A stretch of 64,000 nt of DNA from an uncultured Alphaproteobacteria bacterium (GTDB lineage: Bacteria > Pseudomonadota > Alphaproteobacteria > Rhizobiales > Xanthobacteraceae): the NCBI GenBank assembly GCA_963707175.1, contig CAVPQA010000033.1, positions 30,443-94,442 of the forward strand, read 5' to 3'. The notes beneath the pieces were generated by a model, which saw nothing but the letters and a program-made list of their open reading frames with translations, made no database searches and was not told the DNA's origin. Positions 1-64,000 of this stretch are shown piece after piece; the stretch's first letter is position 1; the number at the start of each line of letters is the position of its first letter. Position numbers and translations under genes: made by a program.

Positions 1-135
1 TGTGTATGCTGCCCGCCGAGGGCACGTTCGCTGCCTTTGATTTACGGAACGCCGGCAGGCTCCGAGGGCAGCTCTGACAACCATATTACCACGGCCCGCC
101 GCGCCGAAACAGGCGATATTGTCGCTGGCCTTGCC

Positions 136-1722
136 TTAATGACCGCCAGCAGCGCCAGCATCCGCCGCCGGCCGCCGCAGCATGACCGCGAGCGGCGCGA
201 ACACTGCAAACAGCAGTGCCAGCAACAGGAATACATCGGCGAAAGCCATCACCACACCCTGCTGGTGCACCATCATGAACAGCTGCTTGAGCGCCATGGT
301 CTGCGCATCCGAGCCGGGCATGCGCGCCGTCAGGCCTTGCAGGGTTTCCATCACCGGCTGCCGCGACCAGGTGATGGCGTCGTGCAGGCGGGCGAAGTGC
401 AGGTCCATGCGATCGTCGAGCACCGTATTCAATCCCGCGAGCCCGACCGCGCCGCCGAGATTGCGCGTCAGGTTGTACAGGCCCGAAGCGTTCTTCAGCC
501 GCTCGGGCGGCAGCGTGCCGAGCGCCAGATTGGTGATCGGCACGATCGCGAACATCAGGCCGATGCCGCGCAACACCTGCGGGACGAACACCTGGGCATA
601 GTCCCAATCCGTCGTGAGGCCGGTCAGTTGCCAGTTGCTGAGTGCAAAGATCAAAAAGCCGATGGCGAGGAGCAGGCGAGGATCGACCTTGTCGACCATG
701 CGGCCGACGAAAGGCGCCGAGACAAACGTGGCGATGCCGGATACGAACATGACCTTGCCGATCATCAGCGCGTCGTAGCCGCGGATCTGGCCGAGATAGA
801 CCGGATAGAGGTATGTCAGGCCGTACAGGCCGATGCCGAGCACGAACGAAAACACGCTGCCGACCGCAAAATTGCGGTCCAGGAACGCGCGCAGGTCGAC
901 GATCGGGTCGCGTGCCGTCAGCACGCGGATGAGAAAGAACACTGCCGATGCGGCGGAAATCAGCGCCATCAGCGCAATCGTGGAGTCGTCGAACCAGTCG
1001 TAGCGGGGCCCGTCTTCGAGCACATATTCGAGTGCGCCGAGGAACAGCGCCATCAATATGAGGCCGATCCAGTCGAACGTCTCGAACAGCTTGAAGTCCG
1101 GCCGGTCGAAATCGATCAGCGTCAGCGCGGCAATCGTTACGATGATGCCGGGCACGACGTTGATGAAGAACAGCCAGTGCCAGGACAGCGCGTCGGTGAG
1201 ATAGCCGCCGACCGTCGGGCCGATGGTCGGCGCAAGCGTCGCGACGAGGCCGATAAGCGGCACTACCACGTTCATGCGCGAGCGCGGAAAGATGATGTAG
1301 GCGGAGGCGAATACCGTCGGCACCATGCCGCCGCCGATAAAGCCTTGGATGGCGCGCCACACGATCATTCCGTTCATCGACGAGGTGAACCCGCACATCA
1401 GGCTGGCAAAGGTGAAGCCGGCGGCGGCGGCGGCGAACATGATGCGCGTACCGAGCGCGCGCGACAGGAAGCCGGAAAGCGGGATGGCGACCACCTCGGC
1501 CATCAGATAGGACGTCTGCACCCAGGTAATTTCGTCACTCGACGCCGCTAGCCCGGCCTGAATTTCCGCGAGCGACGCCGACACCACCTGGATGTCGAGG
1601 AACGCCATGAACATACCGAAGCACATCGCCAGGAACGCGACCAGCCGCGCCGGATCGATGCGGTCGGCATCGGCCGGCGCGGGCAGCTGTGGGCTCGTGG
1701 CGGCAATCGTGGCGGAGGCCAT
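136..1722 (-). CDS. emrB: MFS multidrug efflux transporter, EmrB/QacA (DHA2) family
   Basis: 528-aa ORF with ATG at 1722. Many hydrophobic helices and an N-terminal MFS-type region (FLDIQVVSASL...TWVQTSYL...IPLSGFLS). It starts 21 nt after the stop of an EmrA/HlyD-type gene. Confidence 0.85.
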   Translation of the reverse strand: MASATIAATSPQLPAPADADRIDPARLVAFLAMCFGMFMAFLDIQVVSASLAEIQAGLAASSDEITWVQTSYLMAEVVAIPLSGFLSRALGTRIMFAAAAAGFTFASLMCGFTSSMNGMIVWRAIQGFIGGGMVPTVFASAYIIFPRSRMNVVVPLIGLVATLAPTIGPTVGGYLTDALSWHWLFFINVVPGIIVTIAALTLIDFDRPDFKLFETFDWIGLILMALFLGALEYVLEDGPRYDWFDDSTIALMALISAASAVFFLIRVLTARDPIVDLRAFLDRNFAVGSVFSFVLGIGLYGLTYLYPVYLGQIRGYDALMIGKVMFVSGIATFVSAPFVGRMVDKVDPRLLLAIGFLIFALSNWQLTGLTTDWDYAQVFVPQVLRGIGLMFAIVPITNLALGTLPPERLKNASGLYNLTRNLGGAVGLAGLNTVLDDRMDLHFARLHDAITWSRQPVMETLQGLTARMPGSDAQTMALKQLFMMVHQQGVVMAFADVFLLLALLFAVFAPLAVMLRRPAADAGAAGGH

Positions 1723-1743
1723 GGCCTACGTTCCAATCGCGGC

Positions 1744-3069
1744 TCAGCGCGCGGCTTCATGCAGCGGCAAGAAGGCACCGGCCGCGGCATCCTGTTTGGT
1801 GTTCACGCTCACGACGACCGACATCCCGGGACGCAGCAGGCCCTTGCCGGCGACGGATTCCGGCACCCGGATGCGCACCGGCAGCCGCTGCACGATCTTG
1901 GTAAAATTGCCGGTCGCATTGTCGGGCGGCAGCAGCGAGAACACCGCGCCTGAGGCTGGTGAAAGGCTTTCGATCGAGCCTGTGATGTCGTGCTGTGGCA
2001 GCGCATCGACGGAAATCGACACTGTCTGTCCGGGGCGTAGCCGCGCCAGCTGCGTCTCCTTGAAATTGGCGTCGACATAAACGTTGTCGAGCGGCACCAA
2101 ACTCGCAATCCGCTGCCCGGGCTGCAGATAGTCGCCGACCTGAACGGCACGGTTGCCGATCACGCCGTCGATCGGCGCACGGATCACGGTGAACGACAGG
2201 TCGCGTTCGGCCTTGGCGAGGGCGGTCTTCAGTTCGGCAAGCGTGTCGATCGCCTCCCGCTGCTGGCCCTTGAGCACGGCGACGTTGGCCTTTGCCGACT
2301 CGAGCCCGGCTTGCGCGCTCTGCACACCGGCGACCGCCTGATCGCGGCTCGCCTGCGTCTGCTCCAGCGTTTGGCGGCTGGCATAGTCCTTTGTCGCCAG
2401 GAAGTTCTGCCGCGCCATTTCGAGGTCCCAGCGTTTGGCCGAGGCCTGTGCGGATGCAAGTTGTGCCTGGGCCTGCGCAACGGCGGCTTGCTGGGCGTCG
2501 ATCTGCCGGCCGATCCGGGCGATGGTCGCCTGCTGGGTCGCGACCTTCTCGCGCGCCGAATCGGCGGCGAGCCGGTAGTCGCCGTCGTCGATCGTGGCGA
2601 TGACGTCGCCTTTGTGAACCGCGCTGTTGTCGGTGACCGGGACGCGCGCCACGTAGCCCGGTACTTTGGCGGCCAGCGTCGTGTTGTAGGCTTCGACATA
2701 GGCGTCGTCGGTCGACACCGTGAAGCGGCCGACCGTCCACCAGTCATAGCCGAACCATGCGGCGCCGCCCGCCGCCACGGCCGCCAGCGCGCCGAGCGCG
2801 AGCTTGCGGCGGCTCAATCGCCGTGGCGGGTCCTTGCCGGGTGCTGCGGACAGGGCCGGCACATCCGCCGCGGGGGACGGCGGCGTCGGGGAGGGGGCGC
2901 GGGCCTCTGCCGCAGCCCCCGGCAAGGATTCCTGGAAAGCTTCCTGGGTCGCGCCTGGAGTCGTATCCTGCGCGGTTTCAATTTCGCTCTCTGGCTTGCG
3001 GGGAGGAACGACCTTGAGACGGTCCGAGCCGCCATCCCAATCCTGAGCCCATTCCTGCTTGCGAAACAT
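1744..3069 (-). CDS. emrA: HlyD/EmrA-family periplasmic adaptor of the efflux pump
   Basis: 441 aa from ATG 3069 (MFRKQEW). One N-terminal TM helix (LALGALAAVAAGGAAWF), a lipoyl-like hairpin (STDDAYVEA...VPGYV...KGDVIATID) and a long Ala/Gln coiled coil. The track ORF extends to 3159, but that part overlaps the operator palindromes. Confidence 0.8.
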   Translation of the reverse strand: MFRKQEWAQDWDGGSDRLKVVPPRKPESEIETAQDTTPGATQEAFQESLPGAAAEARAPSPTPPSPAADVPALSAAPGKDPPRRLSRRKLALGALAAVAAGGAAWFGYDWWTVGRFTVSTDDAYVEAYNTTLAAKVPGYVARVPVTDNSAVHKGDVIATIDDGDYRLAADSAREKVATQQATIARIGRQIDAQQAAVAQAQAQLASAQASAKRWDLEMARQNFLATKDYASRQTLEQTQASRDQAVAGVQSAQAGLESAKANVAVLKGQQREAIDTLAELKTALAKAERDLSFTVIRAPIDGVIGNRAVQVGDYLQPGQRIASLVPLDNVYVDANFKETQLARLRPGQTVSISVDALPQHDITGSIESLSPASGAVFSLLPPDNATGNFTKIVQRLPVRIRVPESVAGKGLLRPGMSVVVSVNTKQDAAAGAFLPLHEAAR

Positions 3070-3110
3070 TCGTCGTCTCCCGTCAAACTCCCCGCTCGGC
3101 CAGAGCGTCG

Positions 3111-3130
3111 TTGACCGAACGGTTCGGTCA
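3111..3130. promoter_or_regulatory. Putative TetR operator, copy 1 (TTGACCGAAC-GGTTCGGTCA)
   Basis: 20-bp sequence with 9-bp inverted arms around one central base. It is identical to the copy at 3162-3181 and lies in the emrA/tetR divergent intergenic region. Confidence 0.6.
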
Positions 3131-3161
3131 TTAATAATGGGGGGTGGTGGCGGTGTCAATA

Positions 3162-3181
3162 TTGACCGAACGGTTCGGTCA
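3162..3181. promoter_or_regulatory. Putative TetR operator, copy 2
   Basis: Exact 20-bp repeat of 3111-3130, 51 bp centre to centre. Confidence 0.6.
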
Positions 3182-3268
3182 AACTATATTCATGTGCGGA
3201 GGAATTCCGTTAGATCTCAGCCGTTTGGCGGCATGGAACCGGCGGGAAGCGCCAAAAGGACGATCAAA

Positions 3269-3922
3269 ATGATCGAGCAAGCCACTTTGTCGCGGTCAGG
3301 TTCTACCGAAAACGACGAGGCCAGTGCCAAGCGGCGCCAGATTATCGAAGGCGCGCGGGCGGTGTTTCTGGCGCAGGGCTTTGACGCCGCCAGCATGAAT
3401 GACATCGCGCGTGCCGCGGGCGTCTCGAAGGGCACCCTCTATGTCTATTTCGAAAACAAGGAGGAGCTGTTCGAGGCCATCGTCGAGGAGGAGTGCGATG
3501 CGCAGGCCGAGGGCATTTTCGACCTCGATCCGAACGACCATGACGTGGGCGCGGTGCTGACGCGGCTCGGTATTGCCTATGTCAAATTCCTGTGCCGGCC
3601 CGAAAAGGCATCGGCGATCCGTACCGTAATCGCGATTGCCGACCGCATGCCGGAAATCGGGCGGCGATTCTATCAATCTGGACCGGAAGCCGGTATCGCG
3701 CAGCTCGCGGCTTATCTCGCCGCGCAGATCGAGGCCGGCGTGCTCGCGATCGAAGACTGCGAGATCGCGGCGGCGCAATTCATGGAATCGACTCATGCCA
3801 TGCTGTTCAAGCCGATCGTGTTCAACTTCGCGCCGGCGCCAAGCCAGGAGCAGGTCGAACGCAGCGTAGGCATCGCGGTGAAGGTGTTCCTGGCCGCTTA
3901 TTGTGTGGCCAAGGCCTTGTAA
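3269..3922 (+). CDS. TetR/AcrR-family transcriptional repressor
   Basis: N-terminal HTH region RRQIIEGARAVFLAQGFDAASMNDIARAAGVSKGTLYVYFENKEELF. AAGGA lies 9 nt upstream of ATG 3269; an alternative ATG is at 3233. Divergent from emrAB. Confidence 0.85.
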   Translation: MIEQATLSRSGSTENDEASAKRRQIIEGARAVFLAQGFDAASMNDIARAAGVSKGTLYVYFENKEELFEAIVEEECDAQAEGIFDLDPNDHDVGAVLTRLGIAYVKFLCRPEKASAIRTVIAIADRMPEIGRRFYQSGPEAGIAQLAAYLAAQIEAGVLAIEDCEIAAAQFMESTHAMLFKPIVFNFAPAPSQEQVERSVGIAVKVFLAAYCVAKAL

Positions 3923-4035
3923 TCATTCGGCGTCAATCCGAGCCGAGAAGGCAATCCAAGCGCCCGGCCGATGTTCAGATTGCTTCGCTGCTGCTCCGCA
4001 CAGTGACGACACCGAACGTACGCTGCTGCGCTAAT

Positions 4036-4401
4036 CTAAAACCCACCGACGCCGAACTCGCAGCCCGGCCGCGTATAATGGTAGCGGGGCACGCCGTAGC
4101 GGTCCGGGTGAATGGTGGGTCGGCAGCGCTCGACCCAGCGCCGGTCTTGCTCGGTGGCGCGCGCGCGTTCTGCCGCATCGCGGGGTTGCGGCACTTTTCT
4201 GATATAGGGATTGCCGAGCGGCGCCGACAGCATTGCACAGTCGCCTCCGGACCCCGAGCCGACGCAGCTGCCGAGCCAGACCCCTTCGGCCAGAGCCGGA
4301 CGCATGCTTGCAAATGTGATGAGCGCCAGCGCGAGCACGGCGCTCGCAGGGGCAGTCAGTCGCGAAGCGCGTCGCGCTCCGGCACAGGCGAAGGTTAACA
4401 C
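4036..4401 (-). CDS. Hypothetical small secreted Cys-containing protein
   Basis: GTG at 4401 is preceded by GAGGGAG. Signal-peptide-like N-terminus (RRASRLTAPASAVLALALITFASMRPALA/EG) and non-repetitive protein-like composition. It forms the C-terminal part of the track ORF 4036..5088. Confidence 0.45.
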   Translation of the reverse strand: MLTFACAGARRASRLTAPASAVLALALITFASMRPALAEGVWLGSCVGSGSGGDCAMLSAPLGNPYIRKVPQPRDAAERARATEQDRRWVERCRPTIHPDRYGVPRYHYTRPGCEFGVGGF

Positions 4402-4613
4402 GGCACTCTCCCTCAACCAGCGCTTCGATCTGCTTCGGTCGCTGGCGCGGCATGATTGGCGACGATTTGCGCGATCGCGTGACGCCGGTCCGGCGTGCGG
4501 CACGATGCGGCGAGCGTCAGCCAGGGAGCAAGGCCGATGCCAGCTTATCTGCCCTGTTATGGTACAGCGGCAGTTCAGCGTGTTAAGCTTGATGGGCGGC
4601 GCTGTCGGATGTT

Positions 4614-5300
4614 TCAGCGCTGGATGACGACCGATGCCGGCAGCCGCCGACACTCCCAGCCGCTTTGTTCCAGTTCGGGAACGCTGTCGTCGGTCTGCGG
4701 ATAGCCGAGACAGAAATAGCCGATGAATTTCCAATGCGGCGGTATTGCGAGAATGTCGGCGACGCCTTGCGGATCCAGGATCGACACCCAGCCCATGCCG
4801 ATGCCGTGTGCGCGCGCCGCTAGCCAGATCGTATGCACGGCGGTGACCGCCGAATACTCGATCATCTCCGGCATGGTGTGGCGCCCGAGGCCGTGGCCCT
4901 GCGCCGTTGCGCGGTCGGCGAACACGGCGAGATGACAGGGTGCTTCCCGGAGGCCGGCGAGTTTGAGCTGCGCGTAGAGGTTCGCGCGCTCGCGTTCTTG
5001 CGCGGCGAGCGCCGCCGCGTTGCAGATTTCGAAATTGCGTTGGATTGCCGCGCGCCGCGCCGCGTCCTCGACAATGACAAAACGCCAAGGCTGGCTCAGG
5101 CCGACCGAGGGCGCAAGACAGGCAAGCTCAATCAGCGCCTCCAATGTGCCGCTCGGCAGCGGATCGGATCGGAAGCGCCGGACGTCGCGCCGCCAGAGCA
5201 AAAGGTCGCGCAGCCGGCCGCGGAAAGCTTGATCAAATCCGGCCGACGCATTTGCCGCTGCGCGATTGCTTGCGCTCCGCGGCTGTGACGGTGCGCTCAT
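4614..5300 (-). CDS. bluB: 5,6-dimethylbenzimidazole synthase (nitroreductase fold)
   Basis: 228 aa from ATG 5300 (MSAPSQ). Nitroreductase-like core (RRDVRRFRSDPLP...APSVGLSQPWRFVIV...GIGMGWVSI) of BluB length, in a cob gene context. The upstream in-frame extension to 5861 looks non-coding. Confidence 0.85.
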   Translation of the reverse strand: MSAPSQPRSASNRAAANASAGFDQAFRGRLRDLLLWRRDVRRFRSDPLPSGTLEALIELACLAPSVGLSQPWRFVIVEDAARRAAIQRNFEICNAAALAAQERERANLYAQLKLAGLREAPCHLAVFADRATAQGHGLGRHTMPEMIEYSAVTAVHTIWLAARAHGIGMGWVSILDPQGVADILAIPPHWKFIGYFCLGYPQTDDSVPELEQSGWECRRLPASVVIQR

Positions 5301-5527
5301 GCCGCGAAGCTTAGGACGAATTCGCTTGAGATACAGCCGGGCGATGTTGAGCGCGGCCTCACGGCCATCGTCGGGCGTGAGCGAGCTGCCAACGAAATAC
5401 ACGGCGTCGCCAATCGCGTCGCCGCCGAAGCCGTGCCGCCCATATGGCCAGCGCAACAAGAGCAGCCGCGGTTCTGTGCTCCGCCCGGATCGAAGCTGCC
5501 ATCTTCGTAAATCGCCCCATAATTTTT

Positions 5528-6556
5528 TTAATGCCTGTGCCGGAATGCGGCCAATGCATTTTGCAGCCGGCGCCACGCTGTCTCGTTCGCCGGCAGCCCG
5601 AGGCGGATCCAATCGGGATGCTCGGGGAACACGCGCACCAGAATGCCGGCGCGGCCGAGATGGTGAAACAACTTGTCTGCTTCCCGAACGCGCGCAAGAC
5701 GGAACAGGTTCGTGCCTCCCAGGGCCGTGAATCCGGATTCGGCCAGCATGGCATCGAGCCGCATAGCCGATTTGGCGAGACGGCGGCGCGTTCGCTCGGT
5801 CCAAGCTGCATCGGACAATGCCTTGGCGCCCGCAGCAAGGGCAGGACCTGACACCGCCCATGGTCCGAGCATCGCGGCGATGCGTGCCGCGATCTGAGGC
5901 GCGGCGAGTGCGAAGCCAAGCCGGAGGCCGGCCAGCCCAAAAAATTTGCCGAAGGAGCGCAGCACGATGATGTTGCCGCCATTGAGCTGCGGCGCGAGGC
6001 TTGCGGCGGGCGGCCCGACCTCCATGAATGCCTCATCGACGATCAGCATTCCACCACGCGCGCGCAGATTTTTGGCCAGAGCGATCAGATCGGCTGCGGC
6101 AAATAGCCGGCCGTCGGGATTGTTTGGATTGCCGACGAGGACAAGCCGGGCGCTGCCTGCCGCGACAAGGTCGTGGACGGCGGCGACCTCATGTCCGGCG
6201 AGCGTGGCGGCGCGGGCCAGTTCGCCATAGGTGGGTGATATCACCGCAGCGCGGGTGGGAGGCACGATACCGGCAACCAGCGGCAGCAGGATTTGCGTGC
6301 CGGGCGCCGGCACGACATAAGCCGACGACGGCGCGCCATAGGTCCGCGCGGCAATGGCTGCGAGTTCCGCGGTCGCGGCCGAACTCGGCAAGCGCTCGAA
6401 TAAATACGCCGGCAACCGCGGCACCCGATAGGGATGAGGATTGATCCCGGTCGACAGGTCGATGAAAGGTTGCGGCGCGCCGGGAAACAGGCGCCGGGCG
6501 GCGGGAACGTCGCCGCCATGGAGGAGCGGCGCGGTGTCGCCGTTGAACTGAAACAT
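5528..6556 (-). CDS. cobD: L-threonine-O-3-phosphate decarboxylase (CobD; CobC in P. denitrificans naming)
   Basis: Class I/II aminotransferase fold with HGGD...DLSTGINP, NPNNPDG and the PLP-lysine motif SFGKFFGLAGLRLG. The start is either ATG 6556 (MFQFNGD) or ATG 6595. Confidence 0.8.
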   Translation of the reverse strand: MFQFNGDTAPLLHGGDVPAARRLFPGAPQPFIDLSTGINPHPYRVPRLPAYLFERLPSSAATAELAAIAARTYGAPSSAYVVPAPGTQILLPLVAGIVPPTRAAVISPTYGELARAATLAGHEVAAVHDLVAAGSARLVLVGNPNNPDGRLFAAADLIALAKNLRARGGMLIVDEAFMEVGPPAASLAPQLNGGNIIVLRSFGKFFGLAGLRLGFALAAPQIAARIAAMLGPWAVSGPALAAGAKALSDAAWTERTRRRLAKSAMRLDAMLAESGFTALGGTNLFRLARVREADKLFHHLGRAGILVRVFPEHPDWIRLGLPANETAWRRLQNALAAFRHRH

Positions 6557-7538
6557 GCCGATCGCGTTTACGCTCGTTCTCGCCTTTTTGGCCATGCTGA
6601 TCGAGCTCGCGGTCGGTTATCCGCAGGCGCTCGTATGCGCCATCGGCCATCCGATCACCTGGATGGGAACGTTCATCGAGGCGCTCGACCGGTCGTTCAA
6701 TCGCGAAACGGATAGGCCCGAGCGCCGCCGCGGCGCCGGCGTTTTTGCAGTTTTGATCGTCTGTGCGGTCGTCGGCGCGATTGCGCTCGTCCTGCAGAGC
6801 GCACTTTTCCGTCTGCCGTTCGGATTGTTGTTCGCCGCGCTCGCCGCCTCGACGCTGATCGCGCAACGCAGTTTGCACCGCCATGTCGCCGACGTCGCCT
6901 GTGCGCTGGAGAAGGACGGCCTCGATGCGGGCCGCCGCGCCGTGGCCCATATCGTCGGCCGGGATACCGCCATCCTCGACCAAGCCGGCGTGGCGCGCGC
7001 GGCTATCGAAAGTCTCGCCGAGAATTTCTCCGACGGCGTGGTCGCGCCGGTGCTGTGGATGGTCATTGGCGGGCTTCCCGGCGCGGCACTCTACAAGGCG
7101 ATCAATACCGCGGACAGTATGATCGGGCATCGTACGTTGCGGCACGAGGCGTTCGGCTGGGCGGCGGCACGCCTCGACGATCTGGTCAACTTGCCGGCGT
7201 CCCGGCTGACCGCCCTCCTCGTCGTCGCCGCGGCGGCGCTGCACGGCAATGCGGCGGCGGGGCCGGCCTGGCGCGCGGTGATGCGCGACGCGCCAAAACA
7301 CCGCTCGGCCAATGCCGGCTATCCGGAAGCCGCGATGGCCGGCGCGCTCGGCTTGTCGCTGGCGGGGCCGCGTGTTTATGGCGGCGTGCGCGTCGATGAT
7401 GCCACGATGGGGCAGGGGCGCCGCGACGCCACGGCGGCCGACATTCACCGCGCGCTTGCGCTCTATCGCAGCGCCGATGCCATCCTGCTGGCGCTGATCG
7501 CCGCGCTTGCCGCCGCCATGTTCATCGCGCCAGCGTGA
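6555..7538 (+). CDS. cbiB: Adenosylcobinamide-phosphate synthase (CbiB; CobD in P. denitrificans naming)
   Basis: 327-aa membrane protein with a hydrophobic N-terminal helix followed by GYP...IGHPITWMG, as in CbiB/CobD. An alternative start is ATG 6594. Confidence 0.8.
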
Positions 7539-8985
7539 GGAGCCGGTCGATGTCGAGATGCGCGGCCAGGTGCGCCGCTAAGCCATCGAGCGTGCGTTCG
7601 ATCAGGTTGTCGTAGGCAACGCGCGACGGCCCCGCGGACAGGCGCGCCAACCATGCGGCGCGCTGCCGGTCGTCGGTGAACAGGCCGTGCACATAGGTCC
7701 CGGCGACGCGCCCGCTGGGCGCGGTCGCGCCCTCGGGCGTTCCATCGGCGAGGTGCGCGAATGGCCGCGCGCGGTCCGGCCCCTCGGTCACGCCGATGTG
7801 CATTTCATAGCCGGCAAACGGCGCACCGTCGCTGGTCGTGCCGCGCACCGGTTCGAGGCTTTTGCCGGTCGCCAGGACGGTGTCGACATCGAGCAAGCCG
7901 AGGCCTTCGGCCTTGCCGGGCGGACCTTCGATGCCTTGAGGGTCAGCAATCGTGCGCCCCAGCATCTGATAGCCGCCGCACAGACCGAGCACGAAGCCGC
8001 CGCGGCGCGCATGCGCCGCAATGTCGATGTCGAAGCCGGCGGCGCGCAGCGCCTCAAGATCGGCGATCGTCGCCTTGGCGCCGGGGAGCACGATGAGATC
8101 GGCGTCGCCCGGCAGCGCGGCGCCGGGTTTGACGCGGACGAGGTCGACCGCGGGTTCGGCATCGAGCGGATCGAGATCGTCGAAATTGGAAATGTGCGGC
8201 AGAATCGGCACAGCAATGCGCACGCGCGCTTGCGGCTTTGCGGGCCGGTTTTGCTCCAGCGCCAGTGCGTCCTCGGCCGGCAACAGGCGCGCATCGGTAA
8301 AGTACGGCACGAGGCCGAGCGCCTGCCAGCCGGTGAGTTGCGCGATGCGCGCCGTGGCCGACGCAAACAGCGCCGGATCGCCGCGAAACTTGTTGACGAT
8401 GAAGCCGCACACCTGCGCAGCGTCCTCAGGCGAGATCACCGTCTTGGTGCCGACCAGGCTGGCGATGACGCCGCCGCGGTCGATATCGCCGATCAGTACG
8501 ACCGGCACGTCGGCGGCGCGGGCGAAACCCATATTGGCGATATCATTGTCGCGTAGATTGATCTCGGAGGCGCTGCCGGCGCCTTCGACCAGCACGATAT
8601 CGGCTTCGGCGGAGAGCCGCGCGAAGCTGTCGCGCACGAACGGCAGCAGCTCCTTTTTCATCTGCTGATAGGCGGCGGCGTTCGCACCGTGCGCATAAAC
8701 GCGGCCCTGCACCACGACTTGCGCGCCGACGTCGCTCTGCGGCTTGAGCAGCACCGGATTCATGTGCACGCTTGGCGGCGTGCGCGCGGCGCGCGCCTGC
8801 AGCGCCTGCGCGCGACCGATCTCGCCGCCGTCGTCCGTCACGGCTGCGTTGTTCGACATGTTCTGCGGTTTGAACGGCCGGACTTTCAGGCCGCGCAGCG
8901 TCAGCGCGCGGGCGAGGCCCGCGACGATGAGCGACTTGCCCACGTCCGAGCCCGTGCCCTGGAACATCAGCGCGCGTGCCGGCAT
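7522..8985 (-). CDS. cobQ: Cobyric acid synthase
   Basis: 487 aa. N-terminal P-loop region [11 protein letters not shown] and a C-terminal glutamine amidotransferase motif [10 protein letters not shown]. Confidence 0.9.
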
Positions 8986-8988
8986 GTT

Positions 8989-9606
8989 TTAGAACTCAAT
9001 GCCGGGCTGCGCCTTCACGCCGGCGGCGAAATGATGCTTGACCAACGTCATTTCGGTGACGAGGTCCGCGGCCGCGATCAGCTCCGGCTTGGCGTTGCGT
9101 CCGGTGACGACAACGTGCAGGTTTGGCCGCCGCGCGGTCAGCGCCGCGACGATCGCGGCGAGGTCGAGATAGTCGTAGCGCAGCGCGATGTTGAGCTCGT
9201 CGAGAACGACAAGCGCAAACTGCGGATCGTCCATCAGTTCGCGCGCCTGCGCCCAGGCGCGCTCGGCCGCTGCGACATCACGGGCACGGTCCTGCGTGTC
9301 CCAGGTAAAACCTTCGCCCATCGTGTGCCAGGAGACCTGATCGCCGAATTTTTGCAGCGCATCGCGCTCCGCCGAATGCCAGGCTCCCTTGATGAACTGC
9401 ACCACGCCGACCCTGTGACCGCGCCCGAGCATGCGCAAAGCGAGCCCGAACGCGGCCGTGGATTTGCCCTTGCCGGTGCCGGTGTGCACGATCAGCAGGC
9501 CTTTTTCGATGGTCTTGCCGGCGACCTCGGCGTCCTGTACCGCCTTGCGCTTCGCCATCTTGGCGCGATGCCGTTCGGCTTCGCTCTGATCGGTCTTTTC
9601 GTTCAT
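8989..9606 (-). CDS. cobO: Cob(I)yrinic acid a,c-diamide adenosyltransferase
   Basis: 205 aa with P-loop HTGTGKGKSTAAFG followed by VVQFIKG. Overlaps the cobU stop by 4 nt (ATGA). Confidence 0.9.
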   Translation of the reverse strand: MNEKTDQSEAERHRAKMAKRKAVQDAEVAGKTIEKGLLIVHTGTGKGKSTAAFGLALRMLGRGHRVGVVQFIKGAWHSAERDALQKFGDQVSWHTMGEGFTWDTQDRARDVAAAERAWAQARELMDDPQFALVVLDELNIALRYDYLDLAAIVAALTARRPNLHVVVTGRNAKPELIAAADLVTEMTLVKHHFAAGVKAQPGIEF

Positions 9607-10160
9607 AGCGTACCCTTCACCGCGAGCGGCAAGCCTGCCACCATAAGCACGACGCGATCGGCGCGCGCCGCCATGCGCTGATTGAGTACGCCGTGCGCGT
9701 CGCGGAACTTACGCCCGAGCGGATATTCCGGCACGATTCCTGAGCCGACTTCGTTGCTGACCAGGACGACGGGCGCCGACGCCGCATCGAGCGCACGCTC
9801 GAGCCGGGCGATCTCCGCGTCGATCGCCGCCTCCCCCAGCATCAGATTTGATAGCCACAGCGTCAGGCAATCGACCAGCACCGGCATCGGCTGCGCCAGC
9901 AGCACCGCCTCGGCGAGTTCGTGCGCTGCCTCGACGGTCTGCCACGACGGTCCGCGCCGGGCCCGATGCGCGGCGATGCGGGCTCGCATTTCCTCGTCGC
10001 CGGGCTCCGCCGTTGCCACAAAAACCCAAGGCGGATTCCAAGCCGGCGGCAGGGCTGCGATCAAGCTTTCCGCATAACGGCTCTTGCCCGAGCGGGCGCC
10101 GCCAAGAACGAGGGTTATCGGAGCTGTGGCCAATTTCCAGTCGTCCGAAATTTTTGGCAC
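9603..10160 (-). CDS. cobU: Bifunctional adenosylcobinamide kinase / adenosylcobinamide-phosphate guanylyltransferase (CobU; CobP)
   Basis: 185 aa with P-loop LVLGGARSGKS, then VDCLTLWLSN and SNEVGSGIVP. The start GTG 10160 is uncertain because the IS lies 10 nt upstream. Confidence 0.85.
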   Translation of the reverse strand: MPKISDDWKLATAPITLVLGGARSGKSRYAESLIAALPPAWNPPWVFVATAEPGDEEMRARIAAHRARRGPSWQTVEAAHELAEAVLLAQPMPVLVDCLTLWLSNLMLGEAAIDAEIARLERALDAASAPVVLVSNEVGSGIVPEYPLGRKFRDAHGVLNQRMAARADRVVLMVAGLPLAVKGTL

Positions 10161-10170
10161 GGAAATCTAG

Positions 10171-11009
10171 AGCCTGTCTTCAGTTGAGCAAGATGATAGC
10201 GGACGCGAGCTGCAGTCCGGCGAGAAAATTTCTGGCAAGTTTGTCGTAGCGTGTGGCGATAGCGCGAAAGTTCTTGAGTTTGTTGAAGAAACGCTCAACG
10301 AGATTGCGTTCGGCATAGAGTGCCAAGTCGCATTCGCGCTTGATCTTGCGATTGGCCTTGGGCGGAATCACCGGGATAATGTCACGTGCAGCGAGCTTGT
10401 CGATCAGCGGATCGGCATCGTAGGCCTTATCGCCAATTAAAGCCTTTGGCGCGACACCGTCAGTCAATGGCTCTGCGCAAGCCAGATCGTGGGCTTGCCC
10501 CGGCGTGAGCATCAAATCGACGGGATTGCCCAAGGCGTCGACGAGGGCGTGAATTTTGGTGGTCAGTCCGCCGCGGGATCGACCGATCGCTTGTTCGCCG
10601 TTTTTTTCGCGCGCCGGCGCTGTGCTGATGCGCCCGCACGATGGTGGCATCGATCATCATGTATTCGTTGTCGTGGTCACTGGCCAACTGCTTGAAGATG
10701 CGATCGAAAACGCCACTCTTCGTCCATCGACCAAAGCGCTGGTGGACGATCTTCCAGTCGCCAAAACGCTCGGGCAGATCACGCCAAGGAATGCCGGCTA
10801 GATACCTGTAGAGAACAGCTTCAACGAACAGCCGATTATCGGCCGCGGTGCCGCCGACGTGGCCTTCGCGGCCAGGCAGAAAATCCTTGATCCGATCCCA
10901 CTGGTCGTCGCGTAATGCGTAGCGCCGCATCGGTCAGCCCCTCCTTTAGGCCGACCGCCCATGAATCACTCAATTGCTGATTTGGGAATCCCCTAACTGA
11001 ACACAGGCC
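10171..11009 (-). mobile_element. IS5-family (IS427-group-like) insertion sequence, 839 bp
   Basis: The terminal inverted repeats AGCCTGTCTTCAGTTGAG (10171-10188) and the reverse complement of 10992-11009 match at 14 of 18 positions. CTAG flanks both ends (10167-10170 and 11010-11013). It encodes a DDE transposase in two frames. Confidence 0.85.
10180..10930 (-). CDS. IS5-family transposase, orfA (10460-10930) plus orfB (10180-10650)
   Basis: orfA reads MRRYALRDDQWDRIKDFLPGREG...IDATIVRAHQHSAGA. orfB reads NGEQAIGRSRGGLTTKIHALVD...DKAYDAD...NLVERFFNKLKNFRAIATRYDK. The frames switch at an A7 run (10601-10607), with orfB in the +1 frame. Confidence 0.85.
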
Positions 11010-11213
11010 CTAGTCCGCGACATTTCAACTATGACAAAAGAGCAGGCAAAGGAAATCTTCGTTCAGCCGCCGACGAGGCAACGGGAGAGTGAAGTGCAGC
11101 TCACCGACGAACAAATCGCAGAAATACGTCCCCGGCGCCGGAAGAAAGGCCGGTTTACGTTTCGCTGATTGATGCCCAAAGTCGCCTCGGCGCGGGACGA
11201 AAATAATCCGGCG

Positions 11214-11243
11214 TTGACAAATCTGTCCGCGCCGCCGTTAACT
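11214..11243 (+). promoter_or_regulatory. Putative sigma70-type promoter of the riboswitch-controlled cob operon
   Basis: TTGACA (11214-11219), an 18-nt spacer, then TTAACT (11238-11243). The implied transcription start falls at about the first base of riboswitch stem P1. Confidence 0.4.
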
Positions 11244-11249
11244 GTTGCC

Positions 11250-11430
11250 ATCGACGGTCCCTCGTCAGAGGGCGAAAAGGGAATGCGGTGCGGGACTCCT
11301 GTTCCTAATCCGCAGCTGCCCCCGCAACTGTGAGCGGGAAGTCTCGTCCACATGCGCCACTGGCGGCTGTTTCGCCGCCGGGAAGGCAGGGCGAGGCGCC
11401 GATCCGCGAGCCAGGAGACCTGCCGTCGAT
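11250..11430 (+). promoter_or_regulatory. Cobalamin (B12) riboswitch aptamer
   Basis: P1 pairs ATCGACGG (11250-57) with CCGTCGAT (11423-30). Conserved core AAAAGGGAATGCGGTG...TCCGCAGCTGCCCCCGCAACTGTGAGCGG is present, along with the B12 box GCCACTGG (11356-63), GGGAAGGC and AGCCAGGAGACCTGCC (11409-24). Confidence 0.9.
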
Positions 11431-11583
11431 CCGAGGTCGACGCGACAAACATCGGTCGGGGTGTACCGGTGGATGATCCAAAAGACCCCGACTCTACCTT
11501 CCCGCACGCGGGGAAGGGTAGGGTGGGTGCTCTTGGTCCTCGCTCGCGCCGGCTGCAGACGGCAGGTCACGCGAGGACCCATC

Positions 11584-12654
11584 GTGCTCAGAATCCTGCG
11601 TATTGCGGCCGATGACACGTCGGCCAATCGGCGCGCCAAGATTTTCGCCATCTACGGGCTTTTGCTCGCCGCCAATGCGGTGATCTGGACGTGGGCGGTG
11701 ATCGTACTCGCCGACCAGCCGGCGCTCCTCGGCACCGCGGTGCTCGCCTATGTGCTCGGGCTGCGGCACGCCGTCGACGCCGATCACATCGCCTCGATCG
11801 ACAATGTCGTGCGCAAGCTGATGCAGGAGGGCAAGCATCCGTTCTCCGTCGGCCTGTTCTTCTCGCTTGGCCATTCGCTCGCCATCACGCTCGCGGTCGC
11901 CGGTATCGCGGCCGCGGCGTTCGCGCTGGCCGGACGTTTCAGCGAGCTGCAGGCGATCGGCAGCGTCATCGGCACCGGCGCGTCGGCATTTTTTCTGCTC
12001 GCCATCGCGGTGATCAATCTCGTCATTCTGCGCGGCGTGTGGCGCAGTTTTCGCGCTGCGCGGCGCGGCGAACCGGTCGCCGAGCACGAACTCGACGCGC
12101 TTTTGTCGGGCCGCGGCTTTCTCGCCCGCATCTTCCGCCCGCTGTTCCGCATGGTGTCGCATAGCTGGCAAATGTTTCCGGTCGGCTTTCTGTTCGGACT
12201 GGGTTTCGATACCGCGACCGAGATTACGCTGTTCACCGTCTCGGCAAGCCAGGCCACCGGTGGCATGAACTTCGGCACGGTGATGATTTTCCCGGCTTTG
12301 TTCACCGCCGGGATGACACTGGTCGATACCACCGACAGCGTGCTGATGGTCGGCGCCTATGGCTGGGCATTCCTCAATCCGATCCGGAAGATCTGGTACA
12401 ACCTCACCATCACGGCGATTTCGGTCGTCGTCGCGCTCGTGATCGGCGGTGTCGAGGCACTCGGCCTGATCGCCGGTAAACTCGGTCTCGAAGGCGCGTT
12501 CTGGGATTTCATCGGCGCGCTCAACAGCGGGCTCGCCAATTTCGGCTATCTGGTCGTCGGCATTTTCATCGCCAGCTGGGCGATCTCGTATCTGCTCTAC
12601 CGGTGGCAGGGCCTCGACCGCCCGCTCGCCGACCGCGCCCCGGTGTCGCCATGA
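11584..12654 (+). CDS. High-affinity nickel/cobalt permease (NiCoT/HoxN family), probably a cobalt importer
   Basis: NiCoT signatures RHAVDADHIASIDN and GLFFSLGHS, with multiple TM helices. GTG 11584 has GAGGA 6 nt upstream. An alternative ATG at 11473 would lie inside the riboswitch expression platform. Confidence 0.8.
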   Translation: MLRILRIAADDTSANRRAKIFAIYGLLLAANAVIWTWAVIVLADQPALLGTAVLAYVLGLRHAVDADHIASIDNVVRKLMQEGKHPFSVGLFFSLGHSLAITLAVAGIAAAAFALAGRFSELQAIGSVIGTGASAFFLLAIAVINLVILRGVWRSFRAARRGEPVAEHELDALLSGRGFLARIFRPLFRMVSHSWQMFPVGFLFGLGFDTATEITLFTVSASQATGGMNFGTVMIFPALFTAGMTLVDTTDSVLMVGAYGWAFLNPIRKIWYNLTITAISVVVALVIGGVEALGLIAGKLGLEGAFWDFIGALNSGLANFGYLVVGIFIASWAISYLLYRWQGLDRPLADRAPVSP

Positions 12655-13061
12655 CGACTTTGACCGAGAACAATGCCGACTCTGCCGCCAAACGCACCGC
12701 GGCGCCGGTCATCTACGTCTGCATCACCTGCCGCCAGGCCGGCGCGCCTGACCGCGAACCGCGTCCCGGCGCGCTGCTTGCCGACGCGACCGAGCGCGCG
12801 GCCGCCGGCACGGAAATCGAAGTCCGCCGCCTGCGGTGTTTTGCCAATTGCTCGCGCGGCCCAAGCGCGGCGCTGCGCGCCAACGGCTCATGGACCTACG
12901 TGTTCGGCGGGCTGGACGAGACATGCGCCGAAGCGCTGGTCGTCGCTGCCCGGATGATGGCGAGCGCCGCCGACGGCATTCTGCCGTGGCGCGGCCGGTC
13001 CGGAACGATTGAAGCGCGGCTTGATCGCGCGCGTGCCTCCTATCGGCTTCACAGAGATTGA
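12651..13061 (+). CDS. DUF1636-family Cys-motif metal-binding protein of cob clusters; the 3' end is probably frameshifted
   Basis: ATGA overlap with the permease stop. Cys motifs CITCRQ and CFANCSRGPS. After about nt 12999 the +1 frame reads PERLKRGLIARVPPIGFTEIDP and stops at 13066-68, overlapping the cobW ATG. Confidence 0.65.
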   Translation: MTTLTENNADSAAKRTAAPVIYVCITCRQAGAPDREPRPGALLADATERAAAGTEIEVRRLRCFANCSRGPSAALRANGSWTYVFGGLDETCAEALVVAARMMASAADGILPWRGRSGTIEARLDRARASYRLHRD

Positions 13062-13064
13062 CCC

Positions 13065-14114
13065 ATGAATGATCGATCAATGAACGGTTCGCTCGCGCGC
13101 GTTCCCTGCACGATCGTCACCGGCTTTCTCGGCGCCGGCAAAACGACGCTGATCCGCCACGTGCTTGCGAACGCGAAGGGCCGCCGGCTCGCCGTCATCG
13201 TCAACGAGTTCGGCGACGTCGGCATCGACGGCGAAATTCTCAAAGGCTGCGGTAACGAAGCCTGCCCGGAGGGAAACATCGTCGAACTCGCCAACGGCTG
13301 TCTATGCTGCACGGTGGCCGACGAATTCGTGCCCGCGCTCGATGCCATTCTGGCGCGCGAGGGTGTCGAGCACATCGTGATCGAAACATCCGGCTTGGCG
13401 TTGCCGAAGCCGCTGGTGCAGGCGTTTCATTGGCCGGCGATCAAGAGCCGCGTCACGGTCGACGGCGTCGTGGTCGTGGTCGACGGCGCCGCGCTTGCGG
13501 ACGGGCGCGTGTCGGCGGATCTCGACGCGCTGGCGCAGCAGCGCGCCGCCGATGCGGCGCTCACCCATGACGACCCGGTCGAGGAAGTGTTTGAGGACCA
13601 GATCGCTTGCGCCGATCTCGTCGTGCTCAACAAGCGCGACTTGCTCGATGAAGCGGGCATCGCCAAGGCGCAGGCGGCGATCTCCAGCGCGCTGCCGCGC
13701 AGCGTGAAAACGATCGCGGTCGCCGACGGCAAGGTCGATGCGGCGCTGCTGCTCGGGCTTGGCGTCGGCACCGAGGACGATATTGACAACCGCCGCACGC
13801 ACCATGACGATGAGGCGGAGCATGACCATGACGATTTCGATTCGTTCGTCGTGCCGGTCGGCGAGATTGCCGATCCGGCGGCGCTGGCCGCGCGCATCGG
13901 CGCGTTGGCGGAAAAATTCGACGTACTGCGGGTCAAGGGTTTTGTTCCGGTCGCCGGCAAGCCAATGCGCCTGCTGCTGCAGGCGGTTGGCGCCCGCGTC
14001 ACGCATCATTTCGACCGGCCGTGGAATGCGGGCGAGGCGCGTGAAGGCCGGCTTGTTGTGATCGGACTGAAAGGCATCGACCGCGCCGCGGTGACGCGAG
14101 CGCTTTTGGGCTGA
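13065..14114 (+). CDS. cobW: Cobalamin biosynthesis GTPase / metallochaperone CobW (COG0523, G3E family)
   Basis: P-loop VTGFLGAGKTTLIRHVL, CxCC motif GCLCCTV and a His/Asp-rich stretch HHDDEAEHDHDDFDSF. Located directly upstream of cobN. Confidence 0.9.
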   Translation: MNDRSMNGSLARVPCTIVTGFLGAGKTTLIRHVLANAKGRRLAVIVNEFGDVGIDGEILKGCGNEACPEGNIVELANGCLCCTVADEFVPALDAILAREGVEHIVIETSGLALPKPLVQAFHWPAIKSRVTVDGVVVVVDGAALADGRVSADLDALAQQRAADAALTHDDPVEEVFEDQIACADLVVLNKRDLLDEAGIAKAQAAISSALPRSVKTIAVADGKVDAALLLGLGVGTEDDIDNRRTHHDDEAEHDHDDFDSFVVPVGEIADPAALAARIGALAEKFDVLRVKGFVPVAGKPMRLLLQAVGARVTHHFDRPWNAGEAREGRLVVIGLKGIDRAAVTRALLG

Positions 14115-14121
14115 GCGAGCG

Positions 14122-17100
14122 ATGCATCTGCTCACGACCAGTTCGGCGACGCTCGACGAGATCGTCGAAGCGGTCGATCTCGGCCAGCCGCCGGGCGACA
14201 TCGCGGTGCTGTCGTTCGTCGACAGCGATCTCGCGGGGCTTGCGGCGGCGTGGGAAGCGGAACGCGAGGGTTTGCCCAGCGTGCGGCTCGCGCATTTGCG
14301 CGAATTGCGTCATCCGATATCGGTCGACCTGTGGATCGATCGCGTCGGCGCGCACGCCAAGGTCGTTCTGGTTCGTCTGCTCGGGGGCCTTGATTGGTGG
14401 GCATACGGCATCGAGCGGCTGTCGGTCCTGGCGCGCGAGCGCGGCATCGCGCTCGCCGTGTTGCCCGGCGAAGACCGCGACGATGCGCGCCTTGCCGCGG
14501 CCTCGACGCTGCCAGCCAAAGAACTTGATGTGCTGCTGGGTTATTTCCGTGAGGGCGGACGGGAAAATCTGCGCGCGATGCTACGCTGCCTCGCCCGCTA
14601 TGCCGGATGCGATCTGGAAGTCGCCGCACCGCAGGCCGTGCCGCGATGTGCCGGCTATCTGCCGGGCGAAGGCGCGATCGATCTGGAGCGGCTTGTTGAA
14701 AGGAAGAAAGAAGGGAAAGTCGTTCCCATCATTTTCTACCGCGCCATGCTGTTGGCGGCCGATACCGCGCCTGTCGACGCGCTGTGCGAAGCGCTGACGG
14801 AGCGCGGTCTTACGCCCGCCCCGCTTGTCGTCACGAGTTTGAAAGACGAGACGGCGGCGGAATTCTTGCGCGGCGCACTGGCGCGGCTCGATCCGGCGCT
14901 CATCGTCACCATGACGGCGTTTGCGGCCGGCAATGCCGGCGGCGAAACCGCGCTCGACGGGCCGGGCGTGCCGATCTTGCAGGTCATCAGTGCCACCACG
15001 CGGCGCGCGGCATGGCGCTCGTCGCCGCGCGGCCTCGGCGCCGCCGATCTGGCCATTCATGTGGTGCTGCCGGAACTCGACGGCCGCATCCTTGCCGGTG
15101 CGGTTGCCTTCAAGGACGCGCTGCCGGCACACGACGCGCTCGCCTTCGCCGCCGTGGCGAGCCGGCCCGAGGCCGATCGCGTTGCCATGATCGCTGACCG
15201 CATCGCGGCGCTGGTACGGTTACGCGCGCTGCCGCGCAGCGAACGCTGCGTCGCGCTGCTGATGCCGGAATATCCCGGCGCGCCGGGACGCAGTGGCTAT
15301 GCGGTCGGGCTCGACGTGCCGGAGAGCGTGCAGGTCTTGCTCGGCGATCTGGGAGCCGCCGGCTACGCCGTTGCCGATGCACCAAACAGTTCGCGTGCAT
15401 TGCTTGACGCACTGGGAGACGGCACTGCGGCGCTGACGTTTGCGCAATACGAAAACCTTTTGACGCGCGTACCGGAAGCCGCAATGGCACGCGTGCGTGA
15501 GGCGTGGGGCGATCCCGCTGCCGATCCCGACTGCCGCGACGGAGCGTTTTTCTTTCGTGCCAAACAATTCGGCAAGCTCTGGGTGGCGCTGCCGCCCGAC
15601 CGCGGCCGCAGCTTGGAGCGCCGTGCCGATTATCACGACCCGTCGCTGCCGCCGCGGCATGCACTGGTCGCCTTCGGGCTTTGGCTGCAGCACGTAGCTA
15701 AAGCGGATGCGCTCATTCACATGGGTGCACACGGCACACTGGAATGGCTGCCCGGTAAGGCGGTGGCGCTTACGGCGGAGTGCTTTCCGGAAATCGTCAC
15801 CGGGCCGCTGCCGGTGGTCTATCCCTTCATCGTCAGCAATCCGGGCGAAGCCGCCCAGGCCAAGCATCGTGTCGCCGCGGTGACGATCGGGCATCTGCCG
15901 CCGCCGCTGGCGAGCGCCGGGCTCTGCGGCGACGCCCGCGAGCTTGAACGCCTGATCGACGAATATGCACAAGCCGACGGACTCGATCGCCGCCGCCGCG
16001 AACGGCTGGCAAAGCTCATCGTTGAAACGGCGGAGCGCACCGGACTCGCGCGAGAAGCGGGTATTCCTTCCAACCCTCCCCCGTTTGCGGGGGACGGCAG
16101 GGAGGGGGTCGACGATGCCTTGCGCCGCATCGATGCCTGGCTGTGCGATCTGAAAGACCTCGCGGTGAAGGACGGCTTGCACGTTTATGGCCGTGAGCCG
16201 AAGGGCGTTGACGATCCGGCGTGGCATGCCAGCGCCGCTGCCGAGCGCGCGGCCGTGCTGGCGGCGCTCGACGCACGCCGCGTAAATCCCGGCCCGGCCG
16301 GTGCCCCGGCGCGCGGCCGCCGCGACGTGCTGCCGACCGGCCGCAACATGTTTACCGCCGATCCGCGCACGCTGCCGACACCGACGGCGATGGATCTGGG
16401 CCTACTCGCCGCCGGCGAAGTGGTGCGCGCGCACCTGCAGACGCACGGCGAGATGCCGCGGGCTATCGTCATCGATCTGTGGGGCAGCGCGACCTTGCGC
16501 ACCGGCGGTGAGGAGATCGCGCAAGGATTTGCGCTGCTCGGTTGCCGGCCGATCTGGGAGCCTGCAACCGGTCGGGTCACCGGGGTCGAAGTACTGCCGA
16601 CGGCCACGATGGGCCGCCCGCGTGTCGACGTGACGTGGCGCATATCCGGATTGTTTCGCGATCTCTTCCCGGCGCAGATTGCCCTGATCGACGCCGCCGT
16701 TCAGGCGGTAGCGGCGCGCGATGAAGATGACAGCGAAAATCCGCTGGCTGCGGCGCGGCGCGAGGCGGGCGGTGCGCGTCTTCATCGCATCTTCGGCAAC
16801 GCACCCGGAACGTACGGCGCGGGCGTCGAGGATTTGCTCGTCCGCGATACGGATCGAGACGCGATCGGCGGTGCGTATCTCGCCGCCGCCTCGCACAGTT
16901 ATGGCGGCGCAGCCGGTGAAGGCGCGGCGGCGCCTGGCGCATTCGCAGAGCGTGTCGCCGGCGCCGATCTGCTCGTTCACATCAGCGACGACCCCGGACG
17001 CGATCTGCTCGAAGGCGCCGAAGACGCGGCGTTCGTCGGTGGTTTTGCGTCGGCGGCGAAGCTCGCCGGCCGCGCCGTCGATCTGGTGATGCTCGACGTT

Positions 17101-17481
17101 ACCGACCCGCAGCGGCCGCGCGCTCGCACGCTGTCGGCGGCGCTCGCCCGCATCGTGCGTGCGCGCGCGATCAATTCATGCTTCATTGCCGGTCAGATGC
17201 GTCACGGCCCGCGCGGCGCCGCCGAATTTGCCGAGACGGTTGACCGGCTCGTCAACTTTGCCGAAACGACCGACGCGGTCGCCGGCGTGTTGTTTGATCT
17301 GTTGTATGAGGCGTATGTGGCGGACGCGGACGTGCGCGACTTTCTGCTGCGCGAAAATCCGCTAGCCGCCGCCGCGATTGCGGCGCGGTTAGACAGCGTT
17401 CGGCGGCGCGGCTTCTGGCATCCTCGCCGCAACGATGTGGATGCCGGGTTGGCGATGTTGCGTGCGGAGGCTGTGCCATGA
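14122..17481 (+). CDS. cobN: Aerobic cobaltochelatase large subunit
   Basis: 1119-aa uninterrupted ORF with CobN/Mg-chelatase H-like composition throughout, in the expected cobW-cobN-cobG order. Confidence 0.9.
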   Translation: MHLLTTSSATLDEIVEAVDLGQPPGDIAVLSFVDSDLAGLAAAWEAEREGLPSVRLAHLRELRHPISVDLWIDRVGAHAKVVLVRLLGGLDWWAYGIERLSVLARERGIALAVLPGEDRDDARLAAASTLPAKELDVLLGYFREGGRENLRAMLRCLARYAGCDLEVAAPQAVPRCAGYLPGEGAIDLERLVERKKEGKVVPIIFYRAMLLAADTAPVDALCEALTERGLTPAPLVVTSLKDETAAEFLRGALARLDPALIVTMTAFAAGNAGGETALDGPGVPILQVISATTRRAAWRSSPRGLGAADLAIHVVLPELDGRILAGAVAFKDALPAHDALAFAAVASRPEADRVAMIADRIAALVRLRALPRSERCVALLMPEYPGAPGRSGYAVGLDVPESVQVLLGDLGAAGYAVADAPNSSRALLDALGDGTAALTFAQYENLLTRVPEAAMARVREAWGDPAADPDCRDGAFFFRAKQFGKLWVALPPDRGRSLERRADYHDPSLPPRHALVAFGLWLQHVAKADALIHMGAHGTLEWLPGKAVALTAECFPEIVTGPLPVVYPFIVSNPGEAAQAKHRVAAVTIGHLPPPLASAGLCGDARELERLIDEYAQADGLDRRRRERLAKLIVETAERTGLAREAGIPSNPPPFAGDGREGVDDALRRIDAWLCDLKDLAVKDGLHVYGREPKGVDDPAWHASAAAERAAVLAALDARRVNPGPAGAPARGRRDVLPTGRNMFTADPRTLPTPTAMDLGLLAAGEVVRAHLQTHGEMPRAIVIDLWGSATLRTGGEEIAQGFALLGCRPIWEPATGRVTGVEVLPTATMGRPRVDVTWRISGLFRDLFPAQIALIDAAVQAVAARDEDDSENPLAAARREAGGARLHRIFGNAPGTYGAGVEDLLVRDTDRDAIGGAYLAAASHSYGGAAGEGAAAPGAFAERVAGADLLVHISDDPGRDLLEGAEDAAFVGGFASAAKLAGRAVDLVMLDVTDPQRPRARTLSAALARIVRARAINSCFIAGQMRHGPRGAAEFAETVDRLVNFAETTDAVAGVLFDLLYEAYVADADVRDFLLRENPLAAAAIAARLDSVRRRGFWHPRRNDVDAGLAMLRAEAVP

Positions 17482-18766
17482 ACGCTCCGCTCCGCCGCGG
17501 CGCATGTCCGGGCCTGTCGGCGCCGATGCAGACCGGCGATGGATTGTTGGTGCGCATGCTGCCGCTCGGCACAATGTCGCTTGACGCATTCGGGTCGCTG
17601 TGTGCGGCGGTGCGCGAGCATGGCAACGGTGTCATCGAGGTTACTGCGCGCGGCAGTATTCAGGTGCGCGGATTAAGCCAGGCATCGGCGCCGCGCTTCG
17701 CCGCCGCGGTTGCGGCGCTCGGCATCGCGGCGGGCGACATTGCGGTTCATGTCAGTCCGCTCGCCGGTCTCGAAGCCAACGAAATTCTCGATGCTGAAAA
17801 AATTGCCGCTGATCTGCGACGTGCGCTGGCCGAGCACGCGTTGGTGGCGAGGCTTGCGCCAAAGATATCCGTCGCCATCGATGGCGGCGGTCCACTGGGT
17901 CTCGATGGGCTTTCAGCCGACGTGCGGCTGCGCGCCGAACCTAAAGATGGTCGAGCTGTGCTGGCAGTGAGCGTCGGCGGCGATCGGCGCCAGCGCGACG
18001 CAGCTCGGTTTTGTTGCCCCGATAGACGCCGTGGCGACGGTCATGCGTATTCTCGAAACGATTGCACAACGTGGTCACGATGTTCGCGCGCGCGATGTTC
18101 TTGCGGCTGGGCGAGGCAGCCAATTCGCGTCGGCAATCGGTAGGGTGCTGCTCGGCGGGAAGCCAGAACTGCGATTCCCGCTTGCGCGGGAATGAGCGTC
18201 AGCCGCCGATTGCCGTGCACCGGCTGCGCGGCGGCTCGTTAGCGTGTGGTGTCGGTCTCGCCTTCGGGCATGCCGAGGCAACGATACTTGAAAGTTTGAT
18301 CGAAGCTGCCTCTGCAAGAGGAGCAAGCGGACTGCGGGCGGCGCCGGATCGGGCGTTGATCTTCAACGGATTCTCGCCCGACGCGCTCAGCGCGTTCGCC
18401 GCTGATGCCGAGCGGCTCGGACTTATTGTGCGCCCTGACGATCCGCGCCGTTTCGTTGTCGCGTGTGCTGGTGCGCCGATCTGTGCGTCCGCGCACATTG
18501 CCGCGCGCGCATTGGCACCGCGCATCGCGGCCGACTGTGCCGCCGCGCTGAGCGACAGGTTTACGATCCATGTGTCCGGCTGCGCCAAAGGCTGTGCGCA
18601 TCCGTCACCGGCCGCATTGACCGTGGTCGGCATGCCAGGTGGCTGTTGCCTTGTCAGCAACGGTGCTGCGCGTGATGCGCCGTTCGTAATGGTCGCGGCG
18701 GACCAACTGCCCGCTGCGCTTGCGCAGCATGCCTGTGCGACAACCCGCGAGGCGCATCATGTCTGA
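17478..18766 (+). pseudogene. cobG: Precorrin-3B synthase (CobG), reading frame broken twice
   Basis: Frame 0 gives MNAPLRRGACPGLSAPMQTGDGLLVR...AVSVGG up to about 17976-17990. Frame +1 gives GASATQLGFVAPIDAVATVMRILETIAQRGHDVRARDVL... and stops at 18193-95. Frame +2 gives RQPPIAVHRLRGGSLACGVGLAFGHAEA...HVSGCAKGCAHP up to 18766. Confidence 0.8.
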
Positions 18767-19394
18767 TCGCCAGGCTTATTTGCGCGACGGCGCCGCGATT
18801 TATGAGCGCTCATTTGCCATCATCCGCGCCGAAGCCGATCTATCGCGATTTTCCGCCGAAGAAGCCGAAATCGTCGTGCGTATGATCCACGCCTGCGGCG
18901 TCGTCGAGGCGGCGTCCAACATCGTGTTCGGCGGCGATCTCGTGGCCGCCGCGCGCCGTGCGCTTGTCGTCGGCGCGCCCATCCTGTGCGACGCCGAAAT
19001 GGTCGCGCACGGCATCACCCGCGCGCGGCTACCGGCAAACAACGACGTGATCTGCGCGCTCAACGATCCGCGCGTAGCCGCACTGGCAAAGCAGCGCGGC
19101 ACGACACGTTCGGCCATGGCGATCGACCTGTGGGGCGATCGGCTTGCCGGGGCCGTCGTTGCCGTCGGCAATGCGCCGACCGCTTTGTTTCGTTTGCTCG
19201 AACTCATGGACAGCGGCGCGCCGAAGCCGGCCGCGATTCTCGGGATTCCGGTCGGTTTCGTCGGCGCGGCTGAATCAAAGGAAGCGCTCGCCGCCAATTC
19301 ATGCGGCGTGCCGTTTCTCACGGTGCGCGGGCGCATGGGCGGCAGCGCCATGGCGGCCGCCGCCGTCAACGCGCTCGCGAGGGCCGGGTTGTGA
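18759..19394 (+). CDS. cobH: Precorrin-8X methylmutase
   Basis: 211 aa from ATG 18759 ([19 protein letters not shown]...MIHACGV...VGNAPTAL). Overlaps the cobG stop by 8 nt. Confidence 0.9.
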
Positions 19395-20125
19395 CGGCCG
19401 CGCCCGGAAGGCTGATCGGCATCGGCGTCGGGCCGGGCGATCCCGATCTCGTGACGCTCCGGGCGATGCGGGCGCTAGGCGCCGCCGACGTGGTGGCGTT
19501 TTTTGCCAAAGCGGGGAATTCCAGTCACGCGCGCACCATTGCGACGCCTCATCTGCGCACCGGCATCGTCGAGATGCCGCTCAGCTATCCGGTCACCACC
19601 GAACTGCCGAGCTGCAGCGATGCTTATCGCAATGCGCTTGCCGCGTTCTACGACGCTGCAGCCGCGATGATTGAAGCGCATCTGAAGGACGGCCGCGCCG
19701 TAGCCGTACTGTGCGAGGGCGATCCGCTGTTCTATGGGTCGTACATGCACCTTCATGCGCGCTTGGCGGGGCGCTATCCGGCCGAGATCGTTGCCGGTGT
19801 CACCGGCATGTCGGGCTGCTGGTCGGCGGCCGGCCTGCCGATTGCGCAGGGCGACGACGTCTTCACCGTTCTGCCGGCGACGTTGCCGGAAGCCGAATTG
19901 GCGCGTTGGCTCGCCGATGCCGATGCGGCCGTGGTGATGAAAATCGGCCGCCACCTGCCCAAGCTGCGCCGGGCGCTGGCCTGCAGCGGCAGGCTCGACC
20001 GCGCCATCTATGTCGAGCGCGGCACCATGGCGGATGCGAAAATGCTGCCGCTTGCCGCCAAGCTCGACGACGAGGCGCCGTATTTCGCTGTTGTCCTGGT
20101 TCCGGGCTGGGAGCGGCGGCCATGA
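19391..20125 (+). CDS. cobI: Precorrin-2 C20-methyltransferase
   Basis: GTGA overlap with the cobH stop. Tetrapyrrole methylase N-terminus [16 protein letters not shown]. Confidence 0.85.
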
Positions 20126-20886
20126 CCGGGCAGCTCGCCGTTGTCGGTCTCGGGCCCGGCGATGCCCGCTATCTGACGCCGGAAGCCAGCGCCGCGCTCG
20201 TTGAGGCGCAGGCGCTCTACGGCTACGCGCCATATCTGGATCGCGTGCCGGTGCGTGCCGGCCAGCGCCGGCATGCGTCCGACAATCGCGAGGAGCGGGC
20301 GCGGGCGGCGGCGGCGCTGGCCGACACTGCGGCCGGCGCACGCGTCGTGCTGGTGTCCGGCGGCGATCCCGGCGTGTTCGCCATGGCGGCGGCGGTGTGC
20401 GGGGAGATCGAACGCGGCCCCGACGAGTGGCGGACGCTCGACATTGAGGTTGTTCCGGGGATCACCGCGATGCTTGCCGTCGCGGCAAAAATCGGTGCGC
20501 CGCTCGGCCATGATTTCTGTGCGCTGTCGCTCTCCGACAATCTGAAACCCTGGGAACTGATCGAACGGCGGCTCGACGCGGCGGCCGGCGCGGGCTTTGT
20601 TATCGCGCTCTACAATCCGGTGTCGCGAACGCGGCCGTGGCAGTTCGGCAAGGCGATCGAACGGCTGCGCCGATATCTGCCGCCGGCGACGCCCGTGGTG
20701 TTCGGCCGTGCCGTGGGCCGCCTGGACGAGAGCATCAACGTCGTCACGCTTGCAGCAGCCGACAAGACGGCCGCCGACATGGCGACATTGATCATCGTCG
20801 GCTCACGCGACACGCGCGTCATTACGCGCCCCGGCAAGGCACCGCTGGTCTATACGCCGCGCGCCGTCGTTGAGGTCAGCGCATGA
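20122..20886 (+). CDS. cobJ: Precorrin-3B C17-methyltransferase
   Basis: ATGA overlap with cobI. N-terminus VVGLGPGDARYLTPEA, then VSGGDPGVF. Confidence 0.85.
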   Translation: MTGQLAVVGLGPGDARYLTPEASAALVEAQALYGYAPYLDRVPVRAGQRRHASDNREERARAAAALADTAAGARVVLVSGGDPGVFAMAAAVCGEIERGPDEWRTLDIEVVPGITAMLAVAAKIGAPLGHDFCALSLSDNLKPWELIERRLDAAAGAGFVIALYNPVSRTRPWQFGKAIERLRRYLPPATPVVFGRAVGRLDESINVVTLAAADKTAADMATLIIVGSRDTRVITRPGKAPLVYTPRAVVEVSA

Positions 20887-21617
20887 TCGAGCCAGGCGAC
20901 GGCATCGTCGATTGTGCTCACGGTGAAGTCCGCATCGGGCGGCGGCGGCCGGCGCACCATGATGACTTCGATGCCGAGGGCGCGCGCGGCGGCGATCTTG
21001 CCATAGGCGGCGCTGCCGCCGCTGTTTTTCGAAATGACGACGCCGATCGCGTGCGCAGACATCAAGGCGCGATCGTCGGCTTCGCGAAACGGGCCGCGCG
21101 CGGTGACGTAAGTCACGCGCGGCAACGGCAGCGGCGGATCGACAGGATCGACGCTGCGGATCAGATAATTGTGCTGCGGGGCGTCGGCGAACGTTGCGAT
21201 GTCGTTGCGGCCGAGGGTCACAAAGACGTTGCGGCTCTGTCGGCCGATGGCGCGCACCGCGGCGCTGGTATCATCGACTTCGGTCCAGCGGTCGCCGGCG
21301 ACGGCGTGCCACGCCAGCCGGTGCAGCACGAGAAATGGCACGCCGATGCTGCGCGCGGCTTCTGCGGCATTGGCGGAAATCGCGATCGCATAGGGGTGCG
21401 TGGCGTCGATCAGAGCGTCAACGCGCTCTGCGCCAAGATGTTGCGCCAAGCCCTCGGCGCCGCCAAAGCCGCCGATCCGAACCGGCAGCGCATGGGGCAT
21501 GGGAGAAGCGGTGCGGCCGGCGAGCGACAAGGTCACATCGAGGTCGCCGCGCCGGGCGAGGCGTTCGCCAAGCAGGCGCGCTTCCGTGGTGCCGCCCAAA
21601 ATAAAGACGCGTGGCAT
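20850..21617 (-). CDS. cobK: Precorrin-6A reductase
   Basis: 255 aa from ATG 21617 ([20 protein letters not shown]). Convergent 37-nt overlap with cobJ. Confidence 0.85.
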   Translation of the reverse strand: MPRVFILGGTTEARLLGERLARRGDLDVTLSLAGRTASPMPHALPVRIGGFGGAEGLAQHLGAERVDALIDATHPYAIAISANAAEAARSIGVPFLVLHRLAWHAVAGDRWTEVDDTSAAVRAIGRQSRNVFVTLGRNDIATFADAPQHNYLIRSVDPVDPPLPLPRVTYVTARGPFREADDRALMSAHAIGVVISKNSGGSAAYGKIAAARALGIEVIMVRRPPPPDADFTVSTIDDAVAWLDHALTSTTARGV

Positions 21618-22872
21618 GCCTAACGTGCCGCTCTCCGATACGCCGCACCGCGACACTGCCGCATCGCCGCGCTGGCTGTCCATCGTCGGCATCGGCGAAG
21701 ACGGCGCCGAGGGCTTAAGCGCCACGGCGCGCGCGCTGATCGGCGCGGCCGAGATCGTGTTCGCCGGCCGGCGCCATCTGGCGCTTGCGGCGCCGCTCAT
21801 TCGCGGTGCGGCGCGGCCGTGGCCGAGCCCGTTTGACGGCGCCGTAGACGAGGTGCTGGCGCATCGCGGGCGGCAGGTCTGCGTGCTCGCCTCCGGGGAT
21901 CCGTTCCATTACGGCATCGGCGCAGTGCTGGCGCAGAAGATCGACGCACGCGAGATGACCGTGCTGCCGGCGCCGTCGGCATTCAGCCTGGCAGCGGCCC
22001 GGCTCGGCTGGTCGTTGCCGGCGACCGTGCTGCTTTCGGTGCACGGCCGTTCCCCCGATTTGGTGCGCCCGCACCTGCAGCCCGGCGCCCGCATCCTGGC
22101 ACTCACCTCAGACGGCAGCGGCCCCGCCGCGCTGGCGAAACTAGTCACGGATCGCGGCTTCGGCCCGTCGCGGCTTACGGTGCTGGAAGCGCTCGGCGGC
22201 CCACGCGAAAACATCCGCACCACCACAGCGGTTGCGTATGATCTGGGCCCGGCCGCAGCGCTGAATACGGTGGCAATCGAAGTCGAGGCCGCGCCAGGCG
22301 CGCGCGTGCTGGCGCGCACGGCCGGTCTCGCCGATGATTGGTTCGAGCATGATGGCCAGATCACGAAGCGGGAAATCCGCGCTGTGACGCTGTCGGCGCT
22401 GGCGCCGCTGCGCGGCGAATTGCTGTGGGATATCGGCGCGGGCTCAGGCTCGGTCGCGATCGAATGGCTGCTGGCCGATCCGGCGATGCGCGCGATCGCG
22501 GTCGAACGGCGCGCCGACCGCGCCGCGCGGATTGCGCGCAACGCCGCCACCTTTGGCGTGCCGGGACTTGAAGTGGTCGAAGGCGCGGCGCCCGAGGCGC
22601 TCGCTGCGCTCGCTGCACCCGATGCGGTGTTCGTCGGCGGTGGCGCCAGTGATGGCTGCGTGCTCGACGCGGCATCGCGCGCGCTGCGGTCTGGAGGACG
22701 CCTTGTCGTCAACGCGGTCACGCTCGAAACCGAGGCGCTGCTGCTCGCCCGCCATGCTGCGTTGGGCGGCGAACTCACTCGGATCGCGATCTCGCGCGTC
22801 GAGGCGCTCGGCAAAATGAAGGCATGGCGGCCGGCGCTGCCCGTCACGCAGTGGGTCTGGACCAAACCATGA
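21616..22872 (+). CDS. cobL: Precorrin-6Y C5,15-methyltransferase (decarboxylating)
   Basis: N-terminal methylase half ([11 protein letters not shown]...SGDPFHYG) and a CbiT-like SAM-binding half ([13 protein letters not shown]). ATG 21616 shares a CATG with the cobK start; an alternative GTG is at 21625. Confidence 0.85.
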
Positions 22873-23630
22873 CGGTGCATTTCATCGGTGCCGGGCCGGG
22901 AGCCGCGGACCTCATCACGGTGCGCGGCCGCGATCTGATCGCGCGCTGTCCGGTCTGCCTCTATGCAGGATCGATCGTGCCGCGCGCGCTGCTTGATTTC
23001 TGTCCGCCCGGTGCGCGGATCGTTGACACCGCACCGCTGTCGCTCGACGAGATCGAGATGGAGTTTGTCGCCGCGCATGCCGCGGGCCGCGACGTGGCGC
23101 GGCTGCAATCCGGCGACCTTTCGATCTATTCGGCGCTCGCCGAGCAGCTTCGCCGTCTCACGCGCCGTCACATTCCCTATACGCTCACGCCCGGCGTGCC
23201 GGCTTTCGCCGCTGCTGCGGCGTCGCTGCAATGCGAACTGACCGTGCCGGAAATCGCGCAGAGCGTGGTGTTGACGCGCGTTCCCGGCCGCGCCTCGCGG
23301 ATGCCGGAGAAGGAACAGCTCGAAACCTTTGCGGCAAGCGGCGCGACGCTGGTGCTGCATCTGGCGATTCATGCCATCGATCATGTCGTGAAAGAGCTGG
23401 TGCCGTTCTACGGCGCCGATTGCCCGGCCGCCGTCGTCTATGCGGCCAGCACGTCCGGTGAGCGCGTGTTGCGCGGCACGCTCAACGACATCACCGGGCA
23501 GGTTGCGGCGTCGCACATCGAGCGGACTGCGCTCATCCTGGTCGGCCGCGCGCTCGCCGCCGAAGAATTTCGCGACAGCGCGCTCTACGACGCCGGTTAC
23601 CGCCGCCGCTTCCGTGGAGGTGTGGCATGA
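22869..23630 (+). CDS. cobM: Precorrin-4 C11-methyltransferase
   Basis: ATGA overlap with cobL. N-terminus [20 protein letters not shown]. Confidence 0.9.
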
Positions 23631-23683
23631 GCGGAGACTGCGCATGACCGCGTGGGACTCTGCTTGCGGCGCGCCGCAGCGGC

Positions 23684-24451
23684 GTGCCGGTTTTCATGCC
23701 CGGCCATGTCTGGCTCGCGGGCGCCGGGCCGGGCAATCCCGGCCTGCTGACGCTCGATGCGCTTGCCGGCCTGGCGCAGGCGGACGTGATCGTGCACGAC
23801 GCGCTGGTCGACTCGCGTGTGCTGGCGCTCGCCGGCCAACAGGCCCGGCTCGAATTCGCCGGCAAGCGCGGCGGCAAGCCGTCGGCTACCCAGGCCGATA
23901 TCTGTGAGCGCCTGATCGCGCTCGCCCGCTCAGGCGAGCGCGTGCTGCGGCTCAAGGGTGGCGACCCGTTCGTGTTCGGCCGCGGCGGCGAGGAAGCCGC
24001 GGCGCTCACCGCGGCCGGCGTGCCGTATCGCGTGATTCCGGGCGTGACCGCAGGGCTTGCGGCGCTGGCGGAAGCCGGCATTCCGGCAACATTGCGTGGC
24101 ACCAATCGCGCCGTGATTTTCGCTGCCGGGCACGGCGCTGATGACGATTTCGATTGGGTGCCGCTGGTCCGCAGCGGCCAGCCGATCGTGCTCTATATGG
24201 TGATGCACAATCTGGAGCGGATCGCCGGCGCCCTGCGGGAGGCCGGCATGCCGCGTGACACGCCGGCTGCCGTGATCGCGTCGGCGACGACGCCGCGACA
24301 GCGCATCGTTGTTGCGACCCTCGAAAATCTTGCCGCCGCCGTGCGTGCCCAAGACATCGAGCCGCCGGCGATCGTGGTGATCGGCGATATCGTCAACGCG
24401 CGTGCGCAGGTGGCGGGGGACAATGCGGCGGCGAAAAAGGAATTGTCATGA
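23684..24451 (+). CDS. cobA: Uroporphyrinogen-III C-methyltransferase (SUMT)
   Basis: Motifs VWLAGAGPGNPGLLTLDA, GGDPFVFGRGGEE and PGVTAG. The start is GTG 23684 or ATG 23696. Confidence 0.85.
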   Translation: MPVFMPGHVWLAGAGPGNPGLLTLDALAGLAQADVIVHDALVDSRVLALAGQQARLEFAGKRGGKPSATQADICERLIALARSGERVLRLKGGDPFVFGRGGEEAAALTAAGVPYRVIPGVTAGLAALAEAGIPATLRGTNRAVIFAAGHGADDDFDWVPLVRSGQPIVLYMVMHNLERIAGALREAGMPRDTPAAVIASATTPRQRIVVATLENLAAAVRAQDIEPPAIVVIGDIVNARAQVAGDNAAAKKELS

Positions 24452-25803
24452 CCGCGTGCGGGTTCATCGTCGCGGCACCGCATTCGGGCGCGGGCAAGAC
24501 CACGGTGACCCTGGCCCTGCTTGCGGCATTTGCGCGCCGCGGCCTGCGCGTGCACGCCGCGAAGGCAGGGCCCGATTACATCGACCCGGCATTTCACGAA
24601 GCGGTGACCGGCAGCGCCAGCGTCAATCTCGATTCGTGGGCGATGTCCGGACATCAGATCGATGCACTGGCGGGGCAAGCGGCTGCCGGCGCCGACCTGC
24701 TGGTCATCGAAGGGGTGATGGGCCTGTTCGACGGCGCGCCCGGCGCGCCGGGGCGGCGCGGTGCGACCGCCGACCTCGCGGCGCATTTCCGCCTACCGGT
24801 CATCCTCGTGCTCGATGTCTCGCGGCAGGCGCAGTCGGCGGCAGCGCTGTTGCGCGGCTTTGCGGCGCATGATCCCGCCGTTCGGATTGCCGGAGTGATC
24901 TTGAACCGGGTGGCGAGCGAACGGCATCGCGCCTTGGTGGCCGGCGCCATCGCTCCGCTCGGCATCCCGGTACTCGGCGCCGCGCCGCGCGACCAGACAT
25001 TCACATTGCCGGAACGTCACCTCGGTCTGGTGCAGGCGAGTGAGCACGCCGACCTGCATGACCTTATCGCGCGTCTCGCTGCGGTGGCCGAGCAGCATTT
25101 CGATCTCGATGCGATTGCCGCCAGTGCAGCACCACCGACGATCGAAGCCGCGTCGCATACACTGCCGCTGCCGCCGCCCGGCCAGCGCCTCGCGCTGGCG
25201 CGCGATCGCGCGTTCAGCTTCGTCTATCCCCACGTAATCGAGGGCTGGCGGCGCGCCGGTGCTGAAATCCTCACGTTTTCGCCGCTGGCCGATGAGCCGC
25301 CGCCGGACCATGCCGACAGTTGCTGGCTGCCCGGCGGCTATCCGGAGCTGCACGCCGGCACGCTCGCCGCGGCGCGGCGTTTTTCGGACGGGCTGCGGCG
25401 CTTTGCGCAGACGCGGCCGGTGCACGGCGAGTGCGGCGGCTACATGGTGTTGGGTCAAAGCCTGGAAGCGGCGGAGGGAAGCACTCACCCCATGGTGGGT
25501 TTGCTCGGTCATTCCACGAGCTTTGCCAAACGGAAACTGCATCTCGGCTATCGTAGCGCGCGGCTGACCGGCGATTGCGTTCTTGGCCGCGCCGGATCGA
25601 CCCTGCGCGGCCACGAATTCCACTATGCGTTGCTCACGGCCGGCGGCGGCGACGACGCTGTTGCCGAATGTCGGGATGCCGAGGGGAAGTCGCTTGGCAA
25701 TACCGGCGGCCGCCGCGGCCGCGTCAGCGGCACGTTTTTTCACGCCATCGCGCAGGAGGAGAAGTTGGAGGGTAGCATAGGACTTGGATATCCGGTGCAA
25801 TAA
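24448..25803 (+). CDS. cobB: Cobyrinic acid a,c-diamide synthase
   Basis: ATGA overlap with cobA. P-loop APHSGAGKTTVTLALL and amidotransferase motif GECGGYMVLG. Confidence 0.9.
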   Translation: MTACGFIVAAPHSGAGKTTVTLALLAAFARRGLRVHAAKAGPDYIDPAFHEAVTGSASVNLDSWAMSGHQIDALAGQAAAGADLLVIEGVMGLFDGAPGAPGRRGATADLAAHFRLPVILVLDVSRQAQSAAALLRGFAAHDPAVRIAGVILNRVASERHRALVAGAIAPLGIPVLGAAPRDQTFTLPERHLGLVQASEHADLHDLIARLAAVAEQHFDLDAIAASAAPPTIEAASHTLPLPPPGQRLALARDRAFSFVYPHVIEGWRRAGAEILTFSPLADEPPPDHADSCWLPGGYPELHAGTLAAARRFSDGLRRFAQTRPVHGECGGYMVLGQSLEAAEGSTHPMVGLLGHSTSFAKRKLHLGYRSARLTGDCVLGRAGSTLRGHEFHYALLTAGGGDDAVAECRDAEGKSLGNTGGRRGRVSGTFFHAIAQEEKLEGSIGLGYPVQ

Positions 25804-26006
25804 GAATTCGATAACGACCAACGACCAAAAACTCCGAGCATGACCACGCTCTCCAAAATCGACAGATGCTGGCACGTGGCCGAGGTCGCTGCGCAGGTGG
25901 TCAGGTCGCCATGTTTGCCCGCAACAATCCCGCCTGTTGAAAGCGGCGCCGTGGCGCCGTGGTTCAACGGCCGCACGGTGTCCGACTGAAATTTAGGGGA
26001 GGCGCT

Positions 26007-28064
26007 ATGTTCGAATTGAGTCGATGCTGGATCCGTCTTTGTCTGATTTCCTTGGTGTTCTCGGCTTCCGCCGATTGCGGATTTGCCCAGGACGGCGGAG
26101 CGGCCAGCCATCCGCTCGATCCGCTGACGGCCAGTGAACTCGTCACCGTGCGGCATGTTCTGGCAAACAGCGGTCGGTTCTCTCCCGATACGAATTATGT
26201 GTGGATCGCTCTTGAAGAGCCCCCCAAGGATTTGGTCAAGAATTTCAGACCGGGTTCGGAGTTCCCGCGCCGGGCCAGCGTTACCGCCGTGGACTATGCC
26301 AAAAGAAAAACGTTTGCAGTGACTGTGGATGTTAAGGCAGCGCGAATCGCAGCGATCAAAGATCTTGGAGGGTTGCAGCCAGGGATTACCGATCGCGATA
26401 TCGCCATCGCACGTTCCGTAGTCAATTCCGACGCCCGGATCAGAGCGGCTCTGCTAAAGCGGGGCCTGAAGATTTCCGGAAACGTCACCGATGCAGTTCA
26501 GACCATCTATTATTCGCCCGGACACGACGAAACACTGGACGCAAATCGCGACCGTCTGTTGCGCGTGGTTTTTGCCTCGGACCAGACCGCGGTCAATGCG
26601 GGAAGCCCGTTATTGGACGGGGTCATGGCCATCATCGACCTCTATTCAAAAAAGGTCGTCGAGCTGGACGACCGCGTCGGCGTGCCAAGCGTGCCTGTTC
26701 CTCACGACATCTTCAATCCCAAGCTCGGCGCGGCGCTCGATCGCCGCGGGCCCACGCCCGTTCGACAGCGGCCGAATGATCTGGCCATCACCGGTAATGT
26801 CGTTGTCTGGCAGAACTGGAGGTTCCGTTACGGTTTCAATCTCCGCGAAGGGTTGGTGCTTTATCAGATCGATGTCAAGGATGGCGCCAAGTGGAGGCCC
26901 GTGCTTTACCGCGCATCCGTCTCGGAGGTGGTGACCGCCTACATGGACCCGGATCGTTTCTGGTCATGGCTGGAAGTCATCGACGAGGGCGGCGGCGGAC
27001 TTGGCGATAATTCGCTTGCGGTTCAGCCGGGCCGAGAAGTGCCGGCCGGGGCCACGACCTTGGACGTTTTGCTGCCCGATGCGGCGCCGCCGAATTACGC
27101 AAGGCTGTTCGACAACAGGATCTATATCTACGAACGCGACGGCGGCAATCTCATGTATTACCGCCAGGGCGATCGTATCGCTTATCGGAAATCCACAGAA
27201 CTTGTTGTCGGCTTTTATTCCACGCTCGGCAATTACGACTACGGCTTCAACTGGATATTCAAGCAGGACGGTTCGTTCGCCTTCGAGGTCGAACTGGCGG
27301 GCGAAGTCCTGACAAGGTTCGTACCGGCGACGACTTGCCAAGTATGCGCGGAGATTGCGCGTGGACCCGGTGCCGAGACCCGCACGATCCAACCGTCTGG
27401 TGACGACCGTTATGGCACTCTCGTTTATCGAAATGTCGTGGCTGGAAACCATCAGCATTGGTTCAATCTGCGGCTCGACTTCGATATCGACGGCGCCAAC
27501 AACGCAGTCATGGAAAACAACGTTCAGCGTATAAGTCATAATGCGCGTCCCGGCGGCGGGCAGAATGCCGGCGACCGCGTTGCCGTCCAAACGCACACGA
27601 TCTTCGCTCGCGCCGTCGACGCCAAGCGCGATGCCAATCACGACTCATCACGGAGCTGGACGATCTACAATCCATCGTCGGTCGGCAGACTCGGACGCGC
27701 TGCCGGCTACACGATCATGCCGGGCGAAAATGCAATGCCCGTATTTCCCGCGCGGCGAGTGGCGGGTCCGGTCGGCTTCACGCTTCATCATTTTTGGGTG
27801 ACGCCGCTGCGTTCGCGCGAACTCTTTGCCGCAGGCGCCTATCCCGATCAGGCGAAACCGGATTACATCGATACCCTCTATCATTACGCGAATGGCGATT
27901 TGATTTACGACAGAGACATCGTGATCTGGTATTCGCTGGGTATGATTTATATCCCGCGAGTTGAGGATTTCCCGCTCATGCCGGTGGAGAAGCTGGGAGT
28001 TAGCTTCGTGCCTGACGGTTTCTTCACCCGCAATCCGGCGCTCGGCCCGCCGCCCGACAAATGA
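26007..28064 (+). CDS. Copper-containing primary-amine oxidase (TPQ cofactor), secreted
   Basis: GGGGAGG lies upstream of ATG 26007 and the N-terminus looks like a signal peptide. TPQ precursor motif TLGNYDYGFNW and Cu-ligand region HQHWFNLRLDFDIDG. GC content is lower than in the flanking cob genes. Confidence 0.85.
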   Translation: MFELSRCWIRLCLISLVFSASADCGFAQDGGAASHPLDPLTASELVTVRHVLANSGRFSPDTNYVWIALEEPPKDLVKNFRPGSEFPRRASVTAVDYAKRKTFAVTVDVKAARIAAIKDLGGLQPGITDRDIAIARSVVNSDARIRAALLKRGLKISGNVTDAVQTIYYSPGHDETLDANRDRLLRVVFASDQTAVNAGSPLLDGVMAIIDLYSKKVVELDDRVGVPSVPVPHDIFNPKLGAALDRRGPTPVRQRPNDLAITGNVVVWQNWRFRYGFNLREGLVLYQIDVKDGAKWRPVLYRASVSEVVTAYMDPDRFWSWLEVIDEGGGGLGDNSLAVQPGREVPAGATTLDVLLPDAAPPNYARLFDNRIYIYERDGGNLMYYRQGDRIAYRKSTELVVGFYSTLGNYDYGFNWIFKQDGSFAFEVELAGEVLTRFVPATTCQVCAEIARGPGAETRTIQPSGDDRYGTLVYRNVVAGNHQHWFNLRLDFDIDGANNAVMENNVQRISHNARPGGGQNAGDRVAVQTHTIFARAVDAKRDANHDSSRSWTIYNPSSVGRLGRAAGYTIMPGENAMPVFPARRVAGPVGFTLHHFWVTPLRSRELFAAGAYPDQAKPDYIDTLYHYANGDLIYDRDIVIWYSLGMIYIPRVEDFPLMPVEKLGVSFVPDGFFTRNPALGPPPDK

Positions 28065-28261
28065 ATGCAGGCTCGCATAGAGTGCAACGCGCGCCAGCGG
28101 CGGACGACCGGTCAGCAATGCCGCAGATCCGGGAATCGTGTGGCTATTCGTTCGCTTGTCGCCGCGCGCGGCACGCAGCAGGCGGCCGTTGCCTTGTTTC
28201 CCAGTGGAAAACATGGTACTCGGCTGGCTTTGGAGATGGTGCACCACGCTGGAGGGAGCTT

Positions 28262-28381
28262 ATGAAGAAGTTTTTTTTCTTGGTGTTGATCGGCCTTGCC
28301 CTGATTGGTGGAATGACCGCGGGCTTCGCGCCTGCCGCGGATGCTGGGCAGCACCGCTGCAAGAGTGGCGATAGCTGCTAG
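28262..28381 (+). CDS. Candidate 39-aa secreted peptide precursor (predicted mature 11-mer GQHRCKSGDSC)
   Basis: Strong GGAGGGAG (28251-58) just upstream of ATG 28262. Sec-type signal MKKFFFLVLIGLALIGGMTAGFAPAADA followed by a short two-Cys tail. No homology is claimed. Confidence 0.4.
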   Translation: MKKFFFLVLIGLALIGGMTAGFAPAADAGQHRCKSGDSC

Positions 28382-28454
28382 GGGCGGCGCTTTCGTCTTT
28401 AGCCCCGTATCTCCGTAGCCGCGTATCTCCGTCAAGCGTTGCTTTTGCCGGCAG

Positions 28455-31400
28455 CTATCGGGCGATTTGGTCCGCGCGCAGCCGGCAATCGCCATGCAGA
28501 TCGCGCGGTGTCTCCGTCTGTGCATCGATCGCGGAGTTGCTGACGGGTATCGCCAGGCACGCCTTGAATTCCGCGAGCGCGCCGGCGGCATCGTTCTTGA
28601 CTGCGAGCGCCTTGCCGATGCGCTGATGCGTCAATGCAAGGCTGCGTTGCCAGCTTGCCCGAAATTTATCGCGGCTTGTGAGCATGACGTAGATCTGCCT
28701 CGCCTCGTCGAAATCCTTGAGTGCATCATCGGGCTTGCCTTCGGCCAATAGCACGTCGCCTAGGCCGACATGGCCATTGGCCAGAAAGCGCTGCCATTGT
28801 CCCTGCTCCGTGTTTCTGATTGCTATCTCGGCCGTTCCGTTCACATAGGTGGTGTAGTTCTTGAAGGCATCGGCGATGTCGCCGCGCGCCAGTTGCACGC
28901 CGCCGATCCGCTCGTAACTGATCAGCAGGTCGAGGCGCCACGTATAGTTGGGAGAGGTCGGAGTTCTCCTTCGCGAGCAGCGCCTTCGCCGCATCCTGGT
29001 ATGCGACATAGTTGCGGTAAGCTTCGTTCGGCTGATTCATGTGGCGTAACACGTCCCCCATTCTCTCCTGCGCCAGAGCCAACCGCCTGATCCATTCCGG
29101 CTTTGCATCAATCCGGCGTGACAGATCCTGGGCAATGTTGAGAGAGTTCGAGTAATAAGCGAGGGCGCCGTTGAAATCCTGCTTGGCGTAAAGATCGTCG
29201 CCCATTCTCTCGTAGATGTAGAGCAAATCCCGGCGCAAATCGAGATTTGCCGGATCGGCTTTGCTCAACCGATCCATGGCGGTGACGGCTGCACGATAGG
29301 ACTTCATCGCCGCGTCGAAGTCGCCTTTCGCCTCGTACGCATCGCCAATCCTCACATCGCTGCTGATCAGGTCCCTGCGGTACGCCTCGGTCTTGGGCTC
29401 GCTCGACGTCAGCTTGCCGGCGATTTCCTCCATCTTGTTTGCCATGTTGAGGGCGGTTTGACCGCCGCCCGGAACATCGAGGTAGGCGGAACTCAACGTC
29501 TCGAGCAGTTGCCATTCGGCGGCGAGGGTGGCCGCATCCGTGCGTTCCTTTTCCAGGGCATTGACAATGTTGGTCGGCGAATCGAGCAGACTCTGCGCGA
29601 CGTCGCTCGACAGAAGGCCTTCCGAAAGCAGTCTTTCCACGAGGCTGGCGGTAGTCTGCACGCTTTGCAGAGCGCGGTTGCGCTCCTGCTCTGCGCGATT
29701 GCGCTCTTGTTGAGCGAGGTATCCGAGAATCGAGGCCGCGATTGTCGTGACGGCGAATACGGCTGCCGCCGCCATGATGAGCCGTTGCAGCAAGCGCGCG
29801 CGGCGGCGTGAGGTCCGAACGAATTCCAGGGTTTCGCTATCGAGTTCGTCACCCCATCGGTCTGCCAGATCGACCGCATTGGCGAGATATGGGTCGCGCA
29901 GCAGGTGGCTGTGCTTGTGCCGTGTGTCGGCCTTGCGCCATTCCGCCTCCGCCTCTTCGACGATGGTGCGCGTGCGCAAGTCGTCGCTGTCCCGTGCGAT
30001 TTGCCGCTGCGCCCGCTCCCAGTGACTTATCAAAGCCTCATGGGCGACCCGAATGTGGGCGCCGGTGCCCTCATCCCAGGCGACGAGAAGGCGGACCTGC
30101 GGGTCGAGAAACGCATCAACCACCAGACGGGCCGGCGTACTGTCCGCAAAGCGCGTCATCGGCACAGACCGGGCGGTCGGTTCGGCGCCCGATCTGGTCA
30201 CGCTCACCAGCATGCGCAACACTTTCGGCGAAGCCGCCTGCGCATCGTCCGGCAACGCCGCGAACGCCGCTTCGGCTCTGGTTGCAATTGCGCCCTTCAG
30301 GCCGCCGAGGGCGCGCATGGATGCGTAGCGCAGTGTCGAGTCGTGGCGAGCCACGACGTCCCTGGCGTAAAGCGCATCGAGCAGAAACGACAACAGCGGC
30401 AGCGCGCCCGGCTCCAGTGACGCCTCCTCGGCAAGCGCAGCATCTAGCCTGATTTCGGTGCGTGGGTCGGTCTCGAACGACAGGCCGGCGGCTTCGGCCG
30501 GGCGCCGGATCATCTCGGTGATTTCAGCTTGTGTCGCCGGCAGTAGGTCAAGCCTACCTTTGCCTTCCGCGAGTTCGACCAACAGCGGCGTTTCCGCCGC
30601 CCGATGCCAGTGATCGCTGCGCATCGTCGCAACAACCAGGACCCTTCCGCTGTTCATCAGGCCCTTCAAGCAAAGAATGAAGGCCTCGCGCCGAGCGGCT
30701 GTCGAATTGCCGTGCGTGAACAGCTCCTCCAACTGGTCGACGACGAGAATGAGCCGTACCTGCTCGAATGCGAGAAGATCGCCATCCCGTTGCGCCGATT
30801 GTTCGCGCGCTGTGAGTGCCGAAACAATCGGAAAGCCGGGATTGGCGGCTGCAGACTCAAGATGTGCCGCGAGCGCCGCGAGCCCCTGCCCGGTCAACAG
30901 TTCCGGCAAGCCATCGACATCCGTCAGTCCCTTGGCCAGAGCCGCGAAGGGACCCTCCGGGTGGCCGGCAGGCCGGACCACGGCGCGGCACCATCGTCCG
31001 ACACCCGGCACGACGCCGCGTACCGTCAGGGCCGGCACGATGCCGGCTTGCGCCAGAGACGATTTGCCCGCGCCGCTGGCGCCGAGCACCAGAAGGAACG
31101 GCCGCCCGGATTCGGCGTTTTCGACGAGATGTTCGACCGCGGTTTTCGTAGCTTCGCTGCGGCCGAAAAAAATCGGCGCGTGCTCAAAGCGGAACGCCTC
31201 AAGGCCGCGAAACGGGTTGCCCGTGAGCCAGATCGCCGCCGGCGCTTGGGGCGCCGTTTTGATGTCGGCGACCCGTCGTTCGATCAGGCCGCGCAGGTCT
31301 CCTTCAAGCTTAGCTTCAAAACTGTCGACGTCCTCGAAGCTGGAATATGCAGCACGAATTTCGCCGCGATCGACGAAATAGCGACTCCAGAAAGCGTCCA

Positions 31401-31833
31401 GCTTTTGCAACTGCTGTCCCAGCTCCAGAATGTCGGACTGCGTCTTGTACTCCGCCTTCGGCGCGACAATTTTGCGGTACGCCAGAAGGTCGGGCGCTCC
31501 ACGGCGCTGCTTGGCCGAGAGCGCGGTTTCAAATTCCCACTCGGTCCCGGTGACGGGCGCGCGCCCGTCAATGCCGCGATATTTTTCACCGGGGAGTGAG
31601 GTGCCCAGTCGCGACCACAGGATCAGCACCACGATGTCGGCTTCGTCGGGCGGCACGATGGCGTCCTGGAAAGTCCCGGACGCCAGCATCGGCTCTGTTT
31701 CCCAGAGATAAGGCTTGATATCGAAATAACGGACGTAATCCTTGGCCAGTTTTTCGATGACGAGCGCAGCGCGCCGCCGCTCGGCAGCAACGTCGCCCGG
31801 AGAAGAAATAAAAATTCGAAACGCCCCTGCCAT
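28455..31833 (-). pseudogene. STAND/NLR-like P-loop NTPase with DUF4062/TIR-like N-terminal module, one TM helix and C-terminal TPR-like repeats; one apparent frameshift
   Basis: ATG at 31833. N-terminus FRIFISSPGDVAAERR...DIVVLILWSRLGT...TGTEWEFETAL. NTPase lead-in NPFRGLEAFRFEHAPIFFGR, Walker A GASGAGKSS (31057-31083) and Walker B LILVVDQLEE. TM helix at 29716-29781. About six 42-aa TPR-like units continue from ORF 28726..31833 into ORF 28455..29009 after a shift at the GGG run 28950-52. Confidence 0.75.
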
Positions 31834-31921
31834 GGGCCGAGAGCTTATCCTGCGGTAACCGCAGGTTCAAAGTCTAATGGGTCAGTCAAGCGTTTCTACA
31901 TCCTTGGATTTATTGTGGGAT

Positions 31922-32974
31922 TTACCCGGCGGCCTTCGGCCGCTGCGCTGCGTCCTCGCCTTCCTTGTCGGACACGCCCGCCTGCGCGAACGTCGCCATG
32001 CCGGTGTGGCAGGCGAGTGCGGCGCGCAGGATGTTGAGCGCGAGCGCCGCGCCCGAGGCTTCGCCGAGCCGCATGTCGAGATCGAGCAGCGGTTTGAGTT
32101 TAAGCTCGTCGAGCAGCATGCGGTGGCCGGCTTCGGCCGAGACATGGGCGGCGAGCGCATGCGCCAGTGCGTCGGCGCGCAGCCTGACGAGCGGCGCCAC
32201 GGCCGCGGTGCAGACAAAACCGTCGAGCAGTACGGGCACACGCAAACGCCGCGCCGCGAGCACCGCGCCCAGAATGGCGGCAAGTTCGCGGCCGCCAAGC
32301 GCGGCGGCGATCTGCAGCGGCTCATGCAGCGCGCCGCGATGACGGACGAGCCCGCGATCGATGACGTCGCGCTTGCGTGTAAGCCCCGCCTCATCGACGC
32401 CGGTGCCGCGGCCGACCCAGCGCGCCCCGCCGCCGCCGAACAGCGCCGCCGCCAGCGCCGCTGCCGCCGTGGTGTTGCCGATACCCATCTCGCCGACGCA
32501 AATCAGATCGCAACCGGGCGAGACCGCACTGCCGCCGGCCGATACGGCAGCGACGAACTCACTCTCGCTCATCGCCGGCCGCTCGGTGAAATCCGCCGTC
32601 GGCGCATCGAGCGCGAGCGGAATGACGCGAAGCGCTGCGCCGGCGGTGCGCGCCAGCTGATTGATGGCGGCGCCGCCTGCGGAAAAGTTCGCCACCATTT
32701 GCGCGGTGACCTCGGCCGGATAGGCCGACACGCCCTGTTTGGTCACGCCGTGATTGCCGGCGAACACGAGGATTTCGACGCGATCGAGCCGCGGCGGCGC
32801 AGAACCCTGCCAGAGCGCGAGCCATGCGACCATATCCTCCAAGCGGCCGAGGCTTTTCGGCGGCTTGGTCAGGGCGGCTTCGCGCGCCGCCACGCTGGAG
32901 CTTGCGGCATGATTGCCGTGCGGCAGGTCGAGACAGGCCCCGCGCAGCTCCAAAAAAGAGGTAAAATCGGTCAT
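31922..32974 (-). CDS. cobT: Nicotinate-nucleotide--dimethylbenzimidazole phosphoribosyltransferase
   Basis: 350 aa from ATG 32974 (MTDFTSF). Signature GEMGIGNTT, then LDGFV and MRLGEASGAA. Confidence 0.9.
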   Translation of the reverse strand: MTDFTSFLELRGACLDLPHGNHAASSSVAAREAALTKPPKSLGRLEDMVAWLALWQGSAPPRLDRVEILVFAGNHGVTKQGVSAYPAEVTAQMVANFSAGGAAINQLARTAGAALRVIPLALDAPTADFTERPAMSESEFVAAVSAGGSAVSPGCDLICVGEMGIGNTTAAAALAAALFGGGGARWVGRGTGVDEAGLTRKRDVIDRGLVRHRGALHEPLQIAAALGGRELAAILGAVLAARRLRVPVLLDGFVCTAAVAPLVRLRADALAHALAAHVSAEAGHRMLLDELKLKPLLDLDMRLGEASGAALALNILRAALACHTGMATFAQAGVSDKEGEDAAQRPKAAG

Positions 32975-33067
32975 TAGCTTTTCACTCTTTGTATAGGCGG
33001 CCCGGCAGCCACGTTTTAGCAAACTGGAGTTGCGGCCGCTATCAAAGCGGGGTGCGAGGATGAAGCC

Positions 33068-33838
33068 ATGATGACGATCGACCAACCCTGGCTGGCCGAG
33101 CGCGGCCGGGAGGTTAAAGCCGGCATTCTGTTCCTGACGCGGCTGCGCTACGGCGCGGCCGAACCGGTCGACGGCGGCGGGATCGCCAGGGCCGCGTGGG
33201 CATTTCCGCTGGCCGGTCTGCTGGTCGGCATCATCGGCGCCTTGGTCTATTGGTTGGCGTATCATCTCGGCTTGCCCGGCTGGCCCGCCGCTGCGCTCTC
33301 CATCGCCGCCACCATGGTGCTCACGGGCTGTCTGCACGAGGACGGGCTTGCCGATACGATCGACGGGCTCGGCGGTGGCGCGACGCGTGAGCAGAAACTC
33401 GCCATCATGCGCGACAGCCGCATCGGTACTTACGGCGTCTGCGCGCTTGTGATTGCGATCATTCTTCGCGTCGGCGCGCTGGCCCTGCTTGGCGCACCGG
33501 GCCCGGTTGCGGCGGCGCTGCTTGCCGCGCACGGGGCAGGGCGCGCGGTGATGCCGGTCTTCATGGCGCTCTTGCCGCCGGCACGCAGCGACGGTCTTTC
33601 CGCCGGCGCCGGCCGGCCGCCATCCGGCGGTGTTGCCGCCGCGGCGGTGCTCGGCATTCTGATCCTGGTGCTGTGTCTTGGTCTCGGGCACGGCTTGGCG
33701 GCGCTGATCGTGCTCGCGATCGCCACGGCGCTGCTGGCGTGGCTGTCGCTTGTAGAGATCGGCGGCCAGACCGGCGACGTTCTCGGCGCGGCCGAGCAGG
33801 TCAGCGAGATCGTCATTCTGCTCGTCGCGTTGTGGTGA
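33068..33838 (+). CDS. cobS: Adenosylcobinamide-GDP ribazoletransferase (cobalamin synthase)
   Basis: 256-aa membrane protein with the HEDGLADTIDG motif. GAGGA lies upstream of ATG 33068. Divergent from cobT. Confidence 0.9.
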   Translation: MMTIDQPWLAERGREVKAGILFLTRLRYGAAEPVDGGGIARAAWAFPLAGLLVGIIGALVYWLAYHLGLPGWPAAALSIAATMVLTGCLHEDGLADTIDGLGGGATREQKLAIMRDSRIGTYGVCALVIAIILRVGALALLGAPGPVAAALLAAHGAGRAVMPVFMALLPPARSDGLSAGAGRPPSGGVAAAAVLGILILVLCLGLGHGLAALIVLAIATALLAWLSLVEIGGQTGDVLGAAEQVSEIVILLVALW

Positions 33839-34018
33839 CGCATCGGCGTCGTTACGGGGCGGGATCAGCCTTCGCGCGCAGAGCGCCAGTTATTTGAGGT
33901 TGCACGCAACGCTTTATTCGCCATTCTGGCGGGTGTTTCTCGATGATTGGGCAACTCTTTCCATGATTTAAGTAAGTACTAATACTGATTGGTCTTCCAT
34001 CCGGGCGAGTACGGCGGG

Positions 34019-35098
34019 ATGGAAGTCATGTTTGGTAGTTTGAGGCTGTTTCTGGCCTTTTTTGTTGTCTTTTCACATCTGGTGGGCACCCACTACCTTC
34101 AGCACTTCGGCTTCTACGCCGTCCGGGGATTCTACGTTCTCTCCGGATTTCTGATGACTGCCGGGTTGAACGACCTCTATGCCTTCGATGCGCGCCGGTA
34201 TTTCACCAATCGTTTGCTGCGGCTGATGCCGCTTTACTTCGTGGTTTGCCTGCTGACGCTAATCGCCGTGGTTTGTCTGCCAGCCGAGGCCGCAGCATTC
34301 ATCGGTCAGTGGCAACCGGATTTGTTGTGGCGCGACGCCATCACCAACCTGCTGGTGCTGCCCCTGCACCATGTCGAGCCGCATTACAGATTGATACCGA
34401 CCGCCTGGTCGCTGGCGGTCGAGTTGGAAATGTACATCGTGCTGTTCCTGTTCATTTCCCGGAGCGAACGGCATGCGATGATCGCTCTGTTTTTCGGGCT
34501 GCTTTATCACGCCGGCTGCAGCTTTTATGACCTGCCGTTCGGCTACCGCTTTTTTGGAGCGCCCTCCGCGGTGCTTGCATTTTCGCTCGGGGCGCTGATC
34601 TATTTCTATCGAAAACGAGGCCTGTTGCTCGACGTGACACCGGCGATGGGTGTCGCAGCTCTCGGCATATGGGTGGTCGGTGCGCTGGCGCCGCGAATGT
34701 CGTACATCAACAATGCGGGCTATTACACCGATACAATCCTGTTCGCCGTCGTCGTCACCGGTCTCGCCAACGCCGAAGGCAATGCGCTGGCAAGATCCGT
34801 TGACCGCGCTCTTGGGGAGATTGCCTATCCGGTTTTTCTCGTGCAGTGGCTGACCGGCTTTATAACCGCTCTTGTAATCGTGCCGGGCATCTGGAGGGGT
34901 TGGTCGCTGGCGCTCGCCAGTATTCCGGTTACGCTCATGACCGCCGCCATGCTTGCCGTGATCAATCAGAGGATTATCGAGCCGCTGCGCGAGCGCATAC
35001 GCCGTACGCCGGTCGATCGACCTATGGCCATCGATGTGCAGCCCCAGCAGGACTGTGGCGCGCCCACAGCCGTCATGCTTAATGTGCGCGGACGGTAA
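34019..35098 (+). CDS. Acyltransferase-3 family (OafA-like) integral membrane protein
   Basis: About 10 hydrophobic helices and an N-terminal LRLFLAFFVVFSHL motif. Preceded by a markedly AT-richer intergenic region. The start is ATG 34019 or 34028. Confidence 0.7.
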   Translation: MEVMFGSLRLFLAFFVVFSHLVGTHYLQHFGFYAVRGFYVLSGFLMTAGLNDLYAFDARRYFTNRLLRLMPLYFVVCLLTLIAVVCLPAEAAAFIGQWQPDLLWRDAITNLLVLPLHHVEPHYRLIPTAWSLAVELEMYIVLFLFISRSERHAMIALFFGLLYHAGCSFYDLPFGYRFFGAPSAVLAFSLGALIYFYRKRGLLLDVTPAMGVAALGIWVVGALAPRMSYINNAGYYTDTILFAVVVTGLANAEGNALARSVDRALGEIAYPVFLVQWLTGFITALVIVPGIWRGWSLALASIPVTLMTAAMLAVINQRIIEPLRERIRRTPVDRPMAIDVQPQQDCGAPTAVMLNVRGR

Positions 35099-35162
35099 GA
35101 CGCGGCCGCGCTTCCGGGCGTTCGCGCTCAGTAAGGTGCGATCGGCGCGCGAATAGGCGCGC

Positions 35163-36176
35163 TCAGTGACTCGCGAGCGCGGCGCGGACTCGCGCGACCA
35201 CGTCGGGCGGCGTGTGCGCCACCTCGCCGACCAGCTTCTGTACGTCTTCGCCGGTCAGCGCATCGATCTCCAGCTTCTCCTTCGCGGCATCGGCCAGGAA
35301 GCCTTTGTCCTTCATCGTCGCATCGAAGGCGCGGCGCAACGCCGCAACCCGGTCGGCGGGCACCCCGGGCGGCAGAAAGAACGGCCGGCCGAATTCGAGC
35401 CGCGCCACCATCAGCTTGACGGCGGCACGATCGGCGTCGCTGTGCAGAAACTCGAAGATGTTCGGCACGTCGCCGATCTCCGGCAGCTTCTTGATGCCCC
35501 ACTGCACCAGAAGCCGGACCTTCTTCTCGGCAAGCCAATTTGAATTGAGCGCACGCAATGTTGACCAGTTGGCGATGGTGCCCTGCACTTCGCCGCTTTC
35601 CAGCGCCAGGTGAATCTTCGGCGTGCTCGGGTAGCCGGTGATGACTTTGAATTTGTAGCCGAGCAGGCGGTCGAGCAGGATCGGGTAGTCGTATTGGGTC
35701 GAGCCGGGCGCCTGCGCGCCCATCGTCAGTTCCCTGGTCTTGACGTCGTCGAGCCTCTGGATCGGTACCGTGTGCCAGACATACATCACCTGAGTCTCGC
35801 GGTTGGTGCTGCCGAGATAGATGAGCTTGTCGGCGTCGAAGCGTGCGCTCTGCGGCTGCAACAGCGGCATGGTCGGCGTGCCATTAAACGGTGCGCCGAT
35901 CACGGTTCCGTCGAACGGGCCAGTGGCATTGAGCGAATTGGTCATGCTCATGCCGCCGGCGCCCGGCTGGTTCTGCACGATCATGAGCGGATGGCCCGGG
36001 ATGTAGGCCGGCATGTGGCGCGCGAGCGTGCGCGCGGTAATGTCGTAGCCGGAGCCGACGCCGGAGCCGACCAGGATGCGCAGCGTCTTGCCTTTATAGA
36101 ACGCGGCGACGTCGTCCTGCGCATGAGCGGGTGCGGCAAAAAGCAGGACAGCGATGAACAACAAAACTCTGCGCAT
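35163..36176 (-). CDS. Bug/TctC-like periplasmic solute receptor (divergent member)
   Basis: Signal peptide MRRVLLFIAVLLFAAPAHA, then LRILVGSGVGSGYDITAR...VQNQPGAGG, resembling the Bug-family N-terminal fold. Confidence 0.55.
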   Translation of the reverse strand: MRRVLLFIAVLLFAAPAHAQDDVAAFYKGKTLRILVGSGVGSGYDITARTLARHMPAYIPGHPLMIVQNQPGAGGMSMTNSLNATGPFDGTVIGAPFNGTPTMPLLQPQSARFDADKLIYLGSTNRETQVMYVWHTVPIQRLDDVKTRELTMGAQAPGSTQYDYPILLDRLLGYKFKVITGYPSTPKIHLALESGEVQGTIANWSTLRALNSNWLAEKKVRLLVQWGIKKLPEIGDVPNIFEFLHSDADRAAVKLMVARLEFGRPFFLPPGVPADRVAALRRAFDATMKDKGFLADAAKEKLEIDALTGEDVQKLVGEVAHTPPDVVARVRAALASH

Positions 36177-36260
36177 GTGAATTTTCCCCCATTGTCGTTG
36201 CCGGGCTTGACCCGGTAATCCAGGCCGCGCGTTGGCTTGCTTCATGGCAGCATGATGAAG

Positions 36261-37376
36261 TCATGCAGCGCTCCGCTCCTCATCGGGATCGAGCGGCAGC
36301 TTGACCGGCTGCTTGCGCCTGGCCGAGAGATCGAGCGCCTTGGTCAGCATCAGCCGGTTATGCGCCTCGGCGGCGGTGGCGGCCTGCGTCGGCAGACCGA
36401 GCGAGACGCGGTTGAGCCACGACACGGTTTCCTCCGCCATCGGGCCGCGCAATTCGCCGAGCGCCATATCGCCCGGCGGATATGAGCCCATGAAATCGAC
36501 CAGGCGGCTATTGTCCGGGGCGTAGCCTTCGCCCTGCGGCGATGACACTGCGAGCACGATGTCGCGATGGGTATCGTCGATGGTCAGCACGCCGTGGGTG
36601 CCGTTGATGCCGACTTCGAGGCTGTAAACGGCGCCCGGCCAGGTTACCGGCAGCGCCCAGGAGATCGAGAGCGTGTGCACCGACCCGTCCGAGAACATGA
36701 TCATGCCGGCGGTGGCGTCGATGCCGTGGTAGAGCGGCCCCAGGACCTTGTCGACCGAGCGCGCATAGCATTCCACCGGCGTCTTGGCTTCCAGATACCA
36801 CATGACGATGTCGAGCGCGTGCGTGCCCGAGATCACCATCGGCGAGATGGTCGCCGGATCGTTGGTGCGCTTGTAATTGTCGATGGCGACCAGCCGGTTC
36901 ATGAACGCGCGCGAGGAGACGAGCGTCACGTCGCCCAGCGCGCCGGTGCGCACCTTCTCCTTGGCGCCAAGCCATTTCCGCCGGAAACGCTGGGTGTAGC
37001 CGACCACGGCGTCGAGCTTCGCGTCGGTGATCGCTTTGAGCACACGCGCCGATTGGGCGAGGTCGGTGGCGAGCGGCTTTTCGATCAGCATAGGCACGCC
37101 GCGCTCGACCGCCGCCAGCACCGGCTCGACGTGCAGATGCTCGTCGGTGGCGATGATGGCGCAGGTCACTTCCGGCCGCGCCAGCAGTTCGCGATGGCTG
37201 GTGGTGATGAAATCGGCGCCGATGCGCGCGCCGACATCGCCGCCGCGATTGTGATTGAGCTCGGCGATGCCGATCCATTCCACCGCCGGATGGCGCGCCG
37301 CGACTTCGCCGCGGAACAGCCCGACCCGGCCGGCGCCGATGATGGCGAGGCCGATGCCCTTGGCGGATTGTTTCAT
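36261..37376 (-). CDS. Gfo/Idh/MocA-family NAD(P)-dependent oxidoreductase
   Basis: N-terminal Rossmann motif IGLAIIGAGRVG and the EKPLA motif (MLIEKPLATD). Confidence 0.8.
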   Translation of the reverse strand: MKQSAKGIGLAIIGAGRVGLFRGEVAARHPAVEWIGIAELNHNRGGDVGARIGADFITTSHRELLARPEVTCAIIATDEHLHVEPVLAAVERGVPMLIEKPLATDLAQSARVLKAITDAKLDAVVGYTQRFRRKWLGAKEKVRTGALGDVTLVSSRAFMNRLVAIDNYKRTNDPATISPMVISGTHALDIVMWYLEAKTPVECYARSVDKVLGPLYHGIDATAGMIMFSDGSVHTLSISWALPVTWPGAVYSLEVGINGTHGVLTIDDTHRDIVLAVSSPQGEGYAPDNSRLVDFMGSYPPGDMALGELRGPMAEETVSWLNRVSLGLPTQAATAAEAHNRLMLTKALDLSARRKQPVKLPLDPDEERSAA

Positions 37377-37398
37377 GGGAGGCTCCGCGCATAATGCA

Positions 37399-37568
37399 CC
37401 TCTCCCCGCGTGCGGGGAGAGGTCGTCCGCGCGAAGCGCGGCGGGTGAGGGGGCCTCACCGCGATTCTGAGCGGCACAGATAGTCGGCAGCGCTGGAGAT
37501 AAACCCTCGAAGCCAAGCCCGGCGGCGAGGCCCCCTCACCCCAACCCTCACCCCGCAAGCGGGGAGAG
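37399..37568. repeat. Composite palindromic intergenic element (REP/MITE-like)
   Basis: Terminal hairpins CCTCTCCCCGCGTGCGGGGAGAGG (37399-37422) and CTCACCCCGCAAGCGGGGAGAG (37547-37568). There is also a perfect 15-bp long-range inverted repeat, GGGTGAGGGGGCCTC (37443-57) paired with GAGGCCCCCTCACCC (37527-41). Confidence 0.7.
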
Positions 37569-37593
37569 CGAGCACGCCGCGTGCAATTCATCC

Positions 37594-38685
37594 TCATACG
37601 TTCAGCCCTGCGCGGTTCTTGGCCTTCAGTTCGGCGATGCCGGAAATGGTCTCGTTCGACAGCGGCAGGTCGACCGGCTCGTTGCGGTCGGCCGACAGGT
37701 CGGCGGCGCTGTAGGTTTCCATGACGCGCCGCGCGCTTTCCGGCGTCACCATCACGGCGGTGTCGCGGATGCAGGCTTCGAGGAAATGGATGGTCTCGGG
37801 CCCGATGCCGCCGGCGAACACGTGATCGACCCATTCGCCCGGCATGGTCGACATCGGAAATTCCTGGCCGCGTTTCTCCGTGTTGAGCCAGTTGTCGCGC
37901 TGGGTGTCGTCGAGAAACAGCGAGCCGTCGGTGCCGGTGACCTCGATCCAGGTGGCGCAATAATTCGGATAGCTCGGCGGCAGATTCCAGCCGCCGCCGA
38001 TCATCACCACGACGCCGTTATCCATCGTCACGGTGGTGAACATCACGTCGTGCGAGCCGTTGATCGACTGCATGTAGCCATAGGCGCCCTGGCTGTAGAC
38101 GCGCACCGGCTTGGCCGGCTCCAGCAGCCAGAACACGAAATCGAGATCGTGGGTCGATTCCATTACCACGGGGGAGAGCCGGACCCGGCTTGCGATCTTC
38201 TTGCCAAGCTCGCGCGACAGATGGCGGCTCACCAGCACCGACACGACGTTGCCGAGCGTGCCGTCATTGATCTTCTTCTTGGCGAAAGCGATTTTCGGAT
38301 TGAAGCGCTGCGAATAGCCAATGGTGAATTTCAGATTGTTGCGCCTGGCCAGCTGGATCAGCTCGTCGGCCTCCCACAGTTCGAGCGCGATCGGCTTCTC
38401 CAGCATCACGTTCTTGCCGGCCCGCAGGCAGTCGCGCGCGATCGGATAATGGTTGGCTTCCGGCGTGGTCGACACATAGACGACGCGGATAGCGTCGTTC
38501 TTGATGATGTCCTGATAGTCGAGCGTCGAGCTTGCCGGCTTGTAGAGCCGCGTCACCTCGGCGAGCCGGTCGGGCTTGATGTCGCACAGGTGCAGTTTCT
38601 CGACCAAAGCCGTGCGCGACAACGTGTCGGCGCGCAAGCCCCCGATCCAGCCGACGCCGATGACTGCTGCTTCTACGGTGCGCAC
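37594..38685 (-). CDS. Gfo/Idh/MocA-family NAD(P)-dependent oxidoreductase (second copy)
   Basis: GTG start at 38685. Rossmann motif AAVIGVGWIGG and the EKP motif MLEKPIALE. Confidence 0.8.
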   Translation of the reverse strand: MRTVEAAVIGVGWIGGLRADTLSRTALVEKLHLCDIKPDRLAEVTRLYKPASSTLDYQDIIKNDAIRVVYVSTTPEANHYPIARDCLRAGKNVMLEKPIALELWEADELIQLARRNNLKFTIGYSQRFNPKIAFAKKKINDGTLGNVVSVLVSRHLSRELGKKIASRVRLSPVVMESTHDLDFVFWLLEPAKPVRVYSQGAYGYMQSINGSHDVMFTTVTMDNGVVVMIGGGWNLPPSYPNYCATWIEVTGTDGSLFLDDTQRDNWLNTEKRGQEFPMSTMPGEWVDHVFAGGIGPETIHFLEACIRDTAVMVTPESARRVMETYSAADLSADRNEPVDLPLSNETISGIAELKAKNRAGLNV

Positions 38686-38761
38686 CGCGCGGTTCCCCCC
38701 GGTTTATGTCGGGCGCATAACAACCATGGCGCGGCGGGGTGTGCAACGCTTTATCCGTCGC

Positions 38762-38855
38762 CCTGAGGTGCGAGCGCAGCGAGCCTCGAAGGGCGACGGC
38801 CCGTGATTCCTCGGCCGCATCCTTCGAGGCTCGCCCTGCGGGCGAGCACCTCAGG
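38762..38855. repeat. Nested-palindrome REP-like element, family copy A
   Basis: The outer inverted repeat pairs CCTGAGGTGC with GCACCTCAGG. The inner one pairs GAGCCTCGAAGG (38781-92) with CCTTCGAGGCTC (38821-32). Same architecture as 52419-52514. Confidence 0.75.
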
Positions 38856-39621
38856 ATGAAGGAATTGGCGCGGCGCCAAACACCCTCCGGGCAAACTCCG
38901 GATAGACCTCGGCCAGCATTGGGGCGACGACGGTGCGCATGAGCTGCAGCGTCTCGGCCGACGGGGGTAGCGTCACCGGCACCTCGGCGGGCCGGTCGAA
39001 CTCAAAGCCGGTATTCTCCATCACCTCGTCGACGCTGTGGCCGGGATGGACGCTGGCGAGGCGAAAGCGCGCGCGGACGCGGTCGAAATCGAACAGGCAG
39101 CGGTTGGTGACGAGCCCCACCGGGCCGCCTGAGCGAGACACGTTGCCGGGACTGCCGCCGGGCGCGCTGATGAAGTCGACCTTGGGCACCAAGGTGCGGC
39201 GCGAGTGTTCGGTGCGGAACAGGATCACCTTCGGTACGACATAATAAAGGTAGGCGGAGCCGAATGAGCCGGGGAAGCGCGCCTTGGGATGCTCGTAGTC
39301 GCCGACCGTCACGAGATTGATGTTGCCTTGGCCGTCGATCTGGCCACCGGAGAGAAAGAACACGTCGACGCGGCCTTGGCCGGCGCAATCGAACAGTTCG
39401 CGCGCGCCGTCGGTGAAGAAGGTATGGTCGCGGCTGCCAAGGAGCGATACATAGGGCCGGCTCGCGCTGTTGTTCAGATTGGCGCGCTCGCGCGCCAGCA
39501 GCGCCGCCGTCGCCGGGATCGGCGACTGCGCGCCGACCGCGATGTGGCGCACGTCGCCGATCAGCCGGCAGATCGTATCGGCGAGCAGCTCTTCGTCGCG
39601 GAAGGTCGTTTCAGAGGACAT
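38851..39621 (-). CDS. CoA-transferase family I, subunit B-like
   Basis: 256 aa. Motifs LSGGQIDGQGNINL and FPGSFGSAY are typical of 3-oxoacid/glutaconate CoA-transferase beta subunits. Located downstream of the A subunit. Confidence 0.7.
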   Translation of the reverse strand: MSSETTFRDEELLADTICRLIGDVRHIAVGAQSPIPATAALLARERANLNNSASRPYVSLLGSRDHTFFTDGARELFDCAGQGRVDVFFLSGGQIDGQGNINLVTVGDYEHPKARFPGSFGSAYLYYVVPKVILFRTEHSRRTLVPKVDFISAPGGSPGNVSRSGGPVGLVTNRCLFDFDRVRARFRLASVHPGHSVDEVMENTGFEFDRPAEVPVTLPPSAETLQLMRTVVAPMLAEVYPEFARRVFGAAPIPSS

Positions 39622-39638
39622 TGAGCGGGAATGACGAT

Positions 39639-40487
39639 TTACGCCGCGACTTTTTCATAGACATACCGATCGAGATATTGCGCGAAACCTTCAGGCGTGG
39701 CCGCGAGCCGGGCGTATTCCGTCATGTGAGCGGCGTCGCTGCCGTAATAGTCCGGCAGCGGCAGCGGCCAGGCGCCGCGCGGTTCGACCGCGACCGCCTC
39801 GACATAGAAGCCGGGCAGCGTCCCGGCCGCGAGCAGCGGATCGCGAATGAGATCGCCGTCGTGGATTTTCTCCACGGTGACGACGGTCTTGCGCGCGGCA
39901 TGCGCCATGACAACCAGTTCGCGCTGCGTGCCGATGAAAACATTGCCGGCGCGATCGGCTATCGGTGCATGAAACAATGCCACGTCGGGCCTGAGCGCCG
40001 GCAGCAGCACGATCGGATCGGCACCGCTGGAGGAGCCACCACTGGAAGAGTTTTGGCCGAACGGATTGTCGATCGTCTTCCAGTCGGGACGATGCGCCAG
40101 GACATCGGAGCCAATCAGGCCGCGCAGCGGCATGAACGGTACGCCCTTCTCGGCCGCCTGAAACTGCGCGTGCAGCGCCGGGCAGGTAGCGTCGCGTATC
40201 CGGACTGCGCCCGCGAGCATCGCGGCGGTAAAGCGCGGCGCCGGACCGAATTCGCCGAGACTGACCGCGGATGTTTCCAGGATTTCGATTGCGCCGGCGC
40301 CGATCAACAAATCCGCCTGCAGGCTCGATGTCGGCAGCGTGACGAGATGCAGCCGCTTGACGCCGCGGCGGATCAGCGCCCGTGTCGCCGCCATTGCCGC
40401 CCCCGAAGACTCGCGCGGCACCGCCAGCATGGCGCCGTCGCGGATCGGCGCGAGTGCTTCGTCGAGCGAACGGGCGATAACGGACAT
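39639..40487 (-). CDS. CoA-transferase family I, subunit A-like
   Basis: 282 aa. N-terminus SLDEALAPIRDGAMLAV, then a glutaconate/3-oxoacid CoA-transferase alpha-like layout. Adjacent to subunit B. Confidence 0.7.
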   Translation of the reverse strand: MSVIARSLDEALAPIRDGAMLAVPRESSGAAMAATRALIRRGVKRLHLVTLPTSSLQADLLIGAGAIEILETSAVSLGEFGPAPRFTAAMLAGAVRIRDATCPALHAQFQAAEKGVPFMPLRGLIGSDVLAHRPDWKTIDNPFGQNSSSGGSSSGADPIVLLPALRPDVALFHAPIADRAGNVFIGTQRELVVMAHAARKTVVTVEKIHDGDLIRDPLLAAGTLPGFYVEAVAVEPRGAWPLPLPDYYGSDAAHMTEYARLAATPEGFAQYLDRYVYEKVAA

Positions 40488-40500
40488 AATGGGATGTTAC

Positions 40501-40528
40501 CCCCTCTCCGCGCGCGTGGGGAGAGGGG
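40501..40528. repeat. GC-rich hairpin repeat related to the 37399 element
   Basis: CCCCTCTCC-GCGCGCGT-GGGGAGAGGGG, the same CTCTCC...GGAGAG theme. It lies between the sedolisin stop and the CoA-transferase A start. Confidence 0.55.
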
Positions 40529-40623
40529 GCGCGACTGCGATGCTCAAAGAGTTCACGCACCCGAGCCGAGCAAACCGGGCGGTCTCTTCCCGCGCGCAGT
40601 CGCGCGAAGGAAGAGGCGATGGG

Positions 40624-42274
40624 CTACGGCAGGTTTTTCAGGATTGCCGCTCCGTCGGGCGTTCCGAGACCCGTACAGGCGTCCCATCCCGGACCGGCGC
40701 TGTAGCCTTTGACCGTCGGCCCGATCGCGTTCGTTCCCGACGTGACGTCGTGCATCACCCTGCCGGCGTTGGCGTAGAGGAACGGGTTGATGAAACCGAC
40801 GCTCTTCTTTTTCGCCTGATTGAGACGCGCGATCAGAGCAGCCATCAACGGTGCCACCGCGCTGGTGCCGCCGGAAGCGCCTTCCGAGTTGTCGACACGA
40901 GTGAAATAATCCGTGGCGCTCATGGCGATATCGGGCACGCCGCGGCCCGGCTTGCCGTTGTCGATCGACACCGGCAGGTGCGCGCCTTTCTGGTAGGGCG
41001 GCACCGCGAAGAACTCGCTGATTCCGCCGCCGCTCGCCCAACCGCCGCCGCCCGGCACGTTGGGGTCGAACGGTGTGCCGTCGTTCCACACCACGTCCTC
41101 GCCGTTGTCGATTTGCGTGCCGCCGCAGCCGAGAACGAGGTCATCGCTGGCCGGATAATCGACGTGAATATTACCGTCCCAGGCGGCGGCGTCTTCATCG
41201 GCCGTGCCATGATCGCCCGACGCGATGCACACCGTGATGCCGAGCGCGCCTGCCGCGGCAAACAGCTCGTGATAGGCGGTGATGCTCTGCTGGTCGGACG
41301 CCATTTCGGGGCCGCCCCAGCTGATTGAGATCACGCTCGGTGTGCGCTGCGCGTCATGCACTGCCGCGCTGATGGCGTCGATGAAGCCCTTGTCGCCGTT
41401 GTTCGGCGCAAAGTAGACGGCGAATTTCGCCTTCGGGGCGACGGCCCCGGCAACTTCGATGTCGAGCATCACCTCGCCGTCGGCCGAATCCGGCGTCGTC
41501 GGATTGTTACCCGCATGGTCGACCGATATGGACGATACCTGCGGCGCCGGAACGCCGATCTCGTGGAAGAACACCTGCAGGTCGCTGTTGCGATAGCCGC
41601 CGCCGAGTTCAATGATGGCGATGGTCTGGCCGGTGCCGTCGAGAGTTGGTGGGAAAATTGTAGTGCTTGGCGAATTCGGTCGCGGCGACGCCGTTCTGGC
41701 CGCCCGGTCCGCTGCGCGCCGCGCGCTTGCGGCTGCCGGCGCTGGTACCGCCGTTGCGGTCGGCTTTCCTGGGCGCCGCGAAGCGGGAGCGGTGCCGATG
41801 CTTCGGCCGCGTATCGAAACCGAACACGCCGGTGACGATTCCTGCGAGCTCCTGCGGCACGGTGATTTCGCCGCGCCTGCCGCGGTACGTTCCGGTCGCA
41901 TGCTGATATATCTGCACATCCGCCGGAAATGCCGCAAGCAGATCGCCGAGCTTGCCTTTGAGCACGATCGACCGCTCCGCCGCGCTGCGGTGGACGACAG
42001 TGAGGTCGTGCTGCTGCGCAAAATGCTCGATTTTGTCGAGGTCTTCCTGCGCCGCGCCGTGATGTTCTTCCAGCTCCGCATGCGTCAGATATTTCCGTTT
42101 GGCGAGCGGCGTGCTGGCCAGTTCATAGGCCTTCTCGACCAGCGACTGGGGATCGCCCGCCGAACGGACGCGCACCGTCACGCTGGTAATTTCCACCGGA
42201 TTGATTGCACCCGCTGGGTGCGAGTTGGGCATCAATGATCGCTTGCTTCCTGGTAGGGGCACGTGGGTTGCCAT
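40624..42274 (-). pseudogene. Sedolisin (peptidase S53, kumamolisin-like) with pro-domain; one apparent frameshift
   Basis: The pro-domain frame (ATG 42274, AGGAGA RBS) runs to ...TEFAKHYNFP. The catalytic frame continues TLDGTGQTIAIIELGGG...SWGG...SGGTSAVAPLMAAL. The shift is at the GGG run 41651-53. Confidence 0.75.
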
Positions 42275-42544
42275 GACGACTCTCCTGCGTGAGGACCAAA
42301 GGGGTTGAAGCTGAAAAGTCCGCGGTTCGTCGGGCCGGACCTCGACGACGCGGCTTCCCGCGTCGTCAATGCGCAAACCTTGGTTGCGCACAGGCGTCGG
42401 CACGATGGGACAAGAGTAGGCAGCCGCGGACGCGTGTCAGTGACGCGCGTCACAGCAAACATGGATGGCTGCGCCGCGCGACGCGCCAGCAACAAAACCG
42501 TGATGTCAACGTTGTTGAGGCCGGTTGGTTTTTTGGATGAGTCT

Positions 42545-42585
42545 TGTCAAAACAAAAACACCAGCGCCGGCAGAGGCCGGCGCTG
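42545..42585 (-). terminator. Rho-independent terminator downstream of the molybdo-oxidoreductase operon
   Basis: Perfect 10-bp stem CAGCGCCGGC / GCCGGCGCTG with a 4-nt loop. On the minus strand it is followed by GTGTTTTTGTTTTG. It sits 60 nt after the stop at 42646. Confidence 0.75.
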
Positions 42586-42645
42586 AGGGGCGGGAAAATC
42601 GCGCAAGATGTAAGCCGTCTCCCTCGGCGGAAGACGGCGATCTCG

Positions 42646-44931
42646 TTACGTCAGCGCCGCCTTCACATAACTCGGCGTGAGCGGAGCGCGGCGGATGCGC
42701 ACGCCGGTAGCGTCGAACACCGCGTTGGCGATGGCGGCTGGCACCGGCCGGCTCGATGCTTCGCCTGCTCCGCTTGGCGCGATCTCCGGATGATTGATCA
42801 GCACGATGTCGACCTCGGCGGGCGCCTCGGTCATGTCGAGGATCGGGTAGGTGCGCCAGTCGACGCTGGTAACATTGCGGGTGTCGAACTTGACCTCTTC
42901 CCACAGCGTGCGGCTGGTGGCCTGCACGATGTTGTTCTCGATGGCATGATGCAGTCCGTCCGGGTTGATGATCTGGCCGCAATCGTGAGCGACGGTGAAC
43001 TTGCGCGCCCAGATTTTGCCGGTCGAACGGTCGACATCCACTTCGGCGACGACGGCGACGCGCGTCGGCCCGCGCTGCACATAGGCGATGCCGCGGCCCG
43101 AGACCTTGTCGCCGCGCTGGTCGTTGCGCGGTGACGGCCGCGATTGCCAGCCGGATTTTCCCGCCGCCGTCTTGATGACGGCGATGTCGCGCGGATCGCG
43201 CACGTAGCGCAGCCGGAATTCGACCGGGTCCACCTTCAGCGCCGCTGCAAGCTCGTCGATGAACGACTCGCTGGCGAAGTGAATCTGCGGCCCGACCGGA
43301 TCGCGCATGTGCGCGGTGCGCAGCGGCGAGGCGCGATCGAGCAGCGGTGCAATCGTCTCCCACGCCGTGCGCTTGTTGGCGAAGCCGTAGGAATTGCCGG
43401 GGAAACCGAAGCCGTCGCCCGACTTGAGGGCAACGCCGAGGTCCTGGCCGGCAAGAGTATCCTTTGGCTCGCTGCCATTGGTGTTAACGTCGATGCGGGA
43501 AAAACCCTTGCTCAGATAGTCATAGGCGACGACGTTCCCCGCGGCATCGATCGCGGCGCGCGCCTTGTGGATTGAGGCGGGCGCCTTTGGGTCCCAGGCG
43601 GTGCCCTGGTCGCGCATGTATTGTACCCGCACCGGTTTGCCGACCGCCTTGGCCAGCACCGCGGCATCCGCCGCGGCATCGTCGGCATCGCTGCGTCCGT
43701 AGGAACCGGGCCCCGTGGTCCAGATGATGTGCACATTTTCCTTCGGGATGCCGAGGATGGCGGCGACGCCCATTTGCACGAAGTGCGACTTTTGCGTGCC
43801 GCTCCAACAGGTGACGTGACTGTCCTTGATGTCGACCAGCGCACAGCCCGGACCCATGCGGGCGTGCGACTGGAACGGCCACTCGTATTCGGCCTCGATC
43901 ACCTTCGCGGCGGTCTTGAACGCGGCGTCGACGTCGCCCGTGTGCTTGCCGACTTCGCGCTTGCGCGTCGGCGCCTTGCGGATGTGATCGTACAGCCCCG
44001 GCTGATCCGGGAATGCCGGAGCCGGGTTGGACCACTCGACCTTGAGCGCACGCGCCGCCTTGATGGCGTCCCATTCGCGATCGGCGACAACACCGAGAAA
44101 GCCCTTGTCCCAAACGACCTTGGCGCCCGGAATGTCCTTGATCGAGCTGTCGTCGACCTTTGTCGGCACCGCGCCGGCGACGGCCGGCCGGATCATGCGG
44201 CCGTGCACCATGCCGGGGACTTTGACGTCCATGGCGAAGTCGGTCTGTGCAAACACCTTGCCGGCGATGTCGTCGCGCGGGATCGGCTTGCCGACGATGG
44301 TGTAGTCCTTCGGATTTTTCGGCTTGGCTTTGCCCGGCGCGTAGAGCGGGTTGCCATACTTGCCGTTCCAGTCGAGATGCACGTTGAAGAACTTGCCGCC
44401 GATGAGATCGGCGTAGCTCACCTTTTTGCTGGCATCGACGGTGCTGCTGACGACACCGTCCTTCACCGTCAGTTGGTTGGCTGGAACGCCAAGCTTCTCG
44501 GCGGCCATGCCGACCAGTACGCGCCGCGCCTCGGCGGCGGCCATGCGCATCTGCTTGCCGCCGTTCTGGACGCCGGTGGAGCCTGAGGCGCCGCCCTGAT
44601 TGACGCTGGTATCGCTGTCGCCGATGAAGATCTTCATGCTGGCGTACGGAACGTCGAGCTCCTCCGCGATCATCTGTTTGATGGCGACCGAAAGCCCCTG
44701 GCCCATGTCCATCTTGCCGAAATAGGCAGAGACAGTGCCGTCGGCGTTGACCGCGATGTAGGACGACAACTGGTCGGGAGTGAGCGGCGGTTTGGCCGCG
44801 GCCGCGGTGGCGCCCTCAGCCGCACGCGCGGCCTCGAACGTCGCCGGAGCGCCGACCGAAACGACCAGCGCGCCGCCGGCCTTGAGCAACGCGCGGCGCG
44901 AGAAATTCTTCGCTTGTTCGTGTTTGGTCAT
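42646..44931 (-). CDS. Molybdopterin-binding large subunit of an IorB/aldehyde-oxidase-type oxidoreductase, Tat-exported
   Basis: 761 aa from ATG 44931, with GGGAGG upstream. Twin-arginine signal SRRALLKAGGALVV, then a xanthine-dehydrogenase-family a/b hammerhead and MoCo-binding-like sequence. Confidence 0.8.
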   Translation of the reverse strand: MTKHEQAKNFSRRALLKAGGALVVSVGAPATFEAARAAEGATAAAAKPPLTPDQLSSYIAVNADGTVSAYFGKMDMGQGLSVAIKQMIAEELDVPYASMKIFIGDSDTSVNQGGASGSTGVQNGGKQMRMAAAEARRVLVGMAAEKLGVPANQLTVKDGVVSSTVDASKKVSYADLIGGKFFNVHLDWNGKYGNPLYAPGKAKPKNPKDYTIVGKPIPRDDIAGKVFAQTDFAMDVKVPGMVHGRMIRPAVAGAVPTKVDDSSIKDIPGAKVVWDKGFLGVVADREWDAIKAARALKVEWSNPAPAFPDQPGLYDHIRKAPTRKREVGKHTGDVDAAFKTAAKVIEAEYEWPFQSHARMGPGCALVDIKDSHVTCWSGTQKSHFVQMGVAAILGIPKENVHIIWTTGPGSYGRSDADDAAADAAVLAKAVGKPVRVQYMRDQGTAWDPKAPASIHKARAAIDAAGNVVAYDYLSKGFSRIDVNTNGSEPKDTLAGQDLGVALKSGDGFGFPGNSYGFANKRTAWETIAPLLDRASPLRTAHMRDPVGPQIHFASESFIDELAAALKVDPVEFRLRYVRDPRDIAVIKTAAGKSGWQSRPSPRNDQRGDKVSGRGIAYVQRGPTRVAVVAEVDVDRSTGKIWARKFTVAHDCGQIINPDGLHHAIENNIVQATSRTLWEEVKFDTRNVTSVDWRTYPILDMTEAPAEVDIVLINHPEIAPSGAGEASSRPVPAAIANAVFDATGVRIRRAPLTPSYVKAALT

Positions 44932-44942
44932 GACTGCCTCCC

Positions 44943-45410
44943 TTAGCCCATCATCGCGGCGGCGCGCTTGACGGCGCGCAGGATGGCCATGTGGGTGCCG
45001 CAGCGGCACTTGATGTGGGTGAGCGCGCCGCGAATTTGTTCGTCGGTCGGCTTCTTGTGGTCGCGCAAAAACGCGGCGGCGGTCATGATCCAGCCGTTGA
45101 TGCAATAGGCGCACTGCGGCACCTGTTCCTGCACATACGCGGTCTGCAGCGGATGCGGATGCTCGGGCGTGCCGAGGCCGGCGAGCGTCACAACCTTCTG
45201 GTCGCCCACGGCGGCGATCGGACGCCGGCAGGAATGGGTCGGCTTGCCGTCGAGATGCACGGTACAGGCGCCGCACTGGCCGAGCCCGCAGCCGAAATGC
45301 GGGTTGTTGAGGCCGAGATCGTCGCGCAGCACGTAGAGCAGCGGCGTATCCGGATCGGCCTCGACGGTGCGGTCGACGCCGTTGACGTTGAGGGTGAATT
45401 TTTTGCTCAT
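44943..45410 (-). CDS. [2Fe-2S]-binding small subunit (IorA-like) of the oxidoreductase
   Basis: 155 aa with two cluster motifs, CGLGQCGACTV and QCAYCINGWIM...CRCGTH. Confidence 0.85.
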   Translation of the reverse strand: MSKKFTLNVNGVDRTVEADPDTPLLYVLRDDLGLNNPHFGCGLGQCGACTVHLDGKPTHSCRRPIAAVGDQKVVTLAGLGTPEHPHPLQTAYVQEQVPQCAYCINGWIMTAAAFLRDHKKPTDEQIRGALTHIKCRCGTHMAILRAVKRAAAMMG

Positions 45411-45744
45411 GAAAACTGGACCTCCCTGGTGGGGGCGTGCAGCCGCCCGATCGCGAGTCCTTGCGGTGTTGTACGACGCCGCAGAAGGCAGGAACACTAT
45501 GCCGAAACGTGCCGCAAGGGAATGCGGTCGGCGGGCGGTTCCGCTATGCTGCGATCACAAAGGCACGATGGCAGCGCCACCATGTTTGTATCGATCGTGC
45601 TGATGGGGATCGCGTGACGAGACCCGAATTATCTCCGTCCGCTTCCGTGACCTGTCCGGCGAACAGGAGAAATTAACGTAATATCTACCCCGATCCGGTC
45701 AACTGCAGCGCAGGGGACCGCGCTGCCAGCTTCCGGGGGGTGCT

Positions 45745-48225
45745 TTGCGCGAAAAGGAACTCCGCATCGCGCTGGTCTGCTTCGGCGGTGTTTCGCTCGC
45801 GGTCTATATCCATGGCGTCTGCAAGGAAATCCTGAAGCTGGTGCGCGCGTCGAGCGCGCTGCACCGCATCACCGATCGTTCGCAACGCACCAACGCCGCA
45901 TTTTTCGATTTCGCCGACCCCAAAGATCCGGAATACGACACCGAAGCCGATTATTTCGAACTACTGCGCGAGATTGGCCGCAAGCTCGAGCTGCGGGTCA
46001 TCGTCGATACGCTGGCCGGTGCTTCGGCCGGCGGCATCAATGCCAGCATGCTGGCGCGGGCGCTAAGCCACGATTTGTCGACCGCAAAGTTGCGTGACCT
46101 GTGGCTCGAGAATGCCGACGTCACGGTTCTGCTGGCGCCTGAGGCGCGCGCCGGGATGTGGAGCAAATGGATCTTGCGGCCGGTGATCCGGGCGGTCGCG
46201 GCGACCGGCGCATTTCAATTGGTCAAGGACAGGGAGGTGCGCCAGAAACTTTCGCTGTTCCTGCGCTCGCGCTGGTTCAAGCCGCCGTTCTCCGGGCCGG
46301 TCATGGCCGGCCTGATGTACGACGCCGCCACCGCGATGGGCGAACCGAAAACGCCTGCGGCTTCGCTGTTGCCGTCGGGGCAGGGCCTCGATCTGTTCGT
46401 GACGCTGACGGATTATCACGGTTACCGGCAGGTTCTCCAAATTCACGATCCGCCGCTTATTGACGAACTCGAACACCGCCACGTCCTGCATTTCAAATAT
46501 CGCCGGCGTGCCGATGGCGAGGTTGAGAGCGACTTCGACGCGGATAACGCGCCGGGGCTTGCGTTCGCCGCGCGTGCGACCTCGTGTTTCCCGGGCGCGT
46601 TTCCGCCGGCGCAGATCGTCGAGATGGACGAACTAGTCGCCAGCCGGGGCGCGCACTGGCCCTGCCGCGAGGAGTTCATCTTGAAGAATTTCGAGCGGCA
46701 CCTGCGCGCCGATGTCGATCCGGCCACGGCATCTTTCATCGACGGCTCGGTTCTCAACAACCGGCCTTTCCGCGAAGCGATTGCGGCGATCCACAACCGC
46801 TCCGCCTATCGCGATGTCGACCGGCGGCTCATCTTTATCGATGCCAAACCGGAATCGGTGCGGTCCGGCCACCACGCCGACGTGCCGAATTTCTTTTCGA
46901 CGATAAAAGGCGCATTGTCGGATCTGCCCTCCGAGCAGCCGATCGCCAATGAGTTGGCCTGGGTAGTCAATCTCAACGCTCAGGCCCGCAGCATCAAATC
47001 GATCATCGCGGATGCCCGTCCGCACGTGAGCGAACTGGTCGGCGATATCATCGATAAGCCGCTCGACGGCCCGTTCACGACGGAAGACATCCGCGGCTGG
47101 CGCGAAAGTGTCAATGACCGCGTCGCGCGTGAAGCCGGCTTTGCTCACGAGGGCTATGTGCGGCTGAAGCTCGCTTCGGTTCGCGGTTTCGTCGCCCGCA
47201 TGATTGCGATGATCGGCGGTGCGCCGCCGAACTCGCCAGCCGCGCGGGCCATGGAAGAGATCATCGGCGCTTGGGCCGTTCAGCGTGGCATCGTCTACAG
47301 CAAAGCCGGGAGCGAGGCGCTCACGCAGGAAGTTGCCGCCACGACGCGACTCCCGGCCTGGATCGAATTTTTCCTCACGTTCGATGTCGAGTATCGCAGG
47401 CGCCGGCTGCATTTTTTGATCGAGGGACAGAACCAGCTGTACCGGCTGCTTGACGAAGGCCGCTTTCCGGGACTGGAGCCGGTCGTCGTCGACCGTCTGA
47501 AGCGGGAATTGTACCTGCGGCTCGACGTATTGCAGCAGTGTGAGGAGCCGCGGTTTTTCAGCCCCGGCGTCCATGCGCTGGCCGAAAAGCTGTTCCAACA
47601 ACCGCCCACCGCAGCGGAGGCCAGAGACCTGCCGGCCTATGCCCGCAGCATCGTCGCGAGCGACAGCATCAAAATCATCGATCGGCTGGTGGACACGCTG
47701 GGCAAGGAAATCGATCTCAATGCCACGACGCGCGATCTCGATGCGTTGCTGGCCTCGCTCGATCCCGCGGCGTGGCATCCCGAAGCGCGCCGCGACGTTC
47801 TGGTCAATTATCTCGGCTTTCCGTTCTGGGACGTGCTTACTTTCTCGGTCAGCACCGGGCGCGGTACCGGCGAACTGCGCGAAATTCTCGTCGATCGCAT
47901 CAGCCCGGAAGAGATGCATACGCTCAAGGCCTTTGCGGGAGCGAAAAGCCTCAAAGGGATTGCGCTGAACAATTTCGCCGGGTTCTTTTCGCGCCGCTAC
48001 CGCGAGAACGACTATCTGCTCGGCCGCCTCCACGCCGTGGAGCGCCTCATTGACATCGTCTGCGATGCGGCCGGCATCGACCCGCAAAAGGGCGGCATCG
48101 ACGTGCTTGCGCTCAAGCGGCGGGCCTTCGAGCGGATTCTCGCCGCCGAGGAAAGCCACCTCGTGCACAGCGCGGATTTGATCGCCGCCCTGCGGCGCGC
48201 CGTCGCTGAGATCGGGGCGGTCTGA
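45745..48225 (+). CDS. Large patatin-like phospholipase-domain protein (826 aa)
   Basis: Oxyanion-hole-like CFGGVSLAVY, nucleophile elbow GASAGG (Ser94, nt 46024-26) and an Asp motif FIDGSVLNNRPF. A helical extension of about 450 aa with unknown function follows. The start is TTG 45745, the only start near the 5' end. Confidence 0.75.
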   Translation: MREKELRIALVCFGGVSLAVYIHGVCKEILKLVRASSALHRITDRSQRTNAAFFDFADPKDPEYDTEADYFELLREIGRKLELRVIVDTLAGASAGGINASMLARALSHDLSTAKLRDLWLENADVTVLLAPEARAGMWSKWILRPVIRAVAATGAFQLVKDREVRQKLSLFLRSRWFKPPFSGPVMAGLMYDAATAMGEPKTPAASLLPSGQGLDLFVTLTDYHGYRQVLQIHDPPLIDELEHRHVLHFKYRRRADGEVESDFDADNAPGLAFAARATSCFPGAFPPAQIVEMDELVASRGAHWPCREEFILKNFERHLRADVDPATASFIDGSVLNNRPFREAIAAIHNRSAYRDVDRRLIFIDAKPESVRSGHHADVPNFFSTIKGALSDLPSEQPIANELAWVVNLNAQARSIKSIIADARPHVSELVGDIIDKPLDGPFTTEDIRGWRESVNDRVAREAGFAHEGYVRLKLASVRGFVARMIAMIGGAPPNSPAARAMEEIIGAWAVQRGIVYSKAGSEALTQEVAATTRLPAWIEFFLTFDVEYRRRRLHFLIEGQNQLYRLLDEGRFPGLEPVVVDRLKRELYLRLDVLQQCEEPRFFSPGVHALAEKLFQQPPTAAEARDLPAYARSIVASDSIKIIDRLVDTLGKEIDLNATTRDLDALLASLDPAAWHPEARRDVLVNYLGFPFWDVLTFSVSTGRGTGELREILVDRISPEEMHTLKAFAGAKSLKGIALNNFAGFFSRRYRENDYLLGRLHAVERLIDIVCDAAGIDPQKGGIDVLALKRRAFERILAAEESHLVHSADLIAALRRAVAEIGAV

Positions 48226-48410
48226 TCAAAGATGGCGGCGCAGCCCCCGCCGGTGCGTACCGGCGGGCCGTGCAACCCAAACGTGCTCGCCGGCGCGTGG
48301 CAGGTCATCGTTCCCGTCGGTTGTTTCGGGCACGCTCGGGACGTTAAGCTGAAGCACTGGGTGCCGCATCATCGGGGCGATGAAGAGCGCAAGCCCGCCA
48401 GGGAGGGTGA

Positions 48411-49226
48411 ATGTCCGATGCATCTGTATTGGCGCGCGAGACGATCACGCTCGCCGGGATCGAGATCGAACTGCACGAGGGCGGCAACGGGCCGCCGCTG
48501 TTATTTCTGCACGGTGCATCGGGATTTGTCCCCGGACCGCCGTATGTCGGATTGCTGGCGGCGAAACGCCGCCTGATCGCGCCGTCGCATCCTGGGTTCG
48601 GCGGGTCCACACTGCCGCTCTGGCTCGATAGTATCGACGACATCGCGCATCTCTATCTCGAGCTCATGGACCGCCGCGGCCTCGGCCGCGTCGATGTCGT
48701 CGGCACCTCGCTCGGCGGCTGGCTCGCCGCCGAAATCGCGACCAAGGTCCCCGAGCGCATCGGCAAGCTGGCGCTGGTAGGCCCGGTCGGCGTCAAGCTC
48801 GGCCCGCCCGACAAGCTCGACATTCCCGATATCTTCGCGATGGCGCAGGACAAAGCGATGCGGCTCATCTATCACGACGTCGACAAGGGAAAAATCGACT
48901 TCGCGAAGATGACCGACGAGCAGCTGACGACGCTGGCGCGCAACCGCGAAACCACGGCGCTGCTCACCTGGGAGCCGTGGATGCACAATCCAAAGCTCCG
49001 CCATCGCCTGCATCGCATCGCATCGCCGACGCTGTTCATCCGCGGCGCCAGCGACGGCCTGGTCAGCGAGTTTTACGTCGACGGTTACGCCAAGCTCATT
49101 CCTGGCGCGAAGGTGACGACGATCGCGGCGGCCGGACATGCGCCGCAAATGGAGCAGCCGGAAGAGTTTGCGCGCGTGCTGCTTGGCTTTCTGGACGGCG
49201 GAGCGCACACCGGAGGGATGCGATGA
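48411..49226 (+). CDS. Alpha/beta-fold hydrolase
   Basis: GGGAGGG lies upstream of ATG 48411. Motifs LLFLHGASG and the nucleophile elbow GTSLGG, with a C-terminal His region AAGHAPQME. Confidence 0.8.
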   Translation: MSDASVLARETITLAGIEIELHEGGNGPPLLFLHGASGFVPGPPYVGLLAAKRRLIAPSHPGFGGSTLPLWLDSIDDIAHLYLELMDRRGLGRVDVVGTSLGGWLAAEIATKVPERIGKLALVGPVGVKLGPPDKLDIPDIFAMAQDKAMRLIYHDVDKGKIDFAKMTDEQLTTLARNRETTALLTWEPWMHNPKLRHRLHRIASPTLFIRGASDGLVSEFYVDGYAKLIPGAKVTTIAAAGHAPQMEQPEEFARVLLGFLDGGAHTGGMR

Positions 49227-50414
49227 AAGCGTGGCATTTCAGCGAGACAGCCTATCCTTATCTGCCGCCGGTCGAGGAATACGAATTCGATCCGCGTCAG
49301 CTTGCCGAACCGAATCTACGATCCGAAGAAGGGCGCCGCGCTTTACGACCGCTATATCGAAGAATGGCAGATCGCCGAGGAGGAAGGCGTCGAGATCATG
49401 CTCAACGAGCATCATCAGACGGCGACCTGCGTCGACCCGGCGGCGCCGCTCCTGCTGGCGGCGCTGGCGCGCGTCACCAAAAAGGCGCGGCTCCTGATCC
49501 TCGGCAATCCGATCGCCAACCGGCGGCAGCCGGTGCGCGTCGCCGAGGAGATGGCGATGGTCGACATGCTGTCGCACGGGCGGCTGGAGGCAGGCTTCGT
49601 GCGCGGCGTGCCCTATGAGATTTCCGCCGGCAACAGCAATCCGGTGCGCACCAACGAACGCTTCGCCGAGGCGCTCGATCTCATCGTCAAGGCCTGGACC
49701 AGCCATGACGGCCCGTTCAGCCATGAGGGGCGGTTCTTTCATCATCGCCAGATCAACATCTGGCCGCGGCCCTATCAGCAGCCGCATCCTCCGGTGTGGG
49801 TCTCGACGACAACACCGGCCGGCGCGCAGCGCGTCGGCGCCAAGGGCTTCGTGCAGGCGACCTTCCTCACCGGTTATGACGGCACGCGCCGCGTCTACGA
49901 CTCCTACCGCCAGGGCTGGCGCGACGCCGGGCGCAGTCACGACGTGCCGATCGACCGGCTCGCCTATGCGGCGCTGGTCTATGTCGGCGACAACGAGGCG
50001 GATGCCCGCGCCGGCGCCGAGAAAATCCTGTGGTACATCCGCGCCAACAAGGTGCCGCCGCAATTCGCCTTCCCGCCCGGCTATGCGCCGCCGGCGGCTT
50101 TCGCCAAAATCATGCGCGGCGATGTCGGCGATCAGCACAAGAATTTTTCGGCGCAGGCCACGGTCGAGGGCACGATCAATGCGGGGCTGATGATGGCCGG
50201 CACGCCGGATCAGGTCTATGCGCAGATCCGCAAGATGTACGACCACGTCGGCGGCTTCGGCCACCTGCTGATCATGGGGCAGGCGGGCTTTCTCGATCAC
50301 GACGAGACGGTGCGCAGCATCCGCAATTTCGCCCGCCATGTTTATCCGCGGCTCAAGGCGGAGATGCCGGATAGCACCGTATCGGGATTTGCCGCAGCGG
50401 CCGCCGCCGAATAG
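49223..50414 (+). pseudogene. Luciferase-like (LLM class) flavin-dependent monooxygenase; one apparent frameshift
   Basis: ATG 49223 (ATGA overlap with the hydrolase) gives MKAWHFSETAYPYLPPVEEYE. From nt 49287 the +1 frame continues SIRVSLPNRIYDPKKGAALYDRYIEEW...MLNEHHQ to 50414. Confidence 0.75.
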
Positions 50415-50422
50415 GGGCAACG

Positions 50423-50719
50423 ATGCTGTTCCTTGTTGTGTCGACGCCGCGGCCGGAACGGCCTTCGGAGCTGGCGAAGACGCGGCAATCGTTCTGGCCG
50501 TGGATCGCCGGCTACGAAGCGCGCGGCATCTGCCGGCACATCTATGCGCGCGCCGGCCGCGGCGCCGTTGCGGTGCTCGACGTCGAGAGCAACGATCAGC
50601 TGCATCGGATATTGAACGAATGGGCGGACATCATCCCCGCTCATTTCGACACCTATCCGCTGATCGACGCACAGGCGGCGCAGCGGATGCTGGCGGCGCA
50701 GACCGCGGCGAAAGGCTGA
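50423..50719 (+). CDS. Muconolactone-isomerase-like small ferredoxin-fold protein
   Basis: 98 aa beginning MLFLVV, with spacing reminiscent of CatC-type MIase proteins (about 96 aa). It starts 8 nt after the LLM stop. Confidence 0.5.
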   Translation: MLFLVVSTPRPERPSELAKTRQSFWPWIAGYEARGICRHIYARAGRGAVAVLDVESNDQLHRILNEWADIIPAHFDTYPLIDAQAAQRMLAAQTAAKG

Positions 50720-50723
50720 AGGT

Positions 50724-51023
50724 TCATCCGTCAACGTGCGTGAAGTCGCGGCTTCGGCCCGCCTGCCTTGCTGGCGACAAGGCTTGCATCAGCCGGACAC
50801 CATTCACCGGGAAGAGAATCAGATGCAGCTCGAGAACCGGATAGACGTGCGCCAGCGCTCCGAAGATCGCGAACAGGACGTTGCTGAGAATCGCGACGGT
50901 GCGGAGCGGCACCATTGTGCTCATGCAGAATGTGGCTAGAACGCTTGCGGATGCGATGTAGCCAACAAGGTCAATCCAACTCATTGTCATGACCCACATG
51001 CTCGGCGGCGCGCCGCCGGCCAT
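50724..51023 (-). CDS. Small YgjV-like inner-membrane protein
   Basis: Three hydrophobic helices (IDLVGYIASASVLATFCM...AILSNVLFAIFGAL...LHLILFPVNGVRL). The likely start is at 50990 or 50984 rather than 51023. Confidence 0.5.
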   Translation of the reverse strand: MAGGAPPSMWVMTMSWIDLVGYIASASVLATFCMSTMVPLRTVAILSNVLFAIFGALAHVYPVLELHLILFPVNGVRLMQALSPARQAGRSRDFTHVDG

Positions 51024-51372
51024 GGCTAGCGCGCGCCCGATGCCAAATCAGTGACGATGATCACAGCATCAGCTTTTGAGAGATTGGAAACGCGGAACGG
51101 GCGGGGAACTATTTTGGAGGTTCAGTCGGCGGGCGCCGTTGAGGCGAAGCGCGCGAGCCGCTGTGAGCTTCGTAGGAAGTCATGGCACAACCCCATCTTG
51201 GACGCCGTGCATGTAGGGCGCCAAAACGGCGCCCGCCTGGGGTCGGAAGCACCATGGATAAAATTTAATCTGTAGATAAAACGGATCGTTTTGGCGGCCA
51301 ACGTGCATTCGGTGGCGTGTGCTGCGCGTCCCGTGGACATTCCGAATGCGCGGGCTGTCCCGCTGGCGATGG

Positions 51373-52401
51373 CTATGGCGAAGTTGCCAGCGCCTGCACG
51401 GCGGCGAACAAATCGCGGATCTGCCGCTCCGGCACGCCGCGCGTGATGAACACCACGCGGCCCACGCGATTCGTGTCCGGCCAAGTTTCAAGCTCGACCG
51501 GCGGGTGAGCGAGATGCTGCACGTATTGAATGACAACCGGCCCGCGGCAGCCCTTGATGTTGAGCAGGCCTTTCACGCGAAGGAGATCGGCGCCGCGCAG
51601 CGCGGTCAATGTTTCCATCGCGCGCGAAAACGTCAGCCATTCGATCGGCTCAGACATATCAATCACGAAGCTTTCGATGCCGTCGGAATGTTCGGCCTCG
51701 GCGACGAAACCCGAGCGTTCGGCGTTGACCGGAGCGATGACGCGATCCGGGTCGAGCGCGCCCTCGACCGCGATGTCGATCGCGGCGCGCGGATTGAGCT
51801 GTTGCAGCCGGCGCGTCAGACGTTCGACCGACGCCGCGTCGGCGAGATCGGATTTCGAGATCACCAGCCGGTCGGCGAGAATCACTTGCTTGCGCGCTTC
51901 GGCGGCGGCATCGAGATTGGCTTCGCCGGTCACGGCGTCGACCACAGTGAGCACCACGTCGATGTGAAACTCGCCGCCGAGCGCGCGGTCAGTCGAGAAT
52001 GTCTGCAGGATCGGCGCCGGATCGGCGAGGCCTGACGTTTCAATGACGACGCGCGAAAACGGCGGCACAGTGCCGTGCTCGCGATCGAACACCAGACGGC
52101 GCAACGCAAGCTGCAAGTCGCTGCGGGTGATGCAGCAGACGCAGCCGTTGCCGAGCAGCACGGTTTCGTCGGCGCTGGAGCGCAGCAGCGCGTCGTCGAT
52201 GCCGACGGCGCCGAACTCGTTGACGATCACCGCGGTGCCGGCGCCTTCGGGAGAGCTGAGAAAACGGCGCAACAGCGTTGTCTTGCCGGCGCCCAAAAAA
52301 CCGGTGACAACGGTGACCGGAATGCGCGCGCCGCGCTCGCGCTTGAGCCTGCGCCCGAACGGGCCGGCGTCGCGCGAGGGGAACAGGTCGAGCATGGGCA
52401 C
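51373..52401 (-). CDS. COG0523 (CobW/YjiA-like) G3E-family metallochaperone GTPase, second paralogue
   Basis: P-loop VTGFLGAGKTTLLRRFL, CxCC motif GCVCCIT and ETSGLADP. It lacks a His-rich stretch. The start is GTG 52401 or ATG 52395. Confidence 0.8.
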   Translation of the reverse strand: MPMLDLFPSRDAGPFGRRLKRERGARIPVTVVTGFLGAGKTTLLRRFLSSPEGAGTAVIVNEFGAVGIDDALLRSSADETVLLGNGCVCCITRSDLQLALRRLVFDREHGTVPPFSRVVIETSGLADPAPILQTFSTDRALGGEFHIDVVLTVVDAVTGEANLDAAAEARKQVILADRLVISKSDLADAASVERLTRRLQQLNPRAAIDIAVEGALDPDRVIAPVNAERSGFVAEAEHSDGIESFVIDMSEPIEWLTFSRAMETLTALRGADLLRVKGLLNIKGCRGPVVIQYVQHLAHPPVELETWPDTNRVGRVVFITRGVPERQIRDLFAAVQALATSP

Positions 52402-52418
52402 TAACCGTGAGCCGTCAC

Positions 52419-52514
52419 CCTGAGGCGCTCGTCGCGTAGCGACGAGCCTCGAAGGGCGACGGGCGAGGCGCCGGGGCCGGCATCCTTCGAGGCGCGCTTC
52501 GCGCGCGCCTCAGG
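52419..52514. repeat. Nested-palindrome REP-like element, family copy B
   Basis: The outer arms are CCTGAGGCGC and GCGCCTCAGG. The inner arms are GAGCCTCGAAGG (52444-55) and CCTTCGAGGC (52484-93). It shares GAGCCTCGAAGGGCGACGG and CATCCTTCGAGGC with copy A. Confidence 0.75.
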
Positions 52515-52528
52515 ATGACGGGACAAGA

Positions 52529-53770
52529 TCAAAAATCCATCTCCAGGATATAGAGCCCGCCGATGTGCCGATCGACGGTGTAGACGATGCCGCGTTCGTC
52601 GACGAACACGTCGTTCATCTGGATCGTGCCGGTCGGCGCGCCGGCAGGCGCCGGCGGCATGAACACGCCGACTTCCTTGGGCTGATAGGGGTTGGAAATG
52701 TCGTAGGCGCGAAGCCCGCCGTTGAAGAAGGTGCCGAGCACGATCTGATCGTTCTGCCAGGCGGTCGGCAGCGGCACGTTCTCGTGGATGTTGTGTGCGC
52801 CGAACCGGCCGGCCTTGGCATACACCGTGTGATCGGGCAGCGGACAGGTCGAGATCGGCACCAGATTGGTTTCGTCGCGAGCGTCCAGCACCCAGATCAG
52901 TTTCGGCCAATCCTTGGCGTTGTTCTCCGTCGACTCGTCGGTCACCAGCATCAGGCCGCGGTCGAACAGCGGCACGATGGTGTGCATGAAACCGGTATAA
53001 GGTGGCGAGTTGGTCCACGATGAGATTTTCTTCGGGTTCGCCTTGTCGGAAATGTCGAGCACGAACATTCCGCCGTCGATATAGGCGAGATAGCAGCGGT
53101 CCGGGCGCTGCGGATAGACGTTGGTGTTGTGGGCGCGATAGCCCTTGTCGAGCTGATGCCGCGTCGGCGGCATCACGTTGTCGCCACGGCGCGTGCCGGG
53201 CATCCACCAGCGGCCGACCTCGACCGGCTTTGACGGATTGCGCACGTCGACGCAGCGATAGAACTGATCGTCCGACGGATGGGTCGGCTCGAAATCGCGC
53301 GAGCCCGAGGCGCAATGCACGTACTCGCCGTCGCAGAACCAGAGCTGGTGCACGCCGCGTGAATGCGGGCCGGAGCAATCGAAAAACGAAATGGATTTCG
53401 GATTTTCCGGCTTGGAAATGTCGAACAGCTCGAAGCCTGCGGGCTGCACGTCCTTCTTCTGCGTCTGATAGGCCACCGCCATCATGTTGCCGCAGGTTTC
53501 GAGCGAGTTCGAGCGCATGTTGGCGTGCGGCAGGTCGGTCTGGCACACCACCTTGGGTTTGCGCGGATCGGTGACGTCGACCGCGGTGAAATTCTTCGGC
53601 GCACTCTCGTGCGCCAGCCAGATGATGCGCCGGCCGTCGGGCGCGATCTGCACCGACATGCCTTCGCCCATGCCGCCGAAGCCCGCGAGCATGTCGTGCG
53701 CTAAGAGCTTGAAATTCCAGACGACGGGCTGATAGCTCGTCGTCACCGGGCTAGATCCTGTAGCGGCCAT
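52529..53770 (-). CDS. LVIVD-repeat beta-propeller protein (COG5276-like), function unknown
   Basis: 413 aa from ATG 53770, with AGGAGA upstream. Repeated motifs of the form hydrophobic residues then D-(I/V)-(S/T)-(D/N)-P-x-x-P (VDVTDPRKP, FDISKPENP, VDVRNPSKP, LDISDKANP, YDISNPYQP). Confidence 0.65.
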   Translation of the reverse strand: MAATGSSPVTTSYQPVVWNFKLLAHDMLAGFGGMGEGMSVQIAPDGRRIIWLAHESAPKNFTAVDVTDPRKPKVVCQTDLPHANMRSNSLETCGNMMAVAYQTQKKDVQPAGFELFDISKPENPKSISFFDCSGPHSRGVHQLWFCDGEYVHCASGSRDFEPTHPSDDQFYRCVDVRNPSKPVEVGRWWMPGTRRGDNVMPPTRHQLDKGYRAHNTNVYPQRPDRCYLAYIDGGMFVLDISDKANPKKISSWTNSPPYTGFMHTIVPLFDRGLMLVTDESTENNAKDWPKLIWVLDARDETNLVPISTCPLPDHTVYAKAGRFGAHNIHENVPLPTAWQNDQIVLGTFFNGGLRAYDISNPYQPKEVGVFMPPAPAGAPTGTIQMNDVFVDERGIVYTVDRHIGGLYILEMDF

Positions 53771-53828
53771 TTCGGGAAGTCTCCTGTTCAGGCAATCACA
53801 CTTAACGTAGCGAATATCCAAGACGTGG

Positions 53829-53851
53829 ATGGCCGGGACAAGCCCGGCCAT
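53829..53851. repeat. Short GC hairpin repeat (ATGGCCGGG-ACAAG-CCCGGCCAT)
   Basis: 9-bp stem. Read in frame it gives the GRDKPGH-type pseudo-peptide that I associate with Bradyrhizobiaceae intergenic repeats. A related CCGGGCTTGACCCGG is at 36199-36213. Confidence 0.5.
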
Positions 53852-53893
53852 GACGATCGCACGAATTGTAGCCGATAGCGGCGCGTTTGAATA

Positions 53894-54886
53894 TTACGCT
53901 CCGGACTTGGCTTTTTCCATGAAATCCGGGCGCAGCGCCTTGCTCCAATCCGGGACGGACTTGATGGTCTTGTTCTTGAGCAGGATTTCGGCCTGCTGCT
54001 GCATGTAGGACTTGAGGTCGGGGAATCCGGGATCGACCTCGACGCGCGACAGCGCAGTCGCGAACGTGTCTGCCGACATCTTGTAACCCTTGCTGGCGTA
54101 GAATGCGTAGATCGTGTCGTTGACCTTTTTCTTGTCGTTCTTGAAGTCCTTCGCGGCATCGAGCCACGCCTTGAGATAGGCGACGATAACATCCGGCCGC
54201 TTCTCCACCATCTCGGAGGTGGCGGCCATGAACACCGGCATCTTGTCGAATTGCGAGAAGTCCAACAGATCGCTGCCGATCCCGTCGGCGACCGCGATGA
54301 CGTTGTAGGGCTCGACATTGACCATGGCATCGACGGTCTTGGCGGCGAGCGCCGACACCATGTCGTTCACGTTCATGCGGATCTCCTGGTAATCGCCCTT
54401 GTGCAAGCCGTAATGCGGCAGCACCACGTCGACCAGGTCGTTGCCGACCGACGAACCGGTCAGATTGGCGATGCGCTTGCCGCGCAATTGCTCGGGTTTG
54501 GTGATGTTGAGATCCTTGCGCGTGGTGATGCGCGCGGTCTGGCCGACATTCTCGATCACCGCGATGGCGACGATGCCGCCTTTGACGTTGCCGATGATGA
54601 ACGACGGCCCCGCATAGGTGCCGAGATCGACCTGGCCGGCGACCATCTGCTGCATGGTGATGTTGCCGGACGGCACGGCGAAATCCTGGGCGGTAATGCC
54701 GTGCTTTGCCAGATAGCCGGACTTCATCAGGTAATAAGTCGGCATGCCCCAGATGTTGGTCTGGTAGCCCTGCCGGACTGTCTCGGCTGCGGCGGCGTGG
54801 CGGGACGCGCCGAGGCCGAGTAGCACAGCGCCGGCGCCGGCCGCGCCGAGATATTGCCGCCGGGTCAAGGTCGATTGCTGTTTCAT
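53894..54886 (-). CDS. ABC transporter substrate-binding protein, NMT1/SsuA/TauA-like, Tat signal
   Basis: GGAGGA RBS and twin-arginine signal TRRQYLGAAGAGAVLL. The two-lobe SBP sequence resembles nitrate/sulfonate/bicarbonate-family binders. Confidence 0.75.
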   Translation of the reverse strand: MKQQSTLTRRQYLGAAGAGAVLLGLGASRHAAAAETVRQGYQTNIWGMPTYYLMKSGYLAKHGITAQDFAVPSGNITMQQMVAGQVDLGTYAGPSFIIGNVKGGIVAIAVIENVGQTARITTRKDLNITKPEQLRGKRIANLTGSSVGNDLVDVVLPHYGLHKGDYQEIRMNVNDMVSALAAKTVDAMVNVEPYNVIAVADGIGSDLLDFSQFDKMPVFMAATSEMVEKRPDVIVAYLKAWLDAAKDFKNDKKKVNDTIYAFYASKGYKMSADTFATALSRVEVDPGFPDLKSYMQQQAEILLKNKTIKSVPDWSKALRPDFMEKAKSGA

Positions 54887-54920
54887 CTTGGGTCCTCCGG
54901 ATTGTCGTATTGTTGGTCGC

Positions 54921-55913
54921 TTATTGCTGTTGCAGGCCGAATTCCTTCACCGCCGGCACGACATCGGCAAACGTCTTTTGCATGATGGCGCCGAGCCCCT
55001 CGGGCGTCGACGATTCGGCGATCGAGCCGGCGTTCTCGATCAGCGCGCGGTAGGGCGGCGAGGCGACGATGGCGGCGATGTCTTTGTTGAGCGTTTCGAT
55101 AACCGGCTGCGGCGTGCCGGCGCGCGCGCAGACGCCAAGCCAGCCGAAGCGGACGAAATCGAAGCCGGTCTCCTTAAGCGTCGGCACGTCCGGCAGGGTG
55201 GCGAGCCGTTCCGGGCTGGTCGTGGCGATGATCTTCAGCTGCTTGGCCTTGTAGTACGGCATGATCGCCAGGGTCGGCGACGGATAGAGATCGACGCGCC
55301 CGGCGATCAGCTCTTGAACAACCACGAGGCCGCCGCGGAACGGCACGCGAGTCATGGTGACGCCGCTCAGCTTGCCGAGCTGACGCGCCATGATCTCCTG
55401 CGCCGAGGCGGCGCCGACCGTCGCGTAGGTCACCTCGCCGGGATGCGCCTTGGCGTAGCCGACGAACGATTTGAAATCCTGCACCGGGATGGTGTTGGCC
55501 AGCGCCAGGCCGTAATAATACTTGGCGATCAGCGACACCGGAGCGAAGTCGGAGAGCGCGTAGCCGGCGTCGCGATACACCGCGACGTTGGTCGCGTCGA
55601 AATGCGTGCACAGCAAAAGCGTGTAACCGTCGGGCGGCTGCGCCAGCACATCGCGCGTCGCCACGATGCCGCCGGCGCCAAGCCTGTTCTCGACCACAAC
55701 CGATTGCTTGAGCGCCTTGCCGAGCTTGTCGGCGATGAAGCGCGCCGGGATGTCGGTCGGGCCGCCGGCGCCGAATCCGACCACGAGCCGGATCGGCCGG
55801 CTCGGATAGGCATCGGCCGCCGATGCGGGCAGGGCGCGCGCGCAGGCCGCAACCGCCAGCGCTGCAAGTGCGCTGCGAAGCAACGGCAAACGCATCGATG
55901 AGACCGGACGCAT
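54921..55913 (-). CDS. Bug-family (TctC-like) tripartite tricarboxylate transporter substrate-binding protein
   Basis: Signal peptide followed by the hallmark YPSRPIRLVVGFGAGGPTDIPAR...VVVENRLGAGG...PDGYTLL. Confidence 0.85.
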   Translation of the reverse strand: MRPVSSMRLPLLRSALAALAVAACARALPASAADAYPSRPIRLVVGFGAGGPTDIPARFIADKLGKALKQSVVVENRLGAGGIVATRDVLAQPPDGYTLLLCTHFDATNVAVYRDAGYALSDFAPVSLIAKYYYGLALANTIPVQDFKSFVGYAKAHPGEVTYATVGAASAQEIMARQLGKLSGVTMTRVPFRGGLVVVQELIAGRVDLYPSPTLAIMPYYKAKQLKIIATTSPERLATLPDVPTLKETGFDFVRFGWLGVCARAGTPQPVIETLNKDIAAIVASPPYRALIENAGSIAESSTPEGLGAIMQKTFADVVPAVKEFGLQQQ

Positions 55914-55934
55914 GTTTCGCTCCCGTTATCGTTA

Positions 55935-56711
55935 TCAGGCGTGGTTGCCTGTTTCGCGCCCGGTGTTCTGGCCGAGCAGCCGCAGCAGCTCCTTCTGATA
56001 GTCGAGAAAATCGATGCTGAGCGGGTCGCGCGGACGCGGTAGACGGATTTTCACCTCGGTCTTCACCGTGCCGGGATGCGGCGTCATCACCACGACGCGG
56101 TCGGCGAGATATACGGCTTCGGCGACATTGTGAGTCACGTAGATCACCGTCTTGCGCGTCTCCCGCCACACATCGGCAAGGAGCCGTTGCATGTCGTCGC
56201 GGGTGAGCGCATCGAGCGCCGCGAATGGCTCATCCATCAACAGCACCGCCGGATTGTAGGCCAGCGCGCGTGCGATCGCGACCCGCTGCTGCATGCCGCC
56301 GGACAGGTGATGCGGGAATGACTTGGCGAAATTTTCGAGCTTGACCAGGCGCAATTGCTCGAGCGCGATCTTCTCGCGCTCGGTCTTGGGCAACCCTTTC
56401 ATTTCCAGGCCGAATGCCACGTTGCCAAGCGCGGTGCGCCACGGAAACAGCTGAGCGAAGTCCTGAAACACCACGCCACGATCCATGCCGCAGCCGCGCA
56501 CTGGCTGTCCGGCGACCCGGATTTCGCCCGCGGTCGGAGGCAGGAACCCGGCGATGATGTTGAGCAGCGTTGATTTGCCGCAGCCGCTCGGGCCGACAAT
56601 GCAGAGGAATTCGGAGGCCTCCATCGCGAAATTGACGCCGCGAACGCCCGCGACCGCGCCCGCGGGCGTGTCGTAGTTAAGCGTGATATCGCGGGCCTCG
56701 ATATGGGGCAT
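55935..56711 (-). CDS. ABC transporter ATP-binding protein (SsuB/TauB/NrtD-like)
   Basis: Walker A GPSGCGKSTLLN, signature LSGGMQQRVAIARAL and Walker B LLMDEPF. Confidence 0.9.
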   Translation of the reverse strand: MPHIEARDITLNYDTPAGAVAGVRGVNFAMEASEFLCIVGPSGCGKSTLLNIIAGFLPPTAGEIRVAGQPVRGCGMDRGVVFQDFAQLFPWRTALGNVAFGLEMKGLPKTEREKIALEQLRLVKLENFAKSFPHHLSGGMQQRVAIARALAYNPAVLLMDEPFAALDALTRDDMQRLLADVWRETRKTVIYVTHNVAEAVYLADRVVVMTPHPGTVKTEVKIRLPRPRDPLSIDFLDYQKELLRLLGQNTGRETGNHA

Positions 56712-56794
56712 GACCGCTTCCTGTAACGCTTCCTCTCAAATAAATTGCCCGTCCAGGTCGGTGCCGACAGCCGACGGGAAAACGGGGGAACGCC

Positions 56795-57775
56795 GTGCGG
56801 ATCATTAGCAGCGTTATTGCGGCTGGGACAATTGCGGCAGGATTCGCCGCGGTGACGCAGCCGGTATGGGCGCAAGCCTATCCGAGCCGTCCGATCCACC
56901 TGATCGTCAATTTCGCGCCGGGCGGCGCCGGCGACATTCTGGGCCGGATCATCGGCAACCAGCTCGGCGTCGAACTGCACCAGTCGGTGATCGTCGAGAA
57001 CCGCGCCGGCGCCGGCGGCACCATCGGGGCGCGCGACGCCGTCAACGCGGCGCCCGACGGCTACACGCTGACGGTCGGGCAGACGCCCGAGATCGCCATC
57101 AACCCGTATTTCATGAAGAACGTCGGCTACGATCCGTTGAAGGACCTGCAGCCGGTGGCGCTCGCCGGCGTCATGCCGCTGGTGCTGGCGGTGCCGGCGA
57201 AATCGCCCTACGCGACGGCGGCGCAATGGGCGGCCGCCCTGCGCGCCGGCAAGGCGATGACGTTCGCGTCCGCCGGTGTCGGCACGCCAGGCCATCTCGC
57301 CGGTGAGTTGTTGAAGCTCAAGCTCGACGGCAAGCTGGTGCACGTACCGTATAAGGGCGCAGGCCCGGCGCTGAATGACGTCGCCGCCGGGCAGGTCGAT
57401 TTTTATTTCCCCGCCTATCCGAGCGCCGTGCCGTTGGCGCAGGGCGGCAAGATCAAGCTCCTGGCAGTCTCGACCGTCAAGCGCGCGGCGGCCAACTCCG
57501 ATTTGCCGACTGTCGCCGAAGTCACCGGTATCTCGAATTTCGATTTTCCGCTGTGGGTCGGCTTCTTCGGTCCGCACGGCATGCCGATGGACGTCACGCA
57601 AAAGCTCAATACGGCGATCAACAAGATCATTCTTGAGCCGGCGATCAATGCCAAGCTAAAGGCGATCGGCCCGGAAGTGCGGGCCCTGTCGATCGACCAG
57701 TTCGGCGCCTTCGTGCGCGCCGATATCGCCAAGTACCAGGCGATCATCAAGGATGGGAATTTGAAACCGGAGTGA
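56795..57775 (+). CDS. Bug-family (TctC-like) substrate-binding protein
   Basis: GTG 56795 follows GGGGGAA. Hallmark YPSRPIHLIVNFAPGGAGDILGR...VIVENRAGAGG...PDGYTLT. Confidence 0.85.
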   Translation: MRIISSVIAAGTIAAGFAAVTQPVWAQAYPSRPIHLIVNFAPGGAGDILGRIIGNQLGVELHQSVIVENRAGAGGTIGARDAVNAAPDGYTLTVGQTPEIAINPYFMKNVGYDPLKDLQPVALAGVMPLVLAVPAKSPYATAAQWAAALRAGKAMTFASAGVGTPGHLAGELLKLKLDGKLVHVPYKGAGPALNDVAAGQVDFYFPAYPSAVPLAQGGKIKLLAVSTVKRAAANSDLPTVAEVTGISNFDFPLWVGFFGPHGMPMDVTQKLNTAINKIILEPAINAKLKAIGPEVRALSIDQFGAFVRADIAKYQAIIKDGNLKPE

Positions 57776-57814
57776 ATCGGTAAGCCGGGACGCGGTGCGT
57801 TGCGGCGGCTGCCG

Positions 57815-58111
57815 TCACCGTGCCGAACGGCCGGGCGCGCCCAATGCGCTAGTCGTTAGGCCATATTGACGATCAAAAAATGCTTTCACCGCGGGCACGT
57901 AGCGTCCGCCCATCAGCGGGTCGTTCTTCGGCAATCCTTCGCGCTCAAACGATGGAACGAGACTGCTCCACACCGCCGCGCGTGCGCGCCCCAGCAAGGC
58001 CACGCCAAGCTCGGCGTCAGTGGCGAACAACGGCAAATCGGCGAATGTCAATCCTGGTCGCCGTTTCTTTGGCGGCAGGTTCGGGCCGCCGGCACCAGCA
58101 AAATATTCCAT
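57815..58111 (-). CDS. Conserved hypothetical 98-aa protein
   Basis: ATG 58111 gives MEYFAGAGGPNLPPKKRRPGLTFADLPLFATDAELGVALLG...GLPKNDPLMGGRYVPAVKAFFDRQYGL. The composition is protein-like, but no function can be assigned from sequence. Confidence 0.45.
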   Translation of the reverse strand: MEYFAGAGGPNLPPKKRRPGLTFADLPLFATDAELGVALLGRARAAVWSSLVPSFEREGLPKNDPLMGGRYVPAVKAFFDRQYGLTTSALGAPGRSAR

Positions 58112-58432
58112 CGCAACGCTCCACGCCAACCCAACAAAAGTCAGTGCGGCCGGCCCTCGTAGGAGAACCGGCCGCTGCGCACTAACCCGGTCGGGGTGTC
58201 GGGGATGGGGGATCGGGCTAGAGTGCCGGTGTCGGGGTGACACCGCGCAAACACTCCGCGCATCTGCGCATGAACTCAAGCCGCCGCTCATTACGTGGTT
58301 AAACAACGCGGTAAACAAACAAGCCCTGCCGTTTGGGCGTCCGGGCTGAGGGCAAGAGGCGCCCGGGAGCAGACATCCGCGCTGTTGAGAGACGTTCAGC
58401 AATTGGCAGCAGTTCTTCGCGGAACAGGACCA

Positions 58433-59471
58433 TTAACCGCGAATGACCGGTGCGGCCTTGGTGGCAAAAAGCTCGATGGCGCGGGCCACATTGGCGAACG
58501 GCATGCCGCCGATATCGATCTGCGCGAGAAAGCGCTGGTGGCCGAACAACTCGCGCTCGTACATGATCTTGTCGACGATCTGTTGCGGACTGCCGACGAA
58601 GATCGGGCCGTGCTGGCTCGCGCGCGCGTCATAATCGGCCCGCGTGACGTGTTGCGCGCGATATTGCGAGGAAGCGTGAGTTGCGAAATAGGCCGCATAG
58701 TACGGATAGAATTCGTCGAGCGCCGCCTGCGAGTTTTCCTGAATGTACATGTGGGTCGCCACGCTGACTTTCAGATCCGACGCGCTGTGTCCGGCCTGCA
58801 GCCCCGCACGACGGTAAAGATCGACCATAGGCGCCAGCTTCGCGGGCGGTAGACTGATATTGGCCAGCGCCAACGGCAATCCGAGTGCGCCGGCGCGTTC
58901 GGCACTGCTCGGCGTGCCGCCGGTCCCGATCCAGATCGGCAGGCGGTTTTGCGCAGGACGCGGCGGGATCGGGGCATCGTGCAGGGCAGGGCGAAAGCGC
59001 CCCTTCCAGGTGACACGTTCCGCGCTGTTGAGCTTCAGCAAGAGCTCGAGCTTTTCGTTGAACAATTCGTCGTAGTCGGCGAGATCGTAGCCGAACAGCG
59101 GAAAGGATTCGGTGAAGATGCCGCGCCCGGCGATGATCTCGGCGCGTCCGCCGGAGATCAGGTCCACGGTGGCAAAGTCCTCGAAAACCGTCACCGGATC
59201 GGCAGTGCTCAGGATGGTGACCGCGCTGGCCAGTCGCAGCCGTTGCGTTGTCGCCGCGATGGCGGCCAGCACGACGGCCGTGGCGGCGATCGCCATATCC
59301 AGCCGGTGATGTTCGCCGGCCGCAAACACGTCGAGGCCTGGCTGCGTCGGCAAGCTTGGCCGCCGCGAGGATTTCCGACATTCGCTGCTCGGCGCCGATC
59401 GCGTTGCCGGTCTGTGCGTCCGGCGTGAGATCGCCGAAGGTGTAAAGCCCCAACTCAAACGTTTCGGCCAT
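58433..59471 (-). pseudogene. Luciferase-like (LLM class) flavin-dependent oxidoreductase; one apparent frameshift
   Basis: ATG 59471 gives MAETFELGLYTFGDL...ILAAAKLADAA. After about nt 59339 the +1 frame continues GLDVFAAGEHHRLD...IWIGTGGTPSS... to 58433. Confidence 0.75.
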
Positions 59472-59617
59472 CGGGCCGTTCTCCCGGTTGCATTATTGCG
59501 CTAAGACATTGCGGAAAGACGATCTGCCGTTCGGATCGTACCACGCTTCAATCGCGGCCCGTCGCGATGCGCTTGCGCACAGGCGACGGACAGCGAACAG
59601 AGACGGGAGGTCAGACC

Positions 59618-60292
59618 ATGAAGCTCTATATGCATCCGGTTTCCACTGCGTGCCGTCCCGTGCGGCTGCTGATCGCCGAGAACGGCATCACGTGCGATGA
59701 AGAAACGGTCGATATCCTCACGGGCGCCCATTATCAGGAGCCCTACGCTTCGCTCAATCCCAACCGCATGGTGCCGATGCTCGAGGACGGCGATTTCCGT
59801 CTGACCGAAGGCTCGGCCATCCTGAAATATCTGGCGGACAAATACGATCTGCCGTCCTATCCGAAAGACTTGAAGAAGCGCGCCAAGATCAACGAGGTGA
59901 TGGATTGGCTCAATACCCAATTCTATCGCGATTTTGGCTATGGGCTGGTCTACCCGCAGCTTTTTCCTCATCACAAGCGCCGCAGCGATGAGGCGCACGC
60001 CGGCGCCGTCGCCTGGGGACAGCAGGGCGCCAGGAATTGGCTGCAGATTCTCAACGACTACTGGATCGGGCCGGACAATCAGTATCTCTGCGGCGACGAA
60101 CTTACGATCGCCGACTATTTCGGCGCCGCCCTGGTGTCGATCGGCGAACTGATCGGCTGCGACTTCTCGGCCTATCCCAACGTGAAACGCTGGCTCGGCA
60201 ACGTGAAAAAACTCAAGACCTGGAACGAGGTCAATGAGGTGTTCAGCGGCTTTGCCGCGGCCAACAAGGGCAAGGACTTTGTGCGCGTATAG
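59618..60292 (+). CDS. Glutathione S-transferase
   Basis: GGGAGG lies upstream of ATG 59618. Thioredoxin-like N-domain (KLYMHPVSTACRPV...MVPMLEDGDFRLTEGSAILKYL) and a helical C-domain. Confidence 0.8.
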   Translation: MKLYMHPVSTACRPVRLLIAENGITCDEETVDILTGAHYQEPYASLNPNRMVPMLEDGDFRLTEGSAILKYLADKYDLPSYPKDLKKRAKINEVMDWLNTQFYRDFGYGLVYPQLFPHHKRRSDEAHAGAVAWGQQGARNWLQILNDYWIGPDNQYLCGDELTIADYFGAALVSIGELIGCDFSAYPNVKRWLGNVKKLKTWNEVNEVFSGFAAANKGKDFVRV

Positions 60293-60345
60293 CTCCGCCG
60301 CGCGGGCTGATGCGGGATTTTTCCGCACACGCCGTTGTTGACGAA

Positions 60346-61131
60346 CTACCCCTTCGCCATGCGGGCCATGCCCCAGCGGTAGATGGTGGCGCGTTCGATC
60401 GAGCCGAACACCAGCCGCTCGGCGGCAAAGCCGATCAGGCCTATCACCAGGATCGACGCCATCATCACGTCGGCGTTGAGAAACTGCTGGGCGTCGAAGA
60501 TGACCCAGCCCAGGCCCCAGTTCGAGGCCGCCAGCATCTCGGCGCCGATCACGGCGATCCATGAGCGCAGGAACGACTGCCGCAGGCCGGCAATGATGAA
60601 CGGCGACGCGCCCGGAATGATCACCTTCCAGAACAGCCGGCGCTCGTCGGCGCCCATGGCGCCGGCGGCGCGCAGCCAGATCGGGTTGACGGCGCGCACG
60701 CCCGACCAGGTGTTGAGCAGCATCGGGAACAGCGCGGCATAGAACACGATCAGCACCGTGACGGTGTCGCCGAGGCCGAACCACAGAATGAATATCGGAA
60801 CCCAGGCGAGCGACGGGATCGGCATCAGCGCGCTGGCAAGCGGCAGCACGAAATGCTCGACCGGACGGAAGCGCGCCATCAGCACGCCGAGCGGCAGCCC
60901 GGCCGCGACCGCAAAGCCAAAGCCGATCAGCACCCGGGCGAGCGTGGCGCCAGCATGGCCGAACATGCTGCCGTCGGCCAGCATGCCGGCGAGCGTGTCG
61001 GCAATGGTGCCGAGCGCCGGCATCAGCGCCGGCTTGACGAAGCCCGAATGCGCGACCGCCTCATAGAACGCTGCGAGCACGACGAAGCTTGTGGCTCCGC
61101 GCCGCAGCGAACGCGCCCGTTCCGGCGTCAT
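60346..61131 (-). CDS. ABC transporter permease (SsuC/TauC-like)
   Basis: 261 aa from ATG 61131 (ATGA overlap with the upstream permease). EAA-type loop AAGAMGADERRLFWKVIIPGASP. Confidence 0.85.
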   Translation of the reverse strand: MTPERARSLRRGATSFVVLAAFYEAVAHSGFVKPALMPALGTIADTLAGMLADGSMFGHAGATLARVLIGFGFAVAAGLPLGVLMARFRPVEHFVLPLASALMPIPSLAWVPIFILWFGLGDTVTVLIVFYAALFPMLLNTWSGVRAVNPIWLRAAGAMGADERRLFWKVIIPGASPFIIAGLRQSFLRSWIAVIGAEMLAASNWGLGWVIFDAQQFLNADVMMASILVIGLIGFAAERLVFGSIERATIYRWGMARMAKG

Positions 61132-61949
61132 GTCACCATTCCCCAGCGCACTACGGTGAAATTTTCCAGCGGCTGAAACGCCAGCTTTTCCAAGCCGACG
61201 CCGATCAGCGCGATGACCGCGATGCCGGCGAGCATGACATCCGTATTGAGAAATTCCTGCGCGCCGAAAATCATCCAGCCCAATCCCCACGGCACCGCGG
61301 CGAGCATTTCGACCGCGACCAGGATGCGCCAGGCCTGCGCCAGGCCGAGCCGCAAGCCGGTGAGAATGTAGGGCAGCGCGCCCGGCAAGATGACGTGGCG
61401 GAACAGCCTGCGGTCGTCCGCCCCCATGGCGTGCGCGGCGCGCACCCAGATATCCTTGACGGCCTTCACGCCGGTCCACGCGTTATAGATGATCGGAAAC
61501 GTCGAGACGAACGCGACCAGCAGAACTGACGGCACGTTCCCGGGTCCGAACCACAACAGAAACAGCGGCGTGTAGGCGAGACCGGGGATCGGCGCCGCGA
61601 CGCTGATCAGCGGCAGGAGATAATCCTCGGCGCGGCGCGAGCGCCCCATCAGCACGCCGATGCTGACGCCGACAATCGCCGCGAGCGCAAAACCGGCGAT
61701 CAGGCGCAGCAGCGTATCGAGCGCGTGATGGGGCAGCACGCCGTTCGCCGTCAGCCGCACGAACGTCGCGGCGACCGTTTCCAGCGGTGGAAAGAATTTT
61801 GCCGGAAACAGCCCGAGATGGGCGGCCATTTCCCATGCAGCGCCGACGACGGCGAACGGCAAGATGTTGCGCAGCGCGCGCCACAGCGGGCTGGCTGCGC
61901 CGGTCGCAGGCTGCGCGACGATGCCGGAGATTTCCGCGACTTGCTGCAT
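61128..61949 (-). CDS. ABC transporter permease (SsuC/TauC-like)
   Basis: 273 aa with six hydrophobic segments and EAA-type loop AAHAMGADDRRLFRHVILPGALP. Confidence 0.85.
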   Translation of the reverse strand: MQQVAEISGIVAQPATGAASPLWRALRNILPFAVVGAAWEMAAHLGLFPAKFFPPLETVAATFVRLTANGVLPHHALDTLLRLIAGFALAAIVGVSIGVLMGRSRRAEDYLLPLISVAAPIPGLAYTPLFLLWFGPGNVPSVLLVAFVSTFPIIYNAWTGVKAVKDIWVRAAHAMGADDRRLFRHVILPGALPYILTGLRLGLAQAWRILVAVEMLAAVPWGLGWMIFGAQEFLNTDVMLAGIAVIALIGVGLEKLAFQPLENFTVVRWGMVT

Positions 61950-62074
61950 TGCGCGAAACTACAAACCCGCCGCCCGCCCGGCAAGCCGGTAGGGCGTGCT
62001 GCAGGAGGCGTTGCAGTAACCGCGCCCTGTGATAGGAAACTCAGCCTTGGACGCAGTTCGCCAAGGAGTTCGCG

Positions 62075-63037
62075 ATGGCCACCAAGAATGCGCAGAAGAT
62101 CGGCTGGATCGGCATGGGCCGCATGGGCCTGCCCATGGCCGAGCGGCTGATCAAGGCCGGCCATGACGTTTCGATCTGGAATCGCACCCGCGCCAAGGCC
62201 GAGCCGCTGGCCAAGATCGGCGGCAAGGTGGTCGACCATCTTTACGAACTGAAAGACGTCGACGTTCTGTTCTCCATCCTCGACACCGGCAAGAGCGTGC
62301 AGGACGTGCTGTACGGCAAGAACGGCGTGTGTAGCCAGGCCGGCAAGATGCCGCCGATCGTGGTCGACTGCTCCACCATCGCGGTCGAGGAATCGGCGGC
62401 GATCCGCGACAAGCTCCGGCAGCTCGGCTCCGACTTCGTCGCCGCGCCGGTGAGCGGCAATGCCAAGGTCATCAAGGCCGGAAAACTCTCGGCGGTGGTG
62501 TCGGGGCCGGAGGCCGCGTGCAAGACGGCGACGCCGCTCATTGAGATTTTCGCCCCGCAGGGCGTCTCCTATGTGGGCGAGGGCGAATTGGCGCGCGTCT
62601 GCAAGATTGCCCACAACGTCATGCTCGGCGTGGTGATCGAGAATCTGATCGAGATCACGCTGCTCACCAACAAAATGGGTGTGCCGCGGCATGCATTCCT
62701 GGCGTTTCTCAATAATGGCGTGATGGGTTCGATGTTCACGCGCTACAAATCGCCGGCTTTGGTCAATCTCGACTGGACCACGACGTTCACGCCGGAACTG
62801 CTGCGCAAGGACCTCGATCTCGGCCTCGAACTCGGCCGCGAGATGGACGTGCCGATGCCGGTGACGGCAGCGACACGCGAAGTGCTGCAGGGCCATTTCG
62901 GCGCCGCTATGCTGCAGAAAAACCCGGCAGAATATCTGCAGAAAGATTTCGCCGCGCTGGCCGAGACGATGGCGCTTGCCGCCGGCATGAAGCTTTCCAG
63001 CGAGAACAAGAACGTGCCGTCGGGGCTGGAAACCTGA
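62075..63037 (+). CDS. NAD(P)-dependent 3-hydroxyisobutyrate/6-phosphogluconate-dehydrogenase-family oxidoreductase
   Basis: AAGGAG RBS and Rossmann motif IGWIGMGRMGLPMAERL. The length and C-terminal helical domain are typical of the HIBADH family. Confidence 0.8.
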   Translation: MATKNAQKIGWIGMGRMGLPMAERLIKAGHDVSIWNRTRAKAEPLAKIGGKVVDHLYELKDVDVLFSILDTGKSVQDVLYGKNGVCSQAGKMPPIVVDCSTIAVEESAAIRDKLRQLGSDFVAAPVSGNAKVIKAGKLSAVVSGPEAACKTATPLIEIFAPQGVSYVGEGELARVCKIAHNVMLGVVIENLIEITLLTNKMGVPRHAFLAFLNNGVMGSMFTRYKSPALVNLDWTTTFTPELLRKDLDLGLELGREMDVPMPVTAATREVLQGHFGAAMLQKNPAEYLQKDFAALAETMALAAGMKLSSENKNVPSGLET

Positions 63038-63085
63038 CTGTCGCGGCGGTTCTTCACCGACCAAGTAAAAACCTAGGGGGCTAAA

Positions 63086-64000
63086 GTGAAATCGCAATTC
63101 CGTTTGCTGCTGGCCGTCATATTCGGCTTTGCTGCCATCATGACTGCCGCGACCGGCGCTTCGGCGCAGGCCAAGTGGCCGGTGCGGCCGGTCAGATTCA
63201 TCGTGCCGCTTGGCGTCGGCAGCGGCGCCGATATCGGCGCGCGGCTGTTGGCCGATCGTCTCAGCAGGCGCTGGGGTCAGCCGGTGATCGTCGACAATCG
63301 GCCCGGGGGCGATGCGCTGGTCGCCATCGGCGCTTTTGTCAACGCGCACGACGACCACGTGCTGTGGTACGGGCCGTCCGGATCGTTCATCTCGCATCCG
63401 TACCTGCACGATACACTGCCCTACAAACCGAGCGACCTGGTGCCGATCGCGCAAGTCTCCAATACGATCATTGTGCTTGCGGTCCCGACGGCGCTTCACG
63501 TTGACACCATGGCTGCGCTCGTCGCTCGCGCCAAAGCCGAACCGGGCAAGCTCAATTGGGCGGGCGTCACCGGCACCAACGACTTCATGTTCAGCGGCTG
63601 GCTGACGCTGCAGCACCTCGAGATGACCAAGGTGCCGTACAAGAATCCGGTCGATGCCGCGAAGGATCTCGGCGAGAATCGCGTCCAGGTCTATATTCCG
63701 GCGCTCGCGATCGTGCGGCCGCAGCTCGATTCCGGCAAGATCAAGCTGCTTGCGGTGACCAATACCGTGCGCGCGCCGACGCGTCCGGACCTGCCGACCG
63801 TGAAGGAGGCCGGTTATCCGGCTTTGACGCTTGACGGCTTGGTCGGTCTGTTCGGGCCGCCGAACATGCCGAGCGATCTGCGCCAGCGGATCGCGGCCGA
63901 TGTAAGCGCCGCAGCCGACGCGATCGTCAAAGAACGCCTGAATCAGACCGGCCAGACTCCCAACGTCGGTGGACCGGCCAAATTCGCCAAGTCGATCGAA
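63086..64000 (+). CDS. Bug-family (TctC-like) substrate-binding protein, 3'-truncated by the window edge
   Basis: GTG 63086 follows TAGGGGG. My own translation gives a signal peptide VKSQFRLLLAVIFGFAAIMTAATGASAQA, then WPVRPVRFIVPLGVGSGADIGAR...VIVDNRPGG. The frame stays open for 305 codons to the window end. It is absent from the ORF track because it has no stop. Confidence 0.75.
   Translation, partial: MKSQFRLLLAVIFGFAAIMTAATGASAQAKWPVRPVRFIVPLGVGSGADIGARLLADRLSRRWGQPVIVDNRPGGDALVAIGAFVNAHDDHVLWYGPSGSFISHPYLHDTLPYKPSDLVPIAQVSNTIIVLAVPTALHVDTMAALVARAKAEPGKLNWAGVTGTNDFMFSGWLTLQHLEMTKVPYKNPVDAAKDLGENRVQVYIPALAIVRPQLDSGKIKLLAVTNTVRAPTRPDLPTVKEAGYPALTLDGLVGLFGPPNMPSDLRQRIAADVSAAADAIVKERLNQTGQTPNVGGPAKFAKSIE

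Follow-up and report, generated by a model that had tools for sequence, protein, structure and literature searches.

A predicted membrane-spanning nSTAND1 protein with a divergent DUF4062-like N-terminus and a TPR array in an alphaproteobacterial cobalamin cluster

PsAvs2 and other NIR (DUF4062)-STAND-repeat proteins are single polypeptides with an N-terminal catalytic-Glu DUF4062/NIR domain, a central STAND module and C-terminal TPR-type repeats, and the effector of PsAvs2-type proteins was shown to deplete NAD+ once activated (Le Mouellic et al. 2026, 10.64898/2026.09.04.749371). Transmembrane forms go unmentioned in that preprint. DUF4062 is described as a TIR-like NADase in three 2026 preprints (10.64898/2026.09.04.749371, 10.64898/2026.05.01.722283, 10.64898/2026.06.25.731849). 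Its Glu-dependent NADase activity as an Avs/NLR effector was demonstrated experimentally in two of them (10.64898/2026.09.04.749371, 10.64898/2026.05.01.722283), and a 'SYTExEY' motif with the catalytic Glu is described in the other (10.64898/2026.06.25.731849). Swarozyc and Evangelion are single-gene defences made of DUF4062 and an auxiliary region, and are activated by assembly into higher-order complexes (10.64898/2026.05.01.722283, 10.64898/2026.06.25.731849). The nSTAND1 conflict proteins (Kaur et al. 2021, PMC8195603; Dore et al. 2024, PMC10907252, the latter on DGR-diversified nSTAND1-FGE/CLec targets) combine an N-terminal effector or adaptor, an NTPase of the PF20703 clade and a variable C-terminal ligand-binding module. 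In eukaryotes, TEP1, NWD1, NWD2 and NPHP3 (DUF4062-NACHT-WD40/TPR) follow the domain order DUF4062, STAND, then WD40 or TPR.

The gene described here shares this general layout. It lies in a window of 64,000 nucleotides, the whole stretch of DNA that was analysed, from an uncultured alphaproteobacterium of the Xanthobacteraceae.

28455..31833, minus strand: whole gene, 3379 nt with one frameshift; NIR-like domain, nSTAND1, TM helix and TPR array

Like the PsAvs2-type proteins it is a single polypeptide with effector, STAND module and repeats in that order. Unlike them, its NTPase belongs to the nSTAND1 clade, no Avs model matches it in PADLOC, and its N-terminus is of a divergent subtype, a precomputed PF13271 call being absent from all 120 closest homologues. 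Whereas Avs proteins detect phage terminase or portal inside the cytosol, here a TM helix parts the NTPase from a sensor predicted to be periplasmic. Membership of Avs was rejected on the unmatched PADLOC models and on this helix between sensor and NTPase. The clade and the three-part plan are those of the nSTAND1 conflict proteins, and one homologue, P0083, ends in an FGE domain, as do the nSTAND1-FGE targets. However, published nSTAND1 proteins carry EAD/Death-like adaptors, TIR, caspase or trypsin N-termini where this one is DUF4062-like, and their targets are described as cytoplasmic, whereas a TM helix is the rule in the present family. The effector core is homologous to that of Swarozyc and Evangelion, with the F-I-S-S and [ST]-x-T-E-x-E-[YF] motifs in common, but those proteins are soluble, of about 320-460 aa, and devoid of NTPase, TM helix and repeats, and their trigger is an intracellular phage portal or replication protein. 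The eukaryotic proteins have NACHT rather than nSTAND1, lack a TM helix and are cytosolic or vault-associated. Our best explanation of the whole, held with slightly better than even confidence, is a membrane NLR-like STAND receptor in which periplasmic sensing would drive NIR-type NAD+ depletion inside the cell.

The gene as assembled measures 3n+1 nt and splits into two ORFs of 1035 aa (28726..31833) and 184 aa (28455..29009). The public annotation retains the 1035-aa ORF only (P0001).

28950..28952, minus strand: CCC run at the +1-nt frame break; with one base less, the frame is that of homologue P0002

The first-pass annotation had placed a single break at 28950-52, and this was borne out. 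Removal of one base anywhere between about 28944 and 28971 (for example a C of CCC) gives an unbroken 1125-aa protein, reading ...KENSDLSNYTWRLDLLISYERIG..., which, across the break, aligns without gaps with homologue P0002, an intact protein of 1138 aa (192 aa at 63% identity; about 70% overall). Upstream of the break, the gene carries one substitution at columns at least 97% conserved in homologues, which equals the family median, and no decay is visible in the aligned sequence. Since cobG in the same window contains two further frameshifts, the break may be an assembly error; the 1-nt insertion as assembled would be either very recent or such an error. A dead pseudogene is the strongest competing account, although we place it clearly below an even chance. 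The insertion would then be real, and the gene would encode nothing functional, its product being cut short of the last three TPR units. The assembled length and the public annotation of the 1035-aa ORF alone agree with this, and the two breaks in cobG could mean that gene decay is under way. On the other hand, the lesion is single, the 164 codons beyond it are still open at the identity to P0002 given above, and substitutions at conserved positions are not in excess. Three frameshifts within some 15 kb, of which two hit cobG in an otherwise intact B12 operon, suit long-read or metagenome indel errors equally well or better, and the closest relatives are MAGs.

The N-terminal region contains the putative effector.

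31219..31833, minus strand: aa 1-205, divergent DUF4062/NIR (TIR-like) domain with helical extension (Pfam, hhalign, AF2 model)
31528..31551, minus strand: TGTEWEFE, aa 95-102, invariant motif aligned to the DUF4062 'SYTExEY' catalytic-Glu motif

Pfam DUF4062 (PF13271) matches this region over its full HMM (1-82 of 82) with 17-20 bits and E=8e-4 to 7e-3, below the gathering score (20 vs 24.7 bits). The same HMM, again covered whole, matches 21 of 30 family N-termini at E<=0.1, the best at 5.7e-5. Alignment of the family N-terminus with 119 PF13271 proteins by hhalign scored 43.7 (P=3.7e-6, probability 87%, 165 colinear columns), compared to 10.7-17.9 (P 0.065-0.65) for a reversed template and eight shuffled templates. 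The TIR/DUF4062-like N-terminus read in the first-pass annotation is thus upheld below the Pfam threshold by the relatives and by hhalign with clean controls, and by profile comparison the region is homologous to DUF4062, as a divergent subtype. No canonical TIR family (PF01582/PF13676) matched the protein or any of the 30 N-termini at E<=0.1, and a profile search of PDB sequences returned no match. Residues F8, W44, E47, Q56, D57, T97, E98, W99, E100 and E102 are invariant in the family. The F-I-S-S (F8) and T97-E98-W99-E100-F101 motifs, the latter within TGTEWEFETAL at aa 95-105, are also invariant and align to Eva01, such that E100 corresponds to E87, E98 to E85 and F8 to F11; Y88 of Eva01 is also in the motif. 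Two AF2 models (pLDDT 88, for aa 1-205 of this protein, and 78) are parallel beta/alpha three-layer folds. Foldseek searches of the PDB with both gave generic alpha/beta matches and none at E<=1e-3: TIR-STING 9lmq (TMq 0.50, E=5e-3), NDT 8qc0 and Cat1 TIR 9mue are listed, and caspases and lumazine synthase score similarly. The domain probably destroys NAD. Relatives of DUF4062 include nucleoside 2-deoxyribosyltransferase-like enzymes, and a CMP-hydrolase is among the structural matches reported.

The NTPase follows directly.

29920..31215, minus strand: aa 207-638, nSTAND1 STAND NTPase (Pfam PF20703)
31057..31083, minus strand: aa 251-259, Walker A GASGAGKSS, located in the translation
30724..30753, minus strand: aa 361-370, Walker B LILVVDQLEE, located in the translation

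The PF20703 match scores 286.5 bits, where 27.1 is the cut-off (E=6.2e-85), and covers HMM positions 1-377 of 379. Both the P-loop (GxxxxGK[ST]) and the Walker B acidic residues are intact. An nSTAND/NACHT-like ATPase with these two motifs had been proposed; both motifs are present, Walker A at the coordinates given for it, and by its profile match the domain belongs specifically to the nSTAND1 clade, NACHT itself (PF05729) staying below its cut-off (14.5 vs 26.7 bits, E=0.032).

More than 4400 homologues were found; at 50% identity they fall into more than 1200 clusters, chiefly from soil Proteobacteria, Verrucomicrobiota and Planctomycetota. From Alpha- and Gammaproteobacteria to Verrucomicrobiota and Planctomycetota, conservation of the inner module is high, with median identities of 60% for the NIR-like domain and 64% for nSTAND1, against 29% for the TPR region. 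The outer module is swapped among homologues (TPR, WD40, FGE/C-lectin, OpgC-like), and paralogues occur on a single contig. In sequence comparison the architecture is a trait of the family and not a quirk of this gene, and a constant inner with a swapped outer module is typical of receptor families that follow diverse ligands. Conservation of the inner module across phyla exceeds what is usual for fast-evolving defence proteins.

The gene had also been described as a lower-GC insertion in the B12 cluster, preceded by a hairpin.

25804..31921, unstranded: 6.1-kb block of Cu amine oxidase, small secreted-peptide ORF and STAND gene, between cobB and cobT (DMB phosphoribosyltransferase)
31849..31865, minus strand: perfect 7-bp hairpin CCTGCGG-TTA-CCGCAGG, 16 nt upstream of the ATG

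Synteny supports the insertion, cobB and cobT being 16-179 nt apart in related contigs, and the STAND copy probably arrived in the cobalamin cluster together with the amine oxidase as this 6.1-kb piece. In the two closest relatives the gene stands beside bolA/dnaJ and the same amine oxidase. The GC counts given for two lines (29 and 46 of 60) are exact, but the contrast is modest by GC3: the STAND gene has 0.73-0.745, the cob genes have 0.75-0.83 and the amine oxidase has 0.667, in a window of GC 0.648. The hairpin was found as described; it lacks a T-run, matches no promoter or terminator consensus, and is not conserved in the relatives, where bolA abuts the STAND gene. No neighbour of the homologues is conserved, the commonest occurring at no more than 9 of 77 loci, which is why a single-gene system is proposed; trypsin-like peptidases, TIR-TPR, TPR-S and kinases are minority neighbours. 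This part of the earlier proposal of a single-gene conflict system stands. However, no PADLOC defence-system model covers the STAND protein as a whole, the matches being a candidate, PDC-S60, at aa 3-152 (E=3e-6) and weak P-loop matches to mad8 and mad3, and the window (B12 and general metabolism) contains no defence island. A role in conflict is what we infer, with outside-in activation of NAD+ depletion.

Alternatively, the family may serve neither immunity nor abortive infection, acting instead as an envelope-signalling or housekeeping switch, for instance one that responds to the cell wall, the outer membrane or neighbouring cells, with the N-terminus as an adaptor or a processor of nucleotides other than NAD+. 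The breadth of inner-module conservation, a window free of defence islands, the retention of the gene by bolA/dnaJ and the same amine oxidase in the two closest relatives, the deoxyribosyltransferase-like relatives of DUF4062 and the CMP-hydrolase among the structural matches all lean this way. We nevertheless consider it unlikely, given the variable neighbourhoods, the patchy distribution and the insertion of the gene at its present locus. Sensor swapping and paralogue expansion suggest ligand diversification, a minority of loci adjoin genes of conflict-system types (trypsin-like peptidases, TIR-TPR, TPR-S), and all DUF4062 proteins tested to date are defence NADases.

The conflict-receptor reading also depends on the hydrophobic segment between NTPase and repeats.

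29782..29817, minus strand: aa 673-684, Arg-rich predicted cytoplasmic flank RTSRRRARLLQR (sequence, family flank charge)
29713..29781, minus strand: aa 685-707, predicted TM helix LIMAAAAVFAVTTIAASILGYLA, Ala- and small-residue-rich (hydrophobicity, family conservation)
29383..29712, minus strand: aa 708-817, charged helical juxtamembrane region, conserved in the three closest homologues only
28521..29382, minus strand: aa 818 to about 1104, six TPR-like units (Pfam TPR, repeat comparison), the array interrupted by the frameshift

The hydrophobic sequence first pointed out lies at aa 685-706 (nt 29716-29781), as stated. The Kyte-Doolittle 19-mer maximum (2.35) falls at aa 685-707, the sole window above 1.6 in the protein, and the Hessa-scale 19-mer sum is -1.29 there compared to a best value of +5.6 elsewhere. 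Among 107 homologues, the site is the protein-wide Hessa-scale minimum in 96%, and an uncharged stretch (median 23 aa) occupies the same fixed position in 100, whichever C-terminal domain follows. In this set the N-side flank has a net charge of +4.2 and the C-side flank one of +0.35, and K+R are more numerous before the helix than after it in 86%. Overall, about 95% of homologues keep the helix at this site. In 70 of 94 more distant representatives it recurs there too, a median of 687 aa from the start of the domain. The single TM helix with positive-inside topology noted earlier thus finds agreement from hydrophobicity, the apparent-free-energy scale, family-wide conservation and flank bias. 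The protein is predicted to be a single-pass type II inner-membrane protein, N-in/C-out, with the Arg-rich aa 673-684 as the likely stop-transfer flank of the Ala-rich helix. Judged across the homologues, the membrane-spanning layout is usual among the thousands of family members and not special to this gene. The sequence after the helix, about 420 residues, comprises the helical juxtamembrane region and the repeats. In the C-terminal piece, two Pfam families exceed their cut-offs: TPR_12 with 33.5 bits (threshold 30.1) and TPR_2 with 31.9 bits (threshold 27). Six units, as first counted, start at aa 818, 866, 914, 963, 1013 and 1061, but their period is about 48 aa, not 42.

The helix could instead be buried, line an oligomer interface or anchor the protein peripherally, leaving the whole protein, TPR sensor included, in the cytoplasm as in Avs and other bacterial NLRs. 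Its unusually Ala-rich composition in the family (37% Ala, 53% small residues) would allow this, as would a Hessa-scale sum above 0 in 27% of homologues and the few distant members that seem to be without it; every characterised bacterial STAND defence protein senses cytosolic ligands. The charge-free stretch at a fixed position before any C-terminal domain, the marked asymmetry of flank charge and the near-constant site of the hydrophobic minimum make such a location quite improbable, and in some variants a multi-TM OpgC-like domain replaces the TM helix and repeats. That the helix is itself the effector, STAND oligomerisation bundling 6-12 copies into a depolarising pinhole with the NIR-like domain secondary or regulatory, is very improbable: its semi-conserved composition, in which Ala, Gly, Ser and Thr abound throughout the family, and the suggestion of Kaur et al. 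2020 that a small-residue TM helix in EACC1 does more than anchor would suit it, but the invariant NIR-like catalytic motif argues that the NIR-like domain is the working effector, and simply to put a sensor outside, each protomer needs at least one TM helix.

In the membrane-receptor reading that we prefer, the N-in/C-out topology would place the TPR array in the periplasm, where binding of an envelope or periplasmic ligand would cluster or rearrange the outer domains. This change, relayed via the TM helix, would permit NTP-dependent oligomerisation of the nSTAND1 modules. Oligomerisation would gather the NIR-like domains and switch on hydrolysis of NAD+ or a related nucleotide, leading to growth arrest or death, as in abortive infection. 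Single-pass receptor kinases of the PknB/PknD type are built alike: their catalytic module is large and cytoplasmic, a single TM helix connects it to an external repeat or beta-propeller sensor, and they signal by ligand-induced clustering. The analogy is of mechanism and not homology: their output is phosphorylation, as against the NTPase-gated NADase-like effector proposed here.

For the family as a whole, we suggest more tentatively, and at rather less than even confidence, that its more than 1200 clusters represent widespread transmembrane NLR-like receptors with a TPR, WD40 or C-lectin sensor outside, in which a periplasmic ligand would trigger STAND oligomerisation and NIR-type NAD+ depletion. 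Because the family N-terminus scores under the Pfam threshold and none of the 120 closest homologues is annotated with it, surveys resting on PF13271 will have passed over DUF4062-like NLRs in their thousands. The hypothesis is testable now, the effector domain having recently been shown to be a NADase in other contexts, including human TEP1. Characterised bacterial NLR-like/STAND defence proteins all detect cytosolic ligands, whereas a large family with its sensor beyond the membrane would imply that an external signal can drive STAND switches. Possible triggers are phage adsorption or ejection, envelope damage and neighbouring cells, sensed ahead of an established infection. If true, such proteins would provide immune or self/non-self surveillance of the envelope before cytoplasmic entry, and one protein would merge the roles that plants split between surface receptors and intracellular NLRs.

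Repaired at its single frame break, the STAND gene (28455..31833, minus strand) encodes a protein of 1125 residues in which aa 207–638 cover the whole nSTAND1 model of Pfam (PF20703, E=6.2e-85); matches to NACHT, AAA_16 and further P-loop models are only marginal. This confirms the nSTAND-type P-loop NTPase proposed in the first-pass annotation, whose Walker A, Walker B, hydrophobic helix, Arg-rich flank and N-terminal motifs were all found exactly in place. The C-terminal piece of the protein exceeds the Pfam cut-offs of TPR_12 and TPR_2 and is composed of six TPR-like units starting at aa 818, 866, 914, 963, 1013 and 1061. The number and the TPR nature of these units thus stand as first read, with the period corrected from 42 to about 48 residues. 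A search of NCBIfam returned zero family matches, and no further paralogue of the gene is present within the window.

Sequence-profile and motif evidence leads us to conclude that the N-terminal domain is a divergent homologue of DUF4062 (PF13271), the TIR-like NADase domain also called NIR. Against the Pfam model it scores 17–20 bits, below the 24.7-bit cut-off, with all 82 model positions covered. Because the domain scores under this threshold, a DUF4062 annotation is found on none of the 120 closest homologues. In a 30-sequence alignment of the first ~215 residues of the family (A1, mean column identity 64%), DUF4062 is matched by 21 members at E<=0.1, the best at 5.7e-5, and no other family recurs. 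A1 was compared by hhalign with genuine DUF4062 sequences, namely Eva01 (the Evangelion DUF4062 protein, S. aureus pMW2) and three other annotated plasmid genes, then 120 PF13271-annotated proteins. The match is weak with Eva01 alone (E=0.022) and with the four proteins (E=0.0012), and becomes convincing only with a template of 119 PF13271 proteins (score 43.7, P=3.7e-6, probability 87%, 165 colinear columns, both domains spanned). Control templates, one reversed and eight column-shuffled, scored 10.7–17.9 (P 0.065–0.65). The alignment places R-I-F-I-S-S of the family over Y-Q-I-F-I-S-S of DUF4062, D-I-V-V-L-I-L-W-S-R-L-G over D-Y-Y-V-L-I-I-G-x-R-Y-G, and T-G-T-E98-W-E100-F over S-Y-T-E85-x-E87-Y. 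The DUF4062/TIR-like N-terminus claimed at first pass therefore holds as homology, on the 119-protein comparison and the motifs, and falls short as a Pfam assignment. Residues F8, W44, E47, Q56, D57, T97, E98, W99, E100 and E102 are invariant across the family. At aa 54 (nt 31672-31674) the window protein has Thr and most relatives have His; this position sits in a conserved loop motif, A-S-G-H-F-Q-D, between strand 2 and the next helix, at the BB-loop position.

AF2 models of aa 1–215 (pLDDT 88) and aa 1–128 (pLDDT 78) are parallel beta/alpha folds. A PDB sequence search with the N-terminal profile returned nothing, even at E<=10, and Foldseek against the PDB returned nothing at E<=1e-3 for either model, the matches being generic Rossmann-like. 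Weak matches to TIR-STING (TMq 0.50), SfSTING-TIR, nucleoside 2-deoxyribosyltransferase (NDT) and Cat1 TIR were intermixed with caspases and lumazine synthases, and the scores did not set TIR or NDT apart from these two. The predicted fold is compatible with DUF4062/NIR, not independently diagnostic of it.

On the Kyte-Doolittle scale, residues 685–707 (LIMAAAAVFAVTTIAASILGYLA) alone in the protein average above 1.6 over 19 residues, with a maximum of 2.35. On the apparent-free-energy scale reportedly set out by Hessa and colleagues in 2005, the best 19-mer at the helix sums to -1.29 and the best window elsewhere in the protein to +5.6. The helix site is the hydrophobic minimum of the entire protein on this scale in 96% of homologues. 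Nearly all full-length homologues have a hydrophobic segment at about aa 680–710, with TPR and WD40 C-termini alike, and an uncharged stretch (median length 23) occupies the site in 100 of 107. Of 94 long proteins from more distant representatives, 70 contain a 19-mer summing to <=1, and these 19-mers centre 687 residues past the domain start. The predicted helix is a property of the family. Averaged over homologues, the 15 residues on its N-side contain 4.8 K+R and 0.6 D+E (net +4.2), against 2.7 K+R and 2.4 D+E (net +0.35) in the 15 residues on its C-side, and K+R are richer on the N-side in 86% of homologues. Hydropathy, the free-energy scale and family conservation thus agree on the single hydrophobic helix with positive-inside flanks noted earlier. 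By the positive-inside rule, the C-terminal repeats are predicted to be extracytoplasmic; since the NTPase requires cytoplasmic nucleotide, a spanning helix would put them outside. The helix consists of 37% alanine and 53% small residues, a composition that suits helix-helix packing in oligomerisation and makes membrane insertion less certain than with a Leu-rich helix.

More than 4428 relatives of the repaired protein were found among 8000 candidates scored, and the N-terminal profile, run against 1.84 billion representatives (clusters at 50% identity), matched 6478 at E<=1e-3, 3252 at E<=1e-10 and 1285 at E<=1e-30. They belong chiefly to uncultured Alpha- and Gammaproteobacteria of soil and peat (Steroidobacteraceae, Xanthobacteraceae, Bradyrhizobium, Micropepsaceae), and to Verrucomicrobiota, Planctomycetota and Abditibacteriota. 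Conservation is high in the inner module, where the median identity to the window protein is 60% in the NIR-like domain and 64% in nSTAND1. The outer module is not conserved: the TPR regions have a median identity of 29%, and the juxtamembrane region is discernible in the three closest relatives only. Among the top 120 homologues, a hand count of Pfam annotations gave about 55 TPR arrays, about 43 WD40/beta-propeller arrays, one FGE/C-lectin domain and three multi-TM OpgC-like domains at the C-terminus. The 87 family copies in 77 genomic loci have no conserved partner gene, the commonest neighbour occurring in 9 of the 77; trypsin-like peptidases, TIR-TPR proteins, TPR-S proteins and Ser/Thr kinases are among those found next to a minority of copies. 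Such a pattern marks a self-contained receptor whose switch and effector stay constant and whose sensor can be exchanged.

Homologues P0095, P0097, P0107 and P0083 carry either an OpgC-like multi-TM domain (PF10129) in place of the TM helix and repeats, or an FGE/C-lectin domain (PF03781) after the TM helix. The FGE/C-lectin fold is a diversity-generating retroelement target in other nSTAND1 proteins (Dore et al. 2024, PMC10907252). Paralogues can share a contig, as do P0053, P0093 and P0099 on one of 209 kb. Homologues P0003 and P0004 (1219 aa) have an apparent N-terminal BolA domain. In locus L001 (9782-9988), bolA ends 12 nt ahead of the STAND start, so that the apparent BolA domains are probably gene-calling read-throughs or else very recent fusions.

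A mechanism can be proposed from the domain composition, catalytic-type motifs, P-loop, single helix with positive-inside flanks and constant-inside, variable-outside pattern observed here. Avs2 and further NLR-like proteins have DUF4062/NIR as their effector, and so do Swarozyc, Evangelion and human TEP1 (10.64898/2026.09.04.749371, 10.64898/2026.05.01.722283, 10.64898/2026.06.25.731849). The TPR sensor would lie in the periplasm, where binding of a ligand would lead to oligomerisation of nSTAND1 inside the cell. Oligomerisation would activate the NIR-like domains through proximity, and their depletion of NAD+ (or of a related nucleotide) would arrest growth or kill the cell. Suitable ligands for clustering-based signalling through a single helix would be multivalent and envelope-associated, for instance phage particles, cell-wall polymers or the surfaces of neighbouring cells.

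The STAND gene reads as two overlapping ORFs in different frames, one of 1035 aa (28726..31833) and one of 184 aa (28455..29009), and its span of 3379 nt is 3n+1. Deletion of any one base within ~28944–28971 (one C of the CCC run at 28950–52 will do) yields a single frame of 1125 codons. The repaired reading (...AKENSDLSNYTWRLDLLISYERIG...) aligns without gaps across the break with the intact 1138-aa homologue P0002 (...AKENSGAPNYTWRLDLWISYERI...), with 63% identity over the 192 residues compared around it. This bears out the earlier claim of one break at 28950–52 that removal of one base restores. The first 720 aa show no decay signal; before the break, the protein has 1 substitution at columns conserved in at least 97% of homologues, which is the family median, and the 164 codons 3′ of the break are still open and conserved. 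About 11 kb from the break, the match of cobG to a 463-aa homologue passes through three frames in succession:

17409-18763, plus strand, frame 3: cobG homologue aa 6-204
17409-18763, plus strand, frame 1: cobG homologue aa 210-272
17409-18763, plus strand, frame 2: cobG homologue aa 266-463

Two frameshifts, near 17987–18004 and 18173–18192, are thus present in cobG within an otherwise intact B12 operon, a finding relevant to whether the break in the STAND gene arose during assembly. For three indels within ~15 kb, assembly error (metagenome or long-read) fits at least as well as decay, and it is somewhat doubtful that the STAND copy here is a real pseudogene. Programmed frameshifting was rejected, since the intact homologue has no shift at the site and cobG has two further ones.

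The window carries a cobalamin cluster whose plus-strand genes are cobW, cobN, cobG, cobH, several precorrin methylases and cobB, followed by the divergent pair cobT (DMB phosphoribosyltransferase) and cobS; further B12 genes, transporters and oxidoreductases surround it. Three genes and a hairpin lie between the cobB end (25803) and the cobT stop (31922):

25959..28064, plus strand, copper amine oxidase, periplasmic-type (E=1e-96)
28262-28381, plus strand, 39-aa ORF directly downstream of the oxidase, with a signal peptide and an 11-residue Cys-containing tail
28455..31833, minus strand, STAND gene, convergent with the oxidase and the 39-aa ORF
31849-31865, minus strand, perfect 7-bp hairpin CCTGCGG-TTA-CCGCAGG, between the cobT stop and the STAND start

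Neither the oxidase nor the STAND gene follows cobB in any of 80 metagenomic contigs recovered with CobB. In contigs also bearing cobT, the cobB–cobT gap is 16 nt (L096), 44 nt (L099) or 179 nt (L089), and 1.3–2 kb in L083 and L087. The short gaps and the lack of both genes in related contigs identify the 6.1-kb block as an insertion relative to related clusters, as the first-pass annotation had held. Two uncultured Alphaproteobacteria MAGs, the closest relatives at 70% and 67% identity, also have the STAND–oxidase pair and the small ORF, at loci L002 and L003, flanked by bolA-dnaJ-cobS-cobT(chelatase) instead of cobB and cobT; the block thus moved as a unit. The product of the 39-aa ORF, MKKFFFLVLIGLALIGGMTAGFAPAADA followed by GQHRCKSGDSC, has a counterpart in the same place in both L002 (…EAGQHCTSNCK) and L003 (…DAGQHKCKSGDGC), and is a candidate small secreted peptide associated with the oxidase. 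The Cu amine oxidase is absent from the other 75 family loci, and a functional STAND–oxidase pairing was rejected because the two genes adjoin in the two closest relatives only.

Direct and inverted repeats flanking the block did not exceed chance, and no transposase, integrase or other recombinase was found among the 14–34 kb genes scanned with Pfam. A DDE_Tnp_1 transposase match (E=3.5e-20) lies elsewhere in the window, outside 14–34 kb, and does not flank the insertion. The lower GC claimed for the insertion proved a mild contrast, the insertion itself being supported by synteny: GC3 is 0.73–0.745 in the STAND gene and 0.667 in the oxidase, against 0.75–0.83 in the cob genes, and the two hand GC counts were exact on recount. 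Composition gives mild support to a foreign origin of the block. The hairpin, present exactly as first described and missing from relatives, lacks a T-run. Its 3′ arm overlaps the sole AGGA upstream of the STAND ATG, and translational occlusion is possible. A promoter/terminator scan found nothing above shuffled expectation, and the hairpin is not a terminator. The suggestion of a conflict system gained nothing from PADLOC, which detected no defence system elsewhere in the window and gave generic ABC-ATPase-type matches only.

The separate parts of the protein, nSTAND1, DUF4062/NIR and TPR, are already known, the nSTAND1 clade from Kaur et al. 2021 (PMC8195603) and DUF4062/NIR from three 2026 preprints (10.64898/2026.09.04.749371, 10.64898/2026.05.01.722283, 10.64898/2026.06.25.731849). 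The order of effector, STAND and repeats is the canonical NLR plan, and NIR-STAND-TPR proteins were recently shown to be antiviral (10.64898/2026.09.04.749371). No transmembrane form is mentioned in two of the DUF4062 papers (10.64898/2026.09.04.749371, 10.64898/2026.05.01.722283), and the consulted portion of the Evangelion paper (10.64898/2026.06.25.731849) describes no membrane-spanning form. In the nSTAND1 papers (PMC8195603, PMC10907252), nSTAND1 targets are cytoplasmic, and periplasmic sensors are mentioned solely for one NACHT-CLec protein and other membrane-proximal conflict systems. Of the membrane-spanning version of the effector–STAND–repeats plan we found no description. The STAND copy in the window is possibly broken, and its locus offers no pointer to defence. 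The function of the family is one that we infer, and its architecture is widespread and now testable.
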